Source: Escherichia coli (GTDB taxonomy: Bacteria > Pseudomonadota > Gammaproteobacteria > Enterobacterales > Enterobacteriaceae). From it: a stretch of DNA of 64,000 nucleotides. The notes under the pieces are model-generated. The model ran no database searches. It saw nothing but the letters and a program-made list of their open reading frames with translations, and had not been told where the DNA came from. The position numbers and the translations under genes are program-made. The stretch is taken from the NCBI RefSeq assembly GCF_048403405.1, contig NZ_CP183129.1, one strand, 5' to 3'. Below, piece by piece: positions 1 through 64,000 of this stretch (positions are counted from its first letter, which is position 1; the number at the start of each line of letters is the position of its first letter).

Positions 1-526
1 CATTTGGCACCGTGCCGTTACGAATACGGCGCATAAAACGGGCATCACGCAAGCGCAGCACCGGCATTAAACGCACCAGATGGCGTGCCTGATCGTTAAT
101 ATCCTCGACATCAATCGGATGTCCGTCTTTATCGAGAAAACTGCGCAGTGTCATCACGCTGCCGTCTTCCGCACTCTCCCCTTCCAGACGATAAAAAATA
201 CGGTGATAGCCATCGGTGCATGGCATCCAGCACGCTTCCAGCGGCCGATAGCGGCGAACCCGATGTCGGCCTGGCAGCGATTCGCGGAAGGTCAAAATAA
301 TATGCAGATGATGTTCCCGACCGTTGATATCTCCCGGCGGGAACCAGAAATCGTCGCGCTCAAAATGGTAGAGATCTGATTCTGGCGATAGCAGCAGAGT
401 TAAGGCGTCCAGCAAGCTGGATTTACCCCACGCGTTCTCCCCAATCAGGACGTTGTTTTGTTCCAGCATCAATGACAAACGATTGATACCGCGAAAACCC
501 ACAATTTCAACGCGCTCAAGAATCAT
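1..526 (-). CDS. ybjD: OLD-family ATP-dependent endonuclease-like protein YbjD (DUF2813), N-terminal part; gene continues beyond the window start
   Basis: Reverse-strand translation from ATG at 524-526 reads MILERVEIVGFRGIN... with a Walker-A-like GENAWGKSS; GGAGGGG Shine-Dalgarno just upstream; runs off the window edge so it is absent from the ORF track. Confidence 0.8.
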   Translation of the reverse strand, partial: MILERVEIVGFRGINRLSLMLEQNNVLIGENAWGKSSLLDALTLLLSPESDLYHFERDDFWFPPGDINGREHHLHIILTFRESLPGRHRVRRYRPLEACWMPCTDGYHRIFYRLEGESAEDGSVMTLRSFLDKDGHPIDVEDINDQARHLVRLMPVLRLRDARFMRRIRNGTVPN

Positions 527-951
527 ATCCCCTCCAGAAATATGTGACTTATCCTTTACGCTGGCAGTATAACGGGAAAGGCCATGCTAATACGTGATGA
601 CATCACATTTAAGCATGGCAAATGTCTGAAAAATGAGCGAATAATCGCGTTATACTCCCTCTTGCTGATAAGCCTGCAAAAACAACAAAATCAAATAATT
701 AGCATGATAAATTATTTTTTATTACGCCTAAAGGATTAAATCTTTCGCTTGCACTACACTGTCAATCAGACAAATGACTATATGGGGCAACCCGCTGTTG
801 CCCTAAATCAAATTTACTGGATTTATTTATCTGGCGAATGATTTGCCTTCGTTTTTAAAATAGCCGCGCATTATTTCCGTCGTCACTTTTTTACGACGAC
901 CCTATAAAACGACCATATTTTTCACAGGGTCAATTTTTAATTGAGGTGGAT

Positions 952-1647
952 ATGTTCAGAAAATTAGCAGCTGAATGTTTTGGTACTTTCTGGCTTGTTT
1001 TTGGTGGCTGTGGTAGTGCCGTACTGGCCGCAGGCTTCCCGGAATTAGGCATTGGTTTTGCCGGCGTGGCGCTGGCATTCGGTCTGACCGTTCTGACGAT
1101 GGCCTTTGCTGTTGGTCATATTTCTGGTGGTCATTTTAACCCGGCGGTCACTATTGGTTTATGGGCTGGCGGACGTTTCCCGGCAAAAGAAGTCGTTGGC
1201 TACGTAATTGCCCAGGTTGTCGGCGGTATTGTTGCGGCGGCGCTGCTGTATTTAATTGCCAGTGGTAAAACGGGTTTTGACGCGGCAGCCAGCGGTTTTG
1301 CTTCTAACGGTTATGGCGAGCATTCGCCAGGCGGTTATTCCATGCTTTCCGCACTGGTAGTTGAACTGGTATTGAGTGCAGGTTTCCTGCTGGTGATCCA
1401 CGGCGCAACCGACAAATACGCTCCGGCAGGTTTTGCACCGATCGCTATTGGTCTGGCCTTAACCCTGATTCACTTAATCAGTATTCCGGTGACTAACACT
1501 TCTGTTAACCCGGCGCGCAGCACCGCGGTTGCTATCTTCCAGGGCGGCTGGGCATTAGAACAACTGTGGTTCTTCTGGGTGGTGCCAATTGTCGGCGGTA
1601 TTATCGGTGGTCTGATTTACCGGACTCTACTGGAAAAGCGTAATTAA
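952..1647 (+). CDS. aqpZ: aquaporin Z (water channel, MIP family)
   Basis: Translation [19 protein letters not shown]... contains both NPA motifs (HFNPAVT, NPARS); 231 aa from ATG 952 with GAGG RBS; track ORF 946 starts at an upstream GTG. Confidence 0.95.
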
Positions 1648-1657
1648 TTAACGCAGA

Positions 1658-1686
1658 AGGCCTGGCGCAATGTCAGGCCTTTTTTA
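1658..1686 (+). terminator. rho-independent terminator of aqpZ
   Basis: Hairpin aggcctg / caggcct followed by ttttt, 10 nt after the aqpZ stop. Confidence 0.7.
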
Positions 1687-1740
1687 AATATATTGATTCA
1701 TCTTCCTGTTGCGCTCCTTGATGTGTTAAGCCACATATAG

Positions 1741-1935
1741 TCACTGGCGCAGGGAGCGCGCAGGGGGCGGCCAATCGCCGCCGCCCCCTGCACCCCCAGG
1801 CTCTGGCGAACAAAATCGCCGCTGCGCGGTGCCCTCGACTTATCCCTTACGGCTACCGGGTCGGGCGCGAGGTAACATCCCTGTAAAACGCGCCCTCAGC
1901 CCACATCCATGTGGGCTGCCCCGGCCTTCAGGGAA
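1741..1935. repeat. cluster of GC-rich extragenic palindromic units (REP/BIME-like family not assignable)
   Basis: Perfect 10-bp inverted repeats cagggggcgg/ccgccccctg (1771-1800) and cagcccacat/atgtgggctg (1898-1919) plus further GC-rich dyads in a non-coding aqpZ-lysO spacer. Confidence 0.4.
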
Positions 1936-2130
1936 CGCCTCGGCGATTTTGACGCCACCAACACCGGTGCGGTTTGTAATTAAAGCGCAAGAATATCTTT
2001 AAATGAAAATGAATACCCTACCGATCCTTATGCATAACATTTCCTTTTAATTGCAACTTTACTCGCCCTTCCGCTTTCAGTAGTGTGTCATCGCGCATTT
2101 CGACTTCATCTTTGCAAGGACTGGGTTTTC

Positions 2131-3030
2131 ATGTTTTCTGGGCTGTTAATCATTCTGGTTCCCCTGATTGTGGGTTACCTCATTCCTCTTCGCCAAAAAG
2201 CTGCATTAAGAGTTATTAATCAGCTATTAAGCTGGATGGTTTACCTTATTCTCTTTTTTATGGGTATCAGTCTGGCGTTTCTCGATAACCTCGCCAGTAA
2301 CCTGTTGGCGATTCTGCATTATTCTGCCGTCAGTATTACCGTTATTTTACTGTGTAATATTGCCGCCCTTATGTGGCTGGAGCGAGGCCTGCCATGGCGC
2401 AATCACCATCAGCAAGAAAAACTCCCGTCGCGTATTGCGATGGCGCTGGAGTCGCTAAAACTGTGCGGCGTAGTAGTGATTGGTTTTGCCATTGGCCTGA
2501 GTGGACTGGCTTTCTTACAACATGCGACCGAAGCCAGTGAATACACCTTAATTCTGCTACTTTTCCTCGTCGGTATTCAGTTGCGCAATAATGGCATGAC
2601 CTTAAAGCAGATTGTCCTTAATCGCCGGGGAATGATTGTCGCCGTGGTGGTGGTTGCCAGTTCATTAATTGGTGGTTTAATTAACGCCTTTATTCTTGAT
2701 CTTCCCATCAATACCGCGCTGGCAATGGCCTCTGGTTTCGGCTGGTATTCTCTTTCCGGTATTTTATTGACTGAATCTTTTGGTCCGGTAATCGGGAGCG
2801 CGGCGTTTTTTAATGATTTGGCCCGTGAGCTGATTGCTATTATGTTGATCCCCGGGCTGATTCGCCGCAGCCGCTCTACTGCACTGGGCTTATGCGGTGC
2901 CACATCAATGGATTTCACCCTGCCCGTTCTTCAACGTACTGGCGGGCTGGATATGGTCCCGGCGGCGATTGTTCACGGTTTTATTCTTAGTCTGTTAGTG
3001 CCGATCCTCATCGCCTTTTTCTCTGCATAA
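2131..3030 (+). CDS. lysO: lysine exporter LysO (YbjE)
   Basis: Track ORF 2083-3030; product from internal ATG 2131 (MFSGLLIILVPLIVGY...) is 299 aa, a multi-pass membrane protein matching YbjE/LysO. Confidence 0.85.
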   Translation: MFSGLLIILVPLIVGYLIPLRQKAALRVINQLLSWMVYLILFFMGISLAFLDNLASNLLAILHYSAVSITVILLCNIAALMWLERGLPWRNHHQQEKLPSRIAMALESLKLCGVVVIGFAIGLSGLAFLQHATEASEYTLILLLFLVGIQLRNNGMTLKQIVLNRRGMIVAVVVVASSLIGGLINAFILDLPINTALAMASGFGWYSLSGILLTESFGPVIGSAAFFNDLARELIAIMLIPGLIRRSRSTALGLCGATSMDFTLPVLQRTGGLDMVPAAIVHGFILSLLVPILIAFFSA

Positions 3031-3063
3031 TACCTCTCTGGCGGTAGATCCCTGCCGCCAAAA

Positions 3064-3077
3064 TTGCGCTAAATCAA
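3064..3077 (+). promoter_or_regulatory. putative FNR binding site in the hcp promoter
   Basis: ttgcg-ctaa-atcaa matches the FNR consensus TTGAT-N4-ATCAA (perfect right half-site) about 100 nt upstream of hcp, an anaerobically induced gene. Confidence 0.4.
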
Positions 3078-3135
3078 TCTCCCTTAAAGTTGCACAAAAA
3101 ATCCCTTTTATCCCCGCGTTAAGCGTCTTAACCTT

Positions 3136-3158
3136 AAACATGCATATTAAATATAACT
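3136..3158 (+). promoter_or_regulatory. putative NsrR-type operator overlapping the hcp core promoter
   Basis: AT-rich imperfect dyad aacatgcatattaaatataactt containing an ATGCAT half-site, as expected for NsrR-repressed hcp. Confidence 0.3.
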
Positions 3159-3173
3159 TTAAAAGGTGTGATC

Positions 3174-4826
3174 ATGTTTTGTGTGCAATGTGAACAAACT
3201 ATCCGTACTCCGGCAGGAAACGGCTGCTCATACGCGCAGGGGATGTGTGGTAAAACGGCGGAAACCTCTGACCTTCAGGATTTACTCATCGCGGCGCTGC
3301 AAGGGCTTTCGGCCTGGGCGGTAAAAGCGCGTGAATACGGCATCATCAACCACGATGTAGACAGCTTTGCGCCACGCGCATTTTTCTCAACCCTGACCAA
3401 CGTTAACTTCGATTCTCCGCGTATAGTCGGCTACGCTCGTGAAGCGATTGCCCTGCGCGAGGCGCTGAAAGCACAATGCCTGGCTGTAGATGCCAACGCC
3501 CGCGTCGATAACCCGATGGCTGACCTGCAACTGGTGAGCGATGATCTCGGCGAGCTGCAACGTCAGGCAGCAGAATTTACCCCTAACAAAGATAAAGCGG
3601 CGATTGGCGAAAACATTCTCGGCCTGCGCCTGCTGTGCCTGTATGGCCTGAAAGGTGCGGCGGCCTATATGGAACACGCACACGTTCTCGGTCAATACGA
3701 CAATGATATTTACGCCCAGTACCATAAAATCATGGCGTGGCTGGGGACCTGGCCTGCCGATATGAACGCGCTTCTTGAGTGTTCAATGGAAATCGGCCAG
3801 ATGAACTTCAAAGTGATGAGCATTCTGGATGCAGGCGAAACCAGTAAATACGGTCACCCGACGCCAACCCAGGTCAACGTCAAAGCGACGGCGGGTAAAT
3901 GCATTCTGATTTCCGGTCACGATCTCAAAGATCTCTACAACCTGCTGGAACAGACCGAAGGCACGGGCGTTAATGTCTACACCCACGGCGAAATGCTGCC
4001 TGCGCATGGCTACCCGGAGCTGCGTAAATTCAAGCATCTGGTCGGTAACTACGGCAGCGGCTGGCAGAATCAGCAAGTGGAGTTCGCTCGTTTCCCTGGC
4101 CCCATCGTGATGACCTCGAACTGCATCATCGACCCAACCGTAGGCGCTTATGACGATCGTATCTGGACCCGCAGCATCGTTGGCTGGCCGGGTGTGCGTC
4201 ATCTGGATGGCGAAGATTTCTCTGCGGTCATCGCCCAGGCGCAACAAATGGCGGGCTTCCCGTACAGCGAAATTCCGCACCTGATCACCGTGGGCTTTGG
4301 TCGTCAAACGCTGCTTGGCGCAGCCGATACGCTGATTGATCTGGTAAGCCGTGAAAAACTGCGTCATATCTTCCTGCTTGGCGGCTGTGACGGCGCACGC
4401 GGCGAGCGTCACTACTTCACCGATTTCGCCACCAGCGTGCCGGATGACTGTCTGATCCTGACTCTCGCCTGTGGTAAATATCGCTTTAACAAACTCGAGT
4501 TTGGCGATATCGAAGGTCTGCCGCGTCTGGTAGATGCTGGTCAGTGTAACGATGCTTACTCAGCGATTATTCTGGCGGTAACGCTGGCAGAGAAACTGGG
4601 CTGCGGAGTCAACGATCTGCCGCTGTCGCTGGTGCTCTCGTGGTTTGAACAGAAAGCGATTGTCATTCTGCTGACACTGCTTTCTCTGGGTGTGAAAAAT
4701 ATCGTCACCGGCCCGACTGCACCAGGTTTCCTGACACCAGATCTGCTGGCGGTGCTGAACGAGAAATTCGGCCTGCGTTCTATCACCACTGTTGAAGAAG
4801 ACATGAAGCAACTGTTGAGCGCGTAA
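3174..4826 (+). CDS. hcp: hybrid cluster protein / hydroxylamine reductase
   Basis: Translation [28 protein letters not shown]... with N-terminal Cys cluster; 550 aa from ATG 3174. Confidence 0.95.
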
Positions 4827-4837
4827 GGAGTTTGTCG

Positions 4838-5806
4838 ATGACGATGCCAACGAATCAATGCCCGTGGCGGATGCAGGTTCATCACATTACGCAAGAAACG
4901 CCGGATGTGTGGACGATTTCCCTGATTTGCCACGATTACTACCCATATCGCGCCGGGCAATATGCACTGGTCAGCGTGCGTAACTCAGCGGAAACGCTGC
5001 GTGCTTACACCATTTCCTCCACGCCAGGCGTGAGTGAATACATCACCCTGACTGTGCGGCGGATTGATGACGGTGTCGGCTCCCAGTGGCTGACGCGCGA
5101 TGTAAAACGCGGTGATTATCTCTGGCTTTCGGACGCGATGGGGGAATTTACCTGCGATGATAAAGCAGAAGATAAATTCCTGTTGCTGGCGGCAGGCTGC
5201 GGCGTCACGCCGATTATGTCGATGCGTCGCTGGCTGGCGAAGAACCGTCCGCAGGCCGATGTGCAGGTGATCTACAACGTGCGTACGCCGCAGGATGTGA
5301 TTTTCGCCGATGAGTGGCGTAACTATCCGGTAACGCTGGTGGCGGAAAATAACGTTACCGAAGGCTTTATCGCTGGTCGTCTCACTCGCGAACTGCTGGC
5401 AGGTGTCCCTGATTTAGCCTCACGTACCGTGATGACCTGTGGCCCTGCTCCATATATGGATTGGGTAGAGCAGGAAGTGAAAGCGCTCGGCGTGACGCGT
5501 TTCTTTAAAGAGAAATTCTTCACCCCAGTAGCGGAAGCGGCGACCAGCGGTCTGAAATTCACCAAACTGCAACCGGCACGAGAATTTTACGCCCCGGTTG
5601 GCACCACGCTACTGGAGGCGCTGGAAAGCAATAACGTTCCGGTTGTCGCCGCCTGCCGCGCAGGTGTTTGCGGCTGCTGTAAGACGAAAGTGGTTTCCGG
5701 TGAATATACGGTGAGCAGCACAATGACGCTGACCGACGCCGAAATCGCTGAAGGTTACGTACTGGCCTGCTCCTGCCATCCGCAGGGGGATTTGGTTCTC
5801 GCATAA
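4838..5806 (+). CDS. hcr: NADH oxidoreductase for Hcp (FAD/2Fe-2S)
   Basis: Translation MTMPTNQCPWRMQVHH... with C-terminal CRAGVCGCCK ferredoxin motif; AGGAG RBS 7 nt upstream of ATG 4838; track start 4832 is a TTG two codons upstream. Confidence 0.93.
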   Translation: MTMPTNQCPWRMQVHHITQETPDVWTISLICHDYYPYRAGQYALVSVRNSAETLRAYTISSTPGVSEYITLTVRRIDDGVGSQWLTRDVKRGDYLWLSDAMGEFTCDDKAEDKFLLLAAGCGVTPIMSMRRWLAKNRPQADVQVIYNVRTPQDVIFADEWRNYPVTLVAENNVTEGFIAGRLTRELLAGVPDLASRTVMTCGPAPYMDWVEQEVKALGVTRFFKEKFFTPVAEAATSGLKFTKLQPAREFYAPVGTTLLEALESNNVPVVAACRAGVCGCCKTKVVSGEYTVSSTMTLTDAEIAEGYVLACSCHPQGDLVLA

Positions 5807-5815
5807 TCGCCTGAT

Positions 5816-5847
5816 GCCCGATGATATTCCTTTCATCGGGCTATTTA
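5816..5847 (+). terminator. rho-independent terminator of the hcp-hcr operon
   Basis: Hairpin gcccgatga / tcatcgggc followed by tattt directly after the hcr stop. Confidence 0.6.
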
Positions 5848-5938
5848 ACCGTTAGTGCCTCCTTTTTCTCCCATCCCTTCCCCCTCCGTCAGATGAACTA
5901 AACTTGTTACCGTTATCACATTCAGGAGATGGAGAACC

Positions 5939-7657
5939 ATGAAACAAACGGTTGCAGCTTATATCGCCAAAACACTCGAATCGGCAGGCGTGAAACGCAT
6001 CTGGGGAGTCACGGGCGACTCTCTGAACGGTCTTAGCGACAGTCTTAATCGCATGGGCACCATCGAGTGGATGTCCACCCGCCATGAAGAAGTGGCGGCC
6101 TTTGCCGCTGGTGCTGAAGCACAACTTTCAGGAGAACTGGCGGTCTGTGCCGGATCGTGCGGCCCCGGCAACCTGCACTTAATCAACGGCCTGTTCGATT
6201 GCCACCGCAATCACGTTCCGGTACTGGCGATTGCCGCTCATATTCCCTCCAGCGAAATTGGCAGCGGCTATTTCCAGGAAACCCACCCACAAGAGTTATT
6301 CCGCGAATGTAGTCACTATTGCGAGCTGGTTTCCAGCCCGGAGCAAATCCCACAAGTGCTGGCGATTGCCATGCGCAAAGCGGTGCTAAACCGTGGCGTT
6401 TCCGTTGTCGTGTTACCGGGCGACGTGGCGTTAAAACCTGCGCCAGAAGGGGCAACCTCGCACTGGTATCATGCGCCACAGCCTGTCGTGACGCCGGAAG
6501 AAGAAGAGTTACGCAAACTGGCGCAACTGCTGCGTTATTCCAGCAATATCGCTCTGATGTGTGGCAGCGGCTGCGCGGGGGCGCATAAAGAGTTAGTTGA
6601 GTTTGCCGGGAAAATTAAAGCGCCTATTGTTCATGCCCTACGCGGTAAAGAACATGTCGAATACGATAATCCGTATGATGTTGGAATGACCGGGTTAATC
6701 GGCTTCTCGTCAGGTTTCCATACCATGATGAATGCCGATACGTTAGTGCTGCTCGGCACGCAATTTCCCTACCGCGCGTTCTACCCGACCGATGCCAAAA
6801 TTATTCAGATTGATATCAACCCAGCCAGCATCGGCGCGCATAGCAAGGTAGATATGGCGCTGGTCGGCGATATCAAATCAACCCTGCGGGCATTGCTGCC
6901 ACTGGTGGAAGAAAAAAACGATCGCAAGTTTCTGGATAAAGCGCTGGAAGATTACCGCGACGCCCGCAAAGGGCTGGATGATTTAGCTAAACCGAGCGAG
7001 AAAGCCATTCATCCGCAATATCTGGCGCAGCAAATTAGTCATTTTGCCGCCGATGACGCTATTTTCACCTGTGACGTTGGTACGCCAACAGTATGGGCAG
7101 CGCGTTATCTGAAAATGAACGGCAAGCGTCGCCTGTTAGGTTCGTTTAACCACGGTTCGATGGCTAACGCCATGCCGCAGGCGTTGGGTGCGCAGGCAAC
7201 CGAGCCGGAACGTCAGGTGGTCGCCATGTGCGGCGATGGCGGTTTTAGCATGTTGATGGGCGATTTCCTCTCAGTAGTGCAGATGAAACTGCCGGTGAAA
7301 ATTATCGTCTTTAATAACAGCGTGCTGGGCTTTGTGGCGATGGAGATGAAAGCCGGTGGCTATTTGACTGACGGCACCGAACTACACGACACAAACTTTG
7401 CCCGCATTGCCGAAGCGTGCGGCATTACGGGTATCCGTGTAGAAAAAGCGTCTGAAGTTGATGAAGCCCTGCAACGCGCCTTCTCCATCGACGGTCCGGT
7501 GCTGGTGGATGTGGTGGTCGCCAAAGAAGAATTAGCCATTCCACCGCAGATCAAACTCGAACAGGCCAAAGGTTTCAGCCTGTATATGCTGCGCGCAATC
7601 ATCAGCGGACGCGGCGATGAAGTGATCGAACTGGCGAAAACAAACTGGCTAAGGTAA
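5939..7657 (+). CDS. poxB: pyruvate oxidase (ubiquinone-dependent, ThDP/FAD)
   Basis: 572-aa translation [32 protein letters not shown]... with ThDP motif GDGGFSML. Confidence 0.96.
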
Positions 7658-7693
7658 AAAGGGTGGCATTTCCCGTCATAATAAGGACATGCC

Positions 7694-8695
7694 ATGATTG
7701 ATTTACGCAGTGATACCGTTACCCGACCGAGCCGCGCCATGCTCGAAGCGATGATGGCCGCCCCGGTTGGGGACGACGTTTACGGAGACGACCCTACCGT
7801 TAATGCTCTGCAGGACTATGCAGCAGAGCTTTCCGGTAAAGAAGCCGCCATTTTTCTGCCTACCGGCACTCAGGCCAACCTGGTCGCTCTGCTCAGTCAC
7901 TGTGAACGCGGCGAAGAGTATATTGTCGGTCAGGCCGCGCATAACTATCTGTTTGAAGCCGGTGGCGCGGCGGTGCTGGGCAGTATTCAACCGCAACCCA
8001 TCGACGCGGCTGCCGACGGCACGCTACCGCTGGATAAAGTGGCGATGAAAATCAAACCCGACGATATCCATTTCGCCCGCACCAAATTACTCAGTCTGGA
8101 AAACACCCACAACGGCAAAGTGCTGCCGCGGGAATACCTGAAAGAAGCATGGGAATTTACTCGCGAGCGCAATCTGGCGCTGCATGTTGACGGTGCGCGC
8201 ATCTTTAATGCCGTGGTGGCTTACGGCTGCGAACTGAAAGAGATCACGCAATATTGTGATTCGTTCACCATTTGCCTGTCGAAAGGACTTGGGACGCCAG
8301 TCGGCTCGTTACTGGTCGGTAATCGTGATTACATTAAACGTGCCATCCGCTGGCGGAAAATGACAGGTGGCGGGATGCGCCAGTCCGGCATTCTGGCTGC
8401 CGCCGGGATGTATGCCCTGAAAAATAACGTCGCGCGCTTACAGGAAGACCACGACAACGCCGCCTGGATGGCGGAGCAGTTGCGTGAAGCAGGCGCGGAT
8501 GTGATGCGTCAGGACACCAATATGCTGTTTGTTCGCGTCGGGGAAGAAAATGCTGCCGCGTTAGGCGAATACATGAAAGCGAGAAACGTGCTGATTAACG
8601 CCTCGCCGATTGTCCGCCTGGTGACGCATCTTGACGTCTCGCGCGCTCAGCTGGCGGAAGTCGCCGCCCACTGGCGCGCATTCCTGGCGCGTTAA
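7694..8695 (+). CDS. ltaE: low-specificity L-threonine aldolase
   Basis: 333-aa translation [20 protein letters not shown]..., PLP-dependent aldolase family. Confidence 0.95.
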
Positions 8696-8705
8696 GGAGG
8701 GAGAC

Positions 8706-10136
8706 GTGCCGCAACGCATTTTAGTTCTCGGTGCCAGTGGCTACATTGGTCAGCATCTGGTGCGAACACTCAGCCAGCAGGGGCATCAGATCCTGGCGGC
8801 GGCACGTCATGTCGACAGGCTTGCAAAGCTGCAACTGGCAAATGTCAGTTGCCATAAAGTCGATCTCAGCTGGCCGGATAACCTTCCGGCCCTGTTGCAG
8901 GATATCGATACGGTCTATTTTCTGGTGCACAGCATGGGCGAAGGCGGCGATTTTATCGCTCAGGAGCGCCAGGTGGCTCTCAACGTCCGCGATGCGCTAC
9001 GTGAAGTCCCAGTTAAGCAATTAATCTTTCTCAGTTCGTTGCAGGCCCCGCCACATGAGCAGTCGGACCATCTGCGTGCCCGTCAGGCTACGGCGGACAT
9101 TCTTCGTGAAGCGAATGTACCAGTGACCGAACTGCGGGCCGGAATTATCGTTGGCGCAGGTTCAGCGGCGTTCGAAGTCATGCGCGATATGGTCTACAAC
9201 CTGCCAGTGTTAACGCCGCCACGCTGGGTACGTTCACGCACCACGCCCATCGCGCTGGAAAACTTGCTGCACTATCTGGTGGCGCTGTTAGATCATCCGG
9301 CCAGCGAACATCGCATCTTCGAAGCCGCCGGACCAGAAGTGCTCAGTTATCAGCAACAGTTTGAACATTTTATGGCGGTGAGCGGTAAGCGCCGCTGGTT
9401 GATCCCCATCCCCTTTCCGACCCGCTGGATTTCGGTGTGGTTTCTCAATGTGATTACTTCCGTACCGCCCACCACCGCCAAAGCGTTGATTCAGGGGCTG
9501 AAACATGATCTGCTGGCGGATGACACCGCGCTACGTGCACTCATCCCACAACGGCTGATCGCTTTCGATGACGCGGTACGTCGCACCCTGAAAGAGGAAG
9601 AAAAGCTGGTCAACTCCAGCGACTGGGGCTACGACGCTCAGGCCTTTGCCCGCTGGCGACCGGAGTACGGTTATTTCGCCAAACAGGCGGGGTTTACCGT
9701 TAAAACGTCCGCCAGCCTTGCGGCTTTATGGCAGGTGGTGAATCAAATCGGCGGTAAAGAGCGTTATTTCTTTGGCAATATTTTGTGGCAAACCCGGGCG
9801 TTGATGGACCGCGCGATCGGTCATAAGCTGGCGAAAGGCCGCCCGATGCGTGAATATTTGCAGACCGGCGATGCGGTGGATAGCTGGAAAGTGATTGTCG
9901 TTGAACCGGAAAAACAACTTACGCTGTTATTTGGCATGAAAGCGCCGGGGCTGGGACGACTGTGTTTTACCCTGGAAGATAAAGGCGACTATCGTACTAT
10001 CGATGTTCGCGCATTCTGGCATCCGCACGGTATGCCGGGGCTGTTTTACTGGTTATTGATGATCCCCGCGCATCTGTTTATTTTTCGCGGAATGGCAAAA
10101 CGAATCGCCAGACTGGCAGAAAAAAGCACAGATTAA
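8706..10136 (+). CDS. ybjT: putative NAD(P)-binding Rossmann-fold oxidoreductase YbjT
   Basis: From GTG 8706 ([19 protein letters not shown]..., GxxGxxG) with AAGGAGGGA RBS; 476 aa; track ORF 8631 extends upstream into ltaE. Confidence 0.85.
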
Positions 10137-10234
10137 TCGACAAAACCTGCGTTATTCTTTCATGTTTCCCATTGCATCATGGGGGAAATCACGGAAGAAT
10201 GCGCACGTCATTTTCTCAACAACAGTGGATTGAT

Positions 10235-11248
10235 ATGAAGGTACTGGTTACCGGCGCCACCAGCGGCTTAGGTCGAAACGCGGTAGAGTTTTTATGCCAG
10301 AAAGGCATCAGCGTGCGAGCGACCGGTCGCAACGAGGCAATGGGTAAATTGCTGGAAAAAATGGGCGCAGAGTTTGTTCCGGCGGATCTGACCGAGCTGG
10401 TCTCATCACAAGCTAAAGTGATGCTCGCGGGCATTGATACGCTGTGGCACTGCTCCAGCTTTACCTCGCCCTGGGGGACACAACAGGCTTTCGATCTGGC
10501 TAACGTTCGCGCCACTCGCCGCCTGGGTGAATGGGCTGTCGCCTGGGGTGTGCGTAACTTTATTCATATCTCTTCACCCTCCCTGTACTTCGATTATCAC
10601 CACCATCGCGATATTAAAGAAGATTTTCGCCCTCACCGCTTCGCCAACGAGTTTGCCCGCAGCAAAGCAGCCAGCGAAGAGGTGATCAATATGCTTTCGC
10701 AGGCGAATCCACAAACGCGCTTTACTATTCTGCGCCCACAAAGTCTGTTCGGACCGCACGATAAAGTCTTTATCCCCCGTCTGGCGCATATGATGCACCA
10801 CTATGGCAGCATTCTGTTACCGCATGGCGGCAGTGCGCTGGTCGATATGACCTACTATGAAAATGCCGTGCACGCCATGTGGCTGGCAAGCCAGGAAGCC
10901 TGCGATAAGCTACCTTCCGGGCGTGTGTACAACATCACCAACGGCGAACATCGCACACTGCGCAGCATCGTGCAGAAGCTGATCGACGAGTTGAATATTG
11001 ACTGTCGTATTCGTTCCGTCCCCTACCCAATGCTGGATATGATCGCCCGCAGCATGGAGCGTTTAGGTCGCAAGTCAGCTAAAGAGCCGCCGCTAACCCA
11101 CTACGGCGTCTCCAAGTTGAATTTTGACTTTACGCTGGATATTACGCGCGCGCAGGAAGAGCTAGGTTATCAGCCAGTCCTTACCCTGGATGAAGGTATC
11201 GAGAAAACTGCCGCCTGGCTGCGCGACCACGGAAAACTGCCGCGCTAA
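10235..11248 (+). CDS. ybjS: putative NAD-dependent epimerase/dehydratase YbjS
   Basis: From ATG 10235 ([20 protein letters not shown]...), 337 aa, SDR-type Rossmann motif. Confidence 0.88.
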
Positions 11249-21325: not shown

Positions 21326-22171
21326 TCAGCCACGTCTTGCACGCTGGATGTCGCGTATCCGCTGTTTTTCTGCGCGCGCCATCAGATACCAGGCGATAAA
21401 TCCGACAATTCCGACCGCACCGAGGATCAATGTTGCCAGGGCGTTGATTTCCGGATTCACCCCCATCCGCACGCTGGAAAAGACCAGCATCGGTAACGTG
21501 GTGGCTCCCGGCCCGGAAACAAAGCTGGCGATCACCAGATCATCAAGCGACAAAGTAAAAGCCAGTAACCAACCAGAAATGATCGCGGGCATGATCATCG
21601 GTAGCGTAATGACGAAAAACACTTTCAGCGGCGTCGCACCGAGATCCATCGCTGCTTCTTCTATCGAGCTATCCAGTTCCCGCAGACGCGACGAAATAAC
21701 GACTGCCACATAAGCCGTACAGAAAGTGACATGCGCCAGCCAGATGGTGAGCATACCGCGGTCCGCAGGCCAGCCAATGGCATGAGCAAGCGCGACGAAT
21801 AACAACAATAGCGACAAGCCCGTGATGACATCTGGCATCACCAGCGGCGCGGTGATCATAAAGGCAAAGCCATTTGATCCGCGAAACCTGCCAAAGCGCA
21901 CCAGCACGACCGCCGCAATCGTCCCGAGGATCGCCGCCGCCGTCGCCGCACAGGCCGCAATTGTCAGGCTTAAACCAACCGCACTCATCATTGCGTCATC
22001 GCGCAATAACTCACCATACCAGCGTGTTGACCAGCCGGCCCACACCGTCACCAGCTTCGAGCTGTTGAATGAATAGATCACCAGCATCAGCATTGGCGCG
22101 TAGAGAAAGGTGAAGCCCAGCAGCAAAATCACAATCCGCCAGGGCGAACGAACTACCGGTAAATTATTCAT
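21326..22171 (-). CDS. potI: putrescine ABC transporter permease PotI
   Basis: From ATG 22171 (MNNLPVVRSPWRIVILL...), 281 aa; overlaps potH stop by 4 nt. Confidence 0.93.
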   Translation of the reverse strand: MNNLPVVRSPWRIVILLLGFTFLYAPMLMLVIYSFNSSKLVTVWAGWSTRWYGELLRDDAMMSAVGLSLTIAACAATAAAILGTIAAVVLVRFGRFRGSNGFAFMITAPLVMPDVITGLSLLLLFVALAHAIGWPADRGMLTIWLAHVTFCTAYVAVVISSRLRELDSSIEEAAMDLGATPLKVFFVITLPMIMPAIISGWLLAFTLSLDDLVIASFVSGPGATTLPMLVFSSVRMGVNPEINALATLILGAVGIVGFIAWYLMARAEKQRIRDIQRARRG

Positions 22172-23121
22172 TCGTGTTCTCCCACGCTTTTTTGCTGATG
22201 CTTGTGGAACCACATTATCGGCACAATTAGCAGCAGCAACATGATGATCGCTACCGCTGAGGCCACCGGCCAGTCGCGATTGTTAAAGAACTCCTGCCAT
22301 AGCACGCGCCCGATCATGATGCTGTCCGGGCCACCGAGCAGTTCAGGGATCACAAACTCGCCCACTGCCGGGATAAATACCAGCATCGATCCGGCAATAA
22401 TCCCGCCTTTGGTCAGCGGCACGATCACAGTAAAGAACGTTTTCAGCGGTCTTGCACCGAGATCCAGTGCCGCTTCCACCAGCGAATAATCAATACGAAT
22501 CAAGGCGGTGTAGATCGGCAGCACCATAAACGGCACGTAGGCATAAACAATGCCGATATAAACGGCCAGATTGGTATGCAGAATGGTCAGCGGCTGGTCG
22601 ATAACCCCCAGCCACAGCAGAAAATTATTCAGTACGCCGTTATTTTTTAATATTCCCATCCAGGCATAAACGCGAATCAGAAACGAGGTCCACGACGGCA
22701 GGATCACCAGTAGCAATAAGATATTACGGGTCGAAGGCTTACTGTGCGCCACCGCCCACGCCAGCGGATAGCCGATCAGTAAACAGCAAATAGTCGAAAT
22801 CGCCGCCACCTGTAGCGACTGGAGATAAGCATCGAAATAGAGCGGATCGTCGGTCAGTTGCAGGAAATTACCGAGATTAAGAGTGATGGAAAGTTGCCCG
22901 TCAGCCCACTCCATCAGTTCGGTATAAGGTGGAATGGCGCGCGCCATCTCCGCCAGGCTTATTTTAAAGACAATCAGAAATGGCAGCAGAAACAGCAGGA
23001 TTAGCCAGATATACGGCAGCGCAATCACCAGTTTGCGCCCATGCTTCATTTGCAGCTGCGACAACCACAGCTTAAATCCGCCCGGCGGTTTCGACTGGGC
23101 AGCAGGTTCAAGTGTACTCAT
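22168..23121 (-). CDS. potH: putrescine ABC transporter permease PotH
   Basis: 317-aa translation MSTLEPAAQSKPPGGFKLWLSQLQ... Confidence 0.95.
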   Translation of the reverse strand: MSTLEPAAQSKPPGGFKLWLSQLQMKHGRKLVIALPYIWLILLFLLPFLIVFKISLAEMARAIPPYTELMEWADGQLSITLNLGNFLQLTDDPLYFDAYLQSLQVAAISTICCLLIGYPLAWAVAHSKPSTRNILLLLVILPSWTSFLIRVYAWMGILKNNGVLNNFLLWLGVIDQPLTILHTNLAVYIGIVYAYVPFMVLPIYTALIRIDYSLVEAALDLGARPLKTFFTVIVPLTKGGIIAGSMLVFIPAVGEFVIPELLGGPDSIMIGRVLWQEFFNNRDWPVASAVAIIMLLLLIVPIMWFHKHQQKSVGEHE

Positions 23122-23130
23122 TTTTGCTCC

Positions 23131-24264
23131 TTAAACCGTCAGCACCACACAGCTGTCCACTTCCCAGCACAAACGTACTTCATCGCCCCAGGTCGGTAAC
23201 CCTTTACGATGGCGATGGGCGTTTTGTAGCTGGGCGCTGATCATCTGCCCACTTTTCAGACGAACGTGATACACCGAAAGATCGCCGAGATAGGCAATGT
23301 GTAGCACCTCCCCCACCGCGAAGTTACAACCATTGGCGGGCGGCTCTTCGCAAAGCATGATTTTTTCCGGACGCAGTGCCACATGCACCGGCACGTTATC
23401 AACAACCGAAGCATCTACATCGACTTTCAGTGGATGCACCAGCCCCGGCGAATAAAGCACCAGACCATCTTCCTGACGCTCTTTGAGTACACCTTCAAAG
23501 ACATTAACCGAACCAATAAATTCGGCGCTGTAGCGGGTGGTCGGATGCTCATAGATCTCTTCCGGTTCGCCAATCTGGACAAATTTCCCACGATTCATAA
23601 TGGCGATGCGCCCCGCCATGGTCATCGCCTCTTCCTGATCGTGAGTAACCATCACGCAGGTCACACCGACACGCTCCAGAATATCCACCACTTCAAGCTG
23701 CATCCGGTCACGCAGCTTTTTATCCAGCGCGCCCATAGGCTCATCGAGCAGTAATAGTTTCGGGCGCTTGGCAAGGCTTCGGGCCAGTGCCACACGCTGT
23801 CGCTGACCGCCGGAAAGCTGATGCGGTTTGCGTTTGGCGAACTCCTGCATATGCACCAGGCCGAGCATCTCATTGACCCGGCTGGCAATTTCCGCTTTCG
23901 GTAGTTTGTCCTGTTTCAGGCCAAAAGCGATGTTCTGTTCCACGGTCATATGCGGAAACAGCGCGTAAGACTGAAACATCATATTGATGGGGCGCAGGTA
24001 AGGCGGAACCTGTGACAAATCGACGCCATCGAGCATAATCTGCCCGGCAGAAGGTTGTTCGAAACCTGCCAGCATACGCAGCAGCGTGGACTTGCCACAG
24101 CCGGATGCGCCCAGCAGCGCGAAGATTTCGCCTTTATAGATGGTCAGGCTGACATCATCGACCGCATGCTGACCATCGTAAGATTTAGTCAGATTACGGA
24201 TTTCTAATAGCGGCGTCAGCGCCTTACGGGTTTTCGCCTGCGGGCGAGGGATAGCGTCATTCAC
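23131..24264 (-). CDS. potG: putrescine ABC transporter ATP-binding protein PotG
   Basis: From GTG 24264 (NDAIPRPQAKTRK...), GGAGAG RBS, Walker A GASGCGKST, LSGGQRQR; 377 aa; track ORF extends 27 codons upstream. Confidence 0.92.
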   Translation of the reverse strand: MNDAIPRPQAKTRKALTPLLEIRNLTKSYDGQHAVDDVSLTIYKGEIFALLGASGCGKSTLLRMLAGFEQPSAGQIMLDGVDLSQVPPYLRPINMMFQSYALFPHMTVEQNIAFGLKQDKLPKAEIASRVNEMLGLVHMQEFAKRKPHQLSGGQRQRVALARSLAKRPKLLLLDEPMGALDKKLRDRMQLEVVDILERVGVTCVMVTHDQEEAMTMAGRIAIMNRGKFVQIGEPEEIYEHPTTRYSAEFIGSVNVFEGVLKERQEDGLVLYSPGLVHPLKVDVDASVVDNVPVHVALRPEKIMLCEEPPANGCNFAVGEVLHIAYLGDLSVYHVRLKSGQMISAQLQNAHRHRKGLPTWGDEVRLCWEVDSCVVLTV

Positions 24265-24358
24265 GGCTGCTCTCCGGCATTGAATGTGTGCAAGCGCACC
24301 ATAATGGTGCGAATTGCCGGCGGGTGTGGTGCGCCCGTCCGGCATCTACGACTGCGGA

Positions 24359-25471
24359 TTATTTTCCGCTCTTCACTTTGGTCCACGCGCGGGTGCGCAC
24401 ACGGTCTATTTTTGGATCCTGCACTTTCAGAGTGAACAACTTCGCACGAACGTCCGCCGGAGGATAAATCCCTGGATTATCACGCACTTCCGCGCTTACC
24501 AGCGGCGTAGCTTCTTTGTTCGCGTTGGCATAGAACACATGGTCGGAAATATGCGCCACCACATCCGGGCGCAGCAGGTAATTCAGGAACTGATAGGCTT
24601 CGTCTTTATTTTTGGCATCCGCAGGCATGGCGAAGACATCAAAGAACGCCATCGCCCCTTCTTTCGGAATCGAGAACGAGACATTAACGCCATTTTTCGC
24701 TTCCTTCGCGCGGTTTGACGCCTGCCAGACATCGCCCGCCCAGCCAATAGCGACGCAGATATCGCCGTTTGCCAGGTCGTTAATGTATTGAGATGAATGG
24801 AAATAACGAATGTTCGGGCGCAGCTTTAACAGCAGATCGGTTGCCGGTCCGGTGTAATCATCTGCTTTAGTGCTGTTGGGATCTTTACCGAGATAATTCA
24901 GCACGGTAGCAAACACTTCTTCCGGTGCATCAAGGAAAGAGACGCCGCAGCTTTTCAGTTTTTCCAGATTTTCAGGCTTGAGGATCAAGTCCCAGCTATC
25001 GACGGGCGCGTTTTCGCCCAGCACCGCTTTAACTTTATCAACGTTATAGCCAATCCCGGTCGTCGCCCACATATAGGGCATAGCAAATTTATTGTCGGGA
25101 TCGTGTTTGGCAACCAACTTCAGCAGCTCCGGATCGAGATTCTTCCACTCCGGCAATTTGCTTTTGTCCAGCGGCTGGAAAACTCCCGCAGTCAACTGGC
25201 GTTCAAGAAAGCTTGCTGACGGCACCACCAGGTCAAAGCCGGTGCTACCCGCCATTAATTTGCCTTCCAGTACTTCGTTAGAGTCGAAAACATCGTAGAC
25301 GACTTTAATACCGGTTTCTTTTTCAAAATTGGCCACCGTGTCCGGGGCGATATAATCAGACCAGTTATAAATGTGAAGTGTTTTTTGTTCAGCCGCGAGC
25401 GTGCCGACAGAGACGGCCATCAGAGCACCCGTAACCAGACCCGATAGCCATTTTTTATTTAAGGCGGTCAT
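24359..25471 (-). CDS. potF: putrescine-binding periplasmic protein PotF
   Basis: From ATG 25471 (MTALNKKWLSGLVTGALMAV...), 370 aa. Confidence 0.94.
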   Translation of the reverse strand: MTALNKKWLSGLVTGALMAVSVGTLAAEQKTLHIYNWSDYIAPDTVANFEKETGIKVVYDVFDSNEVLEGKLMAGSTGFDLVVPSASFLERQLTAGVFQPLDKSKLPEWKNLDPELLKLVAKHDPDNKFAMPYMWATTGIGYNVDKVKAVLGENAPVDSWDLILKPENLEKLKSCGVSFLDAPEEVFATVLNYLGKDPNSTKADDYTGPATDLLLKLRPNIRYFHSSQYINDLANGDICVAIGWAGDVWQASNRAKEAKNGVNVSFSIPKEGAMAFFDVFAMPADAKNKDEAYQFLNYLLRPDVVAHISDHVFYANANKEATPLVSAEVRDNPGIYPPADVRAKLFTLKVQDPKIDRVRTRAWTKVKSGK

Positions 25472-25530
25472 ATCTCTTTCCTTCTGAAAGTTCGTTAACA
25501 AACGAACAAAAGTTGTCACACTGAAAGATA

Positions 25531-25546
25531 TGCAATAAACGTGCAT
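25531..25546 (-). promoter_or_regulatory. possible sigma-54 (-24/-12)-like element upstream of potF
   Basis: Minus-strand reading aTGCACg-ttta-TTGCA approximates TGGCAC-N5-TTGCA (one G of the GG missing), about 60-75 nt upstream of the potF start; speculative. Confidence 0.25.
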
Positions 25547-25821
25547 ATTTTTTATCGGCGCGGTGTAAGAAAAGAGAACTCTCTCCCGGCCAGCACTGCT
25601 CGCTATATAAAAGCATCGCAAGAATAACTTTAGCCAGGGTTTGAGACTATAGCTCGGATTAAAAAACGGTATTTAACAAATTTTTATGCGTATTTGCTCT
25701 ATGTGATAAAGCCAAATCGGCACAAGAGAAGTGAAATAATCTTTAAGAAAAGGTTAAAAACAGCAGATAATTTTGCAGCACGCAGTCACTGCGGCAGCGA
25801 CTGCGTACTCGAAAGGAGTTA

Positions 25822-26298
25822 TCAGTGGAGGAAATAGTTTTCGGTAACGTTGTTTTGCCCTTCATCGTCAGTCGGTAACAGCAGTTGATGGGCATTAGCT
25901 TCAAGAATGACCATCGAAATCTGCTCTTCGCTCTGACGCACGAACCATGCAAACTGCTCATAGGTTACGCCATGCATAACGGATAAAGACTGGCAAACCA
26001 CCAGCTTTGGCAGATTATCATCCTGCATATCAAGAAATGCTTTCACGGTCAGCGAACTGGCATTGATGGCAGATAAATCTGCCGCCAGGGGCAATACGGC
26101 TGAAGGTCGGACTTCCGCCATGGCAGAAAACAGGATCGTGTTATCGATCAGATCGATTTTGGCATCAAAGACACCGTCGAAATTCTGCATATGGGGCAGA
26201 TGCAGAGCCTGACAGTTATCACATTCAAAAAAACTCATCCCCAGGTCATCGAGCCATTGACGCAGCGTATCCAGACCAGGAACGACCAGCGATGTCAT
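25822..26298 (-). CDS. ybjN: YbjN family protein (putative sensory transduction regulator)
   Basis: From ATG 26298 (MTSLVVPGLDTLRQWLDD...), 158 aa. Confidence 0.9.
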   Translation of the reverse strand: MTSLVVPGLDTLRQWLDDLGMSFFECDNCQALHLPHMQNFDGVFDAKIDLIDNTILFSAMAEVRPSAVLPLAADLSAINASSLTVKAFLDMQDDNLPKLVVCQSLSVMHGVTYEQFAWFVRQSEEQISMVILEANAHQLLLPTDDEGQNNVTENYFLH

Positions 26299-26385
26299 AA
26301 TTTTGTACAACCTCTTTCGATAAAAAGACCGGCACAGCTTACGCAAAAAGCGCAGGCAAAACCATGATCAGTAATGTGATTGCGA

Positions 26386-27288
26386 CTAACCACCCGTTTT
26401 CAGGCAATATTCCGTCGTAGCGTGGCGTTCGATCCAGCGGATCATTTTACCCGCGATGTCGATACCGGTGGTTTTTTCTATTCCTTCCAGCCCCGGCGAC
26501 GCATTCACTTCCATCACCAACGGCCCGCGATTAGCACGCAAAATATCTACACCAGCAACATCCAGCGCCATCGTTCGCGCGGCTTTTATCGCGATTTCAC
26601 GCTCCTGTGGTGTGATACTGGCGACGCTTGCCGCGCCGCCACGATGCAAATTGGAACGAAAATCGCCCTCTTTCGCCCGCCGTTCAATCGCAGCGACCAC
26701 TTCATCCCCAACAACCAGGCAGCGGATATCGCACCCTTGCGCCTCTTTGATATATTCCTGCACCAGAATATGCGCGTTCAGACCGCGGAAAGCGTCAATC
26801 ACGCTTTCCGCCGCCTGACGCGTCTCCGCCAGCACGACACCAATTCCCTGCGTGCCTTCAACCAACTTGACCACCAGCGGCGCACCACCGACCATGTCGA
26901 TTAAATCGCTGGTATCATCCGGCGAATGCGCAATGCCCGTGACAGGCAGGTCGATGCCCTGACGCGCCAGCAGTTGCATGGAACGCAATTTGTCACGCGC
27001 CCGGGCAATGGCGACCGACTCATTGAGCGGATAGCTCCCCAGCATCTCGAACTGGCGCAGTGCCGCCGTCCCATAAAAGGTAATGGCGGTGCCAATACGC
27101 GGGATCACTGCGTCAAAATGGGGTAACTTGCGGCCTTTGTAGTGAATAGAAGACGCCGCAGGATTTATGTTCATGTAGCAAGAAAGCGGATCAAGAATTT
27201 CAACCAGGTGACCGCGCTGTATAGCGGCTTCACGCAGCCGCTTACACGAATAGAGCGTTCCATCCCGGGACAATATGGCAATTTTCAC
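26386..27288 (-). CDS. rimK: ribosomal protein S6 glutamate ligase RimK (ATP-grasp)
   Basis: 300-aa translation [22 protein letters not shown]... Confidence 0.95.
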
Positions 27289-27348
27289 CCTGCACCTCTC
27301 TGTCAGACCTGGTCAAAAGCCCGCGTATCATACATCGGCGTGGCGGTT

Positions 27349-28071
27349 TTAGCGCGTTGCCCAACCCTGTTTGTGCAAATAATCCAGAATAAATGGGCGG
27401 CTTTCTTTAATGATTGTTCGGCGGATATGATCGCTCCAGGTATCCCGGCGATTATTGCTGCCACGTGTGAGGTAATATTCCGCCAGTTGCTCGTCATACT
27501 GCGCCAGTTCGTCTTTATCCAGCGGTTGATAGCTGTTTTCATGCACCAAAATGGAGGCCGGTAAACGCGGCTTAAGATCTGGATTATCCGCAGGCCAGCC
27601 AAGGCACAGCCCAAACAGCGGCAGAACATGCTGCGGTAATTTCAGAAGTTCCGTCACCGCTTCAATATTATTGCGCAGGCCGCCGATATATACCCCACCC
27701 AATCCCAGCGATTCCGCTGCGGTTAATGCATTCTGCGCCATCATTGCCGTATCAACGACACCGAGCAACAGTTGTTCCGCCAGGCCAAGTTGTGCATCCG
27801 GACAGATCTGTAAATGGCGATTAAAGTCGGCACAGAACACCCAAAACTCCGCCGCTTTCGCTACGTGTTTTTGCCCGCCGGTCAGCGTCACCAGTTCTTC
27901 ACGTAACGCTTTGTCGGTAATGCGAATAATGCTACTGCACTGCAAAAAACTGGAACTGGACGTCGCACGGGCGCTGTTAATAATCGCCTCACGCTGCGCT
28001 TCGGAAATGGGTTCATCAGTGAAATGGCGAATGGAGCGATGGCCACAAATAAGTTCAATGGTTGGCGTCAT
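27349..28071 (-). CDS. nfsA: oxygen-insensitive NADPH nitroreductase NfsA
   Basis: 240-aa translation MTPTIELICGHRSIRHFTDEPISEAQ... Confidence 0.95.
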   Translation of the reverse strand: MTPTIELICGHRSIRHFTDEPISEAQREAIINSARATSSSSFLQCSSIIRITDKALREELVTLTGGQKHVAKAAEFWVFCADFNRHLQICPDAQLGLAEQLLLGVVDTAMMAQNALTAAESLGLGGVYIGGLRNNIEAVTELLKLPQHVLPLFGLCLGWPADNPDLKPRLPASILVHENSYQPLDKDELAQYDEQLAEYYLTRGSNNRRDTWSDHIRRTIIKESRPFILDYLHKQGWATR

Positions 28072-28342
28072 TATCTTTTTCTCTTTCTGAACGTGAATAT
28101 TGCGGTGGACGGTTCATCAGCTGTGGGGCAAGACGTTTTGCCACCTGAAGAATAACCACCACCGCAGCGGGAAGCATGAGCAAAACACCGAGAAAAATCA
28201 TCAGAATCTGCACTTCTGGCCGAGAAAATGGCTCAGGCAGCGACAGGGAGCCGCTTACCGACAGCAGCGCCACCGCCAGCAACATCATTCCGATAAATTC
28301 CAGTATCAACACGCTTTTAGGCAATTTACCGATCGCGCGCAT
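28055..28342 (-). CDS. ybjC: small inner membrane protein YbjC
   Basis: 95-aa translation MRAIGKLPKSVLILEFIGMMLLAV...; overlaps nfsA start (ybjC-nfsA operon). Confidence 0.9.
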   Translation of the reverse strand: MRAIGKLPKSVLILEFIGMMLLAVALLSVSGSLSLPEPFSRPEVQILMIFLGVLLMLPAAVVVILQVAKRLAPQLMNRPPQYSRSEREKDNDANH

Positions 28343-28501
28343 ACGCTTCCCTCTGCAAAGTGAGCCTTCAGTCTAAAACTTTTCACTGTATTGTGTTTAA
28401 CAGTTATAGCTTTTAGCAATTAATGCAACAGGTTAAACCTACTTTCAGCGAATACATTTTAGCGTGATCATTACAGGCATAAATCTATGAGGAGAGAAAT
28501 A

Positions 28502-28759
28502 ATGCAAACCGTTATTTTTGGTCGTCCGGGTTGCCCTTACTGTGTGCGTGCAAAAGATCTGGCTGAGAAATTGAGCAATGAACGCGATGATTTTCAGTAT
28601 CAGTATGTAGATATTCGTGCGGAAGGGATCACTAAAGAAGATCTACAACAAAAGGCAGGTAAACCCGTAGAAACCGTGCCGCAGATTTTTGTCGATCAGC
28701 AACATATCGGCGGCTATACCGATTTTGCTGCATGGGTGAAAGAGAATCTGGACGCCTGA
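28502..28759 (+). CDS. grxA: glutaredoxin 1
   Basis: From ATG 28502 (MQTVIFGRPGCPYCVRAKDL...), CPYC active site; 85 aa. Confidence 0.95.
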   Translation: MQTVIFGRPGCPYCVRAKDLAEKLSNERDDFQYQYVDIRAEGITKEDLQQKAGKPVETVPQIFVDQQHIGGYTDFAAWVKENLDA

Positions 28760-28768
28760 TCGTCTGAC

Positions 28769-28800
28769 AAGCCCTCGCGTTGAGGGCTTTATTGATTTTT
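28769..28800. terminator. terminator hairpin between convergent grxA and ybjM
   Basis: aagccctc-gcgtt-gagggctt followed by a T-rich tract. Confidence 0.6.
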
Positions 28801-29166
28801 TCTGTGCTGTGGTTTAAACAAACTACTGATAAATAAGAAACACAGTGCCCCCAGCGCACACCAGAACACCGCACTTAATAACCATGCCAGCTCTTGCCAG
28901 AATGAGCGCGTCGGTGAAAAAAACAGCCGCATAATAAGCATGGAACAGGGTGCCGCCAGCATTGCGCCAAACAGAGGTTTCAGGACTTCTCTACGCTGTG
29001 AAAAGAAGCTGGCAACTGCTCCAGGAAGAATGAAAAACAGCAAGCCGATTTCAGGATGCCCGGCAGCCCGAAAAGCGCCTTTCATGTGCGTCGCCAGAAA
29101 AAGGCACACCACAATGAAGAGGACAAAACAGCAGATTGCCCCCGCCCAACGTTGTTTATGTTTCAC
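28789..29166 (-). CDS. ybjM: inner membrane protein YbjM
   Basis: 125-aa translation MKHKQRWAGAICCFVLFIVVCLF... Confidence 0.9.
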   Translation of the reverse strand: MKHKQRWAGAICCFVLFIVVCLFLATHMKGAFRAAGHPEIGLLFFILPGAVASFFSQRREVLKPLFGAMLAAPCSMLIMRLFFSPTRSFWQELAWLLSAVFWCALGALCFLFISSLFKPQHRKNQ

Positions 29167-29435
29167 TCGTTCCTCCTGACACTGCGTCTATCGAACACAT
29201 TTTTCGCCAGTGTGGCGTTCAGTAAGATAAAGCCGCTTCGCATTCCATGCTAATATAGGCCAACGCAATTCATATAGCCGTTGATACCTAATGTGATTAC
29301 ACTAGTAAAATATATTGTTACTTTACTATCGTTTAGGTGCGCTGAATGAATCTGCGCCCTGAATTCTGGTAAAAAACATTATCGTAAATTACCATTTCTT
29401 TCAACAGCTTACTAGTAAACAAGAAGTTAGCCTCC

Positions 29436-31121
29436 GTGAATATAAACGTCGCCGAATTGTTAAATGGGAATTACATTCTGTTATTATTTGTGGTCCTCGC
29501 GCTTGGGCTATGTCTCGGGAAATTACGACTTGGTTCGATCCAACTGGGTAATTCCATTGGCGTTTTAGTCGTATCGCTGTTATTAGGCCAACAACATTTC
29601 AGCATTAACACCGACGCGCTTAATCTTGGCTTTATGCTGTTTATTTTCTGCGTCGGGGTCGAAGCCGGACCGAACTTTTTTTCCATTTTTTTTCGCGATG
29701 GGAAAAATTACCTAATGTTAGCACTGGTGATGGTTGGCAGTGCGCTGGCCATCGCCTTAGGGTTAGGTAAGCTGTTTGGCTGGGATATTGGCCTGACGGC
29801 CGGTATGTTAGCAGGCTCTATGACGTCAACACCGGTTCTGGTCGGTGCTGGCGATACACTGCGTCATTCCGGCATGGAAAGCAGGCAGCTCTCACTGGCA
29901 CTGGATAATCTGAGCCTCGGGTATGCCTTAACCTATTTAATCGGTCTGGTGAGTTTGATTGTTGGTGCGCGTTACTTGCCGAAATTGCAGCATCAGGACT
30001 TACAGACCAGCGCCCAGCAAATCGCCCGCGAACGTGGCCTGGACACAGATGCCAACCGTAAGGTTTATTTGCCGGTGATCCGCGCCTACCGCGTCGGCCC
30101 GGAGCTGGTAGCCTGGACCGACGGCAAAAATCTGCGTGAACTGGGTATTTATCGACAAACCGGCTGCTACATTGAACGTATTCGGCGTAACGGGATTCTG
30201 GCAAATCCAGACGGTGATGCCGTGCTACAAATGGGCGATGAAATAGCGTTGGTAGGCTACCCCGACGCCCACGCCCGACTCGATCCCAGTTTCCGTAATG
30301 GCAAAGAAGTTTTCGATCGTGACCTTCTCGACATGCGTATCGTCACTGAAGAAGTGGTCGTTAAAAACCATAACGCTGTTGGCAAACGCCTGGCACAACT
30401 GAAGTTGACCGATCACGGTTGCTTCCTTAACCGCGTCATACGTAGCCAGATTGAGATGCCGATTGATGACAACGTCGTGCTTAACAAAGGTGACGTTTTA
30501 CAAGTCAGCGGCGATGCCCGCCGCGTAAAAACCATCGCCGATCGCATCGGCTTTATCTCGATTCACAGCCAGGTCACTGACTTGCTGGCATTCTGCGCCT
30601 TCTTTGTTATTGGGCTGATGATCGGGATGATCACCTTCCAGTTCAGCACATTCAGTTTCGGCATGGGGAACGCTGCCGGGTTGTTATTCGCCGGAATTAT
30701 GCTGGGCTTTATGCGTGCTAACCACCCGACCTTCGGTTACATTCCGCAGGGTGCATTAAGCATGGTGAAGGAGTTCGGCTTGATGGTGTTTATGGCAGGC
30801 GTTGGTCTGAGCGCTGGTAGCGGTATTAATAACGGCCTGGGCGCGATTGGCGGTCAGATGTTGATTGCCGGATTGATTGTCAGTCTGGTGCCAGTGGTTA
30901 TCTGCTTCTTGTTCGGTGCTTATGTATTGCGAATGAACCGCGCACTGTTGTTCGGCGCAATGATGGGCGCACGCACCTGCGCGCCGGCAATGGAGATCAT
31001 CAGTGATACAGCTCGCAGTAACATCCCGGCGCTGGGCTATGCGGGCACCTACGCAATCGCCAACGTCCTGCTGACGCTGGCAGGGACAATCATCGTCATG
31101 GTATGGCCAGGATTAGGATAA
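29436..31121 (+). CDS. ybjL: putative transport protein YbjL (two transporter domains flanking TrkA-C-like domains)
   Basis: 561-aa translation [24 protein letters not shown]... Confidence 0.93.
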
Positions 31122-31164
31122 AACTGAAGTTGCCCTGAAAATGAAATTTTTTTGCACAACCGCA

Positions 31165-31192
31165 GAACTTTTCCGCAGGGCATCAGTCTTAA
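31165..31192 (+). promoter_or_regulatory. sigma-E-type promoter of rybB
   Basis: -35 GAACTT (31165-31170), 16-nt spacer, -10-like gtctta, about 6 nt before the RybB 5' end. Confidence 0.55.
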
Positions 31193-31197
31193 TTAGT

Positions 31198-31276
31198 GCC
31201 ACTGCTTTTCTTTGATGTCCCCATTTTGTGGAGCCCATCAACCCCGCCATTTCGGTTCAAGGTTGGTGGGTTTTTT
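31198..31276 (+). ncRNA. rybB: RybB small RNA (sigma-E-dependent, Hfq-binding)
   Basis: 79-nt sequence gccactgcttttctttgatgtccccattttgtggagcccatcaaccccgccatttcggttcaaggttggtgggtttttt matches RybB as I recall it, with intrinsic terminator (ccaacc/ggttgg + U6); lies between ybjL and rcdA as in E. coli. Confidence 0.9.
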
Positions 31277-31295
31277 GTTATCTAAAATTTATCTA

Positions 31296-31832
31296 CTACC
31301 CTGCAACCCTCTCAACCATCCTCAAAATCTCCTCGCGCGATAGCGGCTTACGGTCGGTGACAAAATGCAGCGTCATCCCCTCAATAAACGCATCAAGCGC
31401 GCGGGCGGTTCCGGGTTCAAACCATTGTTCGAGCGTTTGCTGACTGCGCTGCATCCAGTTTTGCATTACCGTTTTTAATAGCGGTTTTCGGCTAGCCAGC
31501 GCGTAGAGCTGATACATCAGCTCCATATTATCCGGCGTTGCAACCTGTGAGCTGTAGATCATATCGGTGATAGCCTGGCATGCGCCTTGAGCATCACTAA
31601 CATCGCTAAAAAATGCCTGATATTGCCGGGACATGATCTCAGTAAAACTGCTGAACGCCTCCAGCAACAACTCATCAATTCCTGAAAAATAGTAGGTCAT
31701 CGATCCCAACGGTACCCCGGCAAGGGTAGCAATTTTGCGGTGCGTAACAGCATGTATTCCATAAAGTTTCACCGCCTCCAGCGTGGCCTGGATAATTTTT
31801 TCTCGCCGTTGCGGATCGTTAGCGCGACGCAT
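31296..31832 (-). CDS. rcdA: TetR-family transcriptional regulator RcdA
   Basis: From ATG 31832 ([22 protein letters not shown]...), 178 aa, N-terminal TetR HTH. Confidence 0.92.
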
Positions 31833-31852
31833 GTCATTTCCTCTCTCTGCAA

Positions 31853-31872
31853 TTGTGTACAAATGTACACAA
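31853..31872. promoter_or_regulatory. 20-bp perfect palindrome in the rcdA-ybjJ divergent promoter region; candidate TetR-type (RcdA) operator
   Basis: ttgtgtaca-aa-tgtacacaa: 9-bp arms, perfect dyad symmetry, 20 nt upstream of the rcdA start. Confidence 0.45.
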
Positions 31873-31915
31873 CCTTGCTAATGTTGTCTTCCCTCTTCTT
31901 ATTTTGACGTGATCT

Positions 31916-33124
31916 ATGACCGTAAATTCTTCACGTAATGCATTGAAACGCCGAACCTGGGCGCTGTTTATGTTCTTCTTTTTGCCGGGCCTGTTAATGG
32001 CGTCCTGGGCAACCCGTACGCCTGCTATCCGCGATATTCTTTCTGTTTCGATCGCTGAAATGGGCGGAGTCCTCTTTGGTCTGTCGATCGGTTCAATGAG
32101 CGGTATTCTCTGCTCGGCGTGGTTAGTGAAACGCTTTGGCACGCGTAATGTCATCCTGGTCACGATGTCCTGCGCATTGATCGGGATGATGATACTAAGT
32201 CTGGCACTCTGGCTGACATCGCCCCTGCTCTTTGCCGTTGGTCTCGGCGTCTTTGGGGCAAGTTTTGGTTCTGCGGAAGTGGCGATAAACGTTGAAGGTG
32301 CCGCCGTTGAGCGAGAAATGAATAAAACGGTTTTGCCGATGATGCACGGTTTTTATAGCCTGGGCACGCTGGCAGGCGCAGGTGTCGGGATGGCACTTAC
32401 GGCCTTTGGCGTTCCAGCAACGGTGCACATTTTATTGGCGGCGCTGGTAGGCATCGCGCCTATTTATATCGCCATTCAGGCAATCCCTGACGGTACGGGC
32501 AAAAATGCTGCCGATGGCACCCAGCATGGTGAAAAAGGCGTACCTTTTTATCGGGATATCCAGTTGCTGCTGATTGGTGTTGTGGTGCTGGCGATGGCCT
32601 TTGCCGAAGGTTCTGCCAACGACTGGTTACCCTTATTAATGGTTGACGGTCACGGTTTTAGCCCCACTTCCGGCTCGCTGATTTATGCCGGTTTTACCCT
32701 GGGGATGACCGTTGGACGCTTCACTGGCGGTTGGTTCATCGACCGTTACAGTCGCGTTGCCGTGGTTCGGGCCAGTGCGCTAATGGGGGCGTTGGGTATT
32801 GGGCTGATTATTTTTGTCGATAGCGCCTGGGTCGCTGGGGTGTCTGTTGTACTCTGGGGACTGGGTGCCTCGCTGGGCTTCCCGCTGACCATTTCTGCCG
32901 CCAGCGATACCGGCCCCGATGCACCAACCCGCGTCAGTGTGGTAGCAACGACCGGTTATCTGGCTTTCCTCGTCGGGCCGCCGCTGCTGGGCTATCTCGG
33001 CGAACATTATGGATTACGTAGTGCAATGCTGGTTGTACTGGCGCTGGTTATTCTCGCGGCTATTGTCGCGAAAGCCGTCGCCAAACCCGATACCAAAACG
33101 CAGACGGCGATGGAGAATAGTTGA
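31916..33124 (+). CDS. ybjJ: MFS transporter YbjJ
   Basis: 402-aa translation [25 protein letters not shown]... Confidence 0.93.
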
Positions 33125-33939
33125 TGAGCATTAAATTAATTGCGGTAGACATGGATGGTACTTTCTTAAGCGATCAAAAAACCTATAACCGTGAGCGGTT
33201 TATGGCTCAGTATCAGCAAATGAAAGCACAAGGCATTCGCTTTGTGGTCGCCAGCGGGAATCAATATTATCAGTTGATCTCTTTCTTCCCTGAAATTGCT
33301 AATGAAATTGCCTTTGTGGCTGAAAACGGCGGCTGGGTAGTGAGCGAAGGCAAAGATGTTTTTAATGGCGAGCTGTCGAAGGATGCATTTGCTACTGTCG
33401 TGGAACATTTGCTGACGCGCCCGGAAGTGGAAATTATTGCCTGCGGAAAAAATAGCGCCTATACACTCAAAAAATATGACGATGCCATGAAAACGGTGGC
33501 GGAAATGTATTATCACCGTCTGGAATACGTCGATAACTTTGACAACTTAGAAGATATCTTCTTTAAGTTTGGTCTGAATCTTTCCGATGAACTGATTCCA
33601 CAAGTACAAAAAGCATTACATGAGGCCATCGGCGATATTATGGTGCCGGTCCACACCGGCAACGGCAGCATCGATCTGATTATCCCCGGCGTACATAAAG
33701 CCAATGGCCTTCGCCAACTGCAGAAATTATGGGGAATAGACGACAGCGAAGTGGTGGTCTTTGGCGATGGCGGTAACGATATTGAGATGCTGCGTCAGGC
33801 AGGCTTTAGTTTTGCAATGGAAAATGCCGGCAGCGCGGTCGTCGCAGCAGCAAAATACCGGGCAGGCTCCAATAACCGTGAAGGCGTACTGGATGTGATC
33901 GATAAAGTTCTTAAACACGAAGCGCCATTTAACCAATAA
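33124..33939 (+). CDS. ybjI: HAD-superfamily Cof-type phosphatase YbjI
   Basis: From ATG 33124 ([15 protein letters not shown]..., DxDGT motif), 271 aa; start overlaps the ybjJ stop (TGATG). Confidence 0.92.
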   Translation: MSIKLIAVDMDGTFLSDQKTYNRERFMAQYQQMKAQGIRFVVASGNQYYQLISFFPEIANEIAFVAENGGWVVSEGKDVFNGELSKDAFATVVEHLLTRPEVEIIACGKNSAYTLKKYDDAMKTVAEMYYHRLEYVDNFDNLEDIFFKFGLNLSDELIPQVQKALHEAIGDIMVPVHTGNGSIDLIIPGVHKANGLRQLQKLWGIDDSEVVVFGDGGNDIEMLRQAGFSFAMENAGSAVVAAAKYRAGSNNREGVLDVIDKVLKHEAPFNQ

Positions 33940-34024
33940 AAACGGCAGCACGCCCGGCAACACAATGCCTGAATGAAGGCTGCATAATTCGCGGAAATTA
34001 ACCCGCTGCATTATTTCAGGCGAA

Positions 34025-34309
34025 ATGATTATGAAAAATTGTCTACTGTTGGGCGCGCTTTTAATGGGCTTTACTGGTGTGGCGATGGCGCAAAGTGTCA
34101 CCGTCGATGTGCCGAGTGGATACAAAGTGGTTGTGGTTCCTGAATCAGTCAGCGTTCCACAAGCGGTCAGCGTCGCGACTGTGCCGCAAACCGTCTATGT
34201 GGCTCCTGCGCCAGCTCCGGCTTACCGCCCGCATCCTTATGTTCGCCATCTTGCCAGCGTAGGTGAAGGGATGGTTATCGAACACCAGATTGACGACCAT
34301 CACCATTAA
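34025..34309 (+). CDS. ybjH: uncharacterized exported protein YbjH
   Basis: 94-aa translation MIMKNCLLLGALLMGFTGVAMAQSV... with signal peptide. Confidence 0.85.
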   Translation: MIMKNCLLLGALLMGFTGVAMAQSVTVDVPSGYKVVVVPESVSVPQAVSVATVPQTVYVAPAPAPAYRPHPYVRHLASVGEGMVIEHQIDDHHH

Positions 34310-34312
34310 TTT

Positions 34313-34348
34313 GAGAATGCCTGATCGCACAAAGCAATCAGGCATTTT
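34313..34348. terminator. terminator hairpin between convergent ybjH and mdfA
   Basis: aatgcctgat-cgcacaaagca-atcaggcatt followed by ttttttt. Confidence 0.65.
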
Positions 34349-34349
34349 T

Positions 34350-35582
34350 TTACCCTTCGTGAGAATTTCCCATCTGTTTATCTTTTAAAAAGATAACCAT
34401 CAGCGACAGCCACAAAATTCCGTTGACAAGGTTGAAGAGATTAAACAGTCCGTTGCCCCCGTTCAGCCAGGCATGTTTGCTGATTTCAATACCGACGGTA
34501 AAGATCAGCATTTGCAGCATTCCCATCGCCGCAGAAACCGTACCTTTACTCATATCGCTGGCAAACAGAGTTAATCGCACCAGTCCCGCATTCGCCAGAC
34601 CAATACCGAAAGCATAAATACTTAACCCGGCGGTCATCCATAAATACGCGTGCGATGAGATAACCGTTGCCGCAGCAGCGACAAACAGACCAATCATAAT
34701 CGGCCAGCCGCCCATAATAATCAGCGAACGTACGGTGCGGCGCGAGGTCAGACGCGCTAGCAGCAAGTTACCCGCAATTAACGCCCCGAAAATAGGCACT
34801 TGCAGCAAGCCATATTCATAGCTGCTCAACTGCTCACCGGTAATGATGATAATCGGCGACTGGGCGATCCACGCCAGCAACGGCAGGCTAACGAATCCCA
34901 GCGCCAGCGCCCCCGCCACAAAGCGACCGTTCTTCAGCACCAGCTTATAGTCACGACCGAGTTCTTTCAGCGACAGTTTCTCGCCTATACGCGTGGCGGT
35001 TTCAGGCATGGCTCGTTGCAGACCGAAAAAGGAGATCGCTGCCAATGCGGCAAACAAGACAAACATCCCTTCCCAGGGCAGCACATGGATCCACGCCGCG
35101 CCCACCAGCGGGCCAAGTAGTGGAGCAATCAGCGCCACGTTCGCCATCAGCGCGGTGATCTTGATACAAACCGCCTCTTCGAAGGATTCCTGAATTGCGG
35201 CGTATCCCACAGCGCCAATGAAACAGAGGCTTATGCCCTGCAAGAAGCGCAACAGGGTGAATTGTTCAATGTTTTGCGCCAGTAATATTGCCAGACAGGT
35301 GATGATAAACCACACCACCCCCGCCAGCATCACCGGACGGCGACCAATACGATCCGACAGCGGCCCCAGGAGCCATTGTAAAAACATCCCGCCCGCCAGA
35401 TACGCAGTCATCGAAGTAGGAACCCAATCAATGCCCGCCTGATATTGTTCCACCACGGCCAACATACCGGGTTGAATCATATCGTTGCCGATATAGGTTG
35501 AAAATTCGTAAAGCACCAGACAGAGAGGGAAAAGTAACGCCTGACGTCCAAGCCTGGCACCGGAAACTAATTTATTTTGCAT
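34350..35582 (-). CDS. mdfA: multidrug efflux MFS transporter MdfA (Cmr)
   Basis: From ATG 35582 ([27 protein letters not shown]...), 410 aa. Confidence 0.95.
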
Positions 35583-35866
35583 GCAATTTCTTCGCCAATA
35601 ATAATCGCGCAAAGTTTAATAAAAGCGCAGCTAACGAGAAAGCGAATTTTGTAGCTGAAACCACGGTTAAGCACATTCTTACATTATTGCGAGTATAGCT
35701 ACGCTTTCTTTAAGTTTTATTTAACCTATGCCCGTTACAATCACCCACCGTAAACAGGCCGCTTGAGGGAAATAAGACGATGCCGCTTTACCCAGTTTAA
35801 CCTGCACTTTATTCTCAACGACTTGCCTGTATTGGCTCCCTTTTAATCACTTTGCGTCGGGAAGTT

Positions 35867-36463
35867 ATGCTGGAAAATTTGAATCTCTCTCTATTCTCTC
35901 TTATTAACGCGACGCCAGACTCTGCGCCGTGGATGATCTCGTTGGCGATTTTTATTGCTAAAGATTTGATTACCGTGGTGCCGCTGCTGGCTGCGGTACT
36001 TTGGTTGTGGGGGCTTACAGCACAACGGCAACTGGTGATAAAAATCGCTATCGCGCTGGCGGTCAGCCTGTTTGTGTCCTGGACGATGGGGCATCTTTTT
36101 CCGCACGACCGACCCTTTGTCGAAAATATCGGCTATAACTTCCTGCATCATGCGGCGGATGACTCATTCCCGAGCGATCACGGTACGGTGATTTTCACCT
36201 TTGCACTGGCATTTTTATGCTGGCATCGCCTGTGGTCCGGCTCACTTTTAATGGTGCTGGCCGTCGTCATTGCCTGGTCGCGCGTTTATCTTGGCGTCCA
36301 CTGGCCGCTGGATATGCTCGGTGGATTGCTGGCAGGTATGATTGGCTGCCTTAGCGCCCAGATTATCTGGCAAGCGATGGGGCATAAACTCTATCAACGT
36401 CTGCAATCGTGGTATCGTTTCTGTTTTGCATTACCGATCCGCAAAGGCTGGGTGCGTGACTGA
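35867..36463 (+). CDS. ybjG: undecaprenyl-diphosphate phosphatase YbjG (PAP2 family)
   Basis: From ATG 35867 (MLENLNLSLFSLINATPDSAPW...), PAP2 motifs PSDH / SRVYLGVHWPLD; 198 aa. Confidence 0.93.
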   Translation: MLENLNLSLFSLINATPDSAPWMISLAIFIAKDLITVVPLLAAVLWLWGLTAQRQLVIKIAIALAVSLFVSWTMGHLFPHDRPFVENIGYNFLHHAADDSFPSDHGTVIFTFALAFLCWHRLWSGSLLMVLAVVIAWSRVYLGVHWPLDMLGGLLAGMIGCLSAQIIWQAMGHKLYQRLQSWYRFCFALPIRKGWVRD

Positions 36464-36520
36464 TCTCTGCTAAAAAGTGTAGTATTGAGCGGCTCGCTTC
36501 AATAACTATTCAGAGGGATT

Positions 36521-37279
36521 ATGGAAACACGTCGCGAAGAGCGTATCGGGCAGCTGCTGCAAGAATTAAAACGCAGCGATAAGTTACATCTTAAAGACGC
36601 CGCCGCCCTGCTTGGGGTTTCAGAGATGACGATTCGTCGCGATCTGAACAACCACAGTGCGCCCGTCGTTTTGCTCGGCGGCTATATTGTTCTGGAACCG
36701 CGCAGCGCCAGCCATTACCTGTTAAGCGATCAAAAATCCCGCCTGGTGGAAGAAAAACGCCGGGCGGCAAAACTGGCTGCGACGCTGGTAGAACCCGATC
36801 AGACCCTCTTTTTTGACTGTGGCACCACCACACCGTGGATTATTGAAGCGATTGATAATGAAATCCCTTTCACCGCCGTTTGTTATTCGCTAAATACCTT
36901 TCTGGCACTGAAAGAGAAACCCCATTGCCGCGCGTTTCTTTGCGGTGGTGAATTTCACGCCAGCAACGCCATTTTCAAACCCATCGATTTTCAGCAAACG
37001 CTGAATAATTTTTGCCCGGATATCGCTTTTTATTCCGCTGCGGGCGTGCATGTCAGTAAAGGCGCTACCTGCTTTAATCTTGAAGAGTTGCCGGTAAAAC
37101 ACTGGGCCATGTCGATGGCGCAAAAGCATGTGCTGGTTGTCGACCACAGTAAATTTGGCAAGGTGCGTCCGGCGCGCATGGGTGACCTGAAACGCTTTGA
37201 TATTGTGGTGAGCGATTGTTGCCCGGAAGATGAGTATGTGAAGTACGCGCAGACGCAGCGTATTAAGTTGATGTATTAA
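36521..37279 (+). CDS. deoR: DeoR transcriptional repressor of deoxyribonucleoside catabolism
   Basis: 252-aa translation METRREERIGQLLQELKRSDKLHLKDAAALLGVSEMTIRRDL... Confidence 0.95.
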   Translation: METRREERIGQLLQELKRSDKLHLKDAAALLGVSEMTIRRDLNNHSAPVVLLGGYIVLEPRSASHYLLSDQKSRLVEEKRRAAKLAATLVEPDQTLFFDCGTTTPWIIEAIDNEIPFTAVCYSLNTFLALKEKPHCRAFLCGGEFHASNAIFKPIDFQQTLNNFCPDIAFYSAAGVHVSKGATCFNLEELPVKHWAMSMAQKHVLVVDHSKFGKVRPARMGDLKRFDIVVSDCCPEDEYVKYAQTQRIKLMY

Positions 37280-37325
37280 TGACGTATTACCGGATGACGT
37301 TTCGCGCCATCCGGTTATCAGAAGA

Positions 37326-38528
37326 TTAAGAGAACCAGCTGCCGAACCACTGATGGAATTTCATCATCACGAAATCCCACATCCGCCCAAAGAATCCGCC
37401 CTCTTCCACATTTTCCATCACGATCAGCGGACGCTGCTCAATGGATTTACCGTTAAGCTGGAAATCAATGGTCCCGACAACCTGACCTTTTTTCAGCGGT
37501 GCGGTAAGCTGCGGTTCCGTTAACGTGTAGCTCGCTTTCAGGTTTTTCAGCTGCCCACGCGGTATGGTCACTGAGCCCGCTTCACCTGCCCCGAGATTCA
37601 CTTCGCTCTTATCACCAAACCAGACGCGCTGAGTCACAAAGGTGGCATCAGGTTTAATTGGCGTCACGGTTTCAAAGAAGCGGAAACCCCAGGTCAATAA
37701 TTTCTCAGACTCATTAAAACGGATACGGTCAGTTTTCGCACCCAGTACTACGGAGATCAAACGCATATCGCCCTGGGTAGCCGAAGCAACCAGATTATAT
37801 CCCGCGCCTGCCGTGGTTCCTGTCTTCATGCCATCAACATTCAGATTGCTGCTCCATAGCAGACGGTTACGGTTAGGCTGTCGAATTTTGTTGAAGGTGA
37901 ACTCTTTCTCTTTATGAATGGCGTACTCTTCCGGCACATCGTGGATTAATGCTTTACCCAGCAATGCCATATCGCGCGCGGTACTGAACTGCCCCGGCGC
38001 ATCCAGACCGTGCACCGTCTGGAAGGTAGTGTTGGTCAGACCCAGTTTTTTGGCATAACCATTCATCAGACCAATAAATGACTCCTGGCTCCCGGCAACG
38101 TAATCGGCCAGCGCAATACAGGCGTCATTACCGGACTGGATAATCACACCTTTGTTCAGGTCTGCCACTGAAACCTGATCGCCCGGTTTAAGGAACATTA
38201 CCGATGAACCACGCAGTGCCGGATTTCCCGTCGCCCAGGCATCTTTACCGACCGTCACCATATCGGTGAGTTTAATCTTATCGGCCTTAAGCGCCTGCCC
38301 AACCACATAGCTGGTCATGATTTTAGTCAGGCTCGCGGGGTCCAGTTTTTCATCCGCATTGCCTTCTGCCAGCACTTTACCGCTGGCGTAATCCATTAAA
38401 ATCCATGCACGCGCATCCACGCTCGGCGCTTCAACGGTTTGTTCCGCCGCGAATGCCGTTGGGGCAAAAAGGAATAAAAATGCAGAACCCGCTGCAAGAC
38501 CACGAAGGAGAGAGGAGTATTGCGTCAT
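37326..38528 (-). CDS. dacC: D-alanyl-D-alanine carboxypeptidase DacC (PBP6)
   Basis: From ATG 38528 ([20 protein letters not shown]...), SxxK (SLTK), SGN, KTG motifs; 400 aa. Confidence 0.95.
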
Positions 38529-38774
38529 AAATGCCACCCGAGTATCCATTCAAAAAAAATACGTTATATCGCCGTATGATAAGTTCGGTGATTAATAACG
38601 CACACACAAACTTAAAGAAACCGTAAGTTGGTAAAGTTTTTAAAGTTTATGCAATATCCTGCCGCTTCGCTGCTTCTGGTGTCATTTTTTTGCCAGCTGT
38701 TGCTTAAAAGTTAACTTTACTTCACCATCGGAGTCCTGTTCAGCCTGTGGCTGCCTGTCGGAAAAGGGGTGAGT

Positions 38775-39401
38775 ATGATTACGCTGTGGGGTCGGAATAA
38801 TTCAACCAACGTAAAAAAAGTATTGCTGACGCTCGAAGAACTGGAACTACCTTATGAGCAAATTCTCGCGGGCCGTGAGTTTGGGATAAATCACGATGCT
38901 GATTTTCTGGCGATGAACCCTAACGGGCTGGTGCCGTTGTTGCGTGACGACGAAAGTGATCTCATTCTTTGGGAATCAAACGCCATTGTCCGCTATCTGG
39001 CGGCACAGTACGGGCAAAAACGCCTGTGGATCGACTCACCGGCACGTCGTGCGGAAGCAGAAAAATGGATGGACTGGGCAAACCAGACGCTCAGTAATGC
39101 TCATTGCGGGATCCTGATGGGATTAGTCAGAACACCACCGGAAGAGCGCGATCAGGCCGCCATTGATGCCAGTTGTAAAGAGTGCGACGCCCTGTTTGCC
39201 CTGCTCGATGCGGAACTGGCAAAAGTAAAATGGTTCTCTGGCGACGAGTTTGGTGTGGGCGATATCGCTATCGCTCCGTTCATCTACAATTTGTTTAACG
39301 TTGGCCTGACCTGGACACCGCGTCCAAATCTGCAACGCTGGTATCAGCAACTCACTGAACGCCCCGCAGTGCGCAAAGTGGTGATGATTCCCGTTAGCTA
39401 A
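38775..39401 (+). CDS. gstB: glutathione S-transferase GstB
   Basis: From ATG 38775 ([22 protein letters not shown]...), 208 aa. Confidence 0.93.
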
Positions 39402-40513
39402 TTGCGTGGGCTAACTTTAAGTAATTCCCCACTGGACTCGTCGGTGAGAACGTATAAATAACCGTCGGGTCCAGTGCGAACATCACGAATTCGCTGCCCT
39501 CTGTCCGTTAAAATACGGCCATCTTCTGTCACTTTGTCGCCGTTGACGCTCATCACAATGACATCTTTATCTTTCAGCGCGCCAATAAATAATTTTTGCT
39601 GCCACTGGGGGAATTTATCGCTGTTATAGAAGGCCATGCCGCTCACGGCGGGCGAATCTTTCCAGTAAAAAACAGGTTGCTCGGTCCCGGCGACGATCTC
39701 CCCTTTCGCTTCCGGTATCTTAAAGCCTGAATAGTTGATTCCCCAGGTTGCCAGCGGCCAGCCGTAGTTTTTGCCTTTTTGCGGGATATTAATTTCATCG
39801 CCACCGCGCGGGCCATGTTCATTCAGCCATAGTGCATTACTCCACGGATTCATCGCCATTCCTTGCGGATTACGAATGCCATAAGACCAGATCTCGGCGC
39901 GCGCACCGGATTCCTTTATAAAAGGATTATCATCCGGGATTTCGCCCTGGTCGGTCAGACGCACCAGTTTGCCCTGTAATTTATTCAGATCCTGCGCCGT
40001 CGAGCGCTGATTGTTTTCGCCCAGAGCAATAAAAAGATAACCTTTACCGTCGAATACCAGCCGCCCGCCAAAATGGTTGCCGGTAGACAGTTTTGGCATC
40101 TGGCGAAAGACGGTGCGGAAGTCGGTCACCTTTGAGAGATCATCACTTATGCGGCCATAACCCACAGCAGTTCCGGCTTTGCCATCATCGCCAACTTCGG
40201 AATAACTTAACCAGATGCGGCGAGACTGAGCAAAATCAGGCGCTAAAACCACATCCAGCAGGCCACCCTGCCCGTGCGCCCAAACTTCCGGCACTCCGGA
40301 AAGCGGCGCAGATAATCCTTTTCCTGCTTGCCAGTGACGCAACTCGCCGCCGCGCAGAGTGATTAACATACCGTGATTGTCGGGTAAAAAGGCCAGCGCC
40401 CAGGGATGGTCGAGTTTGTCCTGCAGTACTTCGACATTTACCGTTGCAGGAGCCGCCCAGAGAGCGGAAGAAAGACAAATAAGGGGCACAAGGAAAAAGG
40501 ATTGTCGATGCAT
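39398..40513 (-). CDS. yliI: soluble aldose sugar dehydrogenase YliI (PQQ-dependent, beta-propeller)
   Basis: 371-aa translation [27 protein letters not shown]... with signal peptide. Confidence 0.93.
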
Positions 40514-40593
40514 AACGCCTCCGGATTGACTCTGGCTTAAAGCGTAGTCAGTGGAGGAGATAACAAATTCATTTTTACAAAAACTTAAACATG

Positions 40594-40618
40594 AAGGGGG
40601 AGACGCTTTCTCCCCCTT
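40594..40618 (-). terminator. probable terminator downstream of bssR
   Basis: Perfect hairpin aagggggaga-cgctt-tctccccctt immediately after the bssR stop; flanked by T-rich sequence on the minus strand. Confidence 0.45.
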
Positions 40619-40623
40619 AGTTT

Positions 40624-41007
40624 TCAGGCCTTCTCAAGCATGGCGTGCTTCTGCAGGCTCTGGATACTCAGCGTTAAGCTCATCAGACAATTTTCAAGCT
40701 TATCGGCGTTGACGGTAATAACAGTCGGGCAATCATGGTGCCCACTCATCAAACATACTGCGGCTGTCGCTAATGCTTCTTCAGCATGATGAAGAGCACT
40801 CCACTCTTCCTGATCCAGATGAAGATTCAACCGCAGCGATTTATCGTGCAGTTCGCGATTCAGTTTAAAAAAGTTATCTCGTAGATGATTGCTTTCGCTG
40901 ACGGACATGTATCCTTTTGCCTTCCTCAGTTGCACGTATGCGGCGAGGTCAACGCGTGCGTCGATCAACCGGTTCAGCAGGTCGATTCGCTGTCTGTCAA
41001 CGAACAT
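40624..41007 (-). CDS. bssR: biofilm regulator BssR
   Basis: From ATG 41007 (MFVDRQRIDLLNRLIDARVDL...), 127 aa. Confidence 0.92.
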   Translation of the reverse strand: MFVDRQRIDLLNRLIDARVDLAAYVQLRKAKGYMSVSESNHLRDNFFKLNRELHDKSLRLNLHLDQEEWSALHHAEEALATAAVCLMSGHHDCPTVITVNADKLENCLMSLTLSIQSLQKHAMLEKA

Positions 41008-41219
41008 ACTTCGATCCTCCTCTTTCCAGCCTTGTTGCAATTAAATAGTATGGCTATTTTTTGAGCAAAATGCTGTCCAGGATCAATTCTTCACGCCGAA
41101 TTAACAAAATTTACATTTCCTTCGCCTCCGCCAGCGAATGAGATTGCGATACAAATTTTATCCAGAACTCTGTAGAATCCCTGCCCTGACCTTTCCTGTA
41201 ACTGAATGTTTTTTAAGCT

Positions 41220-42545
41220 ATGAGCAAAGTAACTCCCCAGCCGAAAATCGGCTTTGTTTCCCTTGGCTGCCCGAAAAACCTTGTCGATTCAGAGCGTATT
41301 CTCACCGAACTACGCACTGAAGGTTATGACGTGGTACCGAGCTATGACGATGCGGACATGGTGATCGTCAACACCTGCGGCTTTATTGACAGCGCGGTAC
41401 AAGAATCACTGGAAGCCATTGGTGAAGCGTTGAATGAAAACGGCAAGGTAATTGTGACCGGTTGTCTGGGGGCAAAAGAAGATCAGATCCGCGAAGTCCA
41501 CCCGAAAGTGCTGGAAATCACCGGGCCTCATAGCTATGAGCAGGTTCTGGAGCATGTTCATCACTACGTGCCAAAACCGAAACACAACCCATTCCTGAGC
41601 CTGGTGCCAGAACAAGGTGTGAAACTGACGCCGCGTCATTATGCCTATCTGAAAATTTCTGAAGGCTGTAATCACCGCTGCACCTTCTGCATTATTCCGT
41701 CTATGCGCGGCGACCTGGTGAGCCGTCCGATTGGCGAAGTGTTAAGTGAAGCGAAACGTCTGGTAGATGCTGGCGTTAAAGAGATTCTGGTGATCTCGCA
41801 GGATACTTCCGCCTATGGCGTTGATGTTAAACATCGTACTGGCTTCCACAACGGCGAGCCGGTAAAAACCAGCATGGTCAGCCTGTGCGAACAGTTATCG
41901 AAACTGGGGATCTGGACACGTCTGCACTACGTTTACCCTTATCCGCATGTGGACGACGTCATCCCACTGATGGCAGAAGGCAAAATCCTGCCGTATCTGG
42001 ACATTCCGTTGCAGCACGCCAGCCCGCGCATTCTCAAACTGATGAAGCGTCCGGGTTCTGTAGATCGCCAACTGGCGCGCATCAAACAGTGGCGCGAAAT
42101 CTGCCCGGAACTGACCCTACGCTCAACCTTTATTGTCGGCTTCCCTGGCGAGACGGAAGAAGATTTCCAGATGCTACTCGACTTCCTGAAAGAAGCGCGT
42201 CTGGATCGCGTTGGCTGCTTTAAATACAGCCCGGTTGAAGGTGCAGACGCCAATGCCCTGCCTGACCAGGTTCCGGAAGAAGTGAAAGAAGAACGCTGGA
42301 ACCGTTTCATGCAGCTGCAGCAGCAGATTTCCGCCGAGCGCCTGCAAGAGAAAGTGGGCCGTGAAATTCTGGTGATTATCGACGAAGTGGACGAAGAAGG
42401 CGCGATTGGTCGCAGCATGGCAGATGCACCGGAAATCGACGGCGCGGTTTATCTCAATGGTGAAACCAACGTTAAGCCGGGTGATATCCTGCGTGTGAAA
42501 GTCGAGCACGCCGATGAGTACGATTTGTGGGGTAGCCGGGTTTAA
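41220..42545 (+). CDS. rimO: ribosomal protein S12 methylthiotransferase RimO (radical SAM)
   Basis: 441-aa translation [25 protein letters not shown]... with radical-SAM CNHRCTFC motif. Confidence 0.96.
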
Positions 42546-42729
42546 TTAATCTTAAGGCAGATCTAACAAGGATATTGTTCTTCGATCTGCCTCTGCTACC
42601 CTTCCCGATGTCCTACCCTTACGCACAAAATCCCCTGACGCATAAATCGAGAAAAATGAATCGTACTCGAGGCAACTCTCACTTTTTCACACCAAATTAA
42701 AGTTTTGATCGCAATTACTTGAAATAAGC

Positions 42730-42755
42730 GTAATGGTTACTATAGTAAACATTAC
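42730..42755. promoter_or_regulatory. 26-bp near-perfect palindrome; candidate operator for the downstream toxin-antitoxin operon
   Basis: gtaatggttactatagtaaacattac (single mismatch from perfect dyad symmetry) ending 15 nt before the toxin start codon. Confidence 0.5.
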
Positions 42756-42770
42756 CACAAGGATGGATGT

Positions 42771-43157
42771 ATGGGTGTGTATAAGGCAAGACGATTCAGC
42801 CAAAGCACGAAAAAACTTGGTATTCACGATAAAGTTCTCATGGCTGCCGCTGAAGAAGTGATGCAGGGCATATGGGAGGCTGATTTAGGTAGCGGTGTCA
42901 TCAAAAAACGTTTACCCCTCCAACAAGGAAAGAGTGGTGGAGCCAGAACAATTATCTTTTTTAAATCAGCAAATCATGTGTTTTTTTATGATGGTTGGTC
43001 CAAGAGTGGTCTAAGCAGTAAAGGAACCAAAGAAATCGAAGATGATGAACTGGCGGCCTACAAAAAAATGGCAAATGCATTTCTGGCCTTTAGCAATAAG
43101 CAAATAGAGGATTTGATCGAAACTGGCTTTTTGATTGAGGTGAAAAATGAGCGATAA
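42771..43157 (+). CDS. putative type II toxin, RelE/ParE superfamily (HigB-like; toxin-first operon)
   Basis: 128-aa basic protein MGVYKARRFSQSTKKLGIHDKVL...GKSGGARTIIFF...; AAGGA RBS; overlaps downstream HTH gene by 11 nt. Confidence 0.65.
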   Translation: MGVYKARRFSQSTKKLGIHDKVLMAAAEEVMQGIWEADLGSGVIKKRLPLQQGKSGGARTIIFFKSANHVFFYDGWSKSGLSSKGTKEIEDDELAAYKKMANAFLAFSNKQIEDLIETGFLIEVKNER

Positions 43158-43476
43158 ATTACAAATGATGCTGGAAGATGCAAAGGAACTGAATGCACTG
43201 GGCCTGATGTCTGATAGTGAAGTTGATGCCATTGCCGTCATGGTCAAAGCTCGTGAAGTCAGCGCCCGTATAGCCAAAGTCAAATCAATGACGGGTGAAG
43301 AGATCAAAGCCATCCGCACCCGATACGGCATGTCACAATCCGTGCTGGCACATACAATGGGAATGTCAAAAGAAAGTGTCTCGAAATGGGAACGTAATGA
43401 AATAAAACCGAGCGGCCCGGCATTACGTATTTTGAATACATTGGCAATAAAAGGGCCGGAAGTTTTTGCAAAGTAA
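43147..43476 (+). CDS. putative antitoxin with C-terminal XRE-family HTH (HigA-like)
   Basis: 109-aa protein; C-terminal GMSQSVLAHTMGMSKESVSKWERNEIKPSGPALRILNTL is a typical Cro/C1-type HTH; translationally coupled to the upstream toxin-like gene. Confidence 0.65.
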   Translation: MSDKLQMMLEDAKELNALGLMSDSEVDAIAVMVKAREVSARIAKVKSMTGEEIKAIRTRYGMSQSVLAHTMGMSKESVSKWERNEIKPSGPALRILNTLAIKGPEVFAK

Positions 43477-43504
43477 AATGTTTGCAAATGATTTACCACA
43501 TTCA

Positions 43505-43532
43505 TTAGTACCCCTTGATTAAGGGGTACTAA
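43505..43532. terminator. strong hairpin between the antitoxin gene and convergent dgcI
   Basis: Perfect 12-bp stem ttagtacccctt-gatt-aaggggtactaa. Confidence 0.5.
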
Positions 43533-43545
43533 CACTATTCTAATT

Positions 43546-44874
43546 CTACTGCCAGCTAATCTGCGCCCTGCCGTTTTTCTTACTCTTATACAGCCGCTCA
43601 TCCGCCAGCATTTTCAAGCGTTCGACGGTAGTACATTCATTTGAATGCGCTACACCGATACTGGTGCTTAAATTAATGCTTCCCACCTGGAAATGAACGA
43701 TTTCTTTTAGAATCGATAGCAACTCTTCCAGCGTTCCACCCGTATAAATCACCGCAAATTCGTCACCGCCGAAGCGGTAGACTTTACCTTTATCTACCGG
43801 GATCTGTGATTTAAGGATTTTCACCACTTTCATCAACACTTCATCGCCCAGCAAATGACCGAAGGTGTCGTTGATGTTTTTGAATTTATCGACGTCAAAC
43901 AGGCACAAATAACCGCCTTTTTCCGGTAGCGCTTTTAAATCTTCGTCAAAGGATTTTCTGCCCATCGCTTTGGTCAGGTCGTCCAGGAACGCCGAGTTAT
44001 ACAGACTGTAGAGTTTTTTGACATCGGCAGCCGAAAAGAAAAGCCCGCCATCCAGTACGCGTTCAAAATGGTTATTAATAATGGCTTCTTTCTCCACAAT
44101 ACCACGATTAATCACTCTGCGTACCAGATAGAGGCAACTGACACCCGATATCACTGCCACCAATGCGGCAAAGAAAATAATCAATGTACAGACCCGCAAA
44201 TAAACATCTTTTTTATACGCAAATACGTACAATCCGGTCGGCAAATAGGCGAAGTGCTCCATCGCTTCCGAAACGGTGAAGATGGCGTTTTTAGCATTAT
44301 ATTCATCACCGGTCACCGGTTTACCGTTCTTAAACAGAGAGAACATCAGGTTCTCGCTATCCATCGCCAGCGATTTTGACAGTAAAGAAAAACGCTCCAG
44401 ACCAAGCAAAAATATCAGACTACGATTATGAGTTACCGGATAGAGGTAATAGACGAAGGTTTTACCGTCAAAAGAGATAAACCCTGTATTTTTGACATGT
44501 CGATACTTCACAATCTGCATAATATCTGCACAATAATTTTTCTCGAACTCCTTTACCTGAATACATTCGTCACTGGAAATCAGATAAGGACCGACATCGT
44601 ACAAATAAGAGGGTGAAAGCGAGTCGGCGTAAGCTGTGCGTAAGCCAACCAACAGCTGTTCCTCCGTGGGGTTTAGCGTGTTGATAAGATCAATTGCCAC
44701 GCTACGCCGATATTCAGCAATATTTGCCACCGCAAAAGCAGTATCAATAACGGACTGTTTCAGGCCATACACCCGTTCCTTTACCATTTGAGTGTAGATC
44801 CCGCAGGCAACTGCTGAAATCATGATAAAAATCAGCAGACTGACTGTAAGTACGAACTTATTGATTCTGGACAT
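43546..44874 (-). CDS. dgcI: diguanylate cyclase DgcI (YliF)
   Basis: 442-aa translation [23 protein letters not shown]... with GGDEF motif (RFGGDEFAV). Confidence 0.93.
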
Positions 44875-44881
44875 ACGTAAA

Positions 44882-47230
44882 CTACTCTTTTACTAATTTT
44901 CCACTTTTATCCCAGGCGGAGAACGGCATGGGTTTCTGGTACAGATACCCCTGAGCCTGAACACATCCTAATTTGATTAATTCGCGCGCAACGTCTTCGC
45001 TCTCTACGCCTTCCGCAATCACCGGGATCCGGTTATAGCGTGCCAGATCGAAAATAATGCGCACAATTTTTCCCGCAGTACCGAAAATATCGCCGGTAAA
45101 TTGTGAGTCCACCTTTATGCTATCTGGATTAATTTCATAAAAACGTTTCAGGTTTGACAAACCGGTGCCAAAGTCATCAATCGATATCCGTACCCCTTGT
45201 TTACGCAGTTGTTCAATATTGAGATAAAAATGTTCATTAATTCGCTCGATCACGGTTTCAGTGATCTCAACACAGAGGCTGTTCGCCTTCAGGCCATTTT
45301 CTTTCATGATGGTGGTAAAACGCTCATGAAAGTGTGGTTCGTTTAACTGCCAGGGCGAAACATTAATATGCAGTAAGAAATCATCCTTCAGCGACGCACG
45401 CTGACTAAAATGTCTGAATTCACCCATTGCCGTTTTAATAATCTGATAACCCAGCTCATTGATAAACCCGATATCTTCAGCAATGGTAATGAACTTTAGC
45501 GGTGAAATGATCCCCCGCTCCGCAGACACCCAACGGCACAACGCCTCCGCGCCCAGAATGGCGCGGGTGTTAATATCAACGATCGGTTGATAGACGAGGA
45601 ATAGTTCGCCAATTTCCATTGCATGGCGAATATTACGCGCAATCCAGATATTCTCTTCTATTTCGTTGAGTTTCGCGTCATCACAGAAAATAAACTCGGA
45701 GAACATATGGTCACGGATACTGGAAATCGCCAGTTTCAGTTTTTCTGCGTAACTCCAGGCGTTTTCTCCCTGCAAAGGTTCACAAATGGCAGACTTATGG
45801 ATGCGCAGATTGCGGTAGCCAAAGCTGCTGTCAAAATCGTTTATCATCGCTATTTTACGGGTAAATGTCTGTACATTTTCCCGGCACAGAAGTAAATAGA
45901 GATCGGCATTGAATGTCACGATATCGCAGCATTGCGCATATTTCTCGGCAATTCGCTGACACAATTTCCTGACGATTTTATTGCGTTCATCAACACCAAA
46001 CACCGCTTCCACGGCTTCCAGACCACACAGTTTGATGATCCCCACAGCCAGATACTGATTATTGTTGGACTCAATAATCGCCATATTTTTAATAAAACCG
46101 CTTTCCTGATCGTAAGAGATCAGTGAGAGCAATTTATTTGACCGTTCAATTTCGGCATCTTTCATTTCCGCGATCGAATTTTTGATGCTGATAATCTCTT
46201 TCGCATCGCCTTCGCGAATTTTCAGAGCCTCGATCTGATCCGTTGAGTCGGGCAAAAACGCCAGCGTATTAACCAGCTCGGTCATTTCAGAAAATTGCCG
46301 ACGGAACACACGAGTGGTCATTAAATAAACCACCAGCAATACGATAATAATGAAAGCAAACGGCAGATAAAAAAGTTTATCTGATGCGTTCAATAAATTA
46401 CCGCCAGGATAATAAAAATAGATTTCGAATAATGCGTTGTTTGGCACCGCTGATGTTTTTTCGATATATTCAGTATCGACAGAATCAATAATATTATAAT
46501 TACCTTCGCTATTATAAATAATCAGTTTTTCACGCGCGAGTTGATTCTTGGCAATGATCTCATGGCCTTGTTTCAAAAATAGAACTTCATCATTAGCGCT
46601 GATTTGATCAAGATACTCGTTCAGATATCGCCAGTTTAAATCGACATGTATTTTATCCACCGCTAACAAATCGTGATCTTTGCCGTTGATGCGTAGCGTA
46701 AAAGAGATACATTTTTTACCCGGACGATCAAAGCAATTGTAGGCCGGATTCCAGCTGTTGTTAGAGTCATCTGAAGCCACCGACCATGGTCGTTTCGATG
46801 GATTAAAATCGGCAAAAATAACCCGCCCTGACTCGTCGACAAGCGGTCCATTTACTTCTTCCTGATGATAAACAACGATTTTATCATTCGCCCTCCGCGA
46901 AAAGAGATAATATTTATTATCATCAAGTACCAGTCCCACCGAGTCTAAAAATGGCATCATTTCCATTTTAAGGATCACAGCGCGTTGAATCTCCTCTGTA
47001 TTTTTTAATAAATACAGTGAGTCCTTTAATGTCAGGGCCGAACGTTCAATATCTTTAAAGAAATAGCCAACGTTTTTCTGAATAAGTTCAAAGCGGCTAT
47101 CGGCACGTTTTACCGCGCGTTCCGATACCAGTTGATAGTTAATGATGAAAAAAAGGCCAATAAATGACAGTGCTGCCAATAAAAATAAAATTATCAGCCT
47201 TATCTTTATCTTTTCGTATAAACTCAGCAT
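44882..47230 (-). CDS. pdeI: c-di-GMP phosphodiesterase PdeI (YliE)
   Basis: From ATG 47230 ([21 protein letters not shown]...), 782 aa, C-terminal EAL domain (EALCRW); track ORF extends 26 codons upstream. Confidence 0.9.
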
Positions 47231-47407
47231 GTTAATACATTTAACAAAATAACTGTCTGAACGCTGTGCCGCTGCAAAAACAGTCCCTTGCTGCGGCTTT
47301 TTAACCAAATTACCCGATTCTACAAAATCAGCAGAAAGTTACAACACTTGCTTAGGGCAATAATTTCCTGTGAGGTGATTACCCTTTCAAGCAATATTCA
47401 AACGTAA

Positions 47408-48319
47408 CTATCCTTTAATTTTCGGATCCAGCGCATCGCGTAAACCATCACCCAACAAATTGAACGCCAGTACAGTCAGAAAAATAGCCAGGGCCGGAAA
47501 AATAGCGACATGCGGCGCGATAACCATATCCGCTCGTGCCTCATTGAGCATTGCTCCCCACTCTGGTGTCGGCGGCTGCGCACCGAGGCCGAGAAATGAC
47601 AGGCTGGCGGCAGAGATAATCGAGGTACCGATGCGCATGGTGAAAAACACCACGATAGACGAGACGGTCCCAGGCAAGATATGACGCAATAAAATGGTCA
47701 TATCGCTGGCACCAATACTGCGTGCTGACTCAATAAAGGTTTGCTGTTTCAACACCAGCGTGTTGCCGCGCACCAGTCGGGCAAACGCGGGGATGGAAAA
47801 AATGGCGACTGCAATAATCACGTTAGCAATGCCGCTTCCCAACACCGCAACAACAGCGATCGCCAGTAAAATACCCGGGAAGGCAAACAGCACATCGCAA
47901 ATGCGCATGATCAGCCGATCCCACCAGCCTTCATAATATCCAGCCAACAAGCCCAGCAACGTCCCGATCGCCGCACCGATAAACACGGCAAACACGCCCG
48001 CCGCCAGCGAGATTTGTGCACCAACCAGGACACGGCTGAAAATGTCACGCCCCAGTGAATCAACGCCAAACCAGTGCTGCAAAGAAGGTCCGTTATTCAG
48101 ATTGTCATAATCGAAATAATTTTCGGCGTCATAGGGAGCGATCCAGCGTGCAAAAATGGCCACTACAATCAATAAAATAACGAATAATGCGGCGGTCATC
48201 GCCATATGCTGACGGCGAAATCGTCGCCAGAATTCATGCCACGGTGTACGTACCTGGTCAGGTTTGACCAGTGGCATGGCGTTTAACGCCGCCTGACGTC
48301 GCCAGTTAAATAGTCGCAT
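47408..48319 (-). CDS. gsiD: glutathione ABC transporter permease GsiD
   Basis: 303-aa translation [22 protein letters not shown]... Confidence 0.95.
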
Positions 48320-48321
48320 CC

Positions 48322-49242
48322 TTACTTGTACCTGATAGCCGGGTTAATGGCGGCGTAAAGCACATCCACCACTAAGTTGATAAGAATAAATTCCAGCGAG
48401 AAAAGCAGAATTTCCGCCTGAATCACCGGGTAATCGCGCATTTCTACGGAGTCAACGAGTAAGCGTCCAAGTCCGGGCCAGTTGAAAACTTTCTCCACCA
48501 CGATGGAACCACCGAGCAAAAAGCCAAACTGTAAGCCCATCATGGTCACTACCGGGATCATCGCGTTGCGTAGCCCGTGTTTGAGGACAACCCAGGTTTC
48601 GCTCACCCCTTTCGCCCTCGCGGTACGCATATAATCTTCGCTTAAAACATCGACAAACGACGCGCGGGTAAAGCGCGCCATCACGGCTGCCACTGCCGCG
48701 CCGAGCGTCAGGGAGGGTAAAATGTAGTGCTGCCAACTGTCTGCTCCCACGGTAGGCAGCCAGCCCAGTTCAACGGAGAATACCTGAATTAAAAGCATCC
48801 CCAGCGCAAATGCCGGAAACGAGATCCCCGACACCGCAATGGTCATACTCAATCGATCCGGCCAACGATTACGCCAGACGGCGGCGATAATTCCCGCCGC
48901 CATACCAAATATCACCGCCCAGACCATACTGGTTATGGTCAGCCACAGCGTTGGCATAAAGCGGCTGGCAATCTCATCGGCAACCGGACGACGCGACACC
49001 ATCGACAGGCCAAAATCCCCCTGCACAGCATTGCTGATATAGTGCCAGAACTGGTGATACAGCGGCTGATCCAACCCCAGCTGCTGACGCACCAGTTCTA
49101 TAACCTGCGCATCAGCTTCGGGCCCGGCAATCAATCGCGCCGGATCGCCGGGCAGCATATGCACAAATAAAAACACCAGCACCGAGACGATAAACAGCGT
49201 CGGAATCAACCCCAGCAAGCGTTTGATAACGTAATTAAGCAT
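48322..49242 (-). CDS. gsiC: glutathione ABC transporter permease GsiC
   Basis: 306-aa translation [22 protein letters not shown]... Confidence 0.95.
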
Positions 49243-49259
49243 TCCACTCCCTGCGTTGC

Positions 49260-50798
49260 TTATTGCAAATCCGCGTCTTCAAAGCTGAAGCCGGTGTCTG
49301 GCATGATCCAAAAACCGGTCAGGTTTTTACTGTGTGCCGACACCAGTTTTTCTACCACCAGCGGGATCCACGGCGACTCTTGCCAGATGATATCCTGCGC
49401 CGCCTTATATAAACGGGTCTTTTCTGCCGGATCATTAGTTTTCAGTGCCTGAGCCAGGAAATCATCCACCTGTTTATTGCTGTAAAACGCGGTATTAAAC
49501 AGCGTCGGTGGCCAGTTCTGCGAGGCAAACAGCGGCGATAGTGCCCAGTCCGCTTCGCCGGTTGAAGCCGACCAGCCAGTGTAGAACATCCGCACGCCGC
49601 TCTCTTTTTGCCCTTTACCTTCAACTTCTGCCGCCCGCTGTCCGGCATCCATCGCAGTCACCTGGGCTTTAATCCCGACCTGCGCTAACTGCTGCTGGGT
49701 AAATTGCAGCACTTTCTGCGCGGTGCTGTGGTTATGTGACGACCACAGCGTGGTACTGAAACCGTTGGGATATCCCGCCTCTTTCAGTAATTCGCGCGCT
49801 TTCACTGGATCGTAAGGCCACGGTTTATAACTTTGCGCGTAGGCGATACTCGGCGGTACCACACCAGTAGCTGGCGTTGCATAGCCCGCGAAGGCTACTT
49901 TCACCAGCGCCGGGCGGTTAATGGCGTAATTCAGCGCCTCACGGACCTTCGGGTTATCGAACGGCTTTTGCGTCACGTTCATACTGATATAACGCTGCAT
50001 AATTGACGGACTGGCCATCAACTCGATATTTTTGTTTTTCTCCAGCAGTGCGGCCTGCTCGTAGGGAATGGGGAAAGCAAACTGCGCTTCACCGGTTTGC
50101 AGCATTGCCGCGCGGGTATTGTTATCCGCCACCGGACGCCAGGTTATGCTGTCCAGTTTGGGCAATCCTGGCTGCCAGTAACCCGCGAATTTTTTCACCT
50201 TCACAAAATCGGTCTGATTCCAGGTATCCAGTTCATACGGCCCGGTTCCCACCGGATGAAAACCAATCTCCTTGCCATATTTTTCCAGCGCTGCCGGCGA
50301 AATCATCGCGGTCGCCGGATGGGCAAGAATATTAATAAACGCTGAGAACGGCTGTTTGAGGGTAATCTTTACCGTTGTTGGATCGATCGCTTCCGTTTTG
50401 GCAATATTCTTATACAGGTTGTAGCGTTTAAGATGATTCGCCGGATCGCTGGCCCGGTCCAGATTCGCTTTTACCGCCGCTGCGTTGAAGTCGGTGCCAT
50501 CCTGGAATTTAATGCCTTCCCGCAATTTCACGGTGTAAGTAAGGCCGTCATCGGAAACGGTATAACTCTCCGCCAGCACGTTTTTCAGTTTCATCTCTTT
50601 ATCGAGACCGAACAGCCCCTGGTAAAACGATTTCGCTACGGCCTGAGATAACGTGTCATTTGCGTCATACGGATCGAGCGTGGTGAAGTTCGATCCTACC
50701 GCCACCACCACATCTTTGGCAGCGAATGCACAAGATGCCATCAACGCTGTCGCAATGCCCAGCGCCACTAACCCACTACGGTGTACAGCTCTTGCCAT
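49260..50798 (-). CDS. gsiB: glutathione-binding periplasmic protein GsiB
   Basis: From ATG 50798 ([26 protein letters not shown]...), 512 aa; the 601-aa track ORF is an upstream over-extension. Confidence 0.93.
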
Positions 50799-50817
50799 TT
50801 TATTCTCCGCCTGAATG

Positions 50818-52688
50818 TTATCTACGCATGAATGCGTATTCTGATTGTGGTTGTGCGACGTAATGCCCCGGCCCGACGCATTGCAACGAGACGGCTGCCA
50901 CCTCTTCGCCACGCAGATGAATATTGCTGGGAAGATCGTCCGACAGCAGTACACGCTGCGGTCGTTGTCGGGACGGTTCAGCGACCGGAACTGCCGCCAG
51001 TAATTTACGCGTATAAGGATGCTGCGGGTTTTCGAAGACCGCGCGCCGTGGACCAATTTCAACAATTTGTCCGAGATACATCACCGCCACACGATGACTA
51101 ATCCGCTCTACCACGGCCATATCGTGGGAGATAAACAGATACGCAATGCCGAAATCACGCTGGAGATCGAGCAACAAGTTGATAATCTGCCCGCGAATAG
51201 AAACATCCAGCGCCGAGACGGCTTCGTCGGCAATGATCACTTTTGGATTCAATGCCAACGCGCGAGCAATGCAGATGCGCTGGCGCTGACCGCCGGAAAA
51301 CTCATGCGGGTAACGCCAGGCATGTTCAGGTAACAGGCCCACGCGCTCCAGCAACCACGCAACGCGTGCAGCCGCTTCTTTACCTGGCAATAAACCGTGT
51401 ACGCGCAGCGGTTCGATAATCGAATCACCGATGGTCTGACGTGGGTCCAGCGAAGCGTAAGGGTCCTGAAAAATAAACTGAATATCCCGGCGCAATGCCT
51501 GAAGTTTACCGGATGACAAGGTATCGATTCGCTGACCGTTAAAGATAATTTCGCCGCCCTGCGATTCGACCAGGCGCAGCAACGCCCGCCCGGTAGTGGA
51601 TTTACCGCTGCCAGACTCGCCCACCAGCGATAGCGTTTCGCCAGGCCAGAGATCAAAACTGACTTTCTCAACGGCATGCACTTCCCGCGTTACGCGATTC
51701 AACAAACCGCTGCGCAAAGGGAAACGGGTGACCAGATTACGCACCCGTAAAACAGGTTCGCCATCCACCACCGTTTTCTGCTCGATGGGTGGTTCCTGTT
51801 TGGCTGGATGTTCAAGCGATATCAATGGGAAACGTCGGGGATAATCTAACCCTTTCATCGCACCAAGTTGCGGAACAGCAGCTAACAGCGCACGGGTGTA
51901 AGGATGTTGCGGTGCATGAAAAATCTGTTCGACGCTACCCGTTTCCACCGCCTCGCCCTGATACATCACCAGTACCCGATCGGCAATCTCTGCCACCACG
52001 CCCATATCGTGAGTGATAAAGATAACGCCCATCGACATCTCTTTTTGCAATACTTTGATTAATTGCAGGATCTGCGCCTGAATAGTGACATCCAGCGCGG
52101 TGGTTGGCTCATCGGCAATCAGCACCGCCGGGCGGCATGACAGTGCCATCGCAATCATCACTCGCTGGCGCATCCCGCCAGAGAGTTGATGCGGATAACG
52201 TGAAAGAATGGTTTGTGCCTCCGGAATGCGTACCTGATCCAGCATCCGCTTCGCCTCGACCATTGCTTCTTCACGACTGGCGTTTTGATGCAGACGAATT
52301 GATTCGGCAATCTGTTCACCCACAGTAAATACCGGGTTCAGCGATGTCATCGGCTCCTGAAATATCATCGCCATATCCGCACCGCGCACATGGCGCATTT
52401 GTGCAGCGCTCTGCTCGCTAAGTTCAATCACTTCGCGACTGCGCCGCCGCAACAGCATTTGATCGCACTGCACTAAACCGCCCGCCTGTTCCAACAGGCG
52501 CATCAATGCCAGCGCAGTCACTGACTTACCGGAGCCAGATTCGCCAACAATTGCCAGCGTCTCACCGCGTTGCAGGCTAAAGAGAGATTGCGGACCGCAG
52601 CTATTTTCTGCTGGTCCTGCATAAAGGCAATATTCAGATTTTCAACCGCCAGCACATCACCGGCATCAAGTTCATCACTGTGTGGCAA
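50818..52688 (-). pseudogene. gsiA: glutathione ABC transporter ATPase GsiA, disrupted by a 1-nt frameshift near the 5' end
   Basis: N-terminal 92-aa ORF (52518-52796) reads ...[36 protein letters not shown] then goes out of frame; the remainder (50818-52521) resumes at ...[14 protein letters not shown]; restoring one A in the A3 run at 52579-52581 (plus strand) gives the continuous [24 protein letters not shown] Walker A. Confidence 0.8.
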
Positions 52689-53640
52689 CGGTGTCCCCTT
52701 TTTCACGGTAGATACCGGTGGTTGGCGTATCGCCTGCGTAGCCCCAGGCGCGATACATTCCTTCGGTGTTAAACGGTAGCGCGATATTACCTTCATGGTC
52801 GATAGCGATTAAGCCACCGCTACCGCCAAGCGCAGGGAGTTTTTCCATTACTACCCGCTCGCAGGCTTCCGCGAGACTTAATCCGCCGTAATCCATTAAC
52901 GCGGCGATGTCATATGCCGCCAGCGCGCGGATGAAGACTTCGCCCGTACCGGTACATGAAACCGCCACACTGGCGTTATTGGCGTAGCATCCGGCCCCCA
53001 CTAAGGGACTATCGCCAACTCGTCCGGGTAATTTATTGGTCATTCCGCCTGTGGACGTGGCTGCCGCCAGATTGCCGTCTAAATCCAACGCCACGGCCCC
53101 CACGGTGCCCATTTTCTGTTTTTCATCCAGTGGCGCACCGCTATGGTCGAGGACTGTTGCCCCTTCCTCACGCGCTGCCATTAGTTGTTCATAACGCAAA
53201 GGCGTGGAGAAAATCTCCGGTGAGACGCGCTCCATGCCATGAGCAAACGCAAAATTTTCTGCCCCTTCGCCAATCATCATCACATGCGGGCTTTGCTCCA
53301 TCACCAGCCGGGCGGCAAGAACCGGATTACGCAGATGACTAACGCCCGCCACCGCACCGGCTTTCAGGGTGTTACCATCCATCACACAGGCGTCCAGTTC
53401 ATGGGTTTCATCACGCGTAAAGACAGCGCCAATTCCGGCGTTAAACAGTGGACACTCTTCCAGCAGACGCACCGCTTCCGTCACCACATCCAGCGCACTT
53501 TCGCCCGCTACCAGCATTTTCTGCCCGGTTTCAACAATGGCAGACAACGCCTCGATGTAGCGTAATTCCTGTTGCAGACTCATCTGCGCGCGGCTAATTG
53601 CACCTGCGCCACCATGAATTGCAATGACTGCTTTGCCCAT
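52675..53640 (-). CDS. iaaA: isoaspartyl dipeptidase / L-asparaginase IaaA (Ntn hydrolase)
   Basis: 321-aa translation [23 protein letters not shown]... Confidence 0.95.
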
Positions 53641-53843
53641 AGTATTCGTCCATTAAGGGTGGCTCGCCACTTTTGCTATAAATATCAGAATTTTTATGAA
53701 TTACTCATTCAATTTTTGAATATAGAAAGATGGATATGGCATGTAAAGGCAGGAGCCAACGCTACGCCCGAGGTGGCATACAGTCTGTGGCGTTTTTCTG
53801 ACATAATAGGCAAATTCGATTTTGCCTCCGCAGGAGTGTTTTC

Positions 53844-55079
53844 ATGGAATTTACCACCGGATTGATGTCGCTCGACACCGCGCTTAATGAGATGCTTTCT
53901 CGCGTTACCCCACTGACCGCCCAGGAAACGCTGCCACTGGTTCAGTGTTTTGGTCGTATTCTGGCGAGCGATGTCGTTTCGCCGCTTGATGTCCCGGGGT
54001 TTGATAACTCCGCTATGGACGGCTACGCGGTGCGTTTAGCCGATATTGCCTCCGGGCAACCGCTGCCCGTTGCCGGTAAATCCTTTGCCGGTCAGCCGTA
54101 CCATGGTGAATGGCCTGCGGGTACCTGCATCCGCATTATGACTGGCGCACCAGTACCCGAAGGCTGCGAAGCGGTGGTGATGCAGGAACAGACCGAACAG
54201 ACTGACGCTGGCGTGCGTTTTACTGCTGAAGTGCGTAGCGGGCAAAATATTCGCCGTCGCGGTGAAGATATCTCTGCGGGTGCGGTTGTTTTCCCGGCGG
54301 GAACTCGCCTGACTACCGCAGAGCTGCCAGTAATTGCTTCACTGGGGATTGCCGAAGTTCCGGTGATTCGTAAAGTGCGTGTAGCGCTGTTTTCTACCGG
54401 TGATGAACTCCAGTTGCCAGGCCAGCCGCTGGGCGACGGCCAAATCTACGATACCAACCGTCTCGCCGTACACCTGATGTTAGAACAGCTGGGATGCGAG
54501 GTAATCAACTTAGGGATTATCCGCGACGATCCCCATGCCCTGCGCGCCGCATTTATTGAAGCCGATAGCCAGGCGGATGTGGTGATCAGTTCCGGCGGTG
54601 TTTCAGTGGGTGAAGCGGATTACACCAAAACCATTCTTGAAGAGCTGGGGGAGATCGCCTTCTGGAAGCTGGCGATTAAACCAGGTAAACCGTTCGCGTT
54701 CGGAAAACTTTCTAATAGCTGGTTCTGCGGCCTGCCGGGCAACCCGGTTTCAGCAACGCTGACCTTCTATCAACTGGTACAGCCTTTGCTGGCAAAACTA
54801 AGCGGCAATACCGCCAGTGGCCTGCCCGCGCGCCAGCGTGTACGCACAGCGTCCCGCCTGAAAAAAACGCCAGGACGCCTTGATTTCCAGCGCGGCGTGC
54901 TGCAACGCAACGCCGATGGCGAACTGGAAGTGACGACCACCGGGCATCAGGGTTCACATATATTTAGCTCCTTTAGCCTCGGCAACTGCTTTATCGTACT
55001 GGAGCGCGAGCGCGGCAATGTGGACGTGGGCGAATGGGTGGAAGTAGAACCGTTTAACGCATTGTTCGGAGGCCTGTAA
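53844..55079 (+). CDS. moeA: molybdopterin molybdenumtransferase MoeA
   Basis: 411-aa translation [24 protein letters not shown]... Confidence 0.96.
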
Positions 55080-55828
55080 TGGCGGAACTCAGCGATCAGG
55101 AGATGTTGCGCTACAACCGGCAAATCATTCTGCGCGGTTTTGATTTTGACGGTCAGGAGGCGCTAAAAGATTCTCGTGTGCTGATCGTCGGCCTCGGTGG
55201 ACTTGGCTGTGCAGCTTCGCAGTATCTGGCAAGCGCCGGTGTCGGCAATCTGACACTGCTCGACTTCGACACGGTTTCGCTCTCGAATCTGCAACGCCAG
55301 ACTCTGCACAGTGATGCCACGGTCGGGCAACCGAAGGTGGAATCCGCCCGTGACGCCCTGACGCGGATCAACCCACATATCGCGATTACACCCGTCAATG
55401 CACTGCTGGATGACGCAGAACTTGCAGCATTGATTGCTGAACACGATCTGGTGCTCGATTGTACGGATAACGTTGCGGTACGCAATCAACTGAACGCAGG
55501 CTGTTTTGCCGCGAAGGTGCCGCTGGTTTCCGGCGCGGCAATTCGTATGGAAGGTCAAATCACGGTCTTCACTTATCAGGACGGCGAGCCTTGCTATCGC
55601 TGCCTTAGCCGTTTGTTTGGCGAGAACGCGTTAACCTGCGTAGAAGCAGGCGTGATGGCACCGTTGATCGGCGTAATTGGTTCGTTGCAGGCAATGGAAG
55701 CGATCAAACTGCTGGCAGGTTATGGCAAACCGGCCAGCGGGAAAATCGTCATGTACGATGCGATGACCTGTCAGTTTCGCGAAATGAAACTGATGCTTAA
55801 CCCGGGGTGTGAGGTGTGTGGGCAGTAA
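55079..55828 (+). CDS. moeB: molybdopterin-synthase adenylyltransferase MoeB
   Basis: 249-aa translation [26 protein letters not shown]... with C-terminal CxxC pair. Confidence 0.96.
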   Translation: MAELSDQEMLRYNRQIILRGFDFDGQEALKDSRVLIVGLGGLGCAASQYLASAGVGNLTLLDFDTVSLSNLQRQTLHSDATVGQPKVESARDALTRINPHIAITPVNALLDDAELAALIAEHDLVLDCTDNVAVRNQLNAGCFAAKVPLVSGAAIRMEGQITVFTYQDGEPCYRCLSRLFGENALTCVEAGVMAPLIGVIGSLQAMEAIKLLAGYGKPASGKIVMYDAMTCQFREMKLMLNPGCEVCGQ

Positions 55829-55914
55829 TTGCCACCTCAGGCCAGATAAGACGTAGCAGGCATCGGTGCACTCCGCCACGTCATCAGCAATTTATGAGGA
55901 TGCAGAACGTCCGG

Positions 55915-56577
55915 TTAAATCGACGTTCTGCCAAACGCTCCCTGCCAGTCCTGCTCAAACTTCGCCACAGCGGCATCAACCGCCGGATAGCTAATCATCT
56001 GTTGTGCCACATCCAGCGGCAGAGTAATTGATTCACACCCTGCCAGTAAGCAGTCCAGCGCCTGACGCGGGGTTTTGAAACTCGCGGCTAACACTTTCGC
56101 CTGCGGCGCATGCATTTTCAATAACTGGTGTAAGTCGGTCACAGTCTGAATACCGCTACCGCCCTGAGCATCAATACGATTAACGTAAGGCGCAACATAT
56201 TCCGCACCTGCCAGCGCCGACAGTAGCCCTTGTGCTGCGCCATATACCGCGGTTCCCAGCGTCGGAATCCCTTCCGCTTTTAACATCTTAATAGCTGCCA
56301 GCCCCTCAGCGGTCACCGGAACTTTCACCACGATATCCGCAATAATAGAACGCAATTTACGTGCGTCATTCACCATCCCTTCAGCAGTGGTAGCCATTAC
56401 CTGGGCAAACAGACGCCCCTGACCGCCCATCGCCTCGTGAAGTTGCGGAAGCACAACCTCCAGCGGTTTTTTACCCGCTGCGATAATGCTTGGGTTAGTG
56501 GTTACACCCGCCAGCGGAAAAATACGTGACAGCGCCTTCACCGCAACAACGTCTGAAGTATCCAGATACAGTTCCAT
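55915..56577 (-). CDS. fsaA: fructose-6-phosphate aldolase 1
   Basis: From ATG 56577 ([30 protein letters not shown]...), 220 aa; track ORF is extended upstream. Confidence 0.93.

Positions 56578-64000: not shown

Follow-up and report, generated by a model that had tools for sequence, protein, structure and literature searches.

The ybjD locus at the window edge

The window, by which we mean the whole 64,000-nucleotide stretch of Escherichia coli DNA analysed here, opens on its minus strand with the 5' part of ybjD, separated by a divergent intergenic region from aqpZ (Table 1). Translation of the minus strand from position 526 to position 2 yields 175 sense codons without a stop, the peptide beginning MILERVEIVGFRGINRLSLMLEQNNVLIGENAWGKSSLLDAL; the reading frame is still open at window position 1, so that the edge truncates the gene and leaves its remaining 377 codons past that position. 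The 175 residues make up the N-terminal lobe of an ABC-type ATPase domain and, taken by themselves, match the Pfam families DUF2813 (E=4.9e-76) and AAA_15 (9e-10), as well as AAA_29, AAA_21 and SMC_N. As judged from the sequence, chance is excluded as the source of these family matches. The cloning primer published for ybjD corresponds to the start codon and the first 29 bases found here (PMC13261556). The initial annotation had recognized a truncated YbjD N-terminus on the reverse strand, a Walker A motif (GENAWGKSS) and conservation of the gene in E. coli: the first is confirmed to the base by the open ATG frame, the second lies at residues 29-37, and the third agrees with the occurrence of the full-length gene in 5424 of 5426 complete genomes. 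We put at roughly 93% the probability that ybjD (b0876; oldB has been proposed as its name) begins on the minus strand of positions 1-526 and encodes a chromosomal, stand-alone Class 1 OLD-family ATPase-nuclease.

Positions 1-1000 of the window are matched in 5424 of 5426 complete E. coli genomes, in which the gene is annotated as ybjD, "ATP-dependent endonuclease", beside aqpZ. Nucleotide identity over this interval reaches 100% in a minority of strains (TUM14771, GN02461, 4621 and MS 69-1, for example), and the present ybjD allele is 96-99% identical in nucleotide sequence to that of most E. coli. Strain 4621 (NZ_CP103479.1) is collinear with the window over its full 64 kb, at 99.98% identity, and the record of that strain (L001) therefore supplies the sequence past the window edge, including the complete gene. 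A consensus scan of positions 1-1000 returned no sigma-70-like site, where 2.2 were expected by chance. Four terminator-like hairpins in the same interval look like chance occurrences and were set aside; three fall within the coding part of ybjD and the fourth between ybjD and aqpZ. An Rfam scan of the whole window placed no retron or other RNA near ybjD.

Table 1. Features of the ybjD locus and other parts of the window. Coordinates are window positions unless a record is named.
Feature	Position	Strand	Basis or remark
5' part of ybjD (oldB), codons 1-175 and one base	1-526	minus	translation; Pfam DUF2813 E=4.9e-76; RefSeq annotation in a 100%-identical strain
ybjD start codon ATG	526-524	minus	
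Ribosome-binding site GGAGGGG (535-529) and ATG (526-524) of ybjD	524-535	minus	sequence; same start in RefSeq and published primer
Walker A / P-loop GENAWGKSS, residues 29-37	416-442	minus	direct reading of sequence and translation
Codon of Walker A lysine K35	424-422	minus	
Divergent ybjD-aqpZ intergenic region, presumed (putative) site of both promoters	527-951		annotation transferred from L001
aqpZ CDS	952-1647	plus	annotation transferred from L001 (collinear strain)
Full-length ybjD, 552 codons	L001:10868-12526	minus	strain 4621 record
ybjD/ybjX overlap, 4 bp, E. coli	L001:10868-10871		outside the window
ybjD/ybjX overlap, 4 bp, Salmonella	L008:9656-9659		
600-aa ORF between ybjQ and ybjP	12606-14408	minus	pentapeptide-repeat region
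Accessory region	12400-14900		
RybB sRNA	31201-31279	plus	full-length Rfam match, 104 bits
Toxin-antitoxin pair between rimO and dgcI	42771-43157 and 43147-43476	plus, plus	
LacI-family regulator	~62393-63553	minus	

Domain layout of YbjD and its likeness to characterised OLD proteins

The complete YbjD protein of 552 residues comprises, by Pfam, a DUF2813 ABC-type ATPase at 1-375 (2e-160) followed by an OLD-like_TOPRIM domain (PF20469) at 376-440 (3.8e-16), with AAA_15, AAA_21 and SMC_N also matching the N-terminus. The best PADLOC models are GajA (PDLC00094, 3e-80) and Old (2e-24); NCBIfam offers no equivalog for YbjD, its P-loop matches (MADS3, RecF, PtuA, Eco8) all being sub-threshold. An AlphaFold2 model built on the alignment described below (mean pLDDT 88.9, pTM 0.88) places four helices, 177-195, 202-220, 241-255 and 259-277, between the ATPase strands, with lower pLDDT there (45-88); in the model this helical insert, ~177-277, occupies the place of the dimerisation domain of the OLD protein of Thermus scotoductus (Ts OLD).

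Relatives were collected by an all-against-library HMMER search, which returned 1988 proteins at E<=1e-3 and 334 at E<=1e-30, and YbjD was aligned with 68 full-length relatives of 28-53% identity (alignment A1), so that column counts are out of 69 sequences (Table 2). Mean column conservation is highest in the Toprim core (378-445, 0.73), as compared with 0.54-0.55 in the ATPase lobes and 0.31 in the middle insert. The residues of the Toprim domain fit a complete two-metal site, with E385/D438/D440 at metal A and E389/D472/E474 at metal B. In YbjD the position of the basic residue found in Class 1 proteins at +7 from the metal-B glutamate (R487 in Ts OLD, K550 in P2 Old) is taken by G481, an invariant glycine. 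Among the lysines downstream only K513 is invariant, 39 residues past the metal-B glutamate and at the start of a predicted helix; we put it forward as a candidate catalytic lysine in place of the +7 residue, one that recalls K562 of Class 2, which comes from the C-terminal helical domain (PMC7049728). Giant relatives of 1188-1867 residues also occur in the representative library (P0149, P0162, P0165 and P0173). They combine the DUF2813 ATPase and OLD-like Toprim seen in YbjD with long stretches inserted into the ATPase and with a large C-terminal extension for which Pfam gives no strong match.

Table 2. Motif residues of YbjD, their counterparts in Ts OLD (profile alignment) and P2 Old (hhalign), and their conservation in alignment A1. 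The codons of E293, H300 and N323 fall outside the window.
YbjD	Motif	Ts OLD	P2 Old	Conservation
G29	Walker A			68/69
E30	Walker A			69/69
G34	Walker A			68/69
K35	Walker A lysine	K34	K37	K 62, R 6 of 69
E293	Walker B acid	E276	D299	62/69
H300	D-loop	H283	H306	68/69
N323	H-loop position	H310	H332	N 41, H 12, Q 10 of 69
E385	metal A	E377	E398	69/69
E389	metal B	D381	E402	68/69
D438	metal A	D431	D453	68/69
D440	metal A	D433	D455	69/69
D472	metal B			68/69
E474	metal B			69/69
K513-P514	candidate catalytic lysine, past metal-B motif			69/69

Compared with solved structures, the family profile matched Ts OLD best (Class 1; 6p74, 8.5e-22) and GajA next (1.2e-19), with further matches to PtuA, retron ATPases, the retron Eco8 OLD, Rad50/SMC/RecN/RecF and the Class 2 C-terminal regions 6nk8 and 6njv; the C-terminal region of Bp OLD was matched at 1.8e-5. 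The profile was needed for this purpose, a single-sequence phmmer search of YbjD against the PDB giving weak matches only (7e-5). Foldseek comparison of the YbjD model with the PDB returned GajA (1.6e-19, TM ~0.57), Ts OLD (2.8e-17) and retron Eco8 OLD (8.6e-14), and hhalign joined the YbjD family to P2 Old with 98% probability (E=1.8e-13) over residues 1-447, the motifs being in register. The initial annotation had proposed comparison with GajA and the OLD classes and had made its reading depend on a Toprim domain with intact catalytic residues; the three methods return Ts OLD, GajA and P2 Old, in support of the OLD-family assignment, and OLD-like_TOPRIM is found at 376-440 with all the catalytic acidic residues in place. 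In an earlier study YbjD (b0876) served as the query that defined the OLD classes, E. coli being listed under Class 1 (Schiltz et al. 2019, PMC6755086).

The resemblance to Ts OLD (PDB 6P74) extends to the order of ATPase, predicted helical insert and Toprim, and to the Walker B glutamate, the D-loop histidine, metal A (E/DxD) and the first metal-B acid at +4; the Ts OLD residues aligned in Table 2 drive ATP hydrolysis and two-metal cleavage, as established by mutation (PMC7049728). On the other hand, the two proteins share only ~16% identity; the H-loop residue is His in Ts OLD and Asn in YbjD, Asn being frequent at this position among Class 1 OLD proteins (PMC7049728); metal B is S-x-E in the former and D-x-E in the latter; R487 at +7 faces an invariant Gly; and YbjD, unlike Ts OLD, has ~75 extra, mostly helical residues past the metal-B motif. 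P2 Old, the founding member of the family, is likewise encoded by a stand-alone gene, and its ATPase motifs and Toprim E / E+4 / DxD align with those of YbjD. Identity by tblastn is 27.8% over residues 252-440 only, while the C-terminal parts do not align by hhalign, and overall identity is given as 18% (PMC6755086). The two differ in setting and behaviour: P2 Old is an accessory protein carried by prophages, which kills recBC cells and depends on its nuclease residues (PMC7049728), whereas YbjD is core and chromosomal, fails to kill recBC(ts) cells and has a phenotype independent of its Toprim (PMC13261556). GajA (Gabija, Class 2 OLD; PDB 8JQ9, 8SM3, 8U7I) shares the domain order and provides the top Foldseek matches, and ATP binding has been proposed to restrain activity in both proteins (PMC13261556).

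By analogy with Ts OLD, Bp OLD and GajA, YbjD would dimerise through its helical insert, and its Toprim site would nick or cleave nucleic acid with Mg2+/Ca2+; nucleotide binding at the ATPase head, on the pattern of the solved relatives, would regulate this activity and not power it. Cleavage in vitro is unaffected in ATPase mutants of Ts OLD (PMC7049728), and ATP inhibits cleavage by GajA according to work cited in PMC13261556. The identity and enzymology of YbjD we regard as almost certainly settled, with nuclease and ATPase activities that are predicted from its homologs.

Neighbourhood, distribution and selection

In strain 4621, ybjD is divergent from aqpZ across a 425-bp spacer and convergent with ybjX, beyond which follow macA-macB, cspD and clpS-clpA. 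The product of ybjX is a VirK/DUF535 protein and no helicase. In both E. coli and Salmonella the coding regions of the convergent pair share 4 bp (Table 1), and in Yersinia 136 bp separate them; PMC12288877 places ybjD-ybjX among convergent "excludons". The same arrangement is found in the most divergent E. coli genome recovered, in Salmonella (without aqpZ) and in Yersinia, with aqpZ or lysO as the divergent neighbour across these three taxa, and in a Serratia record ybjX also lies under the match. A LysO-family exporter gene is divergent from the ybjD homolog from E. coli, Salmonella and Yersinia through to a Pasteurellaceae genome (Necropsobacter, L013 4005-7715, compared with window 1-3030), a pairing that may be mere synteny; downstream of the Necropsobacter homolog is a gene for a Pol IV (dinB)-like polymerase.

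Farther afield the surroundings change, and the gene is found amid unrelated housekeeping genes. One distant relative lies between ribH-nusB-thiL-pgpA and dxs-ispA-xseB, and another near spoT; the homolog adjoins a 5'-nucleotidase gene in Vibrio, lysO and dinB in a Pasteurellaceae genome, and a GST gene in Chitinilyticum. Five contexts in other Gamma- and Betaproteobacteria have no neighbour in common, and in all 10 contexts inspected no UvrD-like helicase, reverse transcriptase, AriB-like gene or recurrent partner stands beside ybjD, which by the context definition therefore belongs with the Class 1, stand-alone OLD genes (PMC6755086). A RecQ gene in one context (L005) was rejected as a partner, being 2.5 kb away, with three genes on both strands intervening, and not recurrent. 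The SGI1-island genes also called "ybjD" (S024, beside the uvrD-like S023) are different genes, Class 2 Gabija-type relatives named by homology.

These contexts bear directly on a possible Gabija-like (Class 2) or other multi-gene arrangement, in which ybjD would be one component and its partner would be encoded just past the window edge. Several likenesses point in that direction: the strongest PADLOC matches carry the GajA label, GajA stands above Ts OLD in the Foldseek ranking, and the invariant K513, with its distance from the metal-B glutamate and its predicted helix, is reminiscent of the Class 2 lysine. GajA acts together with an adjacent helicase, GajB, in a 4:4 complex, whereas ybjD is without an adjacent helicase in any of the 10 contexts. 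In Class 2 systems the helicase gene gajB is adjacent and usually overlapping; the downstream gene here is the convergent ybjX, which in the collinear strain is followed by macA and macB, so that adjacency of a partner is refuted and a multi-gene system is very improbable. The suggestion of relevant partners in the upstream neighbourhood is likewise not borne out, because no helicase, reverse transcriptase or recurrent partner appears there; the sequence past the edge carries ybjX, macAB, cspD and clpSA, and no defence partner. The gene is core and lies outside any defence island.

The stand-alone gene is also distributed as a core gene would be. Of 5426 complete E. coli genomes, 5424 carry full-length ybjD at 96-100% nucleotide identity, with a median of one place per genome and a highest count of 2. 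The gene is that of E. coli K-12, with an identical start, a length of 552 residues and aqpZ and ybjX alongside, and it departs from it as an allele only. The protein encoded here is 99% identical within the 90%-identity cluster (P0001) that it shares with K-12 YbjD, and only 4 residues are changed in the most divergent complete genome (96.0% nucleotide identity). Protein identity is 89-91% in Salmonella and Citrobacter, 86% in Klebsiella, 65% in Yersinia, 64% in Serratia and 56% in Proteus, and, where ranges or paired values reflect MAFFT and HMMER, 43-45% in Tatumella, 40% (41% by HMMER) in Vibrio, 41-42% in a Pasteurellaceae genome and 38-39% in Chitinilyticum. Estimated by the Nei-Gojobori method, dN/dS comes to 0.018 within E. 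coli, to 0.036 when Salmonella is the comparison, and to 0.027-0.034 for the Toprim half, and the motif residues are unchanged in these comparisons.

Carriage of YbjD-type genes by plasmids or phages was considered and rejected on the database matches. Among those listed, the "plasmid" matches of at least 99% identity are records of 0.7-4.9 Mb, or carry the chromosomal neighbour ybjX, and are therefore read as misfiled chromosomal sequence. The 50,697 phage records contain no YbjD-type gene. What they do return is P2 Old, a single faecal phage contig, uncharacterised, at 26% identity, and an unannotated 2-kb record in which the first 98 codons of ybjD are matched at 91% identity. The accessory, patchy, island-borne or mobile distribution typical of defence systems is thus absent from E. 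coli, where one locus accounts for 5424 of the 5426 genomes, and ybjD has the profile of a core gene passed on vertically, unlike that of a mobile defence gene.

Native role of YbjD, and other features of the window

The gene has been characterised by Atahualpa et al. (2026), who proposed the name oldB (PMC13261556). Their report, which contains no YbjD biochemistry, establishes that ybjD is expressed and non-essential, describes no growth or repair phenotype, and finds the susceptibility of the Keio knockout to 68 BASEL phages unchanged. Arabinose-induced YbjD reduced the plaquing of Bas18 and Bas20 and the plaque size of Bas64-68; residues 1-377 were enough for this effect and 378-552 alone were not, while K35A retained it with higher toxicity (PMC13261556). 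Toxicity was independent of RecBC, and a recBC(ts) strain was not killed, unlike the outcome with P2 Old (PMC13261556). A table of genes up-regulated by a cathelicidin peptide lists ybjD with a value of 1.3. The identity, class and first phenotype of ybjD are accordingly already known, and there is nothing new in the fragment itself; what is added here is the core single-copy status, the synteny as far as Yersinia, the dN/dS of ~0.02-0.04, and the recognition of the Toprim as the most conserved part of the protein.

These observations can be set against the view, suggested by family precedent, that the native role is dedicated anti-phage defence, with YbjD working by itself as an effector of abortive infection or exclusion, in the way of P2 Old or the OLD protein of Vibrio cholerae (Vc OLD). 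YbjD would then be silent or low until triggered, its ATPase half serving as both sensor and toxic effector. Defence is documented in the family for P2 Old, Vc OLD, GajA and the retron Eco8 OLD, the best PADLOC models are those of GajA and Old, and plaquing is reduced upon overexpression. That effect, however, was seen only upon arabinose induction, the knockout leaving all 68 phages unaffected (PMC13261556), and the Toprim, the most conserved domain, is irrelevant to it. The gene occupies one fixed locus, syntenic in Salmonella and Yersinia and set in housekeeping surroundings elsewhere; it shows no sign of the diversification of an arms race, and it is absent from the phage records. Dedicated defence is therefore possible but, in our estimation, doubtful.

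An alternative view assigns to YbjD a cellular nucleic-acid transaction, such as repair, the handling of replication or recombination intermediates, or RNA processing, in the manner of Cran1 or of Rad50/RecF-like relatives, and regards the phage phenotype as a side effect of overexpressing a nucleic-acid-binding ATPase head. It is in keeping with a core, single-copy, vertically inherited gene whose identity tracks phylogeny, with strong purifying selection that includes the Toprim, and with a Toprim core conserved well above the rest of the protein (0.73 versus 0.31-0.55). A precedent for an OLD protein outside defence is the archaeal Cran1, an OLD-family ATPase with a cell-cycle role, described in PMC12796447, which, like YbjD, is lineage-conserved and not obviously devoted to defence; Cran1, however, is essential in Saccharolobus, whereas ybjD is dispensable in E. 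coli (PMC13261556). The want of any described growth or repair phenotype for this non-essential gene (PMC13261556) and the failure of any conserved neighbour to point to a pathway weigh on the other side. A cellular role of this kind is quite plausible, if still somewhat short of an even chance, and YbjD may also serve in both.

That the native role may not be phage defence is argued by the Toprim itself, which is the most conserved part of the protein yet dispensable for the phage phenotype obtained by overexpression. Given a core gene that keeps its synteny, is strongly constrained by purifying selection and is best conserved in its Toprim, we consider dedicated phage defence no more probable than a constitutive function in the cell for which the nuclease is used. 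More specifically, YbjD/DUF2813 might tentatively be viewed as a vertically inherited core OLD branch of the Gamma- and Betaproteobacteria whose Toprim serves DNA or RNA maintenance, a bacterial counterpart of Cran1 in which the phage phenotype is a side effect of overexpressing the ATPase half; we hold this as a minority expectation. The proposed nuclease step has no phenotype attached to it, because the Toprim is not needed for the sole phenotype known (PMC13261556). Essentially every E. coli genome encodes an OLD-family nuclease with an intact Toprim, while the only phenotype found needs neither the Toprim nor native expression, and this mismatch between conservation and dispensability suggests a native function yet to be discovered.

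Several other features of the window may be recorded. An intact ORF of 600 residues with a pentapeptide-repeat region lies between ybjQ and ybjP (Table 1); its Pfam match to Pentapeptide_4 (2.6e-8) is under the gathering score, and its copy in strain 4621 is flagged in RefSeq as a partial pseudogene. The surrounding region is accessory: of 5426 complete E. coli genomes, only 1122, O157:H7 among them, have at least 80% of it. The sRNA RybB, far from ybjD, is the sole Rfam family to reach the gathering score within the window. Between rimO and dgcI is a toxin-antitoxin pair composed of a RelE-family toxin (PF06296, 6.9e-33) and an HTH_3/MqsA-like antitoxin, the two genes overlapping by 11 bp. 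Near the far end, between ybiU and ybiT, lies a gene for a LacI-family regulator; in the collinear strain those for an MFS transporter and a GH31 glycoside hydrolase come next, past the window end, and the insertion looks like a small sugar-utilisation cluster.

Follow-up and report, generated by a model that had tools for sequence, protein, structure and literature searches.

The palindrome cluster between aqpZ and lysO of Escherichia coli as a probable copy of the TRIP1/RRS repeat, and its likeness to the Rfam motif TwoAYGGAY

The cluster of palindromes in the aqpZ-lysO spacer is, with high probability (roughly 0.85), the local copy of the dispersed repeat TRIP1, known as TRIP1a and equally as RRS-lysO, with a gap-forming mechanism as in K-12. 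TRIP1 was first described by Rudd 1999 (Res Microbiol 150:653), and the name TRIP1a was given by Li et al. 2024 (Genes 15:236; PMC10888264). The two main copies, RRS-lysO and RRS-dusC, have been studied as 'Replication Risk Sequences' (Pham et al. 2024, NAR 52:6392; PMC11194060). Because the element has already been described and characterised experimentally, its novelty is nil and our analysis adds no new object. The residual interest lies in its kinship with the Rfam motif TwoAYGGAY, with CsrA-like twin hairpins, and in an orientation polymorphism that has to be set against the lagging-strand G-quadruplex (G4) model.

Palindromes of the spacer and their identity

The window (the whole stretch of 64,000 nucleotides that was analysed) contains the following features at this locus.

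946-1647, plus strand: aqpZ, left flanking gene of the spacer
1651-2026, minus strand: allele-specific cassette, between flanks common to strains of opposite orientation
1657-1687, plus strand: aqpZ terminator, hairpin AAGGCCTG/CAGGCCTT (1657-1681) followed by TTTTTT, outside the repeat core
1702-1981, minus strand: TRIP1a/RRS-lysO core, the part that aligns in all copies, with its G-rich 'sense' strand on the minus strand of the window
1711-1717/1753-1759: dyad GCGCTCC/GGAGCGC
1760-1771/1780-1791: first palindrome (GC hairpin), 12-nt perfect arms GCAGGGGGCGGC/GCCGCCCCCTGC; on the minus strand its loop is GGCGAUUG, and it overlaps the G4 motif
1778-1797, minus strand: RRS G-quadruplex-forming motif 5'-GGGGGTGCAGGGGGCGGCGG-3', an exact match to the motif of PMC11194060
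1811-1826/1936-1951: outer stem, 16-nt arms, 88% complementarity
within 1863-1895: dyad GGGCGCG/CGCGCCC
1897-1906/1909-1918: second palindrome, 10-nt perfect arms CAGCCCACAT/ATGTGGGCTG
about 2122-3030, plus strand: lysO, right flanking gene of the spacer

The spacer measures 474 bp and contains an island of 68% GC at 1741-1960 between two flanks of 42% and 40%. RefSeq lists no feature in it, either in the K-12 record or in that of the closest strain. Among the listed open reading frames is one of 57 aa at 1829-2002. The preliminary description had reported two perfect 10-bp inverted repeats and further GC-rich dyads at 1741-1935. Both repeats are present, the first with longer arms (12 nt) than claimed, and so are the further dyads, namely the outer stem, GGGCGCG/CGCGCCC and GCGCTCC/GGAGCGC. 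The GC-rich palindromic island in the spacer was thus correctly recognised, whereas its limits were drawn too narrowly, since the part alignable among copies extends over ~1702-1981. When 1741-1935 was shuffled 2000 times with dinucleotides preserved, 0.7% of the shuffles contained one perfect arm of 10 nt or more, 0.15% contained one of 12 nt or more, and none (0/2000) contained two arms of 10 nt or more. Structure prediction, proposed at the outset, showed that both strands fold better than shuffled sequences, with z-scores of -5.3 for the minus and -4.7 for the plus strand.

The core is ~280 bp long with 64% GC. The aqpZ-lysO copy of K-12 is 95.9% identical to the window over 314 nt, lies between the same genes and points the same way; what separates the two alleles is a handful of substitutions and, in the left flank, an indel of 10 bp. 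Published K-12 coordinates place TRIP1a at 915016-915281 (PMC10888264) and the extended lysO RRS 168-434 bp upstream of lysO (PMC11194060), and both correspond to the window segment. The motif GGGGGTGCAGGGGGCGGCGG is absent from the plus strand of the window. TRIP1a/RRS-lysO and the window element thus share locus, sequence, orientation, G4 motif and the set of paralogues (dusC-yohP, putP-efeU, alx-sstT), with no difference of substance. Comparison with known E. coli repeat families, another step suggested early on, led to the TRIP1 of Rudd 1999. The term 'TRIP1' also occurs in an eLife paper on MukB, where it is a formula artefact and not the repeat. A further candidate family, the RSA/BEE95 repeat, became moot after the identification as TRIP1/RRS.

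Copies, orientation and spread

Of 5426 complete E. coli genomes searched by BLAST, 5425 contained a match; the median genome had it at 3 places. The segment is therefore not unique, occurring at up to 10 places, and the earlier suggestion of an extragenic repeat family other than REP is borne out by TRIP1/RRS. A full-length paralogue with 88-92% identity occupies the dusC-yohP spacer. The putP-efeU copy is truncated, having lost the central 123 nt including both hairpins. A copy at alx-sstT and an additional locus, yegH-asmA, were also found. The copies described for K-12 are those at aqpZ-ybjE, putP-ycdN (truncated) and yohI(dusC)-yohG, and TRIP1d (alx-sstT) and TRIP1e (copA-ybaP) are present in other strains (PMC10888264). 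TRIP1b and the yegH remnant of K-12 are decayed, both hairpins having been lost. Note that the alx-sstT slot of K-12 holds an unrelated GC-rich palindromic repeat.

Beyond Escherichia, homologues lie in the recD-argA spacer and next to glnK, tsgA, xthA and pntB. Edaphovirga cremea has 11 matches that are nearly identical, and a Thiotrichaceae MAG has 4 that have the hairpin alone in common.

Both orientations of the core were observed at four Escherichia loci, as follows.

aqpZ-lysO: the window, K-12, E. albertii, E. whittamii and E1V33 versus O55:H7 CB9615, A30 and E69
dusC-yohP: K-12 and SCPM-O-B-8794 versus WP4-W18-ESBL-08, E69, E. whittamii and Escherichia sp. E1V33
alx-sstT: E. coli 2012C-4502 versus E. 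whittamii
yegH-asmA: the K-12 remnant versus SCPM-O-B-8794

At dusC-yohP, the allele matched by O157:H7 genomes, at 99.7%, is the reversed one. In strain E69, both main copies are reversed relative to their flanking genes. Li et al. 2024 counted reversed copies at loci a (1255/4703) and c (2789/5741) (PMC10888264); the polymorphism across four loci and the double reversal of E69 are in neither the TRIP1 nor the RRS paper. In nature, E69 corresponds to the double-inversion strain made in the laboratory, in which gap peaks are lacking. This double reversal is hard to square with the high conservation stated for RRS orientation and positioning (PMC11194060).

When the spacers of the window and of O55:H7 CB9615 were compared by BLAST, the common flanks stopped at 1650 and restarted at 2027, and the core between them was inverted with 90.5% identity. 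The whole stretch from the upstream stop codon to the conserved downstream flank is swapped, and the linkers differ. Cores of opposite orientation at one locus are 89-90.5% identical, compared with 88.5-90.4% between loci. We rejected a simple inversion in situ, as the linkers on both sides differ and same-locus cores are no closer than copies from other loci. On this comparison, the two orientations may rather stem from old haplotypes of the spacer that recombine, or from an inverted doublet whose halves were lost differentially.

These patterns bear on the possibility of a chiefly selfish or decaying repeat, a non-autonomous mobile element that uses its hairpins to spread as single-stranded DNA and affects replication as a by-product. 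Such behaviour would account for a copy number that varies from 1 to 10 per E. coli genome, for the occupation of unrelated housekeeping spacers in different genera, and for the multiple matches in E. cremea (11) and the Thiotrichaceae MAG (4). Inverted doublets with AT-rich centres, decayed copies without both hairpins (TRIP1b, the yegH remnant of K-12), cassettes swapped whole between conserved flanks and the two orientations at four loci point the same way. However, comparison of filled with alternative sites revealed neither terminal inverted repeats nor a target-site duplication. No neighbouring transposase or phage was seen, and in Lachnospiraceae, Shewanella and Thiotrichaceae the neighbours are housekeeping genes. 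A host function finds support in near-universal retention (5425/5426) and in the synthetic lethality published for the double deletion, and the compensatory changes described below indicate continuing structural constraint. We therefore consider a mainly selfish nature unlikely. Given homologues in unrelated spacers of other genera, without transposase, terminal inverted repeats or target duplication, a selfish-repeat component may nevertheless remain.

Conserved fold and likeness to TwoAYGGAY and CsrA sites

To describe the fold of TRIP1/RRS, we aligned 24 copies from Escherichia, Kluyvera, Pseudocitrobacter and one Enterobacteriaceae genome (alignment A3). The structural parts in the window are as follows.

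1711-1759, minus strand: 3'-terminal helix, GCGCUCC (1753-1759)/GGAGCGC (1711-1717), with a variable 38-nt loop
1805-1821, minus strand: 3' arm of the closing stem P1, CGGCGAUUUUGUUCGCC
1863-1895, minus strand: hairpin 2, outer stem GGGCGCG/CGCGCCC around UUACAGGGAUGUUA (core 1873-1886)
1897-1918, minus strand: hairpin 1, CAGCCCAC-AUGGAU-GUGGGCUG, with an AYGGAY loop; identical with the second palindrome
1941-1956, minus strand: 5' arm of the closing stem P1, GGCGUCAAAAUCGCCG

The consensus fold comprises 68 pairs, with 98.7% of cells paired across the 24 copies. Changes on both sides were found in 17 pairs, compared with 6.4 +/- 1.7 in column shuffles, and none of 500 shuffles reached 17; controls with slid partners gave 0-3 such pairs. 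Thus, the stems are conserved with compensatory changes, a point on which the preliminary description had made its proposal depend, and the structure is under continuing constraint. The P1 stem around both hairpins is supported by 6 pairs changed on both sides in helices 2-4, including an A-U to U-A compensation in the yegH-asmA copies (helix 2). In the GC hairpin (helix 12), C-G is swapped for A-U in WP4, E1V33 and E. whittamii, and the stems are rebuilt in the yegH-asmA copies. The terminal helix (helix 13) has two pairs changed on both sides and, like P1, is rebuilt at yegH-asmA. The stem of hairpin 1 is rebuilt around an unchanged loop in TRIP1d of E. coli 2012C-4502 (GACGCGC-AUGGAU-GCGCGGC). 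In E. coli the inner stem of hairpin 2 has degenerated, whereas copies from Kluyvera and Enterobacteriaceae have a perfect one (ACAUGGAUGU). Note that most loci were retrieved by an exact 18-mer of hairpin 1, so the invariance of this hairpin is partly a matter of ascertainment.

The G-rich strand folded better in 24/24 copies (mean -144.5 versus -128.3 kcal/mol), a comparison in which G-richness favours that strand in any case. Among 49 pairs predicted on both strands, there were 16 G-U cells versus 1 A-C cell. Better folding and the excess of G-U together suggest that the strand that matters is the minus strand of the window, which is the G4 strand of the RRS authors.

TwoAYGGAY (RF01731; gathering score 43 bits) is defined by two terminal AYGGAY loops and an often very long P1, occurs in Clostridia, gamma-proteobacteria and the human gut, and had no function assigned (Weinberg et al. 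2010, Genome Biol 11:R31). The part of the alignment of Weinberg et al. available to us contained none of the six E. coli accessions looked for. The following scores were obtained.

1813-1952 of the window, minus strand, match over the full model: 30.6 bits, E 0.014 in a 1-kb search, below the gathering score
Kluyvera homologue L040, 86% identical: 54.2 bits, above the gathering score
adjacent module in Pseudocitrobacter: 49.2 bits
Edaphovirga repeat: 41.1 bits
Lachnospiraceae loci with the same hairpin 1: 72-79 bits

The window copy resembles TwoAYGGAY in having a long P1 around two hairpins with GGA loops and a UGAG linker, and its hairpin 1 is identical over 24 nt to retrieved Lachnospiraceae members. 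Loop 1 of the window, AUGGAU, fits AYGGAY. In contrast, loop 2 is AGGGAU, with R in place of Y, and the inner stem is mismatched; the second loop is AUGGAU in copies L027 and L040, and A-GGAC or AAGGAC in other E. coli alleles. The enterobacterial elements also differ from the Rfam model in carrying a 3' GC hairpin with the G4 run and a terminal helix. The Lachnospiraceae and Shewanella members checked contain no four consecutive G-tracts, and the exact G4 motif is present in 15/24 aligned copies. Furthermore, TwoAYGGAY was proposed as an RNA, whereas work on RRS has up to now dealt with DNA alone.

In Kluyvera, Pseudocitrobacter, the Enterobacteriaceae genome and Edaphovirga, a second, strongly diverged module adjoins the element in opposite orientation. 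These 'B' modules are alike in architecture and have different stems with GGA loops of the same kind. They were not ascertained through the hairpin and therefore support loop conservation with stem covariation independently. At least two CA(N)GGA(N)G motifs, which follow the CsrA-type consensus, lie on the G-rich strand in 34/34 family members examined and none on the other strand, an asymmetry that could come from G-richness alone.

The Rfam kinship and the conservation of the GGA loops are in neither the TRIP1 nor the RRS paper. The former contains no 'Rfam', 'CsrA' or 'GGA' (PMC10888264), and the latter no 'hairpin' and no RRS transcript (PMC11194060). We tentatively propose that RRS/TRIP1 might be the enterobacterial branch of TwoAYGGAY, with a conserved core formed by the two CsrA-type ANGGA hairpins of the G-rich strand and not by the G4. 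The ancestral activity would then have been hairpin-based, exerted by a dimeric protein such as CsrA on RNA or on an exposed single strand, and G4 gap formation would be a later addition in Enterobacteriaceae. We regard this proposal as possible, if on balance doubtful.

A decidedly improbable alternative is that the element is, or derives from, a TwoAYGGAY-class structured RNA made from the minus strand of the window, which would be a small decoy for CsrA or act in cis from a 3' UTR. The TwoAYGGAY match lies on the minus strand, with the Kluyvera copy above the gathering score, and the two hairpins with ANGGA loops are ~28 nt apart, so that one CsrA dimer could bridge them. In the CsrA SELEX consensus RUACARGGAUGU, AC pairs with GU to enclose a loop of 6 nt, and bridging is possible between two sites separated by 10-63 nt (PMC7652899). 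Both ACAUGGAUGU, the loop of hairpin 1, and UACAGGGAUGU, that of hairpin 2, agree with this consensus; in their CsrA context the GGA sites read CACAUGGAUGUG (core 1904-1911) and UUACAGGGAUGU (core 1875-1884), a fit at the level of the motif. CLIP in vivo identified 'AUGGA in apical loops' (PMC5207318), a preference with which the two loops also agree. The confinement of CA(N)GGA(N)G motifs to the G-rich strand of all 34 members speaks for such an RNA too, as do stems that covary around fixed loops in TRIP1d of E. coli and in the 'B' modules of Kluyvera, Pseudocitrobacter and Edaphovirga. The CsrA-sequestering RNAs of the CsrB/CsrC/McaS type likewise present GGA in hairpin loops within an ACA...UGU context, with two bridgeable sites. 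However, they have 9-22 sites compared with 2-3 in the window element, which has no known promoter or BarA-UvrY control, and the resemblance is one of motifs only.

Transcription also speaks against such an RNA. A consensus scan of 1500-2300 detected no sigma-70 promoter or intrinsic terminator on either strand, and the boxes resembling -10 and -35 elements upstream of the G-rich strand are, by eye, not conserved between copies. The gSELEX table of Shimada has only a promoter in lysO direction in the aqpZ-lysO spacer, and a search for transcript evidence for the G-rich strand found none. The GGA strand of the window allele runs antisense to aqpZ and lysO alike, the G-rich strand in K-12 is antisense to aqpZ and sense to dusC, and orientation relative to genes is not conserved. 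The CsrA CLIP-seq tables of Potts et al. 2017 give 'No' for dusC and ybjE in all four target columns, taken here without their headers, and the accessible portions of the E. coli CsrA CLIP-seq supplements contained no entries at TRIP1 coordinates. Moreover, the stem of hairpin 1 has 9 bp, whereas SELEX winners mostly have at most 4 bp (PMC7652899), and both the retrieval of loci by the hairpin-1 18-mer and the G-richness of the strand weaken the arguments from loop invariance and strand asymmetry.

That the element might be a REP-like 3'-UTR element stabilising or terminating the upstream mRNA is very improbable: it is intergenic, GC-rich and palindromic and lies just past stop codons at several loci, but aqpZ has a terminator hairpin of its own ahead of it, the strand that faces the upstream gene can be either one, its hairpins are not followed by a U-tract, and it has no similarity to REP. 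The mRNA stabiliser or decay element considered in the preliminary description finds no support here, as the element lies past the aqpZ terminator, varies in orientation and has demonstrated activity only at the DNA level. The distinction from REP made there stands: the canonical REP at 18630-18680 has no BLAST similarity to the element, which, searched against the whole window, matches only itself. REP/BIME sequences are also GC-rich extragenic palindromes dispersed in E. coli spacers, yet they differ in sequence, in length (35 bp versus 280 bp) and in number (several hundred versus ~3 copies), and the element has multiple helices.

Replication gaps and meaning of the element

The reading of the window element as TRIP1a/RRS-lysO brings with it the biology described for K-12. 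There, Pol I, II and IV halt at the G4 site on the G4-bearing strand, and ssGap-seq revealed RecA and SSB peaks at both RRS in vivo, covering ~2 kb of the lagging-strand template (PMC11194060). RRS placed ectopically gave new peaks and inverted RRS gave no peak (PMC11194060). Deletion of both RRS was tolerated only when a 200-kb region was amplified, or in the presence of inverted or ectopic RRS, and the supercoiling landscape (Psora-seq) was altered when both were deleted or inverted (PMC11194060). The authors proposed that the transient gaps are topological relief valves near the borders of the Ter macrodomain (PMC11194060).

Applied to the window, the mechanism would run as follows. The G-rich strand (window minus) is predicted to fold into a multi-helix structure and carries a run capable of forming a G-quadruplex. 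When this strand is the lagging-strand template, DNA polymerases would stop at the G4 site, as shown in K-12. The replisome would re-prime downstream and leave behind a transient gap, up to 2 kb long, onto which SSB and RecA are loaded, also shown in K-12. At least one of the two main copies (lysO, dusC) would be needed unless the 200-kb region is amplified, as was shown in K-12. The palindromes of the window would correspond to the GC hairpin overlapping the G4 run and to the first of the two conserved GGA-loop hairpins.

We infer that the window copy acts as in K-12 because its orientation relative to aqpZ and lysO is that of K-12 and its G4 motif is identical. Lagging-strand placement of the G4 strand, which holds in K-12, is predicted here from gene orientation, and the gap-forming mechanism would carry over from the K-12 work of one laboratory. 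The strand asymmetry measured here agrees with a single-strand function of the G-rich strand. An observation on the opposite side is that the exact G4 motif is absent from 9/24 copies, while both GGA hairpins are kept everywhere. As sole bacterial analogue, the RRS authors cite the pilE G4 of Neisseria gonorrhoeae (PMC11194060). In both cases a G-quadruplex is involved, strand placement matters and there is a link to gap or nick formation. The pilE G4 differs from RRS in sequence and in its recombination function at a single locus, whereas RRS is a dispersed repeat.

In conclusion, the palindromes probably belong to one of two sequences on either side of the Ter macrodomain that cause the replisome to leave gaps, and whose joint loss K-12, according to published work, tolerates only with compensation. 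The analysis links two literatures without mutual citation, that on the RRS/TRIP1 DNA element and that on TwoAYGGAY, an Rfam motif that has stood without a function since 2010. This link poses the questions of whether the GGA hairpins or the G-run are behind the RRS phenotypes, whether the G-rich strand is transcribed and bound by CsrA, and how E69 and the O157:H7 lineage, with both copies reversed, manage without a lagging-strand G4. If the proposed kinship is true, a motif listed in Rfam as 'RNA' may act as DNA, or the RRS phenotypes may have an RNA component.

Further copies in Escherichia

A sixth TRIP1-like locus, absent from the five-locus list of Li et al., was found in the yegH-asmA spacer, where some members of Escherichia have a full-length copy. 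The K-12 copy is a 5'-truncated remnant that has lost both GGA hairpins (the two conserved hairpins with GGA loops); it lies in the opposite orientation and adjoins REP sequences. The yegH-asmA copies are as follows (L numbers denote retrieved loci):

L092, about 5502-5738: K-12 copy (K-12 2,139,501-2,139,737)
L018, 8741-9020: yegH-asmA copy
L064: E. whittamii copy
L075: yegH-asmA copy
L084: yegH-asmA copy

The E. whittamii copy (L064, about 8600-8690) is split by an insertion of ~79 bp, which is another small structured repeat (…GGCCCATCCCTGGGCCTCACCCCTTCGGGGCCAGCGCAGGCGCTGTTCAAAATTGCTCCCGGCAATTTTGTC…). Within the window, the canonical REP that the preliminary description had placed at 18630-18680 was borne out, with the sequence GCCGGATGCGACGCGGACGCCTTATCCGGCCTAC.

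In the alx-sstT spacer, where other strains have TRIP1d, the GC-rich, palindromic repeat of K-12 is another one, with the sequence CTCCCTCTCCCTTCCAGGGAGAGGGTCGGGGTGAGGG...CCCCTCACCCTAACCCTCTCCCC (L091, 3049-3259). The slot directly past the alx stop codon thus holds interchangeable repeat cassettes.

Doublets, distant sharers and chance matches

The genera Kluyvera, Pseudocitrobacter and Edaphovirga, and one Enterobacteriaceae genome, have the element as two diverged modules joined in a head-to-head doublet. The loci concerned are:

L040, 9250-9776: doublet
L014, 1864-2400: doublet
L027, 1480-2108: doublet
L042, 4100-4620: doublet
L041-L051: further loci of this set (the range includes L042)

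The centre of the Edaphovirga doublet is AT-rich, with AAAGAC-type tandem repeats, and Edaphovirga cremea contains at least 11 near-identical copies of the element.

The exact hairpin GCCCACAUGGAUGUGGGC is common to other multi-copy intergenic repeats, in the Thiotrichaceae MAG NORP24 (L036-L039) and in Shewanella spp. (L008, L011, L053, L056, L078 and L079). In the Shewanella repeats it is followed by a second hairpin with a CAGGAUG loop. These repeats may be more distant relatives of the family. The 18-mer of hairpin 1, the query with which most loci were retrieved, was also found within coding sequences (L010, L012, L017, L021, L022, L024, L055, L059 and others). Many of these matches, in Bacteroidota, archaeal and Bacillus genes, encode a conserved protein motif reading W-P-T-W-M-W-A, and those in Rhizobium and Agrobacterium lie at the gene start region. 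The coding-sequence matches are due to chance and have no kinship to the repeat.

Variant calls and a plasmid copy

An evolution experiment (PMC11510482) reported intermediate-frequency 'mutations' in several populations at K-12 positions 915,226 and 2,229,177 / 2,229,205. Because these positions fall within TRIP1a (aqpZ-lysO) and TRIP1c (dusC-yohP), the calls probably stem either from reads of one copy mapping to the other or from gene conversion between them.

Plasmid pZ1323HEC0475-2 (NZ_CP148327.1; L003), a 42-kb record, carries the chromosomal segment poxB-hcr-hcp-lysO-aqpZ-ybjD-ybjX-macA. Its RRS is a reversed allele, in which an internal deletion removes the two GGA hairpins.

Orientation of the main copies in natural strains

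In some natural strains both main RRS/TRIP1 copies, at lysO and dusC, are reversed relative to their neighbouring genes, as seen in E. coli E69. Reversed copies were recorded in:

L031 and L032: E69 (CP089930.1), lysO and dusC copies
L004: O55:H7 CB9615
H100-H104 (BLAST matches): O157:H7

With both copies reversed, the G4 strands of both would fall on the leading-strand template, as in the published laboratory strain that showed no gap peaks.

Follow-up and report, generated by a model that had tools for sequence, protein, structure and literature searches.

FNR and NsrR sites in an Escherichia coli hcp-hcr promoter agree with the known regulatory architecture of the operon

Introduction

The stretch of DNA analyzed here, hereafter the window, spans 64,000 nucleotides of Escherichia coli contig NZ_CP183129.1 (NCBI RefSeq assembly GCF_048403405.1) and contains the genes lysO, hcp and hcr in the order found in E. 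coli. The lysO (ybjE) stop codon occupies positions 3028-3030, and a 143-bp gap (3031-3173) precedes the hcp ATG at 3174. On the forward strand, hcp (3174-4826) encodes the hybrid cluster protein, with 550 amino acids and a match of 816 bits to the NCBIfam hydroxylamine reductase equivalog, and hcr (4838-5806) encodes its NADH oxidoreductase partner (NCBIfam NADH oxidoreductase equivalog, 640 bits); hcr is in one transcript with hcp, the two genes constituting an operon. A consensus scan of 2900-3300 yields no terminator between lysO and hcp, so that transcription of lysO could continue into the hcp promoter. An Rfam scan of the whole window detects no RNA element in the lysO-hcp intergenic region and identifies only the RybB small RNA, elsewhere.

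The hcp-hcr promoter, with its FNR activator site and its NsrR repressor site, is already known and well studied. An alignment of hcp upstream regions from eight enterobacteria revealed exactly two conserved elements, the FNR site and the then-predicted NsrR site (Rodionov et al. 2005, PMC1274295). Salmonella mutated in nsrR shows a 284-fold rise in hcp mRNA (PMC2884951), nitrate treatment has been found to induce hcp 43.7-fold (PMC5320621), and a plasmid carrying a Phcp::lacZ fusion, pNF383, serves as an NsrR-dependent reporter of nitric oxide (PMC9052748).

In this work we analyze the regulatory architecture of the hcp-hcr promoter in the window, following up a sequence-only reading that had assigned to it anaerobic and nitrosative-stress control by FNR and NsrR and had proposed to check this assignment by scanning with matrices for both regulators.

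Materials and methods

The position weight matrix (PWM) for FNR was compiled from 61 ChIP-seq-supported sites in Table S6 of Myers et al. 2013, leaving out the hcp and aqpZ/ybjD sites. The NsrR PWM was derived from 25 sites of the 11-1-11 type listed in Table 4 of Mehta et al. 2015, with hcp left out. Scores were compared with those in shuffles of the whole window and in 5000 local shuffles of the intergenic region (3031-3173). For the comparative analysis, one genome per species was scanned, which provided 80 hcp loci spread widely over enterobacterial genera; protein identities were 89-99%. Enough upstream sequence was available for 78 of these 80 loci, which together with the window make up a set of 79 promoters, all of them distinct.

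Results

The FNR-type site TTGCG-N4-ATCAA that had been read from the sequence is present, as TTGCG-CTAA-ATCAA, at positions 3064-3077 (TTGCGCTAAATCAA, centre 3070.5, no strand assigned). Eight of the 10 consensus positions in TTGAT-N4-ATCAA are matched, with a perfect right half and a left half that reads TTGcg. With up to two mismatches allowed, the window contains 49 matches to the bare consensus and its shuffles 35.8 +/- 5.6; this is chance level, and the consensus count is therefore unusable as evidence alone. Taken by itself, such a count suits the reading that the FNR and NsrR motifs arose by chance or from the composition of AT-rich promoter DNA and that neither protein binds them. The FNR PWM contradicts that reading. 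With 12.7 bits, the site at 3064-3077 ranks fourth among the 63,987 positions scored, a score attained by 1.58 +/- 1.23 sites per 64 kb in window shuffles and in only 14 of the 5000 local shuffles (p ~0.003). Its non-consensus left half, TTGCG, makes the hcp site a weak member of its class, placed in the lowest 8% of the PWM training sites.

The identical 14-mer has been characterized in K-12, where Myers et al. 2013 (PMC3688515) give the hcp site as TTGATTTAGCGCAA, the reverse complement of the sequence in the window, with a PatSer score of 13.11 and an ln(p) of -11.6 that passes their threshold of -10.75. The leave-out PWM and the published PatSer score thus both identify 3064-3077 as an FNR site at calibrated thresholds. 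The same study reports a ChIP-seq and ChIP-chip peak over K-12 hcp, detected by all four peak callers, and classifies the operon in Category 1, directly activated by FNR; its Table 1, which cites Filenko 2005, positions the site at -72.5. By analogy with this identical K-12 sequence, FNR occupancy of, and activation from, the hcp promoter of the window are supported.

Two higher-ranking matches correspond to known ChIP sites, indicating that the matrix behaves sensibly. The top match, TTGACGCACATCAA at 56641-56654 (16.3 bits), equals the ybiY/fsaA FNR ChIP-seq site of Myers 2013 (PMC3688515); this site was in the training set and is located 27 bp upstream of a forward-strand ORF of 308 amino acids. 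The third, TTGCCCTAAATCAA at 798-811 (13.8 bits), lies between ybjD and aqpZ and corresponds to the K-12 aqpZ/ybjD FNR ChIP-seq peak, for which the published site is TTGATTTAGGGCAA with an ln p of -12.42 (PMC3688515). It shares 13 of its 14 positions with the hcp site, whereas the flanks of the two sites are unrelated. About 60 bp upstream of 798-811 we observed a NarL-like 7-2-7 match, TACGCCTAAAGGATTA, at 723-738; no NsrR operator was seen beside this FNR site.

The NsrR operator is an imperfect dyad of 23 bp and 11-1-11 type, AACATGCATATTAAATATAACTT, composed of AACATGCATAT, a central T and AAATATAACTT; it occupies 3137-3159 (no strand assigned) and ends 14 nt before the hcp ATG. The AT-rich, ATGCAT-containing dyad that the sequence-only reading had placed close to the start codon is this element, with ATGCAT at 3140-3145, although its end falls at 3159 and not at 3158. 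A strict NsrR consensus with up to three mismatches has no match in the window, the operator included, because the right half AAATATAACTT is degenerate, and the PWM was used instead. Scored in this way, the operator qualifies as an 11-1-11 inverted repeat resembling AAGATGCATTT-N-AAATGCATCTT. It is the best match in the window at 26.5 bits, followed by a match at 18.8 bits, and outscores 96% of the training sites; its score was attained neither in 200 window shuffles (best score 23.6) nor in the 5000 local shuffles.

In the genome of CFT073, whose hcp operator carries T at position 3143 of the window numbering, Mehta et al. 2015 (PMC5320621) rank this operator as the second-best 11-1-11 site genome-wide, with an ln P of -23.87 against a threshold of -14.28, and place the NsrR ChIP-seq summit 22 bp upstream of the hcp start codon. 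NsrR occupancy and derepression at the operator of the window, which carries C at this position, are supported by analogy with these orthologues bearing the T allele. With both matrices, therefore, the proposed scan returned high scores for the hcp sites, and the published thresholds are passed.

A separate NsrR-like sequence, AAGTTGCCCTGAAAATGAAATTT at 31127-31149, is the fourth-best match to the NsrR PWM (16.8 bits; a 64-kb shuffle is expected to yield about 0.1 matches of at least 16.7 bits). It is located 52-74 bp upstream of RybB (31201-31279, forward strand; Rfam RF00110, 104 bits), just upstream of the -35 element GAACTT of the RybB sigma-E promoter. A 2025 study reports that NsrR represses rybB, yet finds no robust binding to its promoter in vitro (PMC12249550). 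The sequence at 31127-31149 is a candidate NsrR site.

Across the 79 promoters, mean identity to the window is highest for the FNR site (3064-3077, 99.1%), followed by the NsrR operator (3137-3159, 92.9%), a NarL/NarP-like 7-2-7 element (3031-3046, 85.8%), a second NsrR-like 23-mer (3087-3109, 75.7%), the 3' coding sequence of lysO (69.8%) and the spacer at 3110-3136 (56.4%). The FNR 14-mer is identical in 69 promoters, the remainder carrying the variants TTGCGTTAAATCAA (six genomes), TTGAGCTAAATCAA (two) and TTGCGCTATATCAA (two), and TTGCG, the left half that departs from the consensus, is retained in all but two genomes. Measured from start to start, the FNR site and the operator are 73 bp apart in 76 genomes and 72 bp apart in the other three, whereas the distance from the operator to the ATG varies between 12 and 23 nt. 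The leader thus tolerates insertions and deletions and the interval separating the activator site from the core promoter does not, as would be expected if helical phasing matters.

This conservation bears out the expectation that the hcp promoter can serve as an internal check of conserved regulatory architecture. The near-invariance of both sites and their fixed spacing also add to the PWM ranks and shuffles in contradicting chance matching, as do the ChIP-seq peaks on orthologous sequence (PMC3688515, PMC5320621), and we give almost no credence to the idea that the motifs are fortuitous and unbound. The interpretation of hcp-hcr as controlled by FNR and NsrR is supported jointly by the leave-out matrices, the footprint across 79 genomes and the published peaks.

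The position of the core promoter can be approached from that of the FNR site. Adding the published distance of 72.5 bp (Myers 2013 citing Filenko 2005) to the site centre at 3070.5 puts the inferred transcription start at 3143 on the forward strand. The hexamer TAACCT at 3129-3134 would then span -14 to -9 and is the presumptive -10 element. The pattern TAnnCT is kept at this position in 75 of the 79 genomes (TAACCT in 42, TAATCT in 22, TACCCT in 10 and TACTCT in one). A consensus scan of 2900-3300 finds no consensus sigma-70 promoter, and there is no recognizable -35 element; the combination of a weak -10 with the lack of a -35 or a consensus promoter points to an activator-dependent promoter. 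With a start at 3143 the operator would extend from about -6 to +17. By the same arithmetic, NsrR at hcp would be positioned at '+6'.

The core promoter is not fixed by sequence alone, given the outcome of the consensus scan, and several -10-like hexamers lie within the operator. The same regulators could hence act in another geometry, in which the -10 element sits inside the AT-rich dyad (CATATT at 3143-3148 or TATAAC at 3152-3157), transcription starts 10-20 nt downstream, NsrR covers the -10 element and FNR binds at about -85 to -95. Such an arrangement is at odds with the published FNR position of -72.5 (PMC3688515, citing Filenko 2005) and with the retention of TAnnCT at 3129-3134, and if transcription began at about 3160-3165, hardly any leader would precede the Shine-Dalgarno sequence. 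We regard it as improbable and retain the start at 3143 as the working assignment.

A different sigma factor has also been linked to this promoter. In glucose minimal medium, Myers 2013 (PMC3688515) detects no enrichment of sigma-70 at hcp by ChIP; the study states that hcp depends on sigma-E, citing Rhodius 2006, and a paper of 2025 includes hcp in the RpoE regulon. If hcp-hcr were driven mainly by a sigma-E promoter, the FNR and NsrR sites would be secondary. Repression by NsrR in a medium lacking nitrate and nitrite is, however, a simpler explanation for the missing sigma-70 signal, and in the main text of Rhodius 2006 we saw no reference to hcp. Inspection by eye upstream of hcp shows no promoter of the GGAACTT-N16-TCAAA kind, whereas the rybB promoter does display GAACTT-N16-TCTTA, and the dependence of hcp on FNR and NsrR is strong and documented (PMC3688515, PMC2884951, PMC9052748). 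Control chiefly by sigma-E is consequently very improbable, and we continue with an FNR-activated, NsrR-repressed promoter.

The candidate NarL/NarP site, TACCTCT-CT-GGCGGTA, begins at the first base after the lysO stop codon and occupies 3031-3046 on the forward strand, with two mismatches to TACYYMT-NN-AKRRGTA; the window contains seven such matches against 2.27 expected. Its right heptamer, GGCGGTA, is nearly invariant across the 79 genomes, and a 7-2-7 element with up to three mismatches is found at the same offset in 47 of them, with shifts of 1-2 bp in others. The centre of the site, 3038.5, would correspond to -104.5 for a start at 3143. Chismon et al. 2010 reportedly place a NarL/NarP site of the hcp promoter at -104.5, with which this arithmetic agrees. 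Nitrate and nitrite probably provide additional stimulation through the 7-2-7 element at 3031-3046. Control of hcp-hcr by NarQ/NarP was noted by Rodionov 2005 (PMC1274295).

Between the FNR site and the inferred -10 element lies the weaker NsrR-like 23-mer AAGTTGCACAAAAAATCCCTTTT (3087-3109, no strand assigned, centred at about -45). It is the third-best match to the NsrR PWM in the window at 16.7 bits, a score with 0.1 matches per 64 kb in window shuffles that was reached in 7 of the 5000 local shuffles, and its left half, AAGTTGCATTA, is listed by Mehta 2015 as a third 11-bp motif at hcp (PMC5320621). Its score rises from 16.7 bits in the window to 17.7 in K-12, 21.1 in CFT073 (where the sequence is AAGTTGCATTAAAAATCTCTTTT) and 25.8 in Trabulsiella, tracking the dinucleotide at 3095-3096 in the E. 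coli strains. Over the 79 genomes the lowest score is about -19, the highest 25.8 and the median 9.1, and we accordingly rejected a second NsrR site as a family-wide feature. At best, 3087-3109 is a candidate auxiliary NsrR site restricted to certain lineages; its conserved A-tract could equally be docking DNA for the alpha-CTD.

The promoter itself is typical of the species. A 301-bp promoter query matches E. coli ST2747 with 100% identity and nearly all of 5,424 matching complete E. coli genomes with 95-99% identity (about 98% among the matches listed). The window also carries poxB (5939-7657) as an intact ORF of 572 amino acids, and the ST2747 record CP007394, identical in other respects, annotates poxB as frameshifted; the window may therefore represent another member of this lineage.

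Relative to K-12 MG1655, the gene order, the FNR 14-mer, the NarL/NarP 7-2-7 element, the operator position and the spacing are the same, and four bases differ within 3000-3200, three of them intergenic. The first, at 3028, falls in the last lysO codon. Positions 3095-3096 read CA in the window, TG in K-12 and TT in CFT073, and position 3143 is C in the window and T in K-12 and CFT073, the left operator half containing ATGCAT in the window and ATGTAT in the two other strains. Exact identity over 3110-3176 is limited to 118 of 5,422 E. coli records, including UTI89, NU14, UM146 and ST2747, and ATGCAT is thus a minority allele in E. coli. The C is worth 1.1 bits more than the T on the NsrR PWM. 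Both bases are present at 3143 across genera in the set of 79 promoters, which fits the consensus gATGyAT of Rodionov 2005 (PMC1274295). This polymorphism within the NsrR operator coincides with the inferred transcription start.

Discussion

The analyzed region is very probably the promoter that natively drives hcp-hcr in E. coli, working as described for K-12. In the mechanism we envisage, an anaerobic [4Fe-4S] FNR dimer would bind TTGCGCTAAATCAA, centred 72.5 bp upstream of the start, and from this upstream, class I-type position would recruit RNA polymerase to a core promoter with a weak -10 element and no -35. NsrR carrying its Fe-S cluster would occupy 3137-3159, covering the transcription start and the first transcribed bases, and would thereby block initiation sterically. 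Nitric oxide, arising from nitrate or nitrite respiration or from the host, would nitrosylate the NsrR cluster and release the protein from the DNA, allowing the FNR-activated promoter to fire, with a nitrate and nitrite input probably supplied by NarL/NarP at 3031-3046. A further input has been suggested, in that Seth 2012 reportedly describes a possible OxyR site at hcp.

This logic of anaerobic activation, a boost by nitrate and nitrite and repression relieved by nitric oxide is shared with other promoters under the same regulators, namely ytfE and hmp with their NsrR operators and nrf and nir with their FNR and NarL/NarP sites. The ytfE operator represents a near-perfect form of the 11-1-11 motif found at hcp (PMC5320621). 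The arrangement of sites differs: most FNR-activated promoters have their site near -41.5 (class II), in contrast to -72.5 at hcp (PMC3688515), and at the nrf promoter NsrR reportedly binds an upstream site and not the start site. The CFT073 hcp promoter shares with the window the 23-bp 11-1-11 operator, there located under a ChIP peak, and differs from it in the T allele and in the stronger NsrR match of the upstream 23-mer.

These strain differences invite a more elaborate proposal, in which 3087-3109, flanked by the FNR site and the -35 region, would be a second, lineage-variable operator where NsrR also blocks contact between FNR and polymerase, the alleles at 3095-3096 (CA, TG or TT) and 3143 (C or T) would tune the sensitivity of hcp to nitric oxide between E. 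coli lineages, and TTGCG would have been selected for low affinity. As a combined statement we consider this speculative and rather unlikely.

Conclusions

The value of this analysis is that of a control. The known sites for FNR and NsrR are both retrieved by simple matrices built without hcp, validating the scanning approach, and the small allelic differences reported here may be of interest to users of Phcp as a nitric oxide biosensor. The present data leave the current understanding of hcp-hcr control unchallenged and indicate that the regulatory architecture of this textbook nitrosative-stress operon is intact in the present strain.

Follow-up and report, generated by a model that had tools for sequence, protein, structure and literature searches.

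A σ54-like element in the ybjN-potF spacer

The region upstream of potF raises the question of whether a −24/−12-like sequence that lacks one of the conserved G residues serves as a genuine σ54-dependent promoter and, if so, which activator acts on it and from where. The potFGHI operon encodes an ABC transporter for the uptake of putrescine, of which the potF product is the periplasmic putrescine-binding protein. In the 64,000-nt stretch of E. coli DNA analysed here (called the window), an open reading frame of 370 codons plus stop on the minus strand (24359-25471, ATG at 25471 and stop at 24359) corresponds by its translation to potF, the gene annotated at this place in 5,419 E. coli genomes and in K-12. 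Indeed, a 501-nt stretch around the element matched 5,419 of the 5,426 complete E. coli genomes, with a best match of 100% identity and the remaining matches mostly between 95 and 99%, and the genes annotated there are ybjN and potF. The orientation of the window is reversed relative to the K-12 numbering.

The initial annotation had proposed, from the letters of the window, that a σ54-like sequence located 60-75 nt upstream of the potF start could place the gene under nitrogen-limitation control. The sequence ATGCACGTTTATTGCA is found, letter for letter, on the minus strand from 25546 to 25531, and its distance to the ATG at 25471 is confirmed. The −24 element reads ATGCAC (25546-25541) and the −12 element TTGCA (25535-25531). 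Compared to TGGCAC-N5-TTGCA, two mismatches are observed, an A for T at −26 and a T for G at −25, the latter being the missing G of the GG doublet that the initial annotation had pointed out and for which it had called its proposal speculative. The potF element thus does not carry both G residues of the −25/−24 doublet. The spacing is that of the σ54 family, with 11 nt from G-24 to G-13 and TTGCA at −15 to −11, and the flanks (AAAAT upstream, T downstream) suit the extended σ54 consensus. The element and its surroundings, including the 17-mer TATGCACGTTTATTGCA (25531-25547, minus strand), are identical in the window and in K-12, a few other positions of the spacer being different between the two strains. 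This element is the already catalogued, unusually weak-looking σ54 promoter of potFGHI, potFp, and its discovery is not new.

By sequence alone, the match is not significant. Twenty sequences matching TGGCAC-N5-TTGCA with at most two mismatches were seen in the window whereas 28.3 were expected. A position weight matrix (PWM) trained on 48 other ChIP-validated E. coli σ54 sites gave the potF element 6.1 bits, a score lower than that of all 48 training sites (minimum 7.5, median 16.2). At least 6.1 bits were reached at 130 of the 127,968 positions of the window, among which the element ranks 130th, and about 0.36 such matches are expected per strand of a 350-nt spacer. The two deviant bases account for about 13 bits, as TG instead of AT at −26/−25 would bring the score to 19.2 bits. 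Since the match itself is at chance level, its significance rests on conservation and on published experiments. No canonical GG-containing σ54 site was found elsewhere in the ybjN-potF spacer. The sequence CTGGCTAAAGTTATTCTTGC, which has both the GG and the GC, was rejected as a σ54 site because the distance separating the two exceeds the required one by 4 nt; the sequence also falls partly on the −10 region of the σ70/σS promoter described below.

Other features of the window were recorded during this analysis. The sequence TTGGCGAAGAAATTGCA (35582-35598, minus strand) scores 14.1 bits and is the published σ54 ChIP site OS07, with a fold-above-threshold (FAT) score of 10; the next gene that this site points to is 3.7 kb away. 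The sequence ATGGCACGTTTAATGTA (8330-8346, minus strand), which is σ54-like with 13.3 bits and has GCACGTTTA in common with the potF element, should fall inside poxB by coordinate mapping and is absent among the intergenic published sites compared here. The small RNA RybB is found at 31201-31279 on the plus strand (Rfam, 104 bits).

Published binding and transcription data

The 17-mer TATGCACGTTTATTGCA is the motif reported under the σ54 ChIP-seq peak OS08 (Bonocora 2015, PMC4591121). The peak centre (892944) and the motif centre (892939) are 5 bp apart, at 49 nt from potF; the motif has a PSSM score of 6.8 and the EcoCyc status 'P' (predicted), and the ChIP-seq signal is weak, with a FAT score of 2 (PMC4591121). 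In a ChIP-chip data set, the σ54 region SigN_49 (892604-893381) covers the element, and σS and σ70 regions cover the same ybjN-potF spacer (Cho 2014).

A transcription start compatible with the element has also been published. Table S4 of Cho 2014 places a start at K-12 position 892959 (U00096.2, + strand), which gives a 48-nt 5'UTR and corresponds to position 25519 of the window on the minus strand, the mapping of coordinates having been verified with the potF ATG (893007 in K-12, 25471 in the window). The 51-nt upstream sequence given for this start ends with ...ATATGCACGTTTATTGCATATCTTTCAGTG (Cho 2014 Table S4). At σ54 promoters, the start is expected 11-13 nt downstream of the −12 GC; mapped onto the window, this one lies 13 nt beyond the C of that GC, and a random start would be unlikely to fall within such a 3-nt interval. 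It was detected in the glutamine (nitrogen-limiting, G) condition only; as it has 7 reads and the table includes many low-count starts (Cho 2014), it is supportive rather than conclusive for a σ54 promoter. The mapping of the 5' end under nitrogen limitation, which had been suggested as the way to check the element, is in effect already available in this data set. No start was detected at 25519 by Cappable-seq in nitrogen-replete medium, as expected for an activator-dependent promoter.

The highest RpoN-holoenzyme gSELEX peak of the genome is assigned to the ybjN-potF spacer (Shimada 2021, PMC8743547). In the same study, RT-qPCR showed that nitrogen depletion increased potG mRNA 6.0-fold and potI mRNA 3.2-fold in an rpoN- and ntrC-dependent manner, the genes assayed being potG and potI and not potF (PMC8743547). 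RpoN and NtrC are named as regulators of potFGH in other papers as well. Taken together, OS08, SigN_49, the glutamine-only start and the rpoN- and ntrC-dependent accumulation of potG and potI mRNAs support the proposal of a σ54 promoter that would place potF under nitrogen-limitation control.

It should be noted that the RpoN gSELEX peak, at 892632, and the motif are separated by about 300 bp, the peak being upstream; at other loci, the two agree within about 70 bp. A second glutamine-only start, also with 7 reads, is listed at 892573, inside ybjN (Cho 2014). Positions 892573 and 892632 of K-12 correspond to about 25845-25905 of the window, where the PWM scan gave weak σ54-like matches of 6-8 bits.

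Conservation of the element

To describe the conservation of the element, potF loci from 80 Enterobacterales species were compared with that of the window, giving 81 loci. In 57 of them, the motif ATGCAY-N5-NTGCA precedes potF, with a fixed register. Its distance to the ATG is usually 74-76 nt; in other loci, including those of Buttiauxella, Cedecea and Mangrovibacter, it is 81-124 nt and once 234 nt. The genera that carry the element include Escherichia, Citrobacter, Enterobacter, Klebsiella, Raoultella, Kosakonia, Leclercia, Phytobacter, Pluralibacter, Buttiauxella, Cedecea and others. While the flanks drift, the −24/−12 register is strictly kept across these many genera. At −26/−25, the 57 loci display AT in 56 cases, GT in one and GG in none, so that T at −25 is found in all.

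The element was not found upstream of potF in the Yersinia, Serratia, Pectobacterium, Dickeya, Rahnella and Brenneria loci of this set. It is altered in two further groups, since the −12 element is degenerate (AGGCA) in Salmonella arizonae and S. diarizonae and the −24/−12 spacer is 2 nt too short in Yokenella. This pattern agrees with the published PSSM table, in which the scores are 6.8 for Escherichia, 8.1 for Citrobacter, 8.0 for Enterobacter and Klebsiella, 2.6 for Salmonella, 0.2 for Pectobacterium and −1.1 for Yokenella.

Many of the genera without the σ54 element, among them Yersinia, Serratia, Pectobacterium, Rahnella and Brenneria but not Dickeya, Acerihabitans, Rouxiella or Sodalis, carry other conserved palindromes about 40-120 nt upstream of potF. 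They are of two types, GTGCATAGCCATGCA(C), which is not found in Rahnella, and TTGTATC-N-GATACAA, and suggest that potF might be regulated differently in these genera.

A second promoter upstream of potFp and the potF leader

The main potF start in nitrogen-replete cells, of the σ70/σS type, is located at position 25614 of the window on the minus strand (K-12 892864; a score of 27.1 in Cappable-seq and 18 reads in condition E, exponential phase, of Cho 2014). It is stronger than the σ54 start and lies 95 nt upstream of it. Full-length reads from this upstream start (893640 in U00096.3) span potF to potH, and the expression of potF, potG and potH is RpoS-dependent in EDL933 (52-, 18- and 4-fold, respectively). 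Together with the σS and σ70 ChIP regions, the mapped start, the full-length reads and the RpoS dependence point to a second promoter, of the σ70/S type. A candidate −10 hexamer, TATTCT (25621-25626, minus strand), ends 7 nt before the start, within a block, GCTAAAGTTATTCTTGCGA (25621-25640, minus strand), that is invariant in 14 genera. A simple σ70 consensus scan of the spacer returned no minus-strand promoter, despite the mapped start at 25614. Sites for Lrp, ArgR and ArcA are annotated in the potF promoter region.

As a consequence of this arrangement, the σ54 element is nested within the leader transcribed from 25614. A hairpin formed by GGGAGAGAG-TT-CTCTTTTCTT (about 25565-25590) was considered as an efficient terminator insulating potFp and rejected, as the full-length reads that begin at 25614 extend to potH. 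No meaningful Rfam family was detected in the spacer.

One leader structure is common to the short and the long potF mRNAs. The conserved stem-loop GTTCGTT-TGT-TAACGAAC (25490-25507, minus strand), placed between the σ54 start and the Shine-Dalgarno sequence, is supported by the predicted fold and by compensatory changes between genera: its pair 55-78 is UA in 14 sequences, CG in 9, UG in 4 and GC in 1, and none of 500 shuffles reached the observed covariation score. This stem-loop could stabilise the mRNA or control its translation. When the long leader is folded in silico, the CU-rich tract UUCUCUUUUCUU (25573-25584) pairs with the GA-rich Shine-Dalgarno region (25474-25486, minus strand; z = −1.96), a tract for which the GGGAGAGAG further upstream could be a competitor. 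On the basis of this model, the long mRNA and the short σ54 mRNA might be translated differently; the pairing may also be due to chance, both tracts being of low complexity.

An NtrC-type site in the potF-potG spacer

No sequence matching TGCACC-N5-GGTGCA with up to three mismatches was found in the ybjN-potF spacer of the window, and the best upstream NtrC-like sites of the other species have 3-5 mismatches and occur at non-homologous places. The top match to this consensus in the whole window is the palindrome CGCACCATTATGGTGCG (24295-24311), followed by a TTGCACA half-site. This candidate enhancer sits in the 95-nt spacer between potF and potG, is the same in K-12 and lies 1.2 kb from potFp, within looping distance of the promoter but downstream rather than upstream of it. 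The potG start codon, a GTG (24262-24264, minus strand, from the K-12 annotation mapped to the window), is found about 30 nt past the palindrome. Immediately after the potF stop codon and before the palindrome, a GC-rich hairpin, GCCGG...CCGGC (24315-24345, minus strand), is present, as it is in Citrobacter, Leclercia and Enterobacter. This hairpin may serve, between the two cistrons, to stabilise the mRNA or as an attenuator.

The occurrence of this palindrome follows that of the upstream element. Within the 220 nt that follow potF, its arms, with a free N5, were found in 46 of the 57 loci with the element and in none of the 24 loci without it (Fisher's test, 2e-12, species being counted without phylogenetic correction). 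In Salmonella and Yokenella, decayed remnants of the palindrome are found at the homologous place. As both the element and the palindrome are decayed in these two genera, the promoter and the site would have been lost together at least twice.

Binding data for NtrC at this spacer are available from several sources. An NtrC gSELEX peak (894130) of 95% of the maximum is located in the potF-potG spacer, and CGCACCATTATGGTGCG is within 45 bp of it. A 'potG' probe was shifted by NtrC and by the RpoN holoenzyme, the spacer being called the known potG promoter (Shimada 2021, PMC8743547). ChIP-seq of NtrC in nitrogen-starved cells lists no peak at potF/potG and none between glnH and rut.

These data leave some room for another function of the palindrome. 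It could serve a separate NtrC- and σ54-dependent promoter of potGHI, as proposed by Shimada et al., or be a hairpin that stabilises the potF mRNA, potFp then being activated from weak upstream sites or from solution. The gel shifts of the 'potG' probe with both proteins favour the former, the perfect RNA stem that the palindrome would form after the GC-rich hairpin behind the potF stop codon favours the latter, and the lack of an NtrC ChIP-seq peak also speaks for such a reading. However, a palindrome placed about 30 nt before the GTG is too close to potG for an upstream enhancer, the best σ54-like motif of the spacer reached 3.1 bits in the PWM scan, the published ChIP sets contain no σ54 peak or region there, and the start-site table of Cho 2014 contains no start between 892959 and 897717. 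These results argue against a σ54 promoter of potG in the spacer. As to an RNA stem, the arms hold the NtrC consensus instead of covarying, and, in Salmonella and Yokenella, the palindrome and the upstream element have been lost together. We therefore regard such a separate function as possible but rather unlikely.

NtrC sites are known to act over such distances and from either side, a finding credited to Reitzer and Magasanik (1986). The most economical reading of the sequence data is that CGCACCATTATGGTGCG is most probably an enhancer of potFp, predicted to act by looping from 1.2 kb downstream.

A model for the transcription of potFGHI

σ54-RNA polymerase waits at its promoters as a closed complex, the opening of which needs an ATP-hydrolysing enhancer-binding protein. 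We are highly confident that the element is potFp, the σ54 core promoter of potFGHI, with NtrC as its presumed activator, probably acting from the downstream palindrome, and with a second, σ70/S-dependent input. According to the published experiments, σ54-RNA polymerase binds the −24 ATGCAC and the −12 TTGCA in vivo, and limiting nitrogen would lead to transcription from position 25519, at the 13-nt distance from the −12 GC given above. The activator would be phosphorylated NtrC, which may reach potFp through a DNA loop from the palindrome at 24295-24311, about 1.2 kb downstream. Because the ybjN-potF spacer has no NtrC-like site, NtrC most probably acts from the potF-potG spacer. The T at −25, the ChIP signal 2-fold over the threshold and the low PWM score mark potFp as intrinsically weak, and the promoter of start 25614 supplies potF mRNA in nitrogen-replete and in stationary-phase cells. 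With a σ54 promoter inside the leader of a σ70/S promoter, the operon thus receives input from growth phase as well as from nitrogen status.

The constancy of the TG in the place of the −24 doublet calls for an explanation of its own. Candidate reasons are a low occupancy by the closed complex, which would avoid blocking the upstream promoter, a palindromic operator, or a hairpin of the leader. We tentatively propose, as a possibility that we do not consider the probable one, that potFp is a deliberately crippled σ54 promoter, with T-25 fixed in the Enterobacteriaceae and an enhancer situated within its operon, behind potF as the first gene, and that its low occupancy spares the transcription coming from upstream.

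The two other reasons relate to the palindromic character of the element itself. The sequence ATGCA-N7-TGCAT, the arms of which extend up to ATATGCA/TGCATAT, might primarily or additionally be the operator of a dimeric factor or, within the long leader, an RNA hairpin, a function that would account for the lack of any reversion of A-26 and T-25 to TG. In line with this idea, AT is kept in 56 of the 57 loci, with no GG, though a single T-to-G change adds many PWM bits; the arms are invariant in all 28 aligned species, and the −27/−9 positions are pairable in each of them (UA in 20, UG in 7 and CG in 1). The folding prediction for the long leader moreover includes this hairpin, and the annotated Lrp, ArgR and ArcA sites lie in the promoter region. 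On the other hand, the five inner pairs are invariant and provide no covariation signal, and 18-139 of 500 shuffles reach the measures obtained. As TGCA is self-complementary, any pair of a −24 GCA and a −12 TGCA is partly palindromic. No factor with a matching recognition sequence was found, and binding of σ54 at this site has been directly demonstrated (OS08). Since the inner pairs of the palindrome never vary, covariation cannot choose among an operator, a hairpin and a tuning of the promoter. With this evidence, an operator or hairpin function appears improbable, even as a role added to that of potFp.

A chance resemblance, with potF transcribed solely from the σ70/S promoter at 25614 and the nitrogen effects being indirect, agrees with a match at chance level, with 25614 being the strongest mapped start whose transcripts cover potF to potH, with the RpoS dependence of potFGH in EDL933 and with the lack of an NtrC ChIP-seq peak at the locus, but is very hard to reconcile with a ChIP-chip region over the element, a start specific for nitrogen limitation at the correct distance and a −24/−12 register strictly kept in many genera while the flanks drift.

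Comparison with known σ54 systems

These results indicate that a real but non-canonical σ54 promoter can be spotted from sequence alone. The catalogue of promoters is unchanged, as potFp was already annotated and ChIP-mapped, with a published start specific for nitrogen limitation. The additions are modest: the TG that replaces the −24 GG in every promoter-bearing species, a downstream NtrC site that tracks the promoter, and the nesting of the promoter in the leader of a stronger one. They bear on the tuning of weak σ54 promoters and on the distance and side from which NtrC natively acts.

The E. coli potFp (predicted in EcoCyc; OS08, PMC4591121) and the element of the window are the same object, the 17-mer, its position relative to potF and its flanks all being identical to K-12. 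The GG doublet, usual in the σ54 family without being required, is missing from 3 of the 50 intergenic ChIP-validated σ54 sites of E. coli, and two of these 50 have TG for GG, potF and the ygfT site OS32, TATGCCCGTTTATTGCA. The 17-mers of these two sites are identical at 16 of 17 positions, and at 20 of 22 when the flanks are included, the spacer between the two elements being part of this likeness (aatatATGCCCGTTTATTGCAtcg upstream of K-12 ygfT, locus L082 579-595, minus strand, versus aaaatATGCACGTTTATTGCAtat for potF). The ygfT site nevertheless belongs to a different operon, in a purine/urate catabolic cluster, has a PSSM score of 4.5, lower than that of potF, and displays another conservation pattern across genera. 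potF and ygfT may form a sub-class of −24 TG sites.

Canonical Ntr promoters are preceded by NtrC sites, at a distance of about 100-150 bp. The promoters glnAp2, glnHp2 and those of glnK, nac and astC share with potFp the −24/−12 elements with an 11-nt register, the induction by nitrogen limitation and the TGCACC-N5-GGTGCA type of palindrome. They differ from it by a GG doublet and scores of 10-12 bits, compared to the TG and 6-7 bits of potFp. Moreover, their NtrC sites are located upstream and they give NtrC ChIP-seq peaks, whereas the sole good NtrC-like site of potFp is 1.2 kb downstream and potF has no such peak.

A closer parallel to this placement comes from Bacillus subtilis, in which Belitsky and Sonenshein are said to have reported in 1999 that the enhancer of rocG lies more than 1 kb downstream of its σ54-type promoter, beyond the first coding region, and is the target of the activator RocR. 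The placement of the enhancer is alike in rocG and potF, the activator being RocR in one case and presumably NtrC in the other, where the downstream role is the predicted one. If the proposal of a crippled promoter with a downstream enhancer is true, potFGHI would offer a natural case, in E. coli, of an enhancer lying within the operon and downstream of its promoter, comparable to that of B. subtilis rocG.

Follow-up and report, generated by a model that had tools for sequence, protein, structure and literature searches.

The GalR operators OE and OI lie about 113 bp apart, and the LacI operators O1 and O3 are separated by 92 bp. TrpR operators, which read ...GTACTAGTTAACTAGTAC..., contain ACTAGT and possess two CTAG cores spaced 8 bp apart within a palindrome of ~18 bp, with a flanking G at GNACT. 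Such operators belong to the small number of functional settings where Escherichia coli retains the rare CTAG tetranucleotide. The CpxR box is a GTAAA-N5-GTAAA tandem, the IHF core is WATCAAnnnnTTR, and the H-NS nucleation motif is tCGATAAATT. (ARN)3 runs are of the kind bound by the distal face of Hfq.

The divergent region between the E. coli genes ybjM and ybjL is already documented in part, by Reg-Seq and by RpoD SELEX. Work done by Shimada et al. 2014 (PMC3946193) placed an RpoD-holoenzyme SELEX peak in this spacer, predicted a promoter in each direction and flagged binding of H-NS. Using Reg-Seq, Ireland et al. 2020 (eLife; PMC7567609) described the ybjL promoter as (0 activators, 3 repressors), with no proteins identified. 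That study concerns the same DNA as the present analysis and is silent on a repeated word in the spacer, on conservation and on the opposing ybjM promoter. Loss of ybjL results in better tolerance of glutarate and adipate (bioRxiv 10.1101/634105).

The window analyzed here is a 64-kb stretch of an E. coli chromosome that carries, in order, rimK-nfsA-ybjC, grxA, ybjM, ybjL, rybB and rcdA. The genes closest to the spacer are as follows.

28789 to 29166, minus strand: ybjM, an inner-membrane protein of 125 amino acids.
29436 to 31121, plus strand: ybjL, an AAE-family transporter of 561 amino acids with a GTG start at 29436.
31201 to 31279: rybB, the RybB RNA, found as an Rfam covariance-model match.

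The ybjM-ybjL spacer is 269 bp long (29167-29435) and has 0 mismatches in 269 positions to E. coli K-12 MG1655. Because the two are identical, published MG1655 coordinates transfer straight to the window, where position x of MG1655 becomes 29436 - (x - 889819). Only RybB passed the Rfam covariance-model search, which returned nothing in 29167-29435 at E <= 1. The literature also mentions an 'OxyR induction' of ybjM, for which read-through from grxA may be speculated.

The spacer contains a repeated word, ACTAGTAAA, and the original prediction was that its two copies may be a pair of sites bound by an unidentified regulator of the ybjL transporter. The word is present exactly twice in the window, both times on the plus strand and 110 bp apart.

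29301 to 29309, plus strand: copy 1 of ACTAGTAAA, an exact match.
29411 to 29419, plus strand: copy 2 of ACTAGTAAA, an exact match, 25-17 nt upstream of the ybjL GTG.
29409 to 29418, either strand: TTACTAGTAA, a perfect 10-bp palindrome whose conserved form is TTACTnGTAA(AC).

The 12-mers around the copies are acactagtaaaa at 29299-29310 and ttactagtaaac at 29409-29420. Both copies upstream of ybjL are therefore real, the one correction being that the first interval had been started at 29298, a base too early. The second interval, its perfect 10-bp palindrome and the distance of about 110 bp between two copies lying inside the spacer all proved exact on checking. Copy 2 is palindromic and copy 1 is not, and TTACTAGTAA has no further match in the window with 1 mismatch allowed. 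As argued below, the two ACTAGTAAA words probably (at roughly 60%) represent a coincidental identity, particular to the Escherichia lineage, between two different cis-elements, and not one operator used twice.

A repeated 9-mer as such is routine in this window, which holds 87 exact 9-mer pairs at most 150 bp apart, compared to 56 +/- 10 in simulated windows (order-3 Markov model). ACTAGTAAA itself is rare because CTAG is strongly depleted. The window contains 8 CTAG and 2 ACTAGT, and both ACTAGT are copies 1 and 2. Dinucleotide shuffles gave an expectation of 0.18 copies of ACTAGTAAA per window, and two or more copies arose in 1 of 100 shuffles. With log10 p = -6.7 it ranks as the most improbable of the 87 repeated 9-mers, and since an equally improbable repeated 9-mer was found in 0 of 200 windows simulated under the order-3 Markov model, the repeat is beyond chance at the scale of the window. 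Its genome-wide significance, roughly estimated and not computed, is modest because the word was picked post hoc and there are ~70 such windows per genome. Moreover, even a repeated word whose statistical rarity stems from CTAG depletion may be shared by unrelated elements through coincidence. The 32-mers around copies 1 and 2 are present in 5415 and 5276 of 5426 complete E. coli genomes, respectively. This near-fixation adds little, because conservation of the entire spacer among E. coli genomes is at least 95%.

The conservation of the two copies beyond E. coli separates them. The ybjL loci were taken from 80 species representatives, nearly all labelled Enterobacteriaceae, and the spacer was aligned for 24 genera. 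Across these 24 genera the columns of copy 1 are A24 C24 T24 A24 G11 T6 A4 A6 A3, and those of copy 2 are A24 C23 T21 A10/G9/C5 G24 T24 A24 A24 A24. At copy 1, ACTA alone is conserved; GTAAA is specific to Escherichia and is replaced by GCGGC in most genera. At copy 2, the conserved form is TTACTnGTAAAC (AC-T-GTAAA), in which the A of CTAG is free. Even within or close to Escherichia, copy 2 lacks CTAG in E. albertii, E. whittamii, Escherichia sp. E1V33 and a divergent genome labelled E. coli; E. albertii reads CTCG and still has 8/9 identity to the word. The conserved letters common to both copies are ACT only, and the 9-mer shared by both positions is confined to Escherichia. Outside this genus copy 1 reads ACTAGCGGC or similar while its flanking block is invariant, so that the conserved determinant at copy 1 is GATTA(A/C)ACTA and not the shared word.

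Neither copy's conserved form matches the other copy. Because the conserved positions differ and the two forms are not interchangeable, a common recognition sequence is argued against, and the proposal that the copies are two sites for the same regulator is not supported, given the differing positions across the 24 genera. In the 64-kb window the exact repeat exceeds chance, and the conserved forms, searched as TTACTNGTAAA and GATTAMACTA, are not above chance frequency. The sole look-alike of the conserved forms, TTTACGGGTAAA at 45854, lies inside an 808-aa ORF.

Copy 1 lies at the probable start of ybjL transcription, among the following elements.

29295 to 29304, plus strand: the invariant block GATTA(A/C)ACTA, kept in 22-24 of 24 genera at each position except 29300 (A20/C3/G1).
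29298 to 29303, plus strand: TACACT, the proposed ybjL -10 (TAAACT in most genera), 7 nt upstream of 29310.
29275 to 29280, plus strand: TAGCCG, which takes the -35 position with a 17-bp spacer to TACACT.
29310 to 29317, plus strand: the ybjL transcription start site (TSS); 29310 corresponds to the Reg-Seq '0' (MG1655 889945), and the RACE start would be 29317 should the stated offset of 7 bp apply.
29281 to 29311, plus strand: an alternative predicted ybjL promoter, TTGATA-19-TAAAAT, with TTGATA at 29281-29286 and TAAAAT at 29306-29311 (Shimada et al. 2014, PMC3946193).

We infer the promoter assignments and the roles of the blocks from these sequences, from their pattern of conservation and from the Reg-Seq footprint. 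T1, A2 and T6 of TACACT are kept in 23-24 of 24 genera, and TAGYYS-17-TA(A/C)ACT is present in 70 of 84 loci. TAGCCG is a poor -35 (3/6), yet it is highly conserved and lies within CTAGCCG in other genera. TTGATA fits as the ybjL -35 only through a 19-bp spacer to TAAAAT. The latter hexamer overlaps the TAAA of copy 1, would go with a start at 29317, and is not conserved outside Escherichia in the alignment of 24 genera. Conservation thus favors TA(A/C)ACT as the putative ybjL -10 over the Escherichia-only TAAAAT. A simple consensus promoter scan found nothing in the spacer. The ybjL '0' of Reg-Seq is a TSS from RACE given with a 7-bp offset (Ireland et al. 2020, PMC7567609). With a start at 29310, TACACT occupies -12 to -7, and the Reg-Seq RNA polymerase index of 104 in a construct that spans -115 to +45 would correspond to about -11, in agreement with this hexamer. 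Copy 1, at -9 to -1 from 29310, then takes in the final 3 nt of the -10 hexamer and an A/T-rich discriminator, and it straddles the -10 and the discriminator whichever start, 29310 or 29317, holds. In most other genera, two direct repeats, cGATTnTnaCTAGCCG and cGATTAAACTAgCGG, lie 28 bp apart over the ybjL promoter; E. coli has degenerate versions of these at 29266-29280 and 29294-29308.

Reg-Seq mutagenized the ybjL promoter from -115 to +45, and copy 2, at about +101 to +109, lies outside this range. Three repressor-like sites were reported.

29223 to 29232, plus strand: repressor-like site -87 to -78, which coincides with the conserved block CAGATAAAG.
29290 to 29308, plus strand: repressor-like site -20 to -2, which covers copy 1 and the GATTA(A/C)ACTA block.
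29313 to 29323, plus strand: repressor-like site +3 to +13, a moderately conserved TTGTT stretch.

All three sites fall on blocks that show conservation, which is strongest at the first two. A footprint and a conserved block coincide at copy 1, whose left half is therefore functional and negatively controlled DNA. A negative regulator acting at copy 1 is therefore plausible, since the -20 to -2 site overlies it, and to this extent the reading of the word as a regulator site survives.

Copy 2 lies next to a promoter that faces the other way.

29376 to 29404, minus strand: a predicted leftward sigma-70 promoter to ybjM, with -35 TTGAAA at 29404-29399, a 17-bp spacer and -10 TAATGT at 29381-29376.
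29405 to 29435, either strand: the highly conserved block CAGCTTACTnGTAAACAAGAAGTTAGCCTCC, which contains copy 2.

The -35 of this promoter and T1, A2 and T6 of its -10 are invariant in 24 of 24 genera, with variation at positions 3 and 4 of the -10 (TAATGT, TACTGT, TAAGGT, TAGTGT, TAGGGT and TAAATT). The signature TTGAnn-17-TAnnnT recurs in 82 of 84 genomes, with constant spacing and always equally far from ybjL. Only Yersinia enterocolitica and an Erwinia depart from this; they are precisely the pair of genomes in which ybjM is missing, and in these grxA abuts ybjL. Both also lack TTACTnGTAAAC, yet their YbjL is ~88-91% identical and has the same GTGAAT start. Copy 2 thus tracks the presence of ybjM and not that of ybjL, as judged from n = 2 ybjM-less genomes in which the entire spacer is remodelled. 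Rahnella and Serratia keep ybjM, the promoter and GTAAACAAnAAGTTAnCC, which is lost in Yersinia and Erwinia; in Rahnella the left arm of the palindrome, TTAC, is lost (ttgttGGTAAAC). Shimada et al. 2014 (PMC3946193) predicted the ybjM promoter as TTGAAA-15-GATAAT with the same -35, and conservation favors a 17-bp spacer and TAATGT as the likely arrangement over the published 15-bp spacer and GATAAT.

The copy 2 block serves two neighbors by position. The nearly invariant stretch of ~60 nt in which copy 2 lies runs to the ybjL GTG across the 24 genera, and CAGCTTACTnGTAAACAAGAAGTTAGCCTCC is both the 5' UTR and translation-initiation region of ybjL and the -36 to -66 flank of the ybjM promoter. 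Copy 2 itself is at -42 to -50 of the predicted ybjM TSS. Because the leftward promoter is conserved and copy 2 is lost together with ybjM, copy 2 is read as part of the upstream flank of the ybjM promoter.

The predicted ybjM TSS is at about 29369, which places a proposed ybjM promoter inside the ybjL 5' UTR and gives ybjM a leader of about 200 nt. Kim et al. 2012 listed TSSs of just 2-3 reads, with ybjL starts at 29381 and 29262 and a lone ybjM start at 29239 (2 reads). None of these is at 29310 or about 29369, and the TSS data, which include the 7-bp ambiguity of the RACE/Reg-Seq site, are sparse and do not fully agree. A long 5' leader of ybjM that gives rise to short transcripts has been reported (Raghavan et al. 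2011), as has the binding of such transcripts to Hfq, by co-IP (Bilusic et al. 2014). Such a leader, with the complement of copy 1 inside, would result from a leftward start near 29369. If both predictions hold, the transcripts of ybjL and ybjM would share ~60 bp, running head to head, and this overlap spans a hairpin.

29322 to 29374, either strand: a stable hairpin of 53 nt that separates the two promoters; it falls within the 5' UTR of ybjL and, for the most part, within the leader predicted for ybjM.

The hairpin has a dG of -21.4 kcal/mol and z = -5.9 in E. coli, and z falls below -2 in just 8 of 24 genera. RNAalifold on the ybjM-leader strand found no conserved structure beyond one 4-bp hairpin, and single-sequence folds gave z = -1.9 and -1.6.

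Taken as two separate elements, the copies would work as follows. At copy 1, ACT would be the end of the ybjL -10 hexamer TA[A/C]ACT inside GATTA(A/C)ACTA. AGTAAA would be an A/T-rich discriminator found only in Escherichia, where it took the place of the GC-rich GCGGC of other genera and also gave rise to the alternative -10 TAAAAT. Transcription of ybjL would begin at 29310 or 29317, and RNA polymerase would compete at copy 1 with the repressor-like activity seen by Reg-Seq mutagenesis, which could be a dedicated transcription factor or H-NS. At copy 2, TTACTnGTAAAC together with AAGAAGTTAGCC would most likely be an upstream promoter element or regulator-contact element for ybjM, and the 3' end of the block may double as the ribosome-loading region of ybjL. 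Further factors almost certainly bind both blocks, because their conservation is tighter than bare promoter elements need.

The strongest form of the original idea is a paired operator, in which a regulator, perhaps acquired or retuned in Escherichia, binds ACT(A/C)GTAAA twice, loops the intervening 110 bp, and represses ybjL and perhaps ybjM. The exact repeat of so rare a word speaks for it, as do the Reg-Seq footprint over copy 1, to which no protein has been assigned, and the 8/9 identity in E. albertii. The spacing of about 10.5 helical turns (at 10.5 bp per turn) is compatible with looping and is weak evidence alone. The near-fixation of both copies in 5426 genomes might be added to these, but in a spacer this conserved it is uninformative. 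The ACTAGCGGC-like sequence at copy 1 outside Escherichia, the free A of CTAG at copy 2 and the palindrome found at one copy only all weigh against the arrangement, and the TrpR, RcdA, CpxR and TyrR motifs that were checked do not fit, leaving a paired operator improbable. Still less probable, and best regarded as conjecture, is a variant in which a conserved regulator reads GATTnnnACTAGC-type boxes, of which most genera have two over the ybjL promoter as direct repeats spaced by 28 bp, and in which a further contact of the ACTAGTAAA type arose close to the ybjM promoter in Escherichia, so that one protein bridges ~110 bp. Such a protein would co-repress ybjL, a dicarboxylate-related transporter, and the ybjM leader, whose transcripts would overlap head to head.

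Two other readings part the copies in different ways, and each is doubtful. One places the function of copy 2 in RNA, with UUACUnGUAAACAAGAAGUUAGCCUCC as a ribosome-standby site, an S1 or Hfq site, or an sRNA-pairing site for ybjL translation, and with copy 1 as unrelated promoter DNA. The near-invariance of the ~60 nt directly 5' of the GTG would suit this function, and AAC-AAG-AAG forms an (ARN)3 run in the ybjL 5' UTR. In addition, ybjL is without a good Shine-Dalgarno sequence, having CCUCC before its GTG, and the segment is weakly paired in the E. coli MFE fold. Against this, Yersinia and Erwinia keep YbjL and GTGAAT without TTACTnGTAAAC, so this part is not needed for ybjL translation; about AAGAAGT of the segment remains, in Erwinia only. 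The segment has no Rfam match, a partner sRNA was not found in the literature searched, and the left part of the block is explained by the -35/-10 signature on the opposite strand. The other reading, which seems similarly doubtful, invokes nucleoid proteins. H-NS on the A/T-rich GATTAAAC and GATAAAG would give the Reg-Seq signals, and an IHF-type bend would organize both promoters at the following element.

29400 to 29411: the IHF-like core TTCAAnnnnTTA, which overlaps the ybjM -35 and whose TTA begins copy 2.

The H-NS binding that Shimada et al. (PMC3946193) flagged in the spacer is consistent with this, and cGATTAAAc and GATAAAg resemble the H-NS nucleation motif. The invariant TTCAA, four free bases and invariant TTA mirror the IHF core, which E. 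coli matches at 8/9 (tTTCAAcagcTTA) and Serratia and Rahnella match perfectly (ATCAAgaatTTR), in a low-information motif that overlaps the -35. However, neither the H-NS nor the IHF motif carries much information, base-for-base conservation of 10 bp across 24 genera is unusual for an H-NS site, and TTCAA is equally explained as the opposite-strand -35 TTGAAA. The reading of the copies as two different cis-elements, each tied to its own promoter, is the favored one.

Several known regulators and features were compared to the spacer and set aside. For TrpR, each site offers only one CTAG, with TTA or ACA at its flank and TAAAATAT or TAAACAAG downstream, and the CTAG is not conserved. RcdA (YbjK), the adjacent TetR-type regulator, has the box TTGTnnACA, and the ybjL/ybjM spacer is absent from its SELEX target tables (PMC3535384). 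This box is in neither 9-mer, and the spacer was not selected by RcdA genomic SELEX. For CpxR, GTAAA or TTTAC is found at 29305, 29322 (opposite strand), 29368, 29384 and 29415, with none 10 bp apart and only 29415 conserved. The spacing is unsuitable for TyrR (TGTAAA-N6-TTTACA) and wrong for half-site likenesses to EvgA, PhoP and OmpR. A GntR/LacI-type ATGTTA-N4-TAACAT has 9/16 matches and a center that is not CG. The ATAG elements that recall OxyR are 19 bp apart, not 22. Among alternative sigma factors, the sigma-54 candidate TGGCA-N5-TGCCA is 2 bp short in spacing, and sigma-28 has no match in the spacer. A Salmonella sigma-E ChIP peak is annotated to the ybjM-ybjL spacer, but a convincing sigma-E motif was found on neither strand. 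An in-frame N-terminal extension of YbjL was rejected: the frame is open, but neither E. coli nor the 24-genus consensus has a start codon in it, and a stop lies at 29385 in E. coli. None of the small upstream ORFs in the ybjL 5' UTR is conserved.

The analysis provides a base-level conservation map of the ybjL control region and ties anonymous Reg-Seq footprints to conserved blocks. The bases worth mutating are GATTA(A/C)ACTA and TTACTnGTAAAC, and not the shared ACTAGTAAA.

Compared to known systems, the spacer shares with GalR and LacI looping the presence of two similar short sites ~110 bp apart, of which the first overlies the core promoter and the second lies downstream of it, and its 110-bp spacing is near a whole-plus-half number of helical turns. 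It differs from the GalR and LacI operators in that it lacks a shared conserved motif and a central CG, and in that only one of its sites is a palindrome. The divergent class described by RpoD SELEX (Shimada et al. 2014, PMC3946193) is likewise compact, with a sigma-70 promoter in each direction and overlapping transcripts. The ybjM-ybjL spacer is closest to an ordinary compact divergent sigma-70 promoter region with uncharacterized negative regulation.

The ybjL promoter in most genera carries two direct repeats, cGATTnTnaCTAGCCG and cGATTAAACTAgCGG, spaced 28 bp apart and accompanied by a conserved CAGATAAAG block. Both the repeats and the block fall on the repressor-like sites reported by Reg-Seq, and they could be boxes for some conserved regulator. 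These and the other elements of the ybjM-ybjL spacer are listed by window position.

Features of the spacer between ybjM and ybjL
29223-29232 and 29266-29308: the direct repeats and CAGATAAAG block, in the ybjL promoter region
29240-29250, - strand RNA: a small hairpin in the ybjM leader, GCAUGGAAUGC in E. coli and TGGCAnGGAnTGCCA in other genera
29322-29374: a 53-nt hairpin between the ybjL and ybjM promoters, with dG of -21.4 kcal/mol and z = -5.9 in E. coli
29376-29404, - strand: a conserved leftward promoter, TTGAAA-17-TAATGT, within the ybjL 5' UTR

Among the ybjL loci fetched from other genomes, the repeats are found approximately -160 and -134 from ybjL in L025, L026, L030, L045, L049, L053, L072, and others. 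The discriminator that lies 3' of the conserved ybjL -10 element (29304-29309) is the A/T-rich AGTAAA in Escherichia, whereas most other genera have a GC-rich sequence there, GCGGCC or one like it. This difference could shift the sensitivity of the ybjL promoter to stringent control by ppGpp/DksA.

Because the leftward promoter is located inside the ybjL 5' UTR, the ybjL and ybjM transcripts would overlap head to head by approximately 60 bp (29310-29369). Such an overlap, if true, would leave the two genes open to transcriptional interference or to antisense pairing with each other. The 53-nt hairpin is also very stable in E. albertii (z = -4.4), as it is in E. coli. In other genera the sequence of this region differs, and a significant fold is present in only 8 of the 24 aligned. 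GTAAA/TTTAC pentamers occur five times within 29305-29419, starting at 29305, 29322 (on the opposite strand), 29368, 29384, and 29415. The shorter GTAA/TTAC tetramers number approximately 10 in the 269 bp spacer. These words, several of which build part of the hairpin stems, are mostly limited to Escherichia or to Escherichia, Salmonella, and Citrobacter.

Yersinia enterocolitica (L083) and Erwinia (L086) are both without ybjM. In these genomes, grxA is directly upstream of ybjL in the identical orientation, and the entire spacer, including both conserved blocks, is replaced. A search of E. coli genomes also returned seven matches to the chromosomal spacer on plasmid-typed records.

Directly downstream of ybjL, E. 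coli C4 and Serratia sp. D1N4 each carry the end of a P2-like prophage, composed of an Ogr/Delta zinc-finger gene and a gpD late-control gene.

P2-like prophage ends next to ybjL
5658-7001 of L001, the E. coli C4 locus
3182-4089 of L085, the Serratia sp. D1N4 locus

These ends agree with the reported integration of NC-MV between ybjL and rcdA (PMC12803456). Their position points to an attachment site, located at rybB or close to it, whose conservation would extend across families.

In Salmonella 14028S, the published annotation places a sigma-E ChIP-seq peak (943664-943722) in the interval that separates the ybjL homologue from ybjM (PMC4577112). Both strands of the E. coli spacer and of the 24-genus consensus were checked for sigma-E -35/-10 elements, and no convincing match was found.

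The small hairpin is the sole conserved structure that RNAalifold identified in the ybjM leader, and it presents GGA in its loop. The ybjM Shine-Dalgarno sequence is CAGGAGG. By sequence, the GGA-loop hairpin and this Shine-Dalgarno look like a putative CsrA-type site pair.

Follow-up and report, generated by a model that had tools for sequence, protein, structure and literature searches.

Within the sigma-E envelope-stress response, RybB constitutes a central arm. Its control by sigma-E, its seed and its outer-membrane protein (OMP) targets, which include OmpA and OmpC, have been described (PMC6694218; PMC1804206), and its function was worked out in Salmonella (PMC1804206). Conservation of the rybB promoter has been reported, and the published sigma-E consensus comprises a -35 element GGAACTTTT and a -10 element GTCAAA (PMC1804206). 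Sigma-E-dependent transcription of rybB goes back to work on E. coli K-12, as cited in PMC6694218. The rybB promoter is among the strongest of the sigma-E regulon (PMC12249550) and was a member of the 60-promoter library of tested sigma-E promoters used for modelling UP elements (PMC3326320), and the seed motif CRCUGCUUUU is common to RybB, MicV and VrrA (PMC6694218). The gene has also been described as an integration site: it constitutes prophage hotspot #29, which harbours only Felsduovirus prophages, often with defence systems (PMC10121019), and the Fels-2-like island Kpn38RybB sits precisely in Klebsiella rybB (PMC4048246).

Here we analyse a copy of this locus in a stretch of 64 kb from Escherichia coli (contig NZ_CP183129.1), referred to below as the window. 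The data indicate, with a probability that we put at roughly 0.97, that positions 31198-31276 of the forward strand are the chromosomal E. coli rybB gene, with its sigma-E promoter and terminator, and encode the putative Hfq-dependent small RNA RybB. This reading is based on sequence identity, a conserved promoter architecture, a covarying terminator, synteny and the absence of an interrupting prophage, and no sequence evidence contrary to it was found in the window. By analogy with the described systems, the source strain would be expected to transcribe the gene under sigma-E control, and the RNA to bind Hfq and repress its targets. The element is already known and the window copy is an ordinary one; existing knowledge of RybB is unchanged.

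Identification and occurrence of rybB

A cmscan search of the window with all 4227 Rfam families returned a single gathering-level match, to the RybB family RF00110, at 31201-31279 on the forward strand (104.1 bits against a gathering score of 40; E 2.5e-20). The match is far above chance level and covers the full length of the model (positions 1-79 of 79), with no truncation. The Rfam model begins 3 nt inside the K-12 transcript and extends 3 nt beyond its end. Following the K-12 annotation, the 79-nt gene was delimited at 31198-31276 (+), with G31198 as +1 opening the RNA (GCCACUGC / GCCACUGCUUUUCUUUGAUGUCCCC) and T31276, the last T of six, as its 3' end. Alignment with the curated K-12 ncRNA gene (b4417; NC_000913.3 887979-888057, 79 nt) yielded 78 matches over 79 positions and one mismatch. 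The first-pass annotation had proposed, from the letters of the DNA, that a 79-nt RybB was present here as a known element, and had suggested the Rfam RybB model as a check; both the RF00110 hit and the identity with the curated K-12 gene bear this out. The interval in which it placed RybB and its promoter, 31165-31276, opens with the first base of the -35 hexamer and closes with the final U of the RNA.

The rybB locus is almost universal in E. coli, being matched in 5418-5422 of 5426 complete genomes. In the E. coli genome collection, 7 to 11 matches to this region fall on plasmid-labelled records, which may represent pieces of chromosome carried by large plasmids or else contigs with a wrong label; one such match (H80), on a record of 150 kb, spans only the rcdA end.

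Also confirmed was the remark that ORF-based annotation misses the gene: the RefSeq/PGAP records inspected carry no feature beneath the RybB match, and the curated K-12 record alone has an ncRNA there. Automatic RefSeq annotation thereby omits RybB from most E. coli genomes, a matter of annotation completeness only. The recovery of rybB with correct ends and promoter is a sign that the scan works properly.

Genomic context

Upstream of rybB and in the same direction lies ybjL (29436-31121, +), a 561-aa ORF of the aspartate:alanine antiporter family (WP_001024876.1). Downstream, and convergent with rybB, is rcdA (ybjK), coding for a TetR-type regulator (31296-31832, -), whose 537 nt lie within the ORF 31296-31862. 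The coordinates of both neighbours were transferred from a RefSeq record with 100% identity to the window across 31100-31330. The placement of rybB between ybjL and rcdA, as anticipated from the sequence, thus stands, with the gene order of K-12; rybB and ybjL are co-stranded as in K-12, and the ybjL-rybB-rcdA synteny is as described for Salmonella (PMC1804206).

On the reverse strand, a weak sigma-70-like site (TTGAGA-18-TAAATT, 9 of 12 positions) was detected at 31286-31315, in the 3' end of rcdA and directed antisense across rybB. Two such sites occur in the region against 1.2 expected, which is chance level.

The sigma-E-type promoter

The sequence preceding the RNA contains a -35 element, aGAACTTTT, at 31164-31172 (+), with its GAACTT core at 31165-31170, and a -10 element, GTCTTA, at 31186-31191 (+), within which TCTTA occupies 31187-31191. 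The spacer between GAACTT and TCTTA is 16 nt long (31171-31186), and a 6-nt discriminator, ATTAGT (31192-31197), leads to the +1 at G31198. The -35 element agrees with the consensus GGAACTTTT at 8 of 9 positions and the -10 element with GTCAAA at 4 of 6. In the alignment with K-12, the promoter is identical from -35 to +1, and the -35 element is the same in the window, K-12, the ST131 genome and AR_0017.

To assess conservation beyond E. coli, one genome per bacterial or archaeal species was scanned for a 21-nt stretch inside the RNA, the promoter itself not being used in the search. The scan yielded at least 120 loci, distributed among Escherichia, Citrobacter, Enterobacter, Kluyvera, Serratia, Yersinia, Proteus, Providencia, Xenorhabdus and other genera. 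Among the matches listed, 113 loci had enough flanking sequence and, together with the window, provided a set of 114 distinct Enterobacterales sequences. In this set, GAACTT is present at -33 to -28 in 112 of 114 sequences, and G-12, T-11, C-10, A-7, T-1 and G+1 are each found in all 114, in a context where the 16-nt promoter spacer carries only ~0-0.8 bits per position. The invariant bases are the consensus-defining ones, and the -10 positions at which the window departs from the consensus are exactly those that vary between species.

Upstream of the -35 element, an A3-T7 tract (AAATTTTTTT) resembling an UP element was identified at 31144-31153 (+), that is, at -54 to -45. Among the same 114 sequences (matches listed plus window), T is conserved at -48 to -45 in 100-105 cases, and the adjacent positions -44 to -36 carry ~0-0.35 bits. 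The tract may act as an UP element, its conservation being as expected of one.

Occurrence of the promoter motif as such was not used as evidence, because its frequency is at chance: two instances of GAACTT-N15-17-TCNNA were counted in the 64-kb window against 1.32 expected from shuffles. The weight lies instead on the fixed distance to +1 and on conservation. The second instance (GAACTTCTGGTGTGTCGTCCCGTTCTGA; 16894-16921, -) is antisense inside artI, at a position with no RNA family match. A generic promoter scan found no sigma-70-like promoter on the forward strand upstream of the RNA. The same scan was silent on the rybB promoter, but it models sigma-70 hexamers only and its silence is hence not counter-evidence. 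Taken together, the agreement with the consensus, the 16-nt spacing, the 6-nt discriminator and the retention of key bases in 112-114 of 114 sequences support the interpretation of 31164-31191 as a sigma-E-type promoter, as the first-pass annotation had put forward.

The 5' region and the ybjL transcript

The 5' end of RybB reads GCCACUGCUUUU and bears the CRCUGCUUUU motif. The first 25 nt of the RNA (31198-31222, +), which contain the target-pairing seed CACUGCUUUU at 31200-31209, are identical in K-12 and in all 62 distinct Enterobacterales sequences aligned (the window and 61 others, among the matches listed); nt 5-25 are fixed by the search pattern, and only the invariance of nt 1-4 is an independent observation. 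Folding assigns nt 6-16 a probability of 0.95 of being unpaired, and the seed is accordingly predicted to be accessible. The minimum free energy (MFE) fold also contains a 4-bp 5' helix, pairing nt 2-5 with nt 31-34, that would cover the seed in part. This helix was rejected as a conserved structure: it shows zero covariation, and 19 of 62 sequences have a disrupted A4-U34 pair.

The proximity of ybjL raises the question of whether the hairpin described below is simply the terminator of that gene, within its 3' UTR, and the RNA a by-product of ybjL transcription as opposed to the product of an independent gene. On the same strand, the ybjL stop codon (31121) precedes the start of rybB by 76 nt, and a generic scan found no other terminator-like site between 31122 and 31197. 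However, the promoter keeps a constant spacing to the 5' end of the RNA and is retained in 112-114 of 114 sequences while the intergenic bases around it vary freely, an invariant stretch of 25 nt at the 5' end would be needless for a mere 3' UTR, the RNA is curated in K-12 as a separate ncRNA, and its sigma-E-dependent transcription has been published (PMC1804206; PMC6694218). We therefore regard a by-product of ybjL as very unlikely, and an independent rybB gene as the appropriate reading. Given the absence of a terminator-like site between the ybjL stop codon and rybB, ybjL transcripts probably end at the RybB hairpin too. A terminator shared by both genes is likely; the two roles are compatible, and the former does not replace the small RNA gene.

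Terminator structure and coding potential

The Rfam consensus structure, the MFE fold and covariation all outline a Rho-independent terminator at 31232-31276 (+). Its stem comprises 12 bp, with 31232-31243 paired to 31261-31272, and encloses a 17-nt loop containing a small inner helix; a run of six U follows at 31271-31276. The MFE of the window RybB is -24.6 kcal/mol. Covariation was analysed in the alignment of 62 distinct sequences (the window and 61 from the species scan, among the matches listed), in which 97.2% of the stem cells are paired. Compensatory changes on both sides, such as A-U to G-C or C-G to U-A, were observed at 6 of 12 stem pairs, a covariation matched by 0 of 500 shuffles, and sliding the 3' partners by 1-3 columns lowered pairing from 95% to 21-46%. 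The intrinsic terminator noted on first inspection is thus substantiated. A generic terminator scan missed this hairpin, but it allows loops of 3-8 nt only, and this omission is not counter-evidence.

In one E. coli genome, AR_0017 (NZ_CP024886.1), a 9-nt deletion (GAGCCCATC; ~1536-1537 of locus L003) removes the greater part of the 5' arm from the terminator stem of RybB, and the predicted fold, at -14.1 versus -25.2 kcal/mol, lacks the terminator hairpin. The AR_0017 rybB is either a defective allele or an assembly error.

The alignment also bears on whether the region might encode a small protein. Three ORFs overlap it, at 31212-31343 (+, 43 aa), 31228-31443 (+, 71 aa) and 31113-31250 (-, 45 aa), and would be compatible with such a product. 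Across species, however, the length of RybB varies between 76 and 83 nt by indels of sizes not divisible by three, and substitutions in the stem are compensatory pair changes that do not resemble those of codons. On these two grounds, the overlapping ORFs were excluded as coding. Moreover, the forward-strand ORFs continue into the antisense strand of rcdA, and none of the RefSeq records inspected has an ORF annotated here. The probability of a small protein is, in our estimation, negligible.

The G31266 allele

The sole difference from K-12 within RybB lies at 31266 (+), where the window has G and K-12 has A. In the terminator stem this yields a U31238-G31266 wobble in place of the K-12 U-A pair, with an unchanged structure and a cost of ~0.6 kcal/mol (MFE -24.6 in the window versus -25.2 kcal/mol in K-12). 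It could be argued that the window copy is a decaying or weakened allele, in which the A-to-G change impairs termination or RNA stability. In favour of this idea, G31266 is the only K-12 difference inside the RNA and replaces a Watson-Crick pair by a wobble, and none of the other 61 distinct species sequences aligned (among the matches listed) has a G at this position. Nonetheless, U-G is still a standard pair, the fold is the same after a loss of just 0.6 kcal/mol, and 3 of the 62 aligned sequences have U-G at the 31238/31266 pair. The same G is also the allele of Salmonella Typhimurium rybB, from the organism in which RybB was characterised, and over 31165-31290 the window is matched at 99% identity or more by 888 E. 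coli records. A weakened allele hence appears extremely improbable, and the simpler reading of G31266 is a neutral polymorphism, representing a recurrent wobble.

An origin of G31266 as the scar of an exchange with a phage attP was also considered. One prophage, 1532WA, does carry GTGGG on its own side, but this origin was discarded, the same G being native in Salmonella rybB.

Proposed mode of action

The mechanism established for RybB in K-12 and Salmonella can be carried over to the window copy by analogy. Under this scheme, misfolded outer-membrane proteins would lead to degradation of the anti-sigma factor RseA and thereby free sigma-E. The sigma-E-RNA polymerase would then recognise aGAACTTTT and GTCTTA and initiate at G31198, and transcription would stop at the 12-bp hairpin and U-run. 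With Hfq, the single-stranded 5' seed CACUGCUUUU would pair with a large number of omp mRNAs, ompC and ompA among them, blocking their translation and hastening their decay, which would ease envelope stress and close a negative feedback loop on sigma-E.

A prophage attachment site at the 3' end of rybB

The 3' end of rybB coincides with an attachment site for Fels-2/P2-like (Felsduovirus) prophages. The phage-type core (ATGGGTTTTTTGTTGCCTGAAATTTA) spans 26 nt, formed by the last 11 nt of rybB and 15 nt downstream, and its attB equivalent in the window, at 31266-31291 (+), is unoccupied and reads GTGGGTTTTTTGTTATCTAAAATTTA. In the ST131 genome (NZ_CP015085.1), rybB is followed not by rcdA but by an ogr/Delta-like gene and a complete P2-family prophage of ~34.6 kb. 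This prophage runs from integrase to ogr and lies between the two copies of an exact 26-nt direct repeat, at positions 4742-4767 and 39432-39457 of the corresponding locus (L125). A 131-nt query spanning the junction was found contiguous, as in the window, in 4225 of 5422 E. coli genomes; ~1,200 of the 5,422 (~22%) break at 31291/31292, where the window is uninterrupted, and a phage-rcdA junction of the same type as that of ST131 was detected in 899 genomes. Among phages, a search of a phage collection with the RybB 3' half returned five records, the 26-nt core being too short for BLAST at that database size, and a Klebsiella phage record ends with the entire rybB and an annotated attR. The rybB prophage hotspot is already published; the empty site in the window denotes a strain without the Fels-2/P2-like prophage, and its frequent defence cargo, found at this position in about one fifth of E. 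coli genomes.

Four of the 26 positions (31266, 31280, 31281 and 31284) distinguish the core-equivalent of the window from the phage-type core. The possibility that this variant core protects from integration was rejected, as occupied junctions carry both the window's and K-12-type sequences: the occupied attR junctions of WCHEC035148 and of a DH5alpha-labelled record present the window's GTTATCTAAAATTTA, and that of SC516 presents the K-12-type GTTATCTAAAACTTA. These occupied junctions retain a bacterial-type right half, and the crossover must therefore lie to the left of 31280, in the terminator arm or the U-tail. The integrated phage resupplies this part of rybB, as at tRNA attachment sites.

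A conserved box following the U-run

Immediately after the U-run, a conserved box of ~13 nt with consensus RTTGCCTGAAATT was observed at 31277-31289 (+), based on the 22 nt that follow the U-run in loci L005-L124. The majority base of the box reaches 64-100%, versus ~35-70% in the promoter spacer of the same Enterobacterales sequences (among the matches listed), which serves as the neutral reference. The window has a derived form of the box with three substitutions (GTTATCTAAAATT), and shares with K-12 the derived GTTATCTAAAAT/CT form after the U-run. No function was found for this post-U-run box. It could tentatively be linked to RybB 3'-end formation or read-through antisense to rcdA, or else to recognition by the integrase, but we consider a functional role rather unlikely; if true, E. 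coli lineages would differ in this box. Homogenisation of the box by phage integration and excision was not supported, attR keeping the bacterial-type right half.

Variable regions elsewhere in the window

Comparison with E. coli O103:H2 12009 revealed 100% identity over 231 nt at rybB and 96-99% elsewhere, with two insertions of the window absent from that genome. The first, a 2.5-kb stretch at 12457-15004 between ybjP and ybjQ, contains an ORF (12606-14408, -) for a 600-aa pentapeptide-repeat protein; 1122 of 5424 E. coli genomes have it in full length. The second, a 1-kb stretch at 42551-43546 between rimO and dgcI, harbours a type II toxin-antitoxin pair encoded by the ORFs 42771-43157 (+) and 43147-43476 (+), comprising a RelE-family toxin (Pfam PF06296, E 6.9e-33) and an HTH antitoxin; this stretch was found in 1128 of 5425 genomes. 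The nearly equal counts suggest that the pentapeptide gene and the toxin-antitoxin stretch mark the same lineage.

Comparison with known systems

Other small RNAs of the envelope-stress response, namely MicA and MicL in E. coli and MicV/VrrA in Vibrio, have sigma-E-type promoters and repression of envelope proteins in common with RybB (PMC6694218; PMC4102768). They are, however, different RNAs encoded at different loci, and none of them produced a gathering-level Rfam match in the 64-kb window.

Among the closest described systems is RybB of K-12, which equals the window copy in its 79-nt length, its promoter from -35 to +1, its 5' seed and body, its terminator architecture and its neighbours. 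The two differ in the A of K-12 against G31266 and, downstream, in a C of K-12 against the T of the window at 31287.

RybB of Salmonella enterica, located between STM0869 and STM0870, belongs to the same family and follows the same sigma-E promoter logic and OMP repression (PMC1804206). Comparison of the 3' half of the gene showed that the Salmonella terminator 3' arm, GGUUGGUGGG, is that of the window, including the G allele, whereas the sequence following the U-run is GTTGCCCAACGC in Salmonella and GTTATCTAAAAT in the window. In a Salmonella Typhimurium genomic island region (AB571791.1, locus L132, 336-440), IS26 abuts the rybB sequence TTGTGGAGCCC, truncating the gene with loss of its promoter and seed.

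With regard to phage integration, the nearest parallel is provided by tRNA and tmRNA attachment sites, in which the att core likewise extends over the 3' end of a gene for a small RNA, an end that the copy carried by the phage restores after integration. Unlike occupied sites of this type, the rybB site of the window is empty, and its core differs at 4 of 26 positions.

Follow-up and report, generated by a model that had tools for sequence, protein, structure and literature searches.

The classic layout in the TetR family is that of tetR and tetA, which have divergent promoters with two tetO sites and in which the regulator represses its own gene. By its biology, the closest analogue of the locus studied here is EilR/eilO-eilA of Enterobacter lignolyticus ('Jungle Express'), where a TetR-family repressor is encoded divergently from an MFS pump (Ruegg et al. 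2018, PMC6127294). The EilR-controlled pump gives tolerance to imidazolium ionic liquids, and the eilO arms are 2 bp apart and embedded in both promoters (PMC6127294). The eilO consensus is AAAGTTGGACACGTGTCCAACTTT, read as AAAGTTGGACA-CG-TGTCCAACTTT with 11-bp arms, and each spacer has two copies (PMC6127294).

The E. coli K-12 system has itself been described by Shimada et al. (2012, Microbiologyopen 1:381, PMC3535384), who renamed YbjK as RcdA. Genomic SELEX with purified RcdA rendered the ybjJ-rcdA spacer among the top targets (15 or 22 clones), and the 72-bp overlap of the clones includes the palindrome TTGTGTACAttTGTACACAA. The RcdA box was defined as TTGTnnACA. The ybjJ-rcdA spacer was the gel shift probe with the highest affinity for RcdA, and DNase-I footprinting with little RcdA gave a single clear protection on it. 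With much RcdA, the protein spread cooperatively over whole fragments, forming over 10 shifted bands as well as aggregates that were seen by AFM. Northern blots detected ybjJI mRNA only when RcdA was absent. In an rcdA mutant, single-copy lacZ fusions showed the ybjJ promoter up and the rcdA promoter markedly down, which was interpreted as repression of ybjJI and positive autoregulation of rcdA (PMC3535384). RcdA is not a purely local regulator because csgD, appY, ycgF, asr, ydeI and others were reported as further targets; sulA, a classic LexA target, was also among the SELEX hits (PMC3535384). The paper is internally inconsistent in that the running text places the palindrome and the 22 clones at tfaX-appY, whereas the legend to Figure 1 places them at ybjJ-rcdA. 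A second copy of the palindrome at tfaX-appY was rejected, as no match within 3 mismatches exists in MG1655 580500-584500. The legend is therefore right and the palindrome belongs to ybjJ-rcdA.

The window, which is the whole stretch of 64,000 nucleotides of E. coli DNA analysed here, has the same sequence at the same locus. Positions 31853-31872 are TTGTGTACAAATGTACACAA, read as TTGTGTACA-AA-TGTACACAA, and the published palindrome is the reverse complement of these positions, with no difference at the sequence level. The spacer between rcdA and ybjJ is 83 bp long and 100% identical to that of E. coli K-12 MG1655, where the repeat is found at 887383-887402. The inverted repeat is the already published and footprinted RcdA operator, and hence it is ordinary and known. 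The genes and the operator are listed below.

31296..31832, minus strand: rcdA (ybjK), TetR-family regulator of 178 amino acids plus stop, from domains, PDB matches and annotation
31840..31843, minus strand: putative Shine-Dalgarno-like GAGG, 7 nt before the rcdA ATG, from reading of the sequence
31853..31872, no strand: RcdA operator, two RcdA boxes arranged 9+2+9 as TTGTGTACA-AA-TGTACACAA, from the repeat search, identity to MG1655 and the published footprint (PMC3535384)
31856..31869, no strand: invariant 14-bp operator core TGTACA-AA-TGTACA, the same in 80 of 80 species loci
31916..33124, plus strand: ybjJ, MFS transporter of 402 amino acids plus stop, first gene of the ybjJI operon, from annotation; repressed by RcdA (PMC3535384)
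33124..33939, plus strand: ybjI, HAD phosphatase co-transcribed with ybjJ, from annotation mapped from the 100% identical strain TUM14771

The initial annotation named the flanking genes as a TetR-family rcdA and an MFS ybjJ, and domains, PDB matches and RefSeq annotation all agree. The minus-strand protein contains TetR_N and TetR_C_31, is annotated rcdA in RefSeq and matches the RcdA entries 5x5i, 7acl, 7acm and 7aco in the PDB (E about 1e-115); the plus-strand neighbour ybjJ is an MFS_1 transporter. Three of these entries (7acl, 7acm and 7aco) match the ligand forms in RegulonDB v12, where RcdA-Tris and RcdA-TMAO are listed as inactive with reference to Pietrzyk-Brzezinska 2022. The EilR entry 5VL9 is absent from the PDB sequence hits for RcdA at E<=1e-5, thus RcdA and EilR are not close homologues. 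The annotated RcdA protein begins MRRAND, and the open reading frame listing has an in-frame TTG upstream of its ATG, inside the repeat. The stop of ybjJ and the start of ybjI overlap by one base, which fits a ybjJI operon.

A 2-kb segment of the locus, with rcdA, ybjJ and ybjI annotated, has matches that cover 80% or more of it in 5,421 of 5,426 complete E. coli genomes. This segment (31200-33200) has at least 99% identity in 47 E. coli records alone and 95-99% identity in the other 5,382, and for the 83-bp spacer about 44% of the E. coli records are in the 95-99% band. The coding regions of rcdA and ybjJ in this strain thus represent a minority allele, whereas the spacer equals that of K-12. 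The small RNA RybB is encoded at 31201-31279 on the plus strand (full-length match to Rfam RF00110, 104 bits), flanked by ybjL and by the 3' end of rcdA. The genes rybB and rcdA (stop codon 31296-31298) are convergent, and rybB has an equivalent place in MG1655.

The rcdA-ybjJ locus resembles TetR/tetO in that a TetR-family gene is divergent from a transporter gene, with a palindromic operator in a short spacer (79/80 species). The operator is also predicted here to overlap both promoter cores, and the transporter is derepressed on loss of the regulator. Unlike TetR/tetO with its two operators, rcdA-ybjJ has one. RcdA also differs by its reported positive autoregulation, its many distal targets and its cooperative spreading. 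The site had been described as a classic TetR-type operator controlling regulator and transporter together; a single site does control both genes, but the reported effect on rcdA is positive and not the negative autoregulation of the classic case. The resemblance to EilR/eilO includes the pairing of a TetR-family regulator with an MFS transporter, the 2-bp centre of the operator and the ionic-liquid tolerance that likewise follows from loss of rcdA. The two cannot be regarded as the same system, since beyond the arms and the 2-bp centre the rcdA-ybjJ operator is unlike AAAGTTGGACA-CG-TGTCCAACTTT.

The initial annotation called the site a perfect 20-bp palindrome. The repeat search shows that the arms (31853-31861 and 31864-31872) are 9 nt each and 100% complementary with 2 nt between them, but the central AA has no self-complementarity. 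The symmetry therefore extends to 18 of 20 positions, and the site is better described as a perfect 9+2+9 inverted repeat. The next bases outward, A31852 and C31873, do not pair, so the symmetry ends there. The self-palindromic hexamer TGTACA is found in both arms, which makes the core a direct repeat as well, with 8-bp spacing, and the centres of the half-sites are 11 bp apart, about one helical turn. The distances given earlier hold: 20 nt (31833-31852) separate the repeat from the rcdA ATG (31832-31830, minus strand), and the 44 nt to ybjJ is correct as an offset, with 43 nt between the repeat and the ATG at 31916.

The repeat pattern is single in the window even when 3 mismatches are allowed, with 0.01 expected. 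For the generic class (perfect repeats, arms of 9 nt or longer, 2-nt spacer), 0.25 occurrences are expected in a 64-kb window, and one or more turned up in 23% of the simulated windows. The repeat by itself is only suggestive because the generic 9+2+9 class is not rare by chance. Its significance comes from the conservation across species and from the published binding data.

Conservation was studied in 80 loci of Enterobacteriaceae, one genome per species, found by a scan with the RcdA protein alone (identity 67-98%) and covering Escherichia, Citrobacter, Salmonella, Klebsiella, Raoultella, Enterobacter, Kluyvera, Kosakonia, Leclercia and other genera. A divergent ybjJ homologue was present in 79 of these; the exception (L052) has just 497 nt of sequence upstream of rcdA. 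The repeat was found upstream of rcdA in all 80 with 0-4 mismatches. The core at 31856-31869 (TGTACAAATGTACA) is invariant, including the orientation of the central AA, and C31870 is retained in 79 species, while the bases further out, at 31853-31855 and 31871-31872, differ between species. At 31855, 33 species have G and 47 have A, opposite a C that is retained, and this pair (31855:31870) is broken, with A opposite C, in 46 of the 80. The two outermost pairs are broken in 12-20 species. No compensatory change in the arm pairs was found across the 80 species, although breaks affect 12-47 of them depending on the pair, and the perfect 9+2+9 structure is retained in just 24. This pattern is what would be expected for a protein operator with tolerant outer contacts, unlike an RNA stem.

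An alignment (MAFFT) of the 69 short spacers shows a single conserved block, tT.TGTACAAATGTACAca..cTTGcTA.tGTTGTC at about 31852-31888, and the rest cannot be aligned. Within it, a second conserved stretch (31874-31888) lies adjacent to the core. The core TGTACA-AA-TGTACA together with the adjacent TTGCTAnTGTTGTC block gives a tighter definition than the published TTGTnnACA unit. In 78 of 79 loci the repeat lies 42-46 nt from the ybjJ ATG, whereas it is 19-23 nt away from rcdA in 69 loci and 53-120 nt away in the other 11. In these 11 long-spacer species, unrelated insertions of about 35-100 nt have entered the stretch that leads from the repeat to the rcdA ribosome-binding site, and the ybjJ side is unchanged. 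The fixed distance to ybjJ and the variable distance to rcdA show that the operator module is anchored on the ybjJ side and that the flank close to rcdA behaves as a free 5' leader.

The insertions were seen in loci L021, L022, L024, L030, L038, L048, L057, L058, L061, L063 and L077, which belong to Salmonella, the Klebsiella oxytoca group, Raoultella and a few others. A common polymorphism of E. coli affects the outermost base of the repeat: strains Trh52 and SCU-108 (L083 and L084) have A31872G together with C31873T, and the last pair of the dyad is thereby lost. An assembly named 'Chryseobacterium sp. 18061' (L066) has a typical Enterobacteriaceae rcdA-ybjJ locus with a spacer nearly identical to that of Citrobacter sp. 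18056 (L062), and this record is probably mislabelled or contaminated.

All sigma-70 hexamer pairs in the spacer were enumerated and then filtered by conservation, which left one candidate promoter in each direction with the following elements.

31856..31861, plus strand: predicted ybjJ -35 TGTACA, inside the operator, from hexamer enumeration; invariant
31876..31884, plus strand: predicted ybjJ extended -10 TGcTAATGT with a 17-bp spacer, from enumeration; the block is found in the 69-sequence alignment and in the 11 long-spacer species
31885..31890, minus strand: predicted rcdA -35 AAGACA (GACA conserved), from enumeration; absent in Salmonella
31862..31867, minus strand: predicted rcdA -10 TACATT with a 17-bp spacer, inside the operator, from enumeration; invariant including the central AA/TT orientation

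The candidates score 7/12 plus the extended -10 TG for ybjJ and 8/12 for rcdA. A standard promoter scan requiring at least 9/12 matches gave none in the spacer and hits solely inside the rcdA open reading frame. Two alternatives with 8/12 matches were discarded: TTGCTA-19-TATTTT for ybjJ, where the -10 region is not conserved, and TTAGCA-18-CACAAT for rcdA, where the -10 is not conserved either and A31852, which supplies its final T, is found in 11 of 80 species. The literature search found no mapped transcription start sites for rcdA or ybjJ. The supplements of Kim 2012 do not mention rcdA, ybjJ or ybjK, and the Shimada 2014 paper on constitutive promoters does no more than name RcdA. The GACA of the predicted rcdA -35 is lost in Salmonella, and the rcdA leader or promoter may differ in the lineages that carry insertions.

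The spacer sequences fit two predicted divergent sigma-70 promoters that would overlap fully, each -10 abutting the -35 of the other (31856-31890). Transcription would then begin near 31891 for ybjJ and near 31855 for rcdA. The second conserved stretch would be explained by this arrangement because the predicted ybjJ extended -10 and the predicted rcdA -35 fall there. The fixed orientation of the central AA points to a directional constraint, such as that of a promoter, since a symmetric dimer cannot sense orientation. It would be accounted for by the predicted rcdA -10, because TT on the rcdA strand makes up positions 5 and 6 of TACATT.

In our opinion the repeat is very probably the primary, highest-affinity operator of RcdA, located in the predicted core of the ybjJ promoter where bound protein would exclude RNA polymerase, with rcdA expression coupled to its occupancy. 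Within this reading we infer the promoter hexamers, the start sites, the single dimer per site and the steric exclusion. As the half-site centres are about 11 bp, or one helical turn, apart, one RcdA dimer would bind along a single face of the DNA, with its two helix-turn-helix domains in neighbouring major grooves. The operator covers the predicted ybjJ -35 TGTACA and part of the 17-bp spacer upstream of the extended -10, and bound RcdA would exclude RNA polymerase and keep the ybjJ-ybjI operon off; loss of RcdA derepresses it. The same 20 bp overlaps the only conserved candidate -10 of rcdA (TACATT), which would couple rcdA expression to the occupancy of the site. The most likely mechanism is that a single RcdA dimer sterically keeps RNA polymerase off the ybjJ promoter. 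However, simple occlusion by one dimer may be incomplete given the cooperative spreading of RcdA at higher concentration.

A different possibility is that the repeat is an AT-rich palindrome that arose by chance and has no function, and that RcdA acts on ybjJ from elsewhere in the spacer. Chance would indeed give 0.25 perfect 9+2+9 repeats in a window of this size, and 9-mers resembling the RcdA box with one mismatch are not in excess (10 in the window compared with 12 in shuffles). The 14-bp core is nevertheless invariant in 80/80 species amid a spacer that cannot be aligned, and both a DNase-I footprint and the overlap of the SELEX fragments have been published on this very sequence (PMC3535384), which leaves a chance origin with next to no probability. 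The repeat might also act in RNA, as a hairpin in the 5' leader of rcdA or ybjJ that stabilises the mRNA or serves as attenuator or terminator. Either strand can fold into a stem of 8-9 bp (-12.7 or -13.5 kcal/mol, z about -4), and the EilR paper (PMC6127294) remarks that mRNA can be stabilised when a palindromic operator lies at the start site. The stem is AT-rich, however, neither strand has a T-run after it, and the terminator scan gave no hit there. The pairs are broken without compensation across the 80 species, the flanking GCAA/TTGC pairs are not conserved and, if the conserved promoter model holds, each of the two transcripts would include just half of the repeat. A role as RNA structure is accordingly highly unlikely.

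The third alternative is that the site mainly serves another regulator with a similar motif, and that RcdA binding is secondary. LexA, CRP and TyrR are the candidates, with the consensus CTGT-N8-ACAG for the LexA box, half-sites TGTGA/TCACA normally 6 nt apart for CRP, and TGTAAA-N6-TTTACA for the TyrR box. The repeat contains GTGT-N8-ACAC, which resembles the LexA box, and the SELEX hits of RcdA include sulA. The site lacks the outer C and G that are essential in a LexA box, though, as it is GTGT-N8-ACAC here and begins with ATGT in 47/80 species. CRP half-sites would be 8 nt apart instead of 6, and the TyrR box does not fit the invariant core. Moreover, the site strictly co-occurs with rcdA in 80/80 loci and is footprinted by RcdA (PMC3535384), and it is extremely unlikely that another regulator is the main user of the site.

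The comparative footprint raises the puzzle of how RcdA, a TetR-family protein whose site is 20 nt away from the rcdA start codon, could increase its own transcription. Any start site for rcdA puts the operator over the -10 or the start site, or downstream of them, because the repeat ends 20 nt from the ATG and lies just upstream of the GAGG. Classical activators do not act from such positions. An operator over the -10 and the start of rcdA predicts negative autoregulation, and it is awkward that the published single-copy lacZ fusion shows the opposite. One possible explanation, which we consider doubtful, is promoter competition: the core would double as the -35 of ybjJ and the -10 of rcdA, only one RNA polymerase could be accommodated at a time, and the opposite signs would follow. 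When RcdA is removed, the ybjJ promoter would out-compete the rcdA promoter and rcdA expression would go down. If so, the 'positive autoregulation' would be an indirect effect of one repressor site with no true activation, and the invariant orientation of the central AA (80/80) would be the signature of the dual use. Cooperative spreading of RcdA at high concentration may also contribute to the positive autoregulation. The paper on a transcription factor titration library (Parisutham 2022) contains localisation of RcdA-mCherry only and no autoregulation data.

The experiments proposed in the initial annotation had in fact been done. Binding of purified RcdA to the dyad, for which a gel shift was suggested, is published through SELEX, gel shift and footprint, and an rcdA deletion alters both reporters, with ybjJ-lacZ up and rcdA-lacZ down (PMC3535384). 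The discovery value is consequently small: the site, its binding protein and the effect on both genes were published in 2012, and the annotation names RcdA. The additions to that work are modest and consist of the tighter core, the anchoring to ybjJ, the model of overlapping promoters and the tension over the sign of the autoregulation.

When RcdA no longer controls the operator, the YbjJ pump is derepressed, and tolerance of imidazolium ionic liquids has recurrently arisen in this way. Work after 2012 agrees with repression of ybjJ by RcdA. Loss-of-function alleles of rcdA (SNPs, IS insertions, amber codons and a deletion) have repeatedly been selected for this tolerance, and RcdA is described in these studies as a regulator of the MFS pump YbjJ (PMC5691611, PMC6174563). 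Loss of RcdA control is also a route to resistance against growth inhibition by phenformin, as the rcdA deletion was the most phenformin-resistant mutant in a biguanide screen (PMC9873799).

The window has 9 distinct inverted repeats that are perfect over arms of 9 nt or longer and have a spacer of up to 6 nt, compared with about 2.4 expected. Apart from the operator, a perfect AT-rich 9+1+9 palindrome, TTATCTTTTAAAAAGATAA, is located at 34378-34396, which on coordinates mapped from TUM14771 falls within the 3' end of the minus-strand gene mdfA. Seven further perfect repeats, mostly G+C-rich, are found at 1897-1918, 18703-18725, 19589-19608, 21273-21295, 26787-26809, 40595-40617 and 43507-43530 and are probably terminator or REP-like hairpins. 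In the segment annotated artJ, 19009-19020 (TTGTGTAAACAA) has two overlapping 9-mers on opposite strands that resemble the RcdA box with one mismatch. This pair is probably coincidental because such matches are no commoner than expected by chance.

What the first reader, a model, noticed from the sequence alone, without database searches (positions are those of the whole stretch)
42730..42755. 26-bp near-perfect palindrome positioned as the operator of the toxin-antitoxin operon
gtaatggttactatagtaaacattac has dyad symmetry with a single mismatch and ends 15 nt upstream of the toxin start, overlapping where the promoter should lie. Type II TA operons are typically autorepressed by the antitoxin at exactly such palindromes.
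Basis: seen in the sequence. Interest (0 to 1): 0.35.

Follow-up and report, generated by a model that had tools for sequence, protein, structure and literature searches.

The report
Operator of an E. coli HigBA2-type toxin-antitoxin operon
The 26-bp palindrome is real and is very probably where the antitoxin of a small accessory E. coli toxin-antitoxin cassette binds to switch off its own promoter, which is an ordinary, textbook arrangement in a locus nobody seems to have studied.

Summary
The palindrome GTAATGGTTACTA/TAGTAAACATTAC lies at 42730-42755, pairs at 12 of 13 positions and ends 15 nt before the toxin ATG. Only two such palindromes occur in the 64-kb window, against 0.04-0.12 expected.

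It lies on the best sigma-70-like promoter of the intergenic region. That promoter is TTGAAA-16-TATAGT, and its -10 hexamer is the centre of the dyad.

The genes are a ~1-kb accessory cassette between rimO and dgcI, present in about 21% of complete E. coli genomes. It encodes a PF06296 (HigB-2 family) toxin and an antitoxin with a C-terminal HTH domain whose closest solved relative is V. cholerae HigA2.

In 22 distinct enterobacterial homologues the motif GTA-N4-TTACTATAGTAA-N4-TAC is conserved (1.31 bits per column) while the flanks are not (0.28-0.36). Distant homologues carry a different palindrome at the same promoter position and a different recognition helix. These include the Coxiella ToxP/AntitoxP promoter, for which antitoxin binding has been shown by EMSA.

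One refinement: the 26-mer is two 11-bp units, GTAA-N3-TTAC, flanking the TATA of the -10.

It is a new member of a known kind, and interest is low.

The parts
42730..42755 (.). Composite 26-bp dyad, the proposed operator: GTAATGGTTAC-TATA-GTAAACATTAC
   Evidence: (I7). It is conserved as GTA-N4-TTACTATAGTAA-N4-TAC in 22 distinct enterobacterial homologues, at 1.31 bits per column against 0.28-0.36 in the flanks.
42730..42740 (.). Unit O1: the 11-bp palindrome GTAA-TGG-TTAC, lying in the -35/-10 spacer
   Evidence: Loci L020 and L025 keep only this unit intact. Distant homologues and Coxiella PtoxP have a single 4-N3-4 unit at this same promoter position.
42745..42755 (.). Unit O2: the 11-bp palindrome GTAA-ACA-TTAC, covering the 3' end of the -10 and the predicted transcription start
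   Evidence: GTAA-N3-TTAC occurs 3 times in the window (0.46 expected), and two of the three are these units.
42719..42724 (+). Predicted -35 hexamer TTGAAA
   Evidence: A -35-like hexamer lies 16-18 nt upstream of the central TATAGT/TATAAT in many homologues, for example L004, L012, L018, L019, L025 and L037.
42741..42746 (+). Predicted -10 hexamer TATAGT, at the centre of the dyad
   Evidence: These are among the most conserved columns of the footprint.
42759..42763 (+). Shine-Dalgarno-like AAGGA, 7 nt before the toxin ATG
   Evidence: Read directly from the sequence.
42771..43157 (+). Toxin gene, 128 aa, PF06296 / HigB-2 family of the RelE/ParE superfamily
   Evidence: Pfam E 7e-33, 113.8 bits against a cut-off of 27. 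The family profile hits HigB-2 structures at E 1e-4. PF06296 contains V. cholerae HigB-2 (PMC11980606).
43147..43476 (+). Antitoxin gene, 109 aa. It has N-terminal helices, which in VcHigA2 form the toxin-binding region, and a C-terminal XRE HTH domain. It overlaps the toxin gene by 11 nt.
   Evidence: The family profile hits HigA-2 5jaa at E 3e-12. The AF2 model has pLDDT 89.5. The top Foldseek hits are HigA2, at rmsd 1.1-1.3 A over about 61 residues.
43505..43532 (.). Perfect 12-bp stem with a 4-nt loop after the antitoxin stop, a probable terminator between the convergent TA operon and dgcI. It is part of the cassette, not of the operator.
   Evidence: I8. One search gives -17.7 and -19.3 kcal/mol, z about -5. 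Other species carry unrelated hairpins at this position.
42551..43545 (.). Approximate extent of the accessory cassette, which replaces about 38 bp (a terminator hairpin) of the K-12 rimO-dgcI gap
   Evidence: The cassette is present in 1138 of 5426 complete E. coli genomes.

Best explanation
The dyad is the autoregulatory operator of a HigBA2-family (PF06296 toxin, XRE-HTH antitoxin) type II toxin-antitoxin operon.

Shown directly:
- The promoter-like TTGAAA-16-TATAGT has its -10 hexamer at the dyad centre.
- The dyad consists of two 11-bp palindromic units, GTAA-N3-TTAC. O1 (42730-42740) fills the -35/-10 spacer. O2 (42745-42755) runs from the end of the -10 to the predicted transcription start near 42753.
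- The motif is conserved across homologous cassettes, whereas the flanking DNA is not.

Inferred:
- Dimers of the antitoxin bind the units through the helix-turn-helix of the C-terminal domain. The recognition helix is SKESVSKWERNE.
- The antitoxin probably binds alone and also in complex with the toxin, as shown for Coxiella AntitoxP, and for VcHigA2, whose complex with HigB2 on operator DNA has been crystallised.
- Binding occludes RNA polymerase between -35 and +1 and so represses toxin-antitoxin transcription.
- Loss of the labile antitoxin would derepress the operon.
- The ancestral arrangement is probably one unit just upstream of the -10, as in the Coxiella and beta-proteobacterial homologues. 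The enterobacterial lineage then has a second copy downstream of the TATA, which produces the 26-bp composite palindrome.
For: - The palindrome is real and improbable by chance.
- It overlaps the promoter. TTGAAA-16-TATAGT is the only 10-of-12 site upstream of the toxin gene. In most homologues the best sigma-70-like site also has its -10 at the motif centre.
- The footprint is sharp. In 22 distinct enterobacterial upstream regions, information is 1.31 bits per column in the 26-mer against 0.28 and 0.36 in the 30-nt flanks. The outer GTA and TAC, which lie outside the -10 hexamer, are about as conserved as the -10 itself. The motif ends 13-23 nt before the start codon.
- The reverse test holds. 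The exact motif pattern found 10 metagenome contigs, and 6 of them (4 distinct alleles) have it 16-22 nt upstream of a HigB2-like toxin and HTH antitoxin pair.
- Operator and repressor co-vary. All GTAA-type loci have (S/Q)KWER in the recognition helix. Beta-proteobacterial and Coxiella homologues have TVR/KxWE(I/V/L) and a xCAC-N3-GTGx unit at the same promoter position.
- The four base-contacting residues of VcHigA2 (R68, E71, N72, R77; PMC11006873) align with E76, S79, K80 and E85 here. This fits the different operator sequence.
- The antitoxin HTH domain is homologous to HigA2 in sequence and in fold.
- Characterised relatives behave this way. The VcHigA2 operator is a single inverted repeat running from after the -35 over the -10, and it represses in vivo (PMC11006873). 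[quoted passage not shown] PtoxP reads TTGACA-17-TATAGT with TCAC-TTA-GTGA at the end of the spacer.
- The 101-bp promoter stretch is at least 99% identical in 1132 of 1135 E. coli genomes that carry it.
Against: - There is no experimental binding, repression or transcription-start evidence for this locus. The promoter is a consensus prediction only.
- The core of the motif is also a good -10 element, so part of the conservation would exist without any repressor.
- Stoichiometry and unit assignment are not settled. Candidates are two dimers on A-B and C-D, one dimer on the inner TTAC-TATA-GTAA, or some other arrangement.
- The geometry (4-N3-4) differs from the footprinted VcHigA2 operator (7-N5-7).
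- In several Morganellaceae homologues the best TTGnnn lies 19-20 nt from TATAGT, so promoter placement is not uniform.
- The within-E. coli conservation of the promoter stretch has little statistical power.
Confidence: 0.85

Rival explanations
1. The conserved sequence is simply the promoter, that is an unusually well-kept -10 region, and its dyad symmetry is incidental. No repressor binds it.
For: TATAGT/TATAAT at the centre are among the most conserved columns. The palindromic core TTACTATAGTAA contains overlapping -10-like hexamers.
Against: - The outer GTA and TAC, 11-13 bp either side of the centre, lie outside the -10 hexamer yet carry 1.2-1.8 bits each, while the intervening N3 columns carry almost none. 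A sigma-70 promoter does not account for that symmetric pattern.
- Distant homologues keep a palindrome at the same place but with a different sequence, matched to a different recognition helix.
- Relatives have demonstrated antitoxin-promoter binding (PMC11006873, PMC10098735).
Confidence: 0.06
2. The site is bound by a host-encoded regulator, or by some other factor, and not by the cassette's own antitoxin.
For: The AT-rich palindrome could in principle be recognised by other HTH proteins. No binding data exist for this locus.
Against: - The motif travels with the cassette into unrelated genomic contexts and genera (Escherichia, Kluyvera, Siccibacter, Photorhabdus, Xenorhabdus, Proteus, Providencia, Pantoea, Pectobacterium and metagenomes), with unalignable flanks.
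- The only DNA-binding domain encoded in the cassette is the antitoxin HTH.
- The operator type tracks the antitoxin recognition helix.
Confidence: 0.04
3. The palindrome acts as a nucleic-acid hairpin: a 5'-UTR RNA structure, a terminator, or a recombination or insertion site of the cassette.
For: The 36-nt stretch folds at -7.6 kcal/mol, z -2.4, with 3 of 200 shuffles folding as well. The cassette is an indel relative to K-12.
Against: - The hairpin is weak, AT-rich and has no loop.
- The predicted transcription start lies inside the right arm, so the left arm would not be transcribed from this promoter.
- Across homologues the conserved letters are the tetramers, not pairing as such. Dyad pairing drops to 8-10 of 13 in many loci while GTA/TTAC/GTAA/TAC persist, and some loci are better direct repeats than inverted ones, for example L010 and L012.
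- The cassette junctions are at about 42551 and about 43545, roughly 180 bp or more away.
Confidence: 0.03

Closest known systems
Vibrio cholerae HigBA2 and its operator (HigA2; PDB 5jaa, 8a0w, 8a0x; PMC11006873, PMC5416850)
   Same: - The toxin is in the same Pfam family, PF06296.
- The gene order is toxin first.
- The antitoxin has an N-terminal toxin-binding region and a C-terminal XRE HTH domain that dimerises. HigA2 is the best sequence-profile hit (E 3e-12) and the best fold match (rmsd 1.1-1.3 A).
- The operator is an inverted repeat that starts after the -35 and extends over the -10, and the antitoxin represses in vivo.
   Different: - The operator sequence and geometry differ. HigA2 has a single TGTACGC-N5-GCGTACA (7-N5-7). 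Here there are two GTAA-N3-TTAC units, 15 bp apart centre to centre.
- All four base-contacting residues differ: R68, E71, N72, R77 in HigA2 against E76, S79, K80, E85 here.
- The proteins are distant. A single-sequence search of the toxin finds no PDB hit, and the antitoxin is about 22-28% identical.
- The HigA2 N-terminus is disordered when free. Here it is predicted to be helical, and this has not been tested.
Coxiella burnetii QpH1 ToxP/AntitoxP (CBUA0028/CBUA0027; PMC10098735)
   Same: - It is the closest experimentally studied homologue found: toxin 35.5% identical over 96% of the query, antitoxin 33%.
- The gene order is toxin first.
- The antitoxin and the complex bind the promoter in EMSA, and the promoter is derepressed when the plasmid is lost.
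- The promoter has a 4-N3-4 palindrome (TCAC-TTA-GTGA) in the -35/-10 spacer, abutting TATAGT. This is the position of O1 here.
   Different: - It has a single unit, with CAC/GTG half-sites instead of GTAA/TTAC.
- The recognition helix is TVKQWELGE instead of SVSKWERNE.
- It is plasmid-borne and essential for plasmid retention.
- The paper does not name the palindrome, so the operator itself was not mapped.
E. coli MqsA and the mqsRA promoter palindromes (PMC4894380; PDB 3gn5, 3o9x)
   Same: - The gene order is toxin first.
- The C-terminal XRE HTH domain is related (TIGR03830 E 1.8e-12, family-profile PDB hit E 1.5e-5).
- The palindrome geometry is similar: AACCT-N3-AGGTT against GTAA-N3-TTAC.
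- From my own knowledge, mqsRA has two palindromes in its promoter.
   Different: - There is no zinc-binding CxxC N-terminal domain. The score of 47.1 is below the TIGR03830 cut-off of 61.8.
- The toxin is PF06296, not MqsR (PF15723).
- The half-site sequence is different.
- No evidence was found here that the antitoxin regulates other genes.
Proteus vulgaris (Rts1) HigA and E. coli K-12 HigA / Salmonella SehB operators
   Same: These are toxin-first type II TA operons that are autorepressed by an HTH antitoxin at palindromes overlapping the -35 and -10.
   Different: - They belong to different toxin families (PF05015, PF09907) and have different antitoxin architectures. SehB is 142 aa and homologous to K-12 HigA (PMC7160566).
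- They give only weak fold hits (6chv, E about 0.05).

Membership tests
HigBA2-type (PF06296) type II toxin-antitoxin module | The toxin belongs to Pfam PF06296 (the HigB-2 family of the RelE/ParE superfamily) | tested here: met
   E 6.9e-33, 113.8 bits against a cut-off of 27, covering the full-length profile 1-120. The family profile hits HigB-2 chains at E 1e-4. PF06296 contains VcHigB-2 (PMC11980606).
HigBA2-type (PF06296) type II toxin-antitoxin module | Toxin-first bicistronic operon, with the antitoxin gene adjacent or overlapping | tested here: met
   Toxin 42771-43157 and antitoxin 43147-43476, with an 11-nt overlap. The same arrangement occurs in nearly all homologous loci.
HigBA2-type (PF06296) type II toxin-antitoxin module | The antitoxin has a C-terminal XRE/lambda-repressor-like HTH domain homologous to HigA2 | tested here: met
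   HTH_3 at E 1.9e-9. Family profile against 5jaa at E 3.3e-12. AF2 model pLDDT 89.5. Foldseek top hits are HigA2, with TM (target) 0.80-0.83 and rmsd 1.1-1.3 A.
HigBA2-type (PF06296) type II toxin-antitoxin module | The toxin is a ribosome-dependent mRNase that is neutralised by the antitoxin | not testable with these tools
   Inferred only from family membership. This needs toxicity and rescue assays and cleavage assays.
Autoregulatory TA operator | An inverted repeat overlaps the core promoter (-35 to +1) of the TA operon | tested here: met
   The dyad 42730-42755 overlaps the predicted TTGAAA(42719)-16-TATAGT(42741-42746). The promoter is predicted, not mapped.
Autoregulatory TA operator | The site is conserved with the cassette and co-varies with the DNA-binding protein | tested here: met
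   Footprint of 1.31 against about 0.3 bits per column. GTAA-type operators go with a KWER helix, and CAC-type operators go with a WE(I/V/L) helix. Motif-to-gene reverse test.
Autoregulatory TA operator | The antitoxin (with or without toxin) binds the site and represses transcription | not testable with these tools
   Shown for the relatives VcHigA2 (PMC11006873) and Coxiella AntitoxP (PMC10098735), but not for this locus.
VcHigA2 operator specificity (TGTACGC-N5-GCGTACA) | Same operator sequence and geometry, and the same base-contacting residues | tested here: not met
   The sequence is GTAA-N3-TTAC, present twice. The contact residues R68, E71, N72 and R77 align to E76, S79, K80 and E85. 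It works like the HigA2 operator but has a different specificity.
MqsRA | MqsA N-terminal zinc-binding CxxCG domain and an MqsR toxin | tested here: not met
   TIGR03830 scores 47.1, below the cut-off of 61.8, and only the C-terminal HTH part aligns. The antitoxin has no cysteines. The toxin is PF06296.
Intrinsic terminator / RNA hairpin | A stable GC-rich stem-loop followed by a U-tract | tested here: not met
   Folding gives -7.6 kcal/mol for an AT-rich stem with no loop and no U-tract. The terminator scan does not report it.

The most novel reading that the evidence does not exclude
The enterobacterial branch of the HigBA2 family has turned an ancestral single 11-bp operator into a double operator that brackets the -10, with units 15 bp apart and therefore on roughly opposite faces of the helix. 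Repression might then need two antitoxin dimers, possibly bridged by toxin. That would give a cooperative or toxin-ratio-dependent switch that the single-site V. cholerae system lacks. The antitoxin might also regulate other GTAA-N3-TTAC sites in the genome, as MqsA does.
Probability: 0.2. Interest if true: 0.4.

Novelty: new member of a known kind. Interest (0 to 1): 0.22.

Why it matters
The result gives a defined, testable operator and promoter for an uncharacterised HigBA2-type toxin-antitoxin cassette. About a fifth of complete E. coli genomes carry the cassette, including O157:H7 (ECs_5399/ECs_5400 in Sakai).

It also yields a family-wide operator rule: an 11-bp 4-N3-4 palindrome at the end of the -35/-10 spacer, whose sequence tracks the recognition helix. 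That rule points to the likely unmapped operator in the experimentally studied Coxiella ToxP/AntitoxP promoter.

Beyond that, it confirms a textbook mode of regulation and does not reveal a new one.

Tried and rejected
- **Literature on this locus.** Searches with rimO/dgcI plus toxin-antitoxin, with guessed old locus tags (ECs0914, Z1060, Z1061, c0920, ECs5399, ECs5400), with DUF1044/PF06296/COG4737, and with HigB2/HigA2 plus O157 found no paper on this E. coli locus.
- **Salmonella SehAB.** I checked it as a possible characterised relative and rejected it. SehB is a 142-aa homologue of K-12 HigA, which is a different family.
- **A. baumannii HigBA2.** Its toxin has a GP49 domain, so it belongs to a different family.
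- **PDB search with the toxin alone.** A single-sequence search found nothing at E<=1. Only the family profile reached HigB-2.
- **NCBIfam.** No model matches the toxin.
- **RNA hairpin or terminator reading of the dyad.** The fold is weak, so I rejected it.
- **Viral contigs.** The exact motif pattern is absent from them.
- **The third GTAA-N3-TTAC, at 50362.** It lies inside a 601-aa ORF, and I judged it a chance match.
- **Within-E. coli conservation of the promoter stretch.** It is uninformative. The O157 allele differs at about 12 per 1000 bp overall and at 0 of 101 bp here, an outcome with a probability of about 0.3 by chance.
- **The repeat finder on Coxiella PtoxP.** With a seed of 6 it missed the 4-N3-4 unit, so I read the unit directly from the sequence.

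Full report
**1. The observation.**
Window 42730-42755 reads GTAATGGTTACTATAGTAAACATTAC. The repeat finder reports two abutting 13-nt arms that are 92% complementary (I7). The toxin ORF begins at ATG 42771, so the dyad ends 15 nt upstream of it, with an AAGGA ribosome-binding site in between.

A scan of the whole window finds only two palindromes of this quality: 13+13 arms, at most 1 mismatch, no gap. First-order Markov simulations give 0.12 per window. The analytic expectation is 0.04 per window and 2e-4 for the 225-nt intergenic region.

**2. Genomic context.**
The window is E. coli chromosome, with yliI, bssR and rimO on one side and dgcI and pdeI on the other.

In K-12 the rimO-dgcI gap is 46 bp and holds a terminator hairpin. 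In this window about 1 kb (roughly 42551-43545) replaces about 38 bp of that gap. The cassette is present in 1138 of 5426 complete E. coli genomes, including O157:H7, where it is ECs_5400/ECs_5399 in Sakai.

The cassette carries two overlapping genes:
- **Toxin (128 aa).** It matches PF06296 over the full profile (E 7e-33). This is the Pfam family that contains V. cholerae HigB-2. The family has toxin-first gene order and ribosome-dependent mRNA cleavage (PMC11980606).
- **Antitoxin (109 aa).** It has a C-terminal XRE-type helix-turn-helix domain. A family profile finds HigA-2 as the best solved relative (E 3e-12), ahead of P22 C2 and MqsA. An AlphaFold2 model (pLDDT 89.5) matches the HigA2 C-terminal domain at 1.1-1.3 A rmsd. 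Its hits include the entry for the HigB2-HigA2 tetramer on operator DNA.

**3. Promoter.**
The only strong sigma-70-like site upstream of the toxin gene is TTGAAA (42719-42724), a 16-nt spacer, then TATAGT (42741-42746), with 10 of 12 consensus matches.

The -10 hexamer is the centre of the dyad. The left arm fills the spacer. The right arm reaches the expected transcription start near 42753. A hairpin after the rimO stop (42555-42592, -16.2 kcal/mol) suggests that the operon has its own promoter. These placements are predictions, not mapped sites.

**4. Comparative evidence.**
A genome-wide search with a toxin alignment returned 42 loci.

- **Conservation in Enterobacterales.** Every usable enterobacterial locus has the same motif 13-23 nt upstream of the toxin start, although the flanking DNA cannot be aligned. 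These loci include Kluyvera, Siccibacter, Photorhabdus, Xenorhabdus, Proteus, Morganella, Providencia, Pantoea, Pectobacterium, Enterobacter, Pluralibacter and Phytobacter.
- **Strength of the footprint.** Over 22 distinct sequences the 26 motif columns carry 1.31 bits per column, against 0.28 and 0.36 in the 30-nt flanks. The consensus is GTAATGATTACTATAGTAATCATTAC.
- **Pattern of conservation.** The conserved letters are GTA(A), TTAC, TATA, GTAA and (T)TAC. The two N3 blocks are essentially free. The single mismatch in the E. coli dyad falls in those free blocks.
- **What a promoter alone would not explain.** The outer GTA and TAC lie outside the -10 hexamer, yet they are about as conserved as it is.
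- **Reverse test.** The exact pattern GTAA-N3-TTACTATAGTAA-N3-TTAC found 10 metagenome contigs. Six of them (four distinct alleles) have it 16-22 nt upstream of a HigB2-like toxin and HTH antitoxin pair. One of these is a pair too divergent for tblastn to detect its toxin. The other four contigs (two distinct AT-rich sequences) have no TA module nearby, which is about the number of chance hits expected in a collection of that size.

**5. Substructure of the dyad.**
The 26-mer is (GTAA-N3-TTAC)-TATA-(GTAA-N3-TTAC). It is therefore two 11-bp palindromes 15 bp apart centre to centre, and such an arrangement automatically forms a longer palindrome.

Several observations favour the 11-bp unit as the basic site:
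- Some loci are better direct repeats of an imperfect unit than inverted repeats. L010, L012 and L031 read GTAC-N3-TTAC twice.
- L020 and L025 keep only the upstream unit intact, with symmetry centred on it (TAGTAA-N3-TTACTA).
- The distant beta- and gamma-proteobacterial homologues have one 4-N3-4 unit (xCAC-N3-GTGx, or ACC-CTT-GGT in Rheinheimera) at the end of the -35/-10 spacer.
- The Coxiella burnetii QpH1 toxP promoter reads TTGACA-17-TATAGT, with TCAC-TTA-GTGA as the last 11 nt of the spacer.

GTAA-N3-TTAC occurs three times in the window (0.46 expected). Two of the three are these units. The geometry resembles the MqsA motif AACCT-N3-AGGTT (PMC4894380). It does not resemble the 7-N5-7 operator of V. 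cholerae HigA2.

**6. Co-variation of operator and repressor.**
All loci with GTAA-type operators have (S/Q)KWER in the recognition helix. These are 25 genome loci plus three metagenome alleles.

Homologues with CAC-type units, Coxiella AntitoxP included, have TV(R/K)(K/Q)WE(I/V/L). The four residues that read bases in the HigA2-DNA crystal structure (R68, E71, N72, R77; PMC11006873) align with E76, S79, K80 and E85 here. This fits the different DNA sequence.

The association holds at the level of family branches. I do not claim a residue-to-base code.

**7. What is known from relatives.**
- **V. cholerae HigA2.** It protects a 24-bp region containing TGTACGC-N5-GCGTACA, which starts after the -35 and extends over the -10. 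It binds as a dimer with a KD of about 25 nM and represses a reporter in vivo (PMC11006873).
- **Coxiella AntitoxP.** Its toxin partner is 35.5% identical to this toxin, and the antitoxin itself is 33% identical. AntitoxP alone and the ToxP/AntitoxP complex both shift the toxP promoter in EMSA, and that promoter is active only when the plasmid is absent (PMC10098735). The paper does not mention a palindrome.
- **This locus.** I found no publication on it.

**8. Mechanism.**
The following points are shown directly:
- The dyad, its overlap with the predicted promoter, its conservation and its co-variation with the antitoxin.
- The homology of the antitoxin to DNA-binding repressors.

The following points are inferred:
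- Antitoxin dimers bind O1 and O2 through the HTH, alone or with toxin bound to the N-terminal helices.
- Binding blocks RNA polymerase from -35 to +1.
- Loss of antitoxin derepresses the operon.
- The two-unit arrangement arose in the enterobacterial branch from a single ancestral unit.

Stoichiometry, cooperativity and any role of the toxin as co-repressor or de-repressor cannot be decided with these tools.

**9. Rival explanations.**
- **Promoter only.** This does not explain the symmetric outer conservation or the operator switch in distant homologues.
- **A host factor.** This is unlikely, because the motif travels with the cassette and tracks its antitoxin.
- **A nucleic-acid hairpin.** The fold is weak (-7.6 kcal/mol). 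The left arm would lie upstream of the predicted start. In homologues the tetramers persist while pairing decays.

**10. Verdict.**

The system is a new, uncharacterised member of a well-known kind: a HigBA2-family type II TA operon with promoter-overlapping autoregulation. Interest is low (0.22).

The most novel reading still open is a cooperative, possibly toxin-bridged double operator, or a wider regulon for the antitoxin. I give that a probability of about 0.2.

Noticed in passing
window 43505-43532: This is the only other top-grade palindrome in the window: a perfect 12-bp stem with a 4-nt loop (TTAGTACCCCTT gatt AAGGGGTACTAA), 29 nt after the antitoxin stop and 13 nt before the stop of the convergent dgcI gene. 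It folds at -17.7 kcal/mol on the + strand and -19.3 on the - strand (z about -5), but no U-tract follows on either strand. It is probably a bidirectional terminator of the cassette. Other species carry unrelated hairpins at this position.
   Followed up: partly
window 42551-42600 and L002 6665-6710: The cassette brings its own hairpin after the rimO stop (42555-42592, -16.2 kcal/mol). This replaces the K-12 rimO/dgcI terminator hairpin AGGCCGGGCAAAATCATTTGTCCGGCCT. The dgcI stop codon also differs: TAG here, TAA in K-12.
   Followed up: partly
L003 (JAIJJM010000872.1, 'Collinsella sp.' MAG): This 1.2-kb contig, assigned to an actinobacterial MAG, encodes a toxin 100% identical to the E. coli one, and the 150 nt upstream of it, including the operator, are identical to the window. 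It is almost certainly a binning contaminant.
   Followed up: no
L031, L037, L043; proteins P0013, P0025, P0034, P0038: Several homologous loci carry truncated toxin genes: 54, 103 and 98 aa in the three loci, and 81-108 aa in the E. coli alleles. The operator and antitoxin are often still present. This suggests decaying modules or antitoxin-only remnants, like the truncated toxP described for Coxiella genomic group V.
   Followed up: no
L035, L040, L042, L043 (upstream of the toxin start): In the beta-proteobacterial homologues the -10-like hexamer ends only 4-10 nt before the toxin start codon. The toxin mRNA there would be leaderless or nearly so, unlike the roughly 18-nt leader with a Shine-Dalgarno sequence in E. 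coli.
   Followed up: no
L056 551-582 (Coxiella burnetii plasmid, toxP promoter): The experimentally studied PtoxP contains TTGACA-17-TATAGT, with the palindrome TCAC-TTA-GTGA at the end of the spacer. The paper that showed AntitoxP binding (PMC10098735) does not mention a palindrome, so this is a candidate for its unmapped operator.
   Followed up: partly
L048/L049/L051 (identical) and L055: These contigs match the 26-bp operator pattern exactly, but no toxin-antitoxin genes lie nearby. They are AT-rich DNA. The L048 instance is a tandem repeat of GTAAGAATTAC spaced by TATA, and L055 is a perfect palindrome in an intergenic region. Both are probably chance or unrelated sites.
   Followed up: partly
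L054 1520-2113: A 197-aa serine recombinase (resolvase/invertase-like) gene lies directly upstream of the operator of a divergent metagenomic HigBA2-type cassette. This hints at a mobile-element context for some family members. The family is also common on plasmids: 209 plasmid records, including Piscirickettsia, Sinorhizobium and Coxiella.
   Followed up: no
window 50362-50372: A third GTAA-N3-TTAC unit (GTAATCTTTAC) lies inside a 601-aa ORF on the minus strand (49260-51065). It is isolated and not in a promoter, so it is most likely chance.
   Followed up: partly
window 42733-42861: A 42-aa ORF starts at the ATG inside the left arm of the palindrome and overlaps the toxin start in another frame. 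It has no support and is probably spurious.
   Followed up: no
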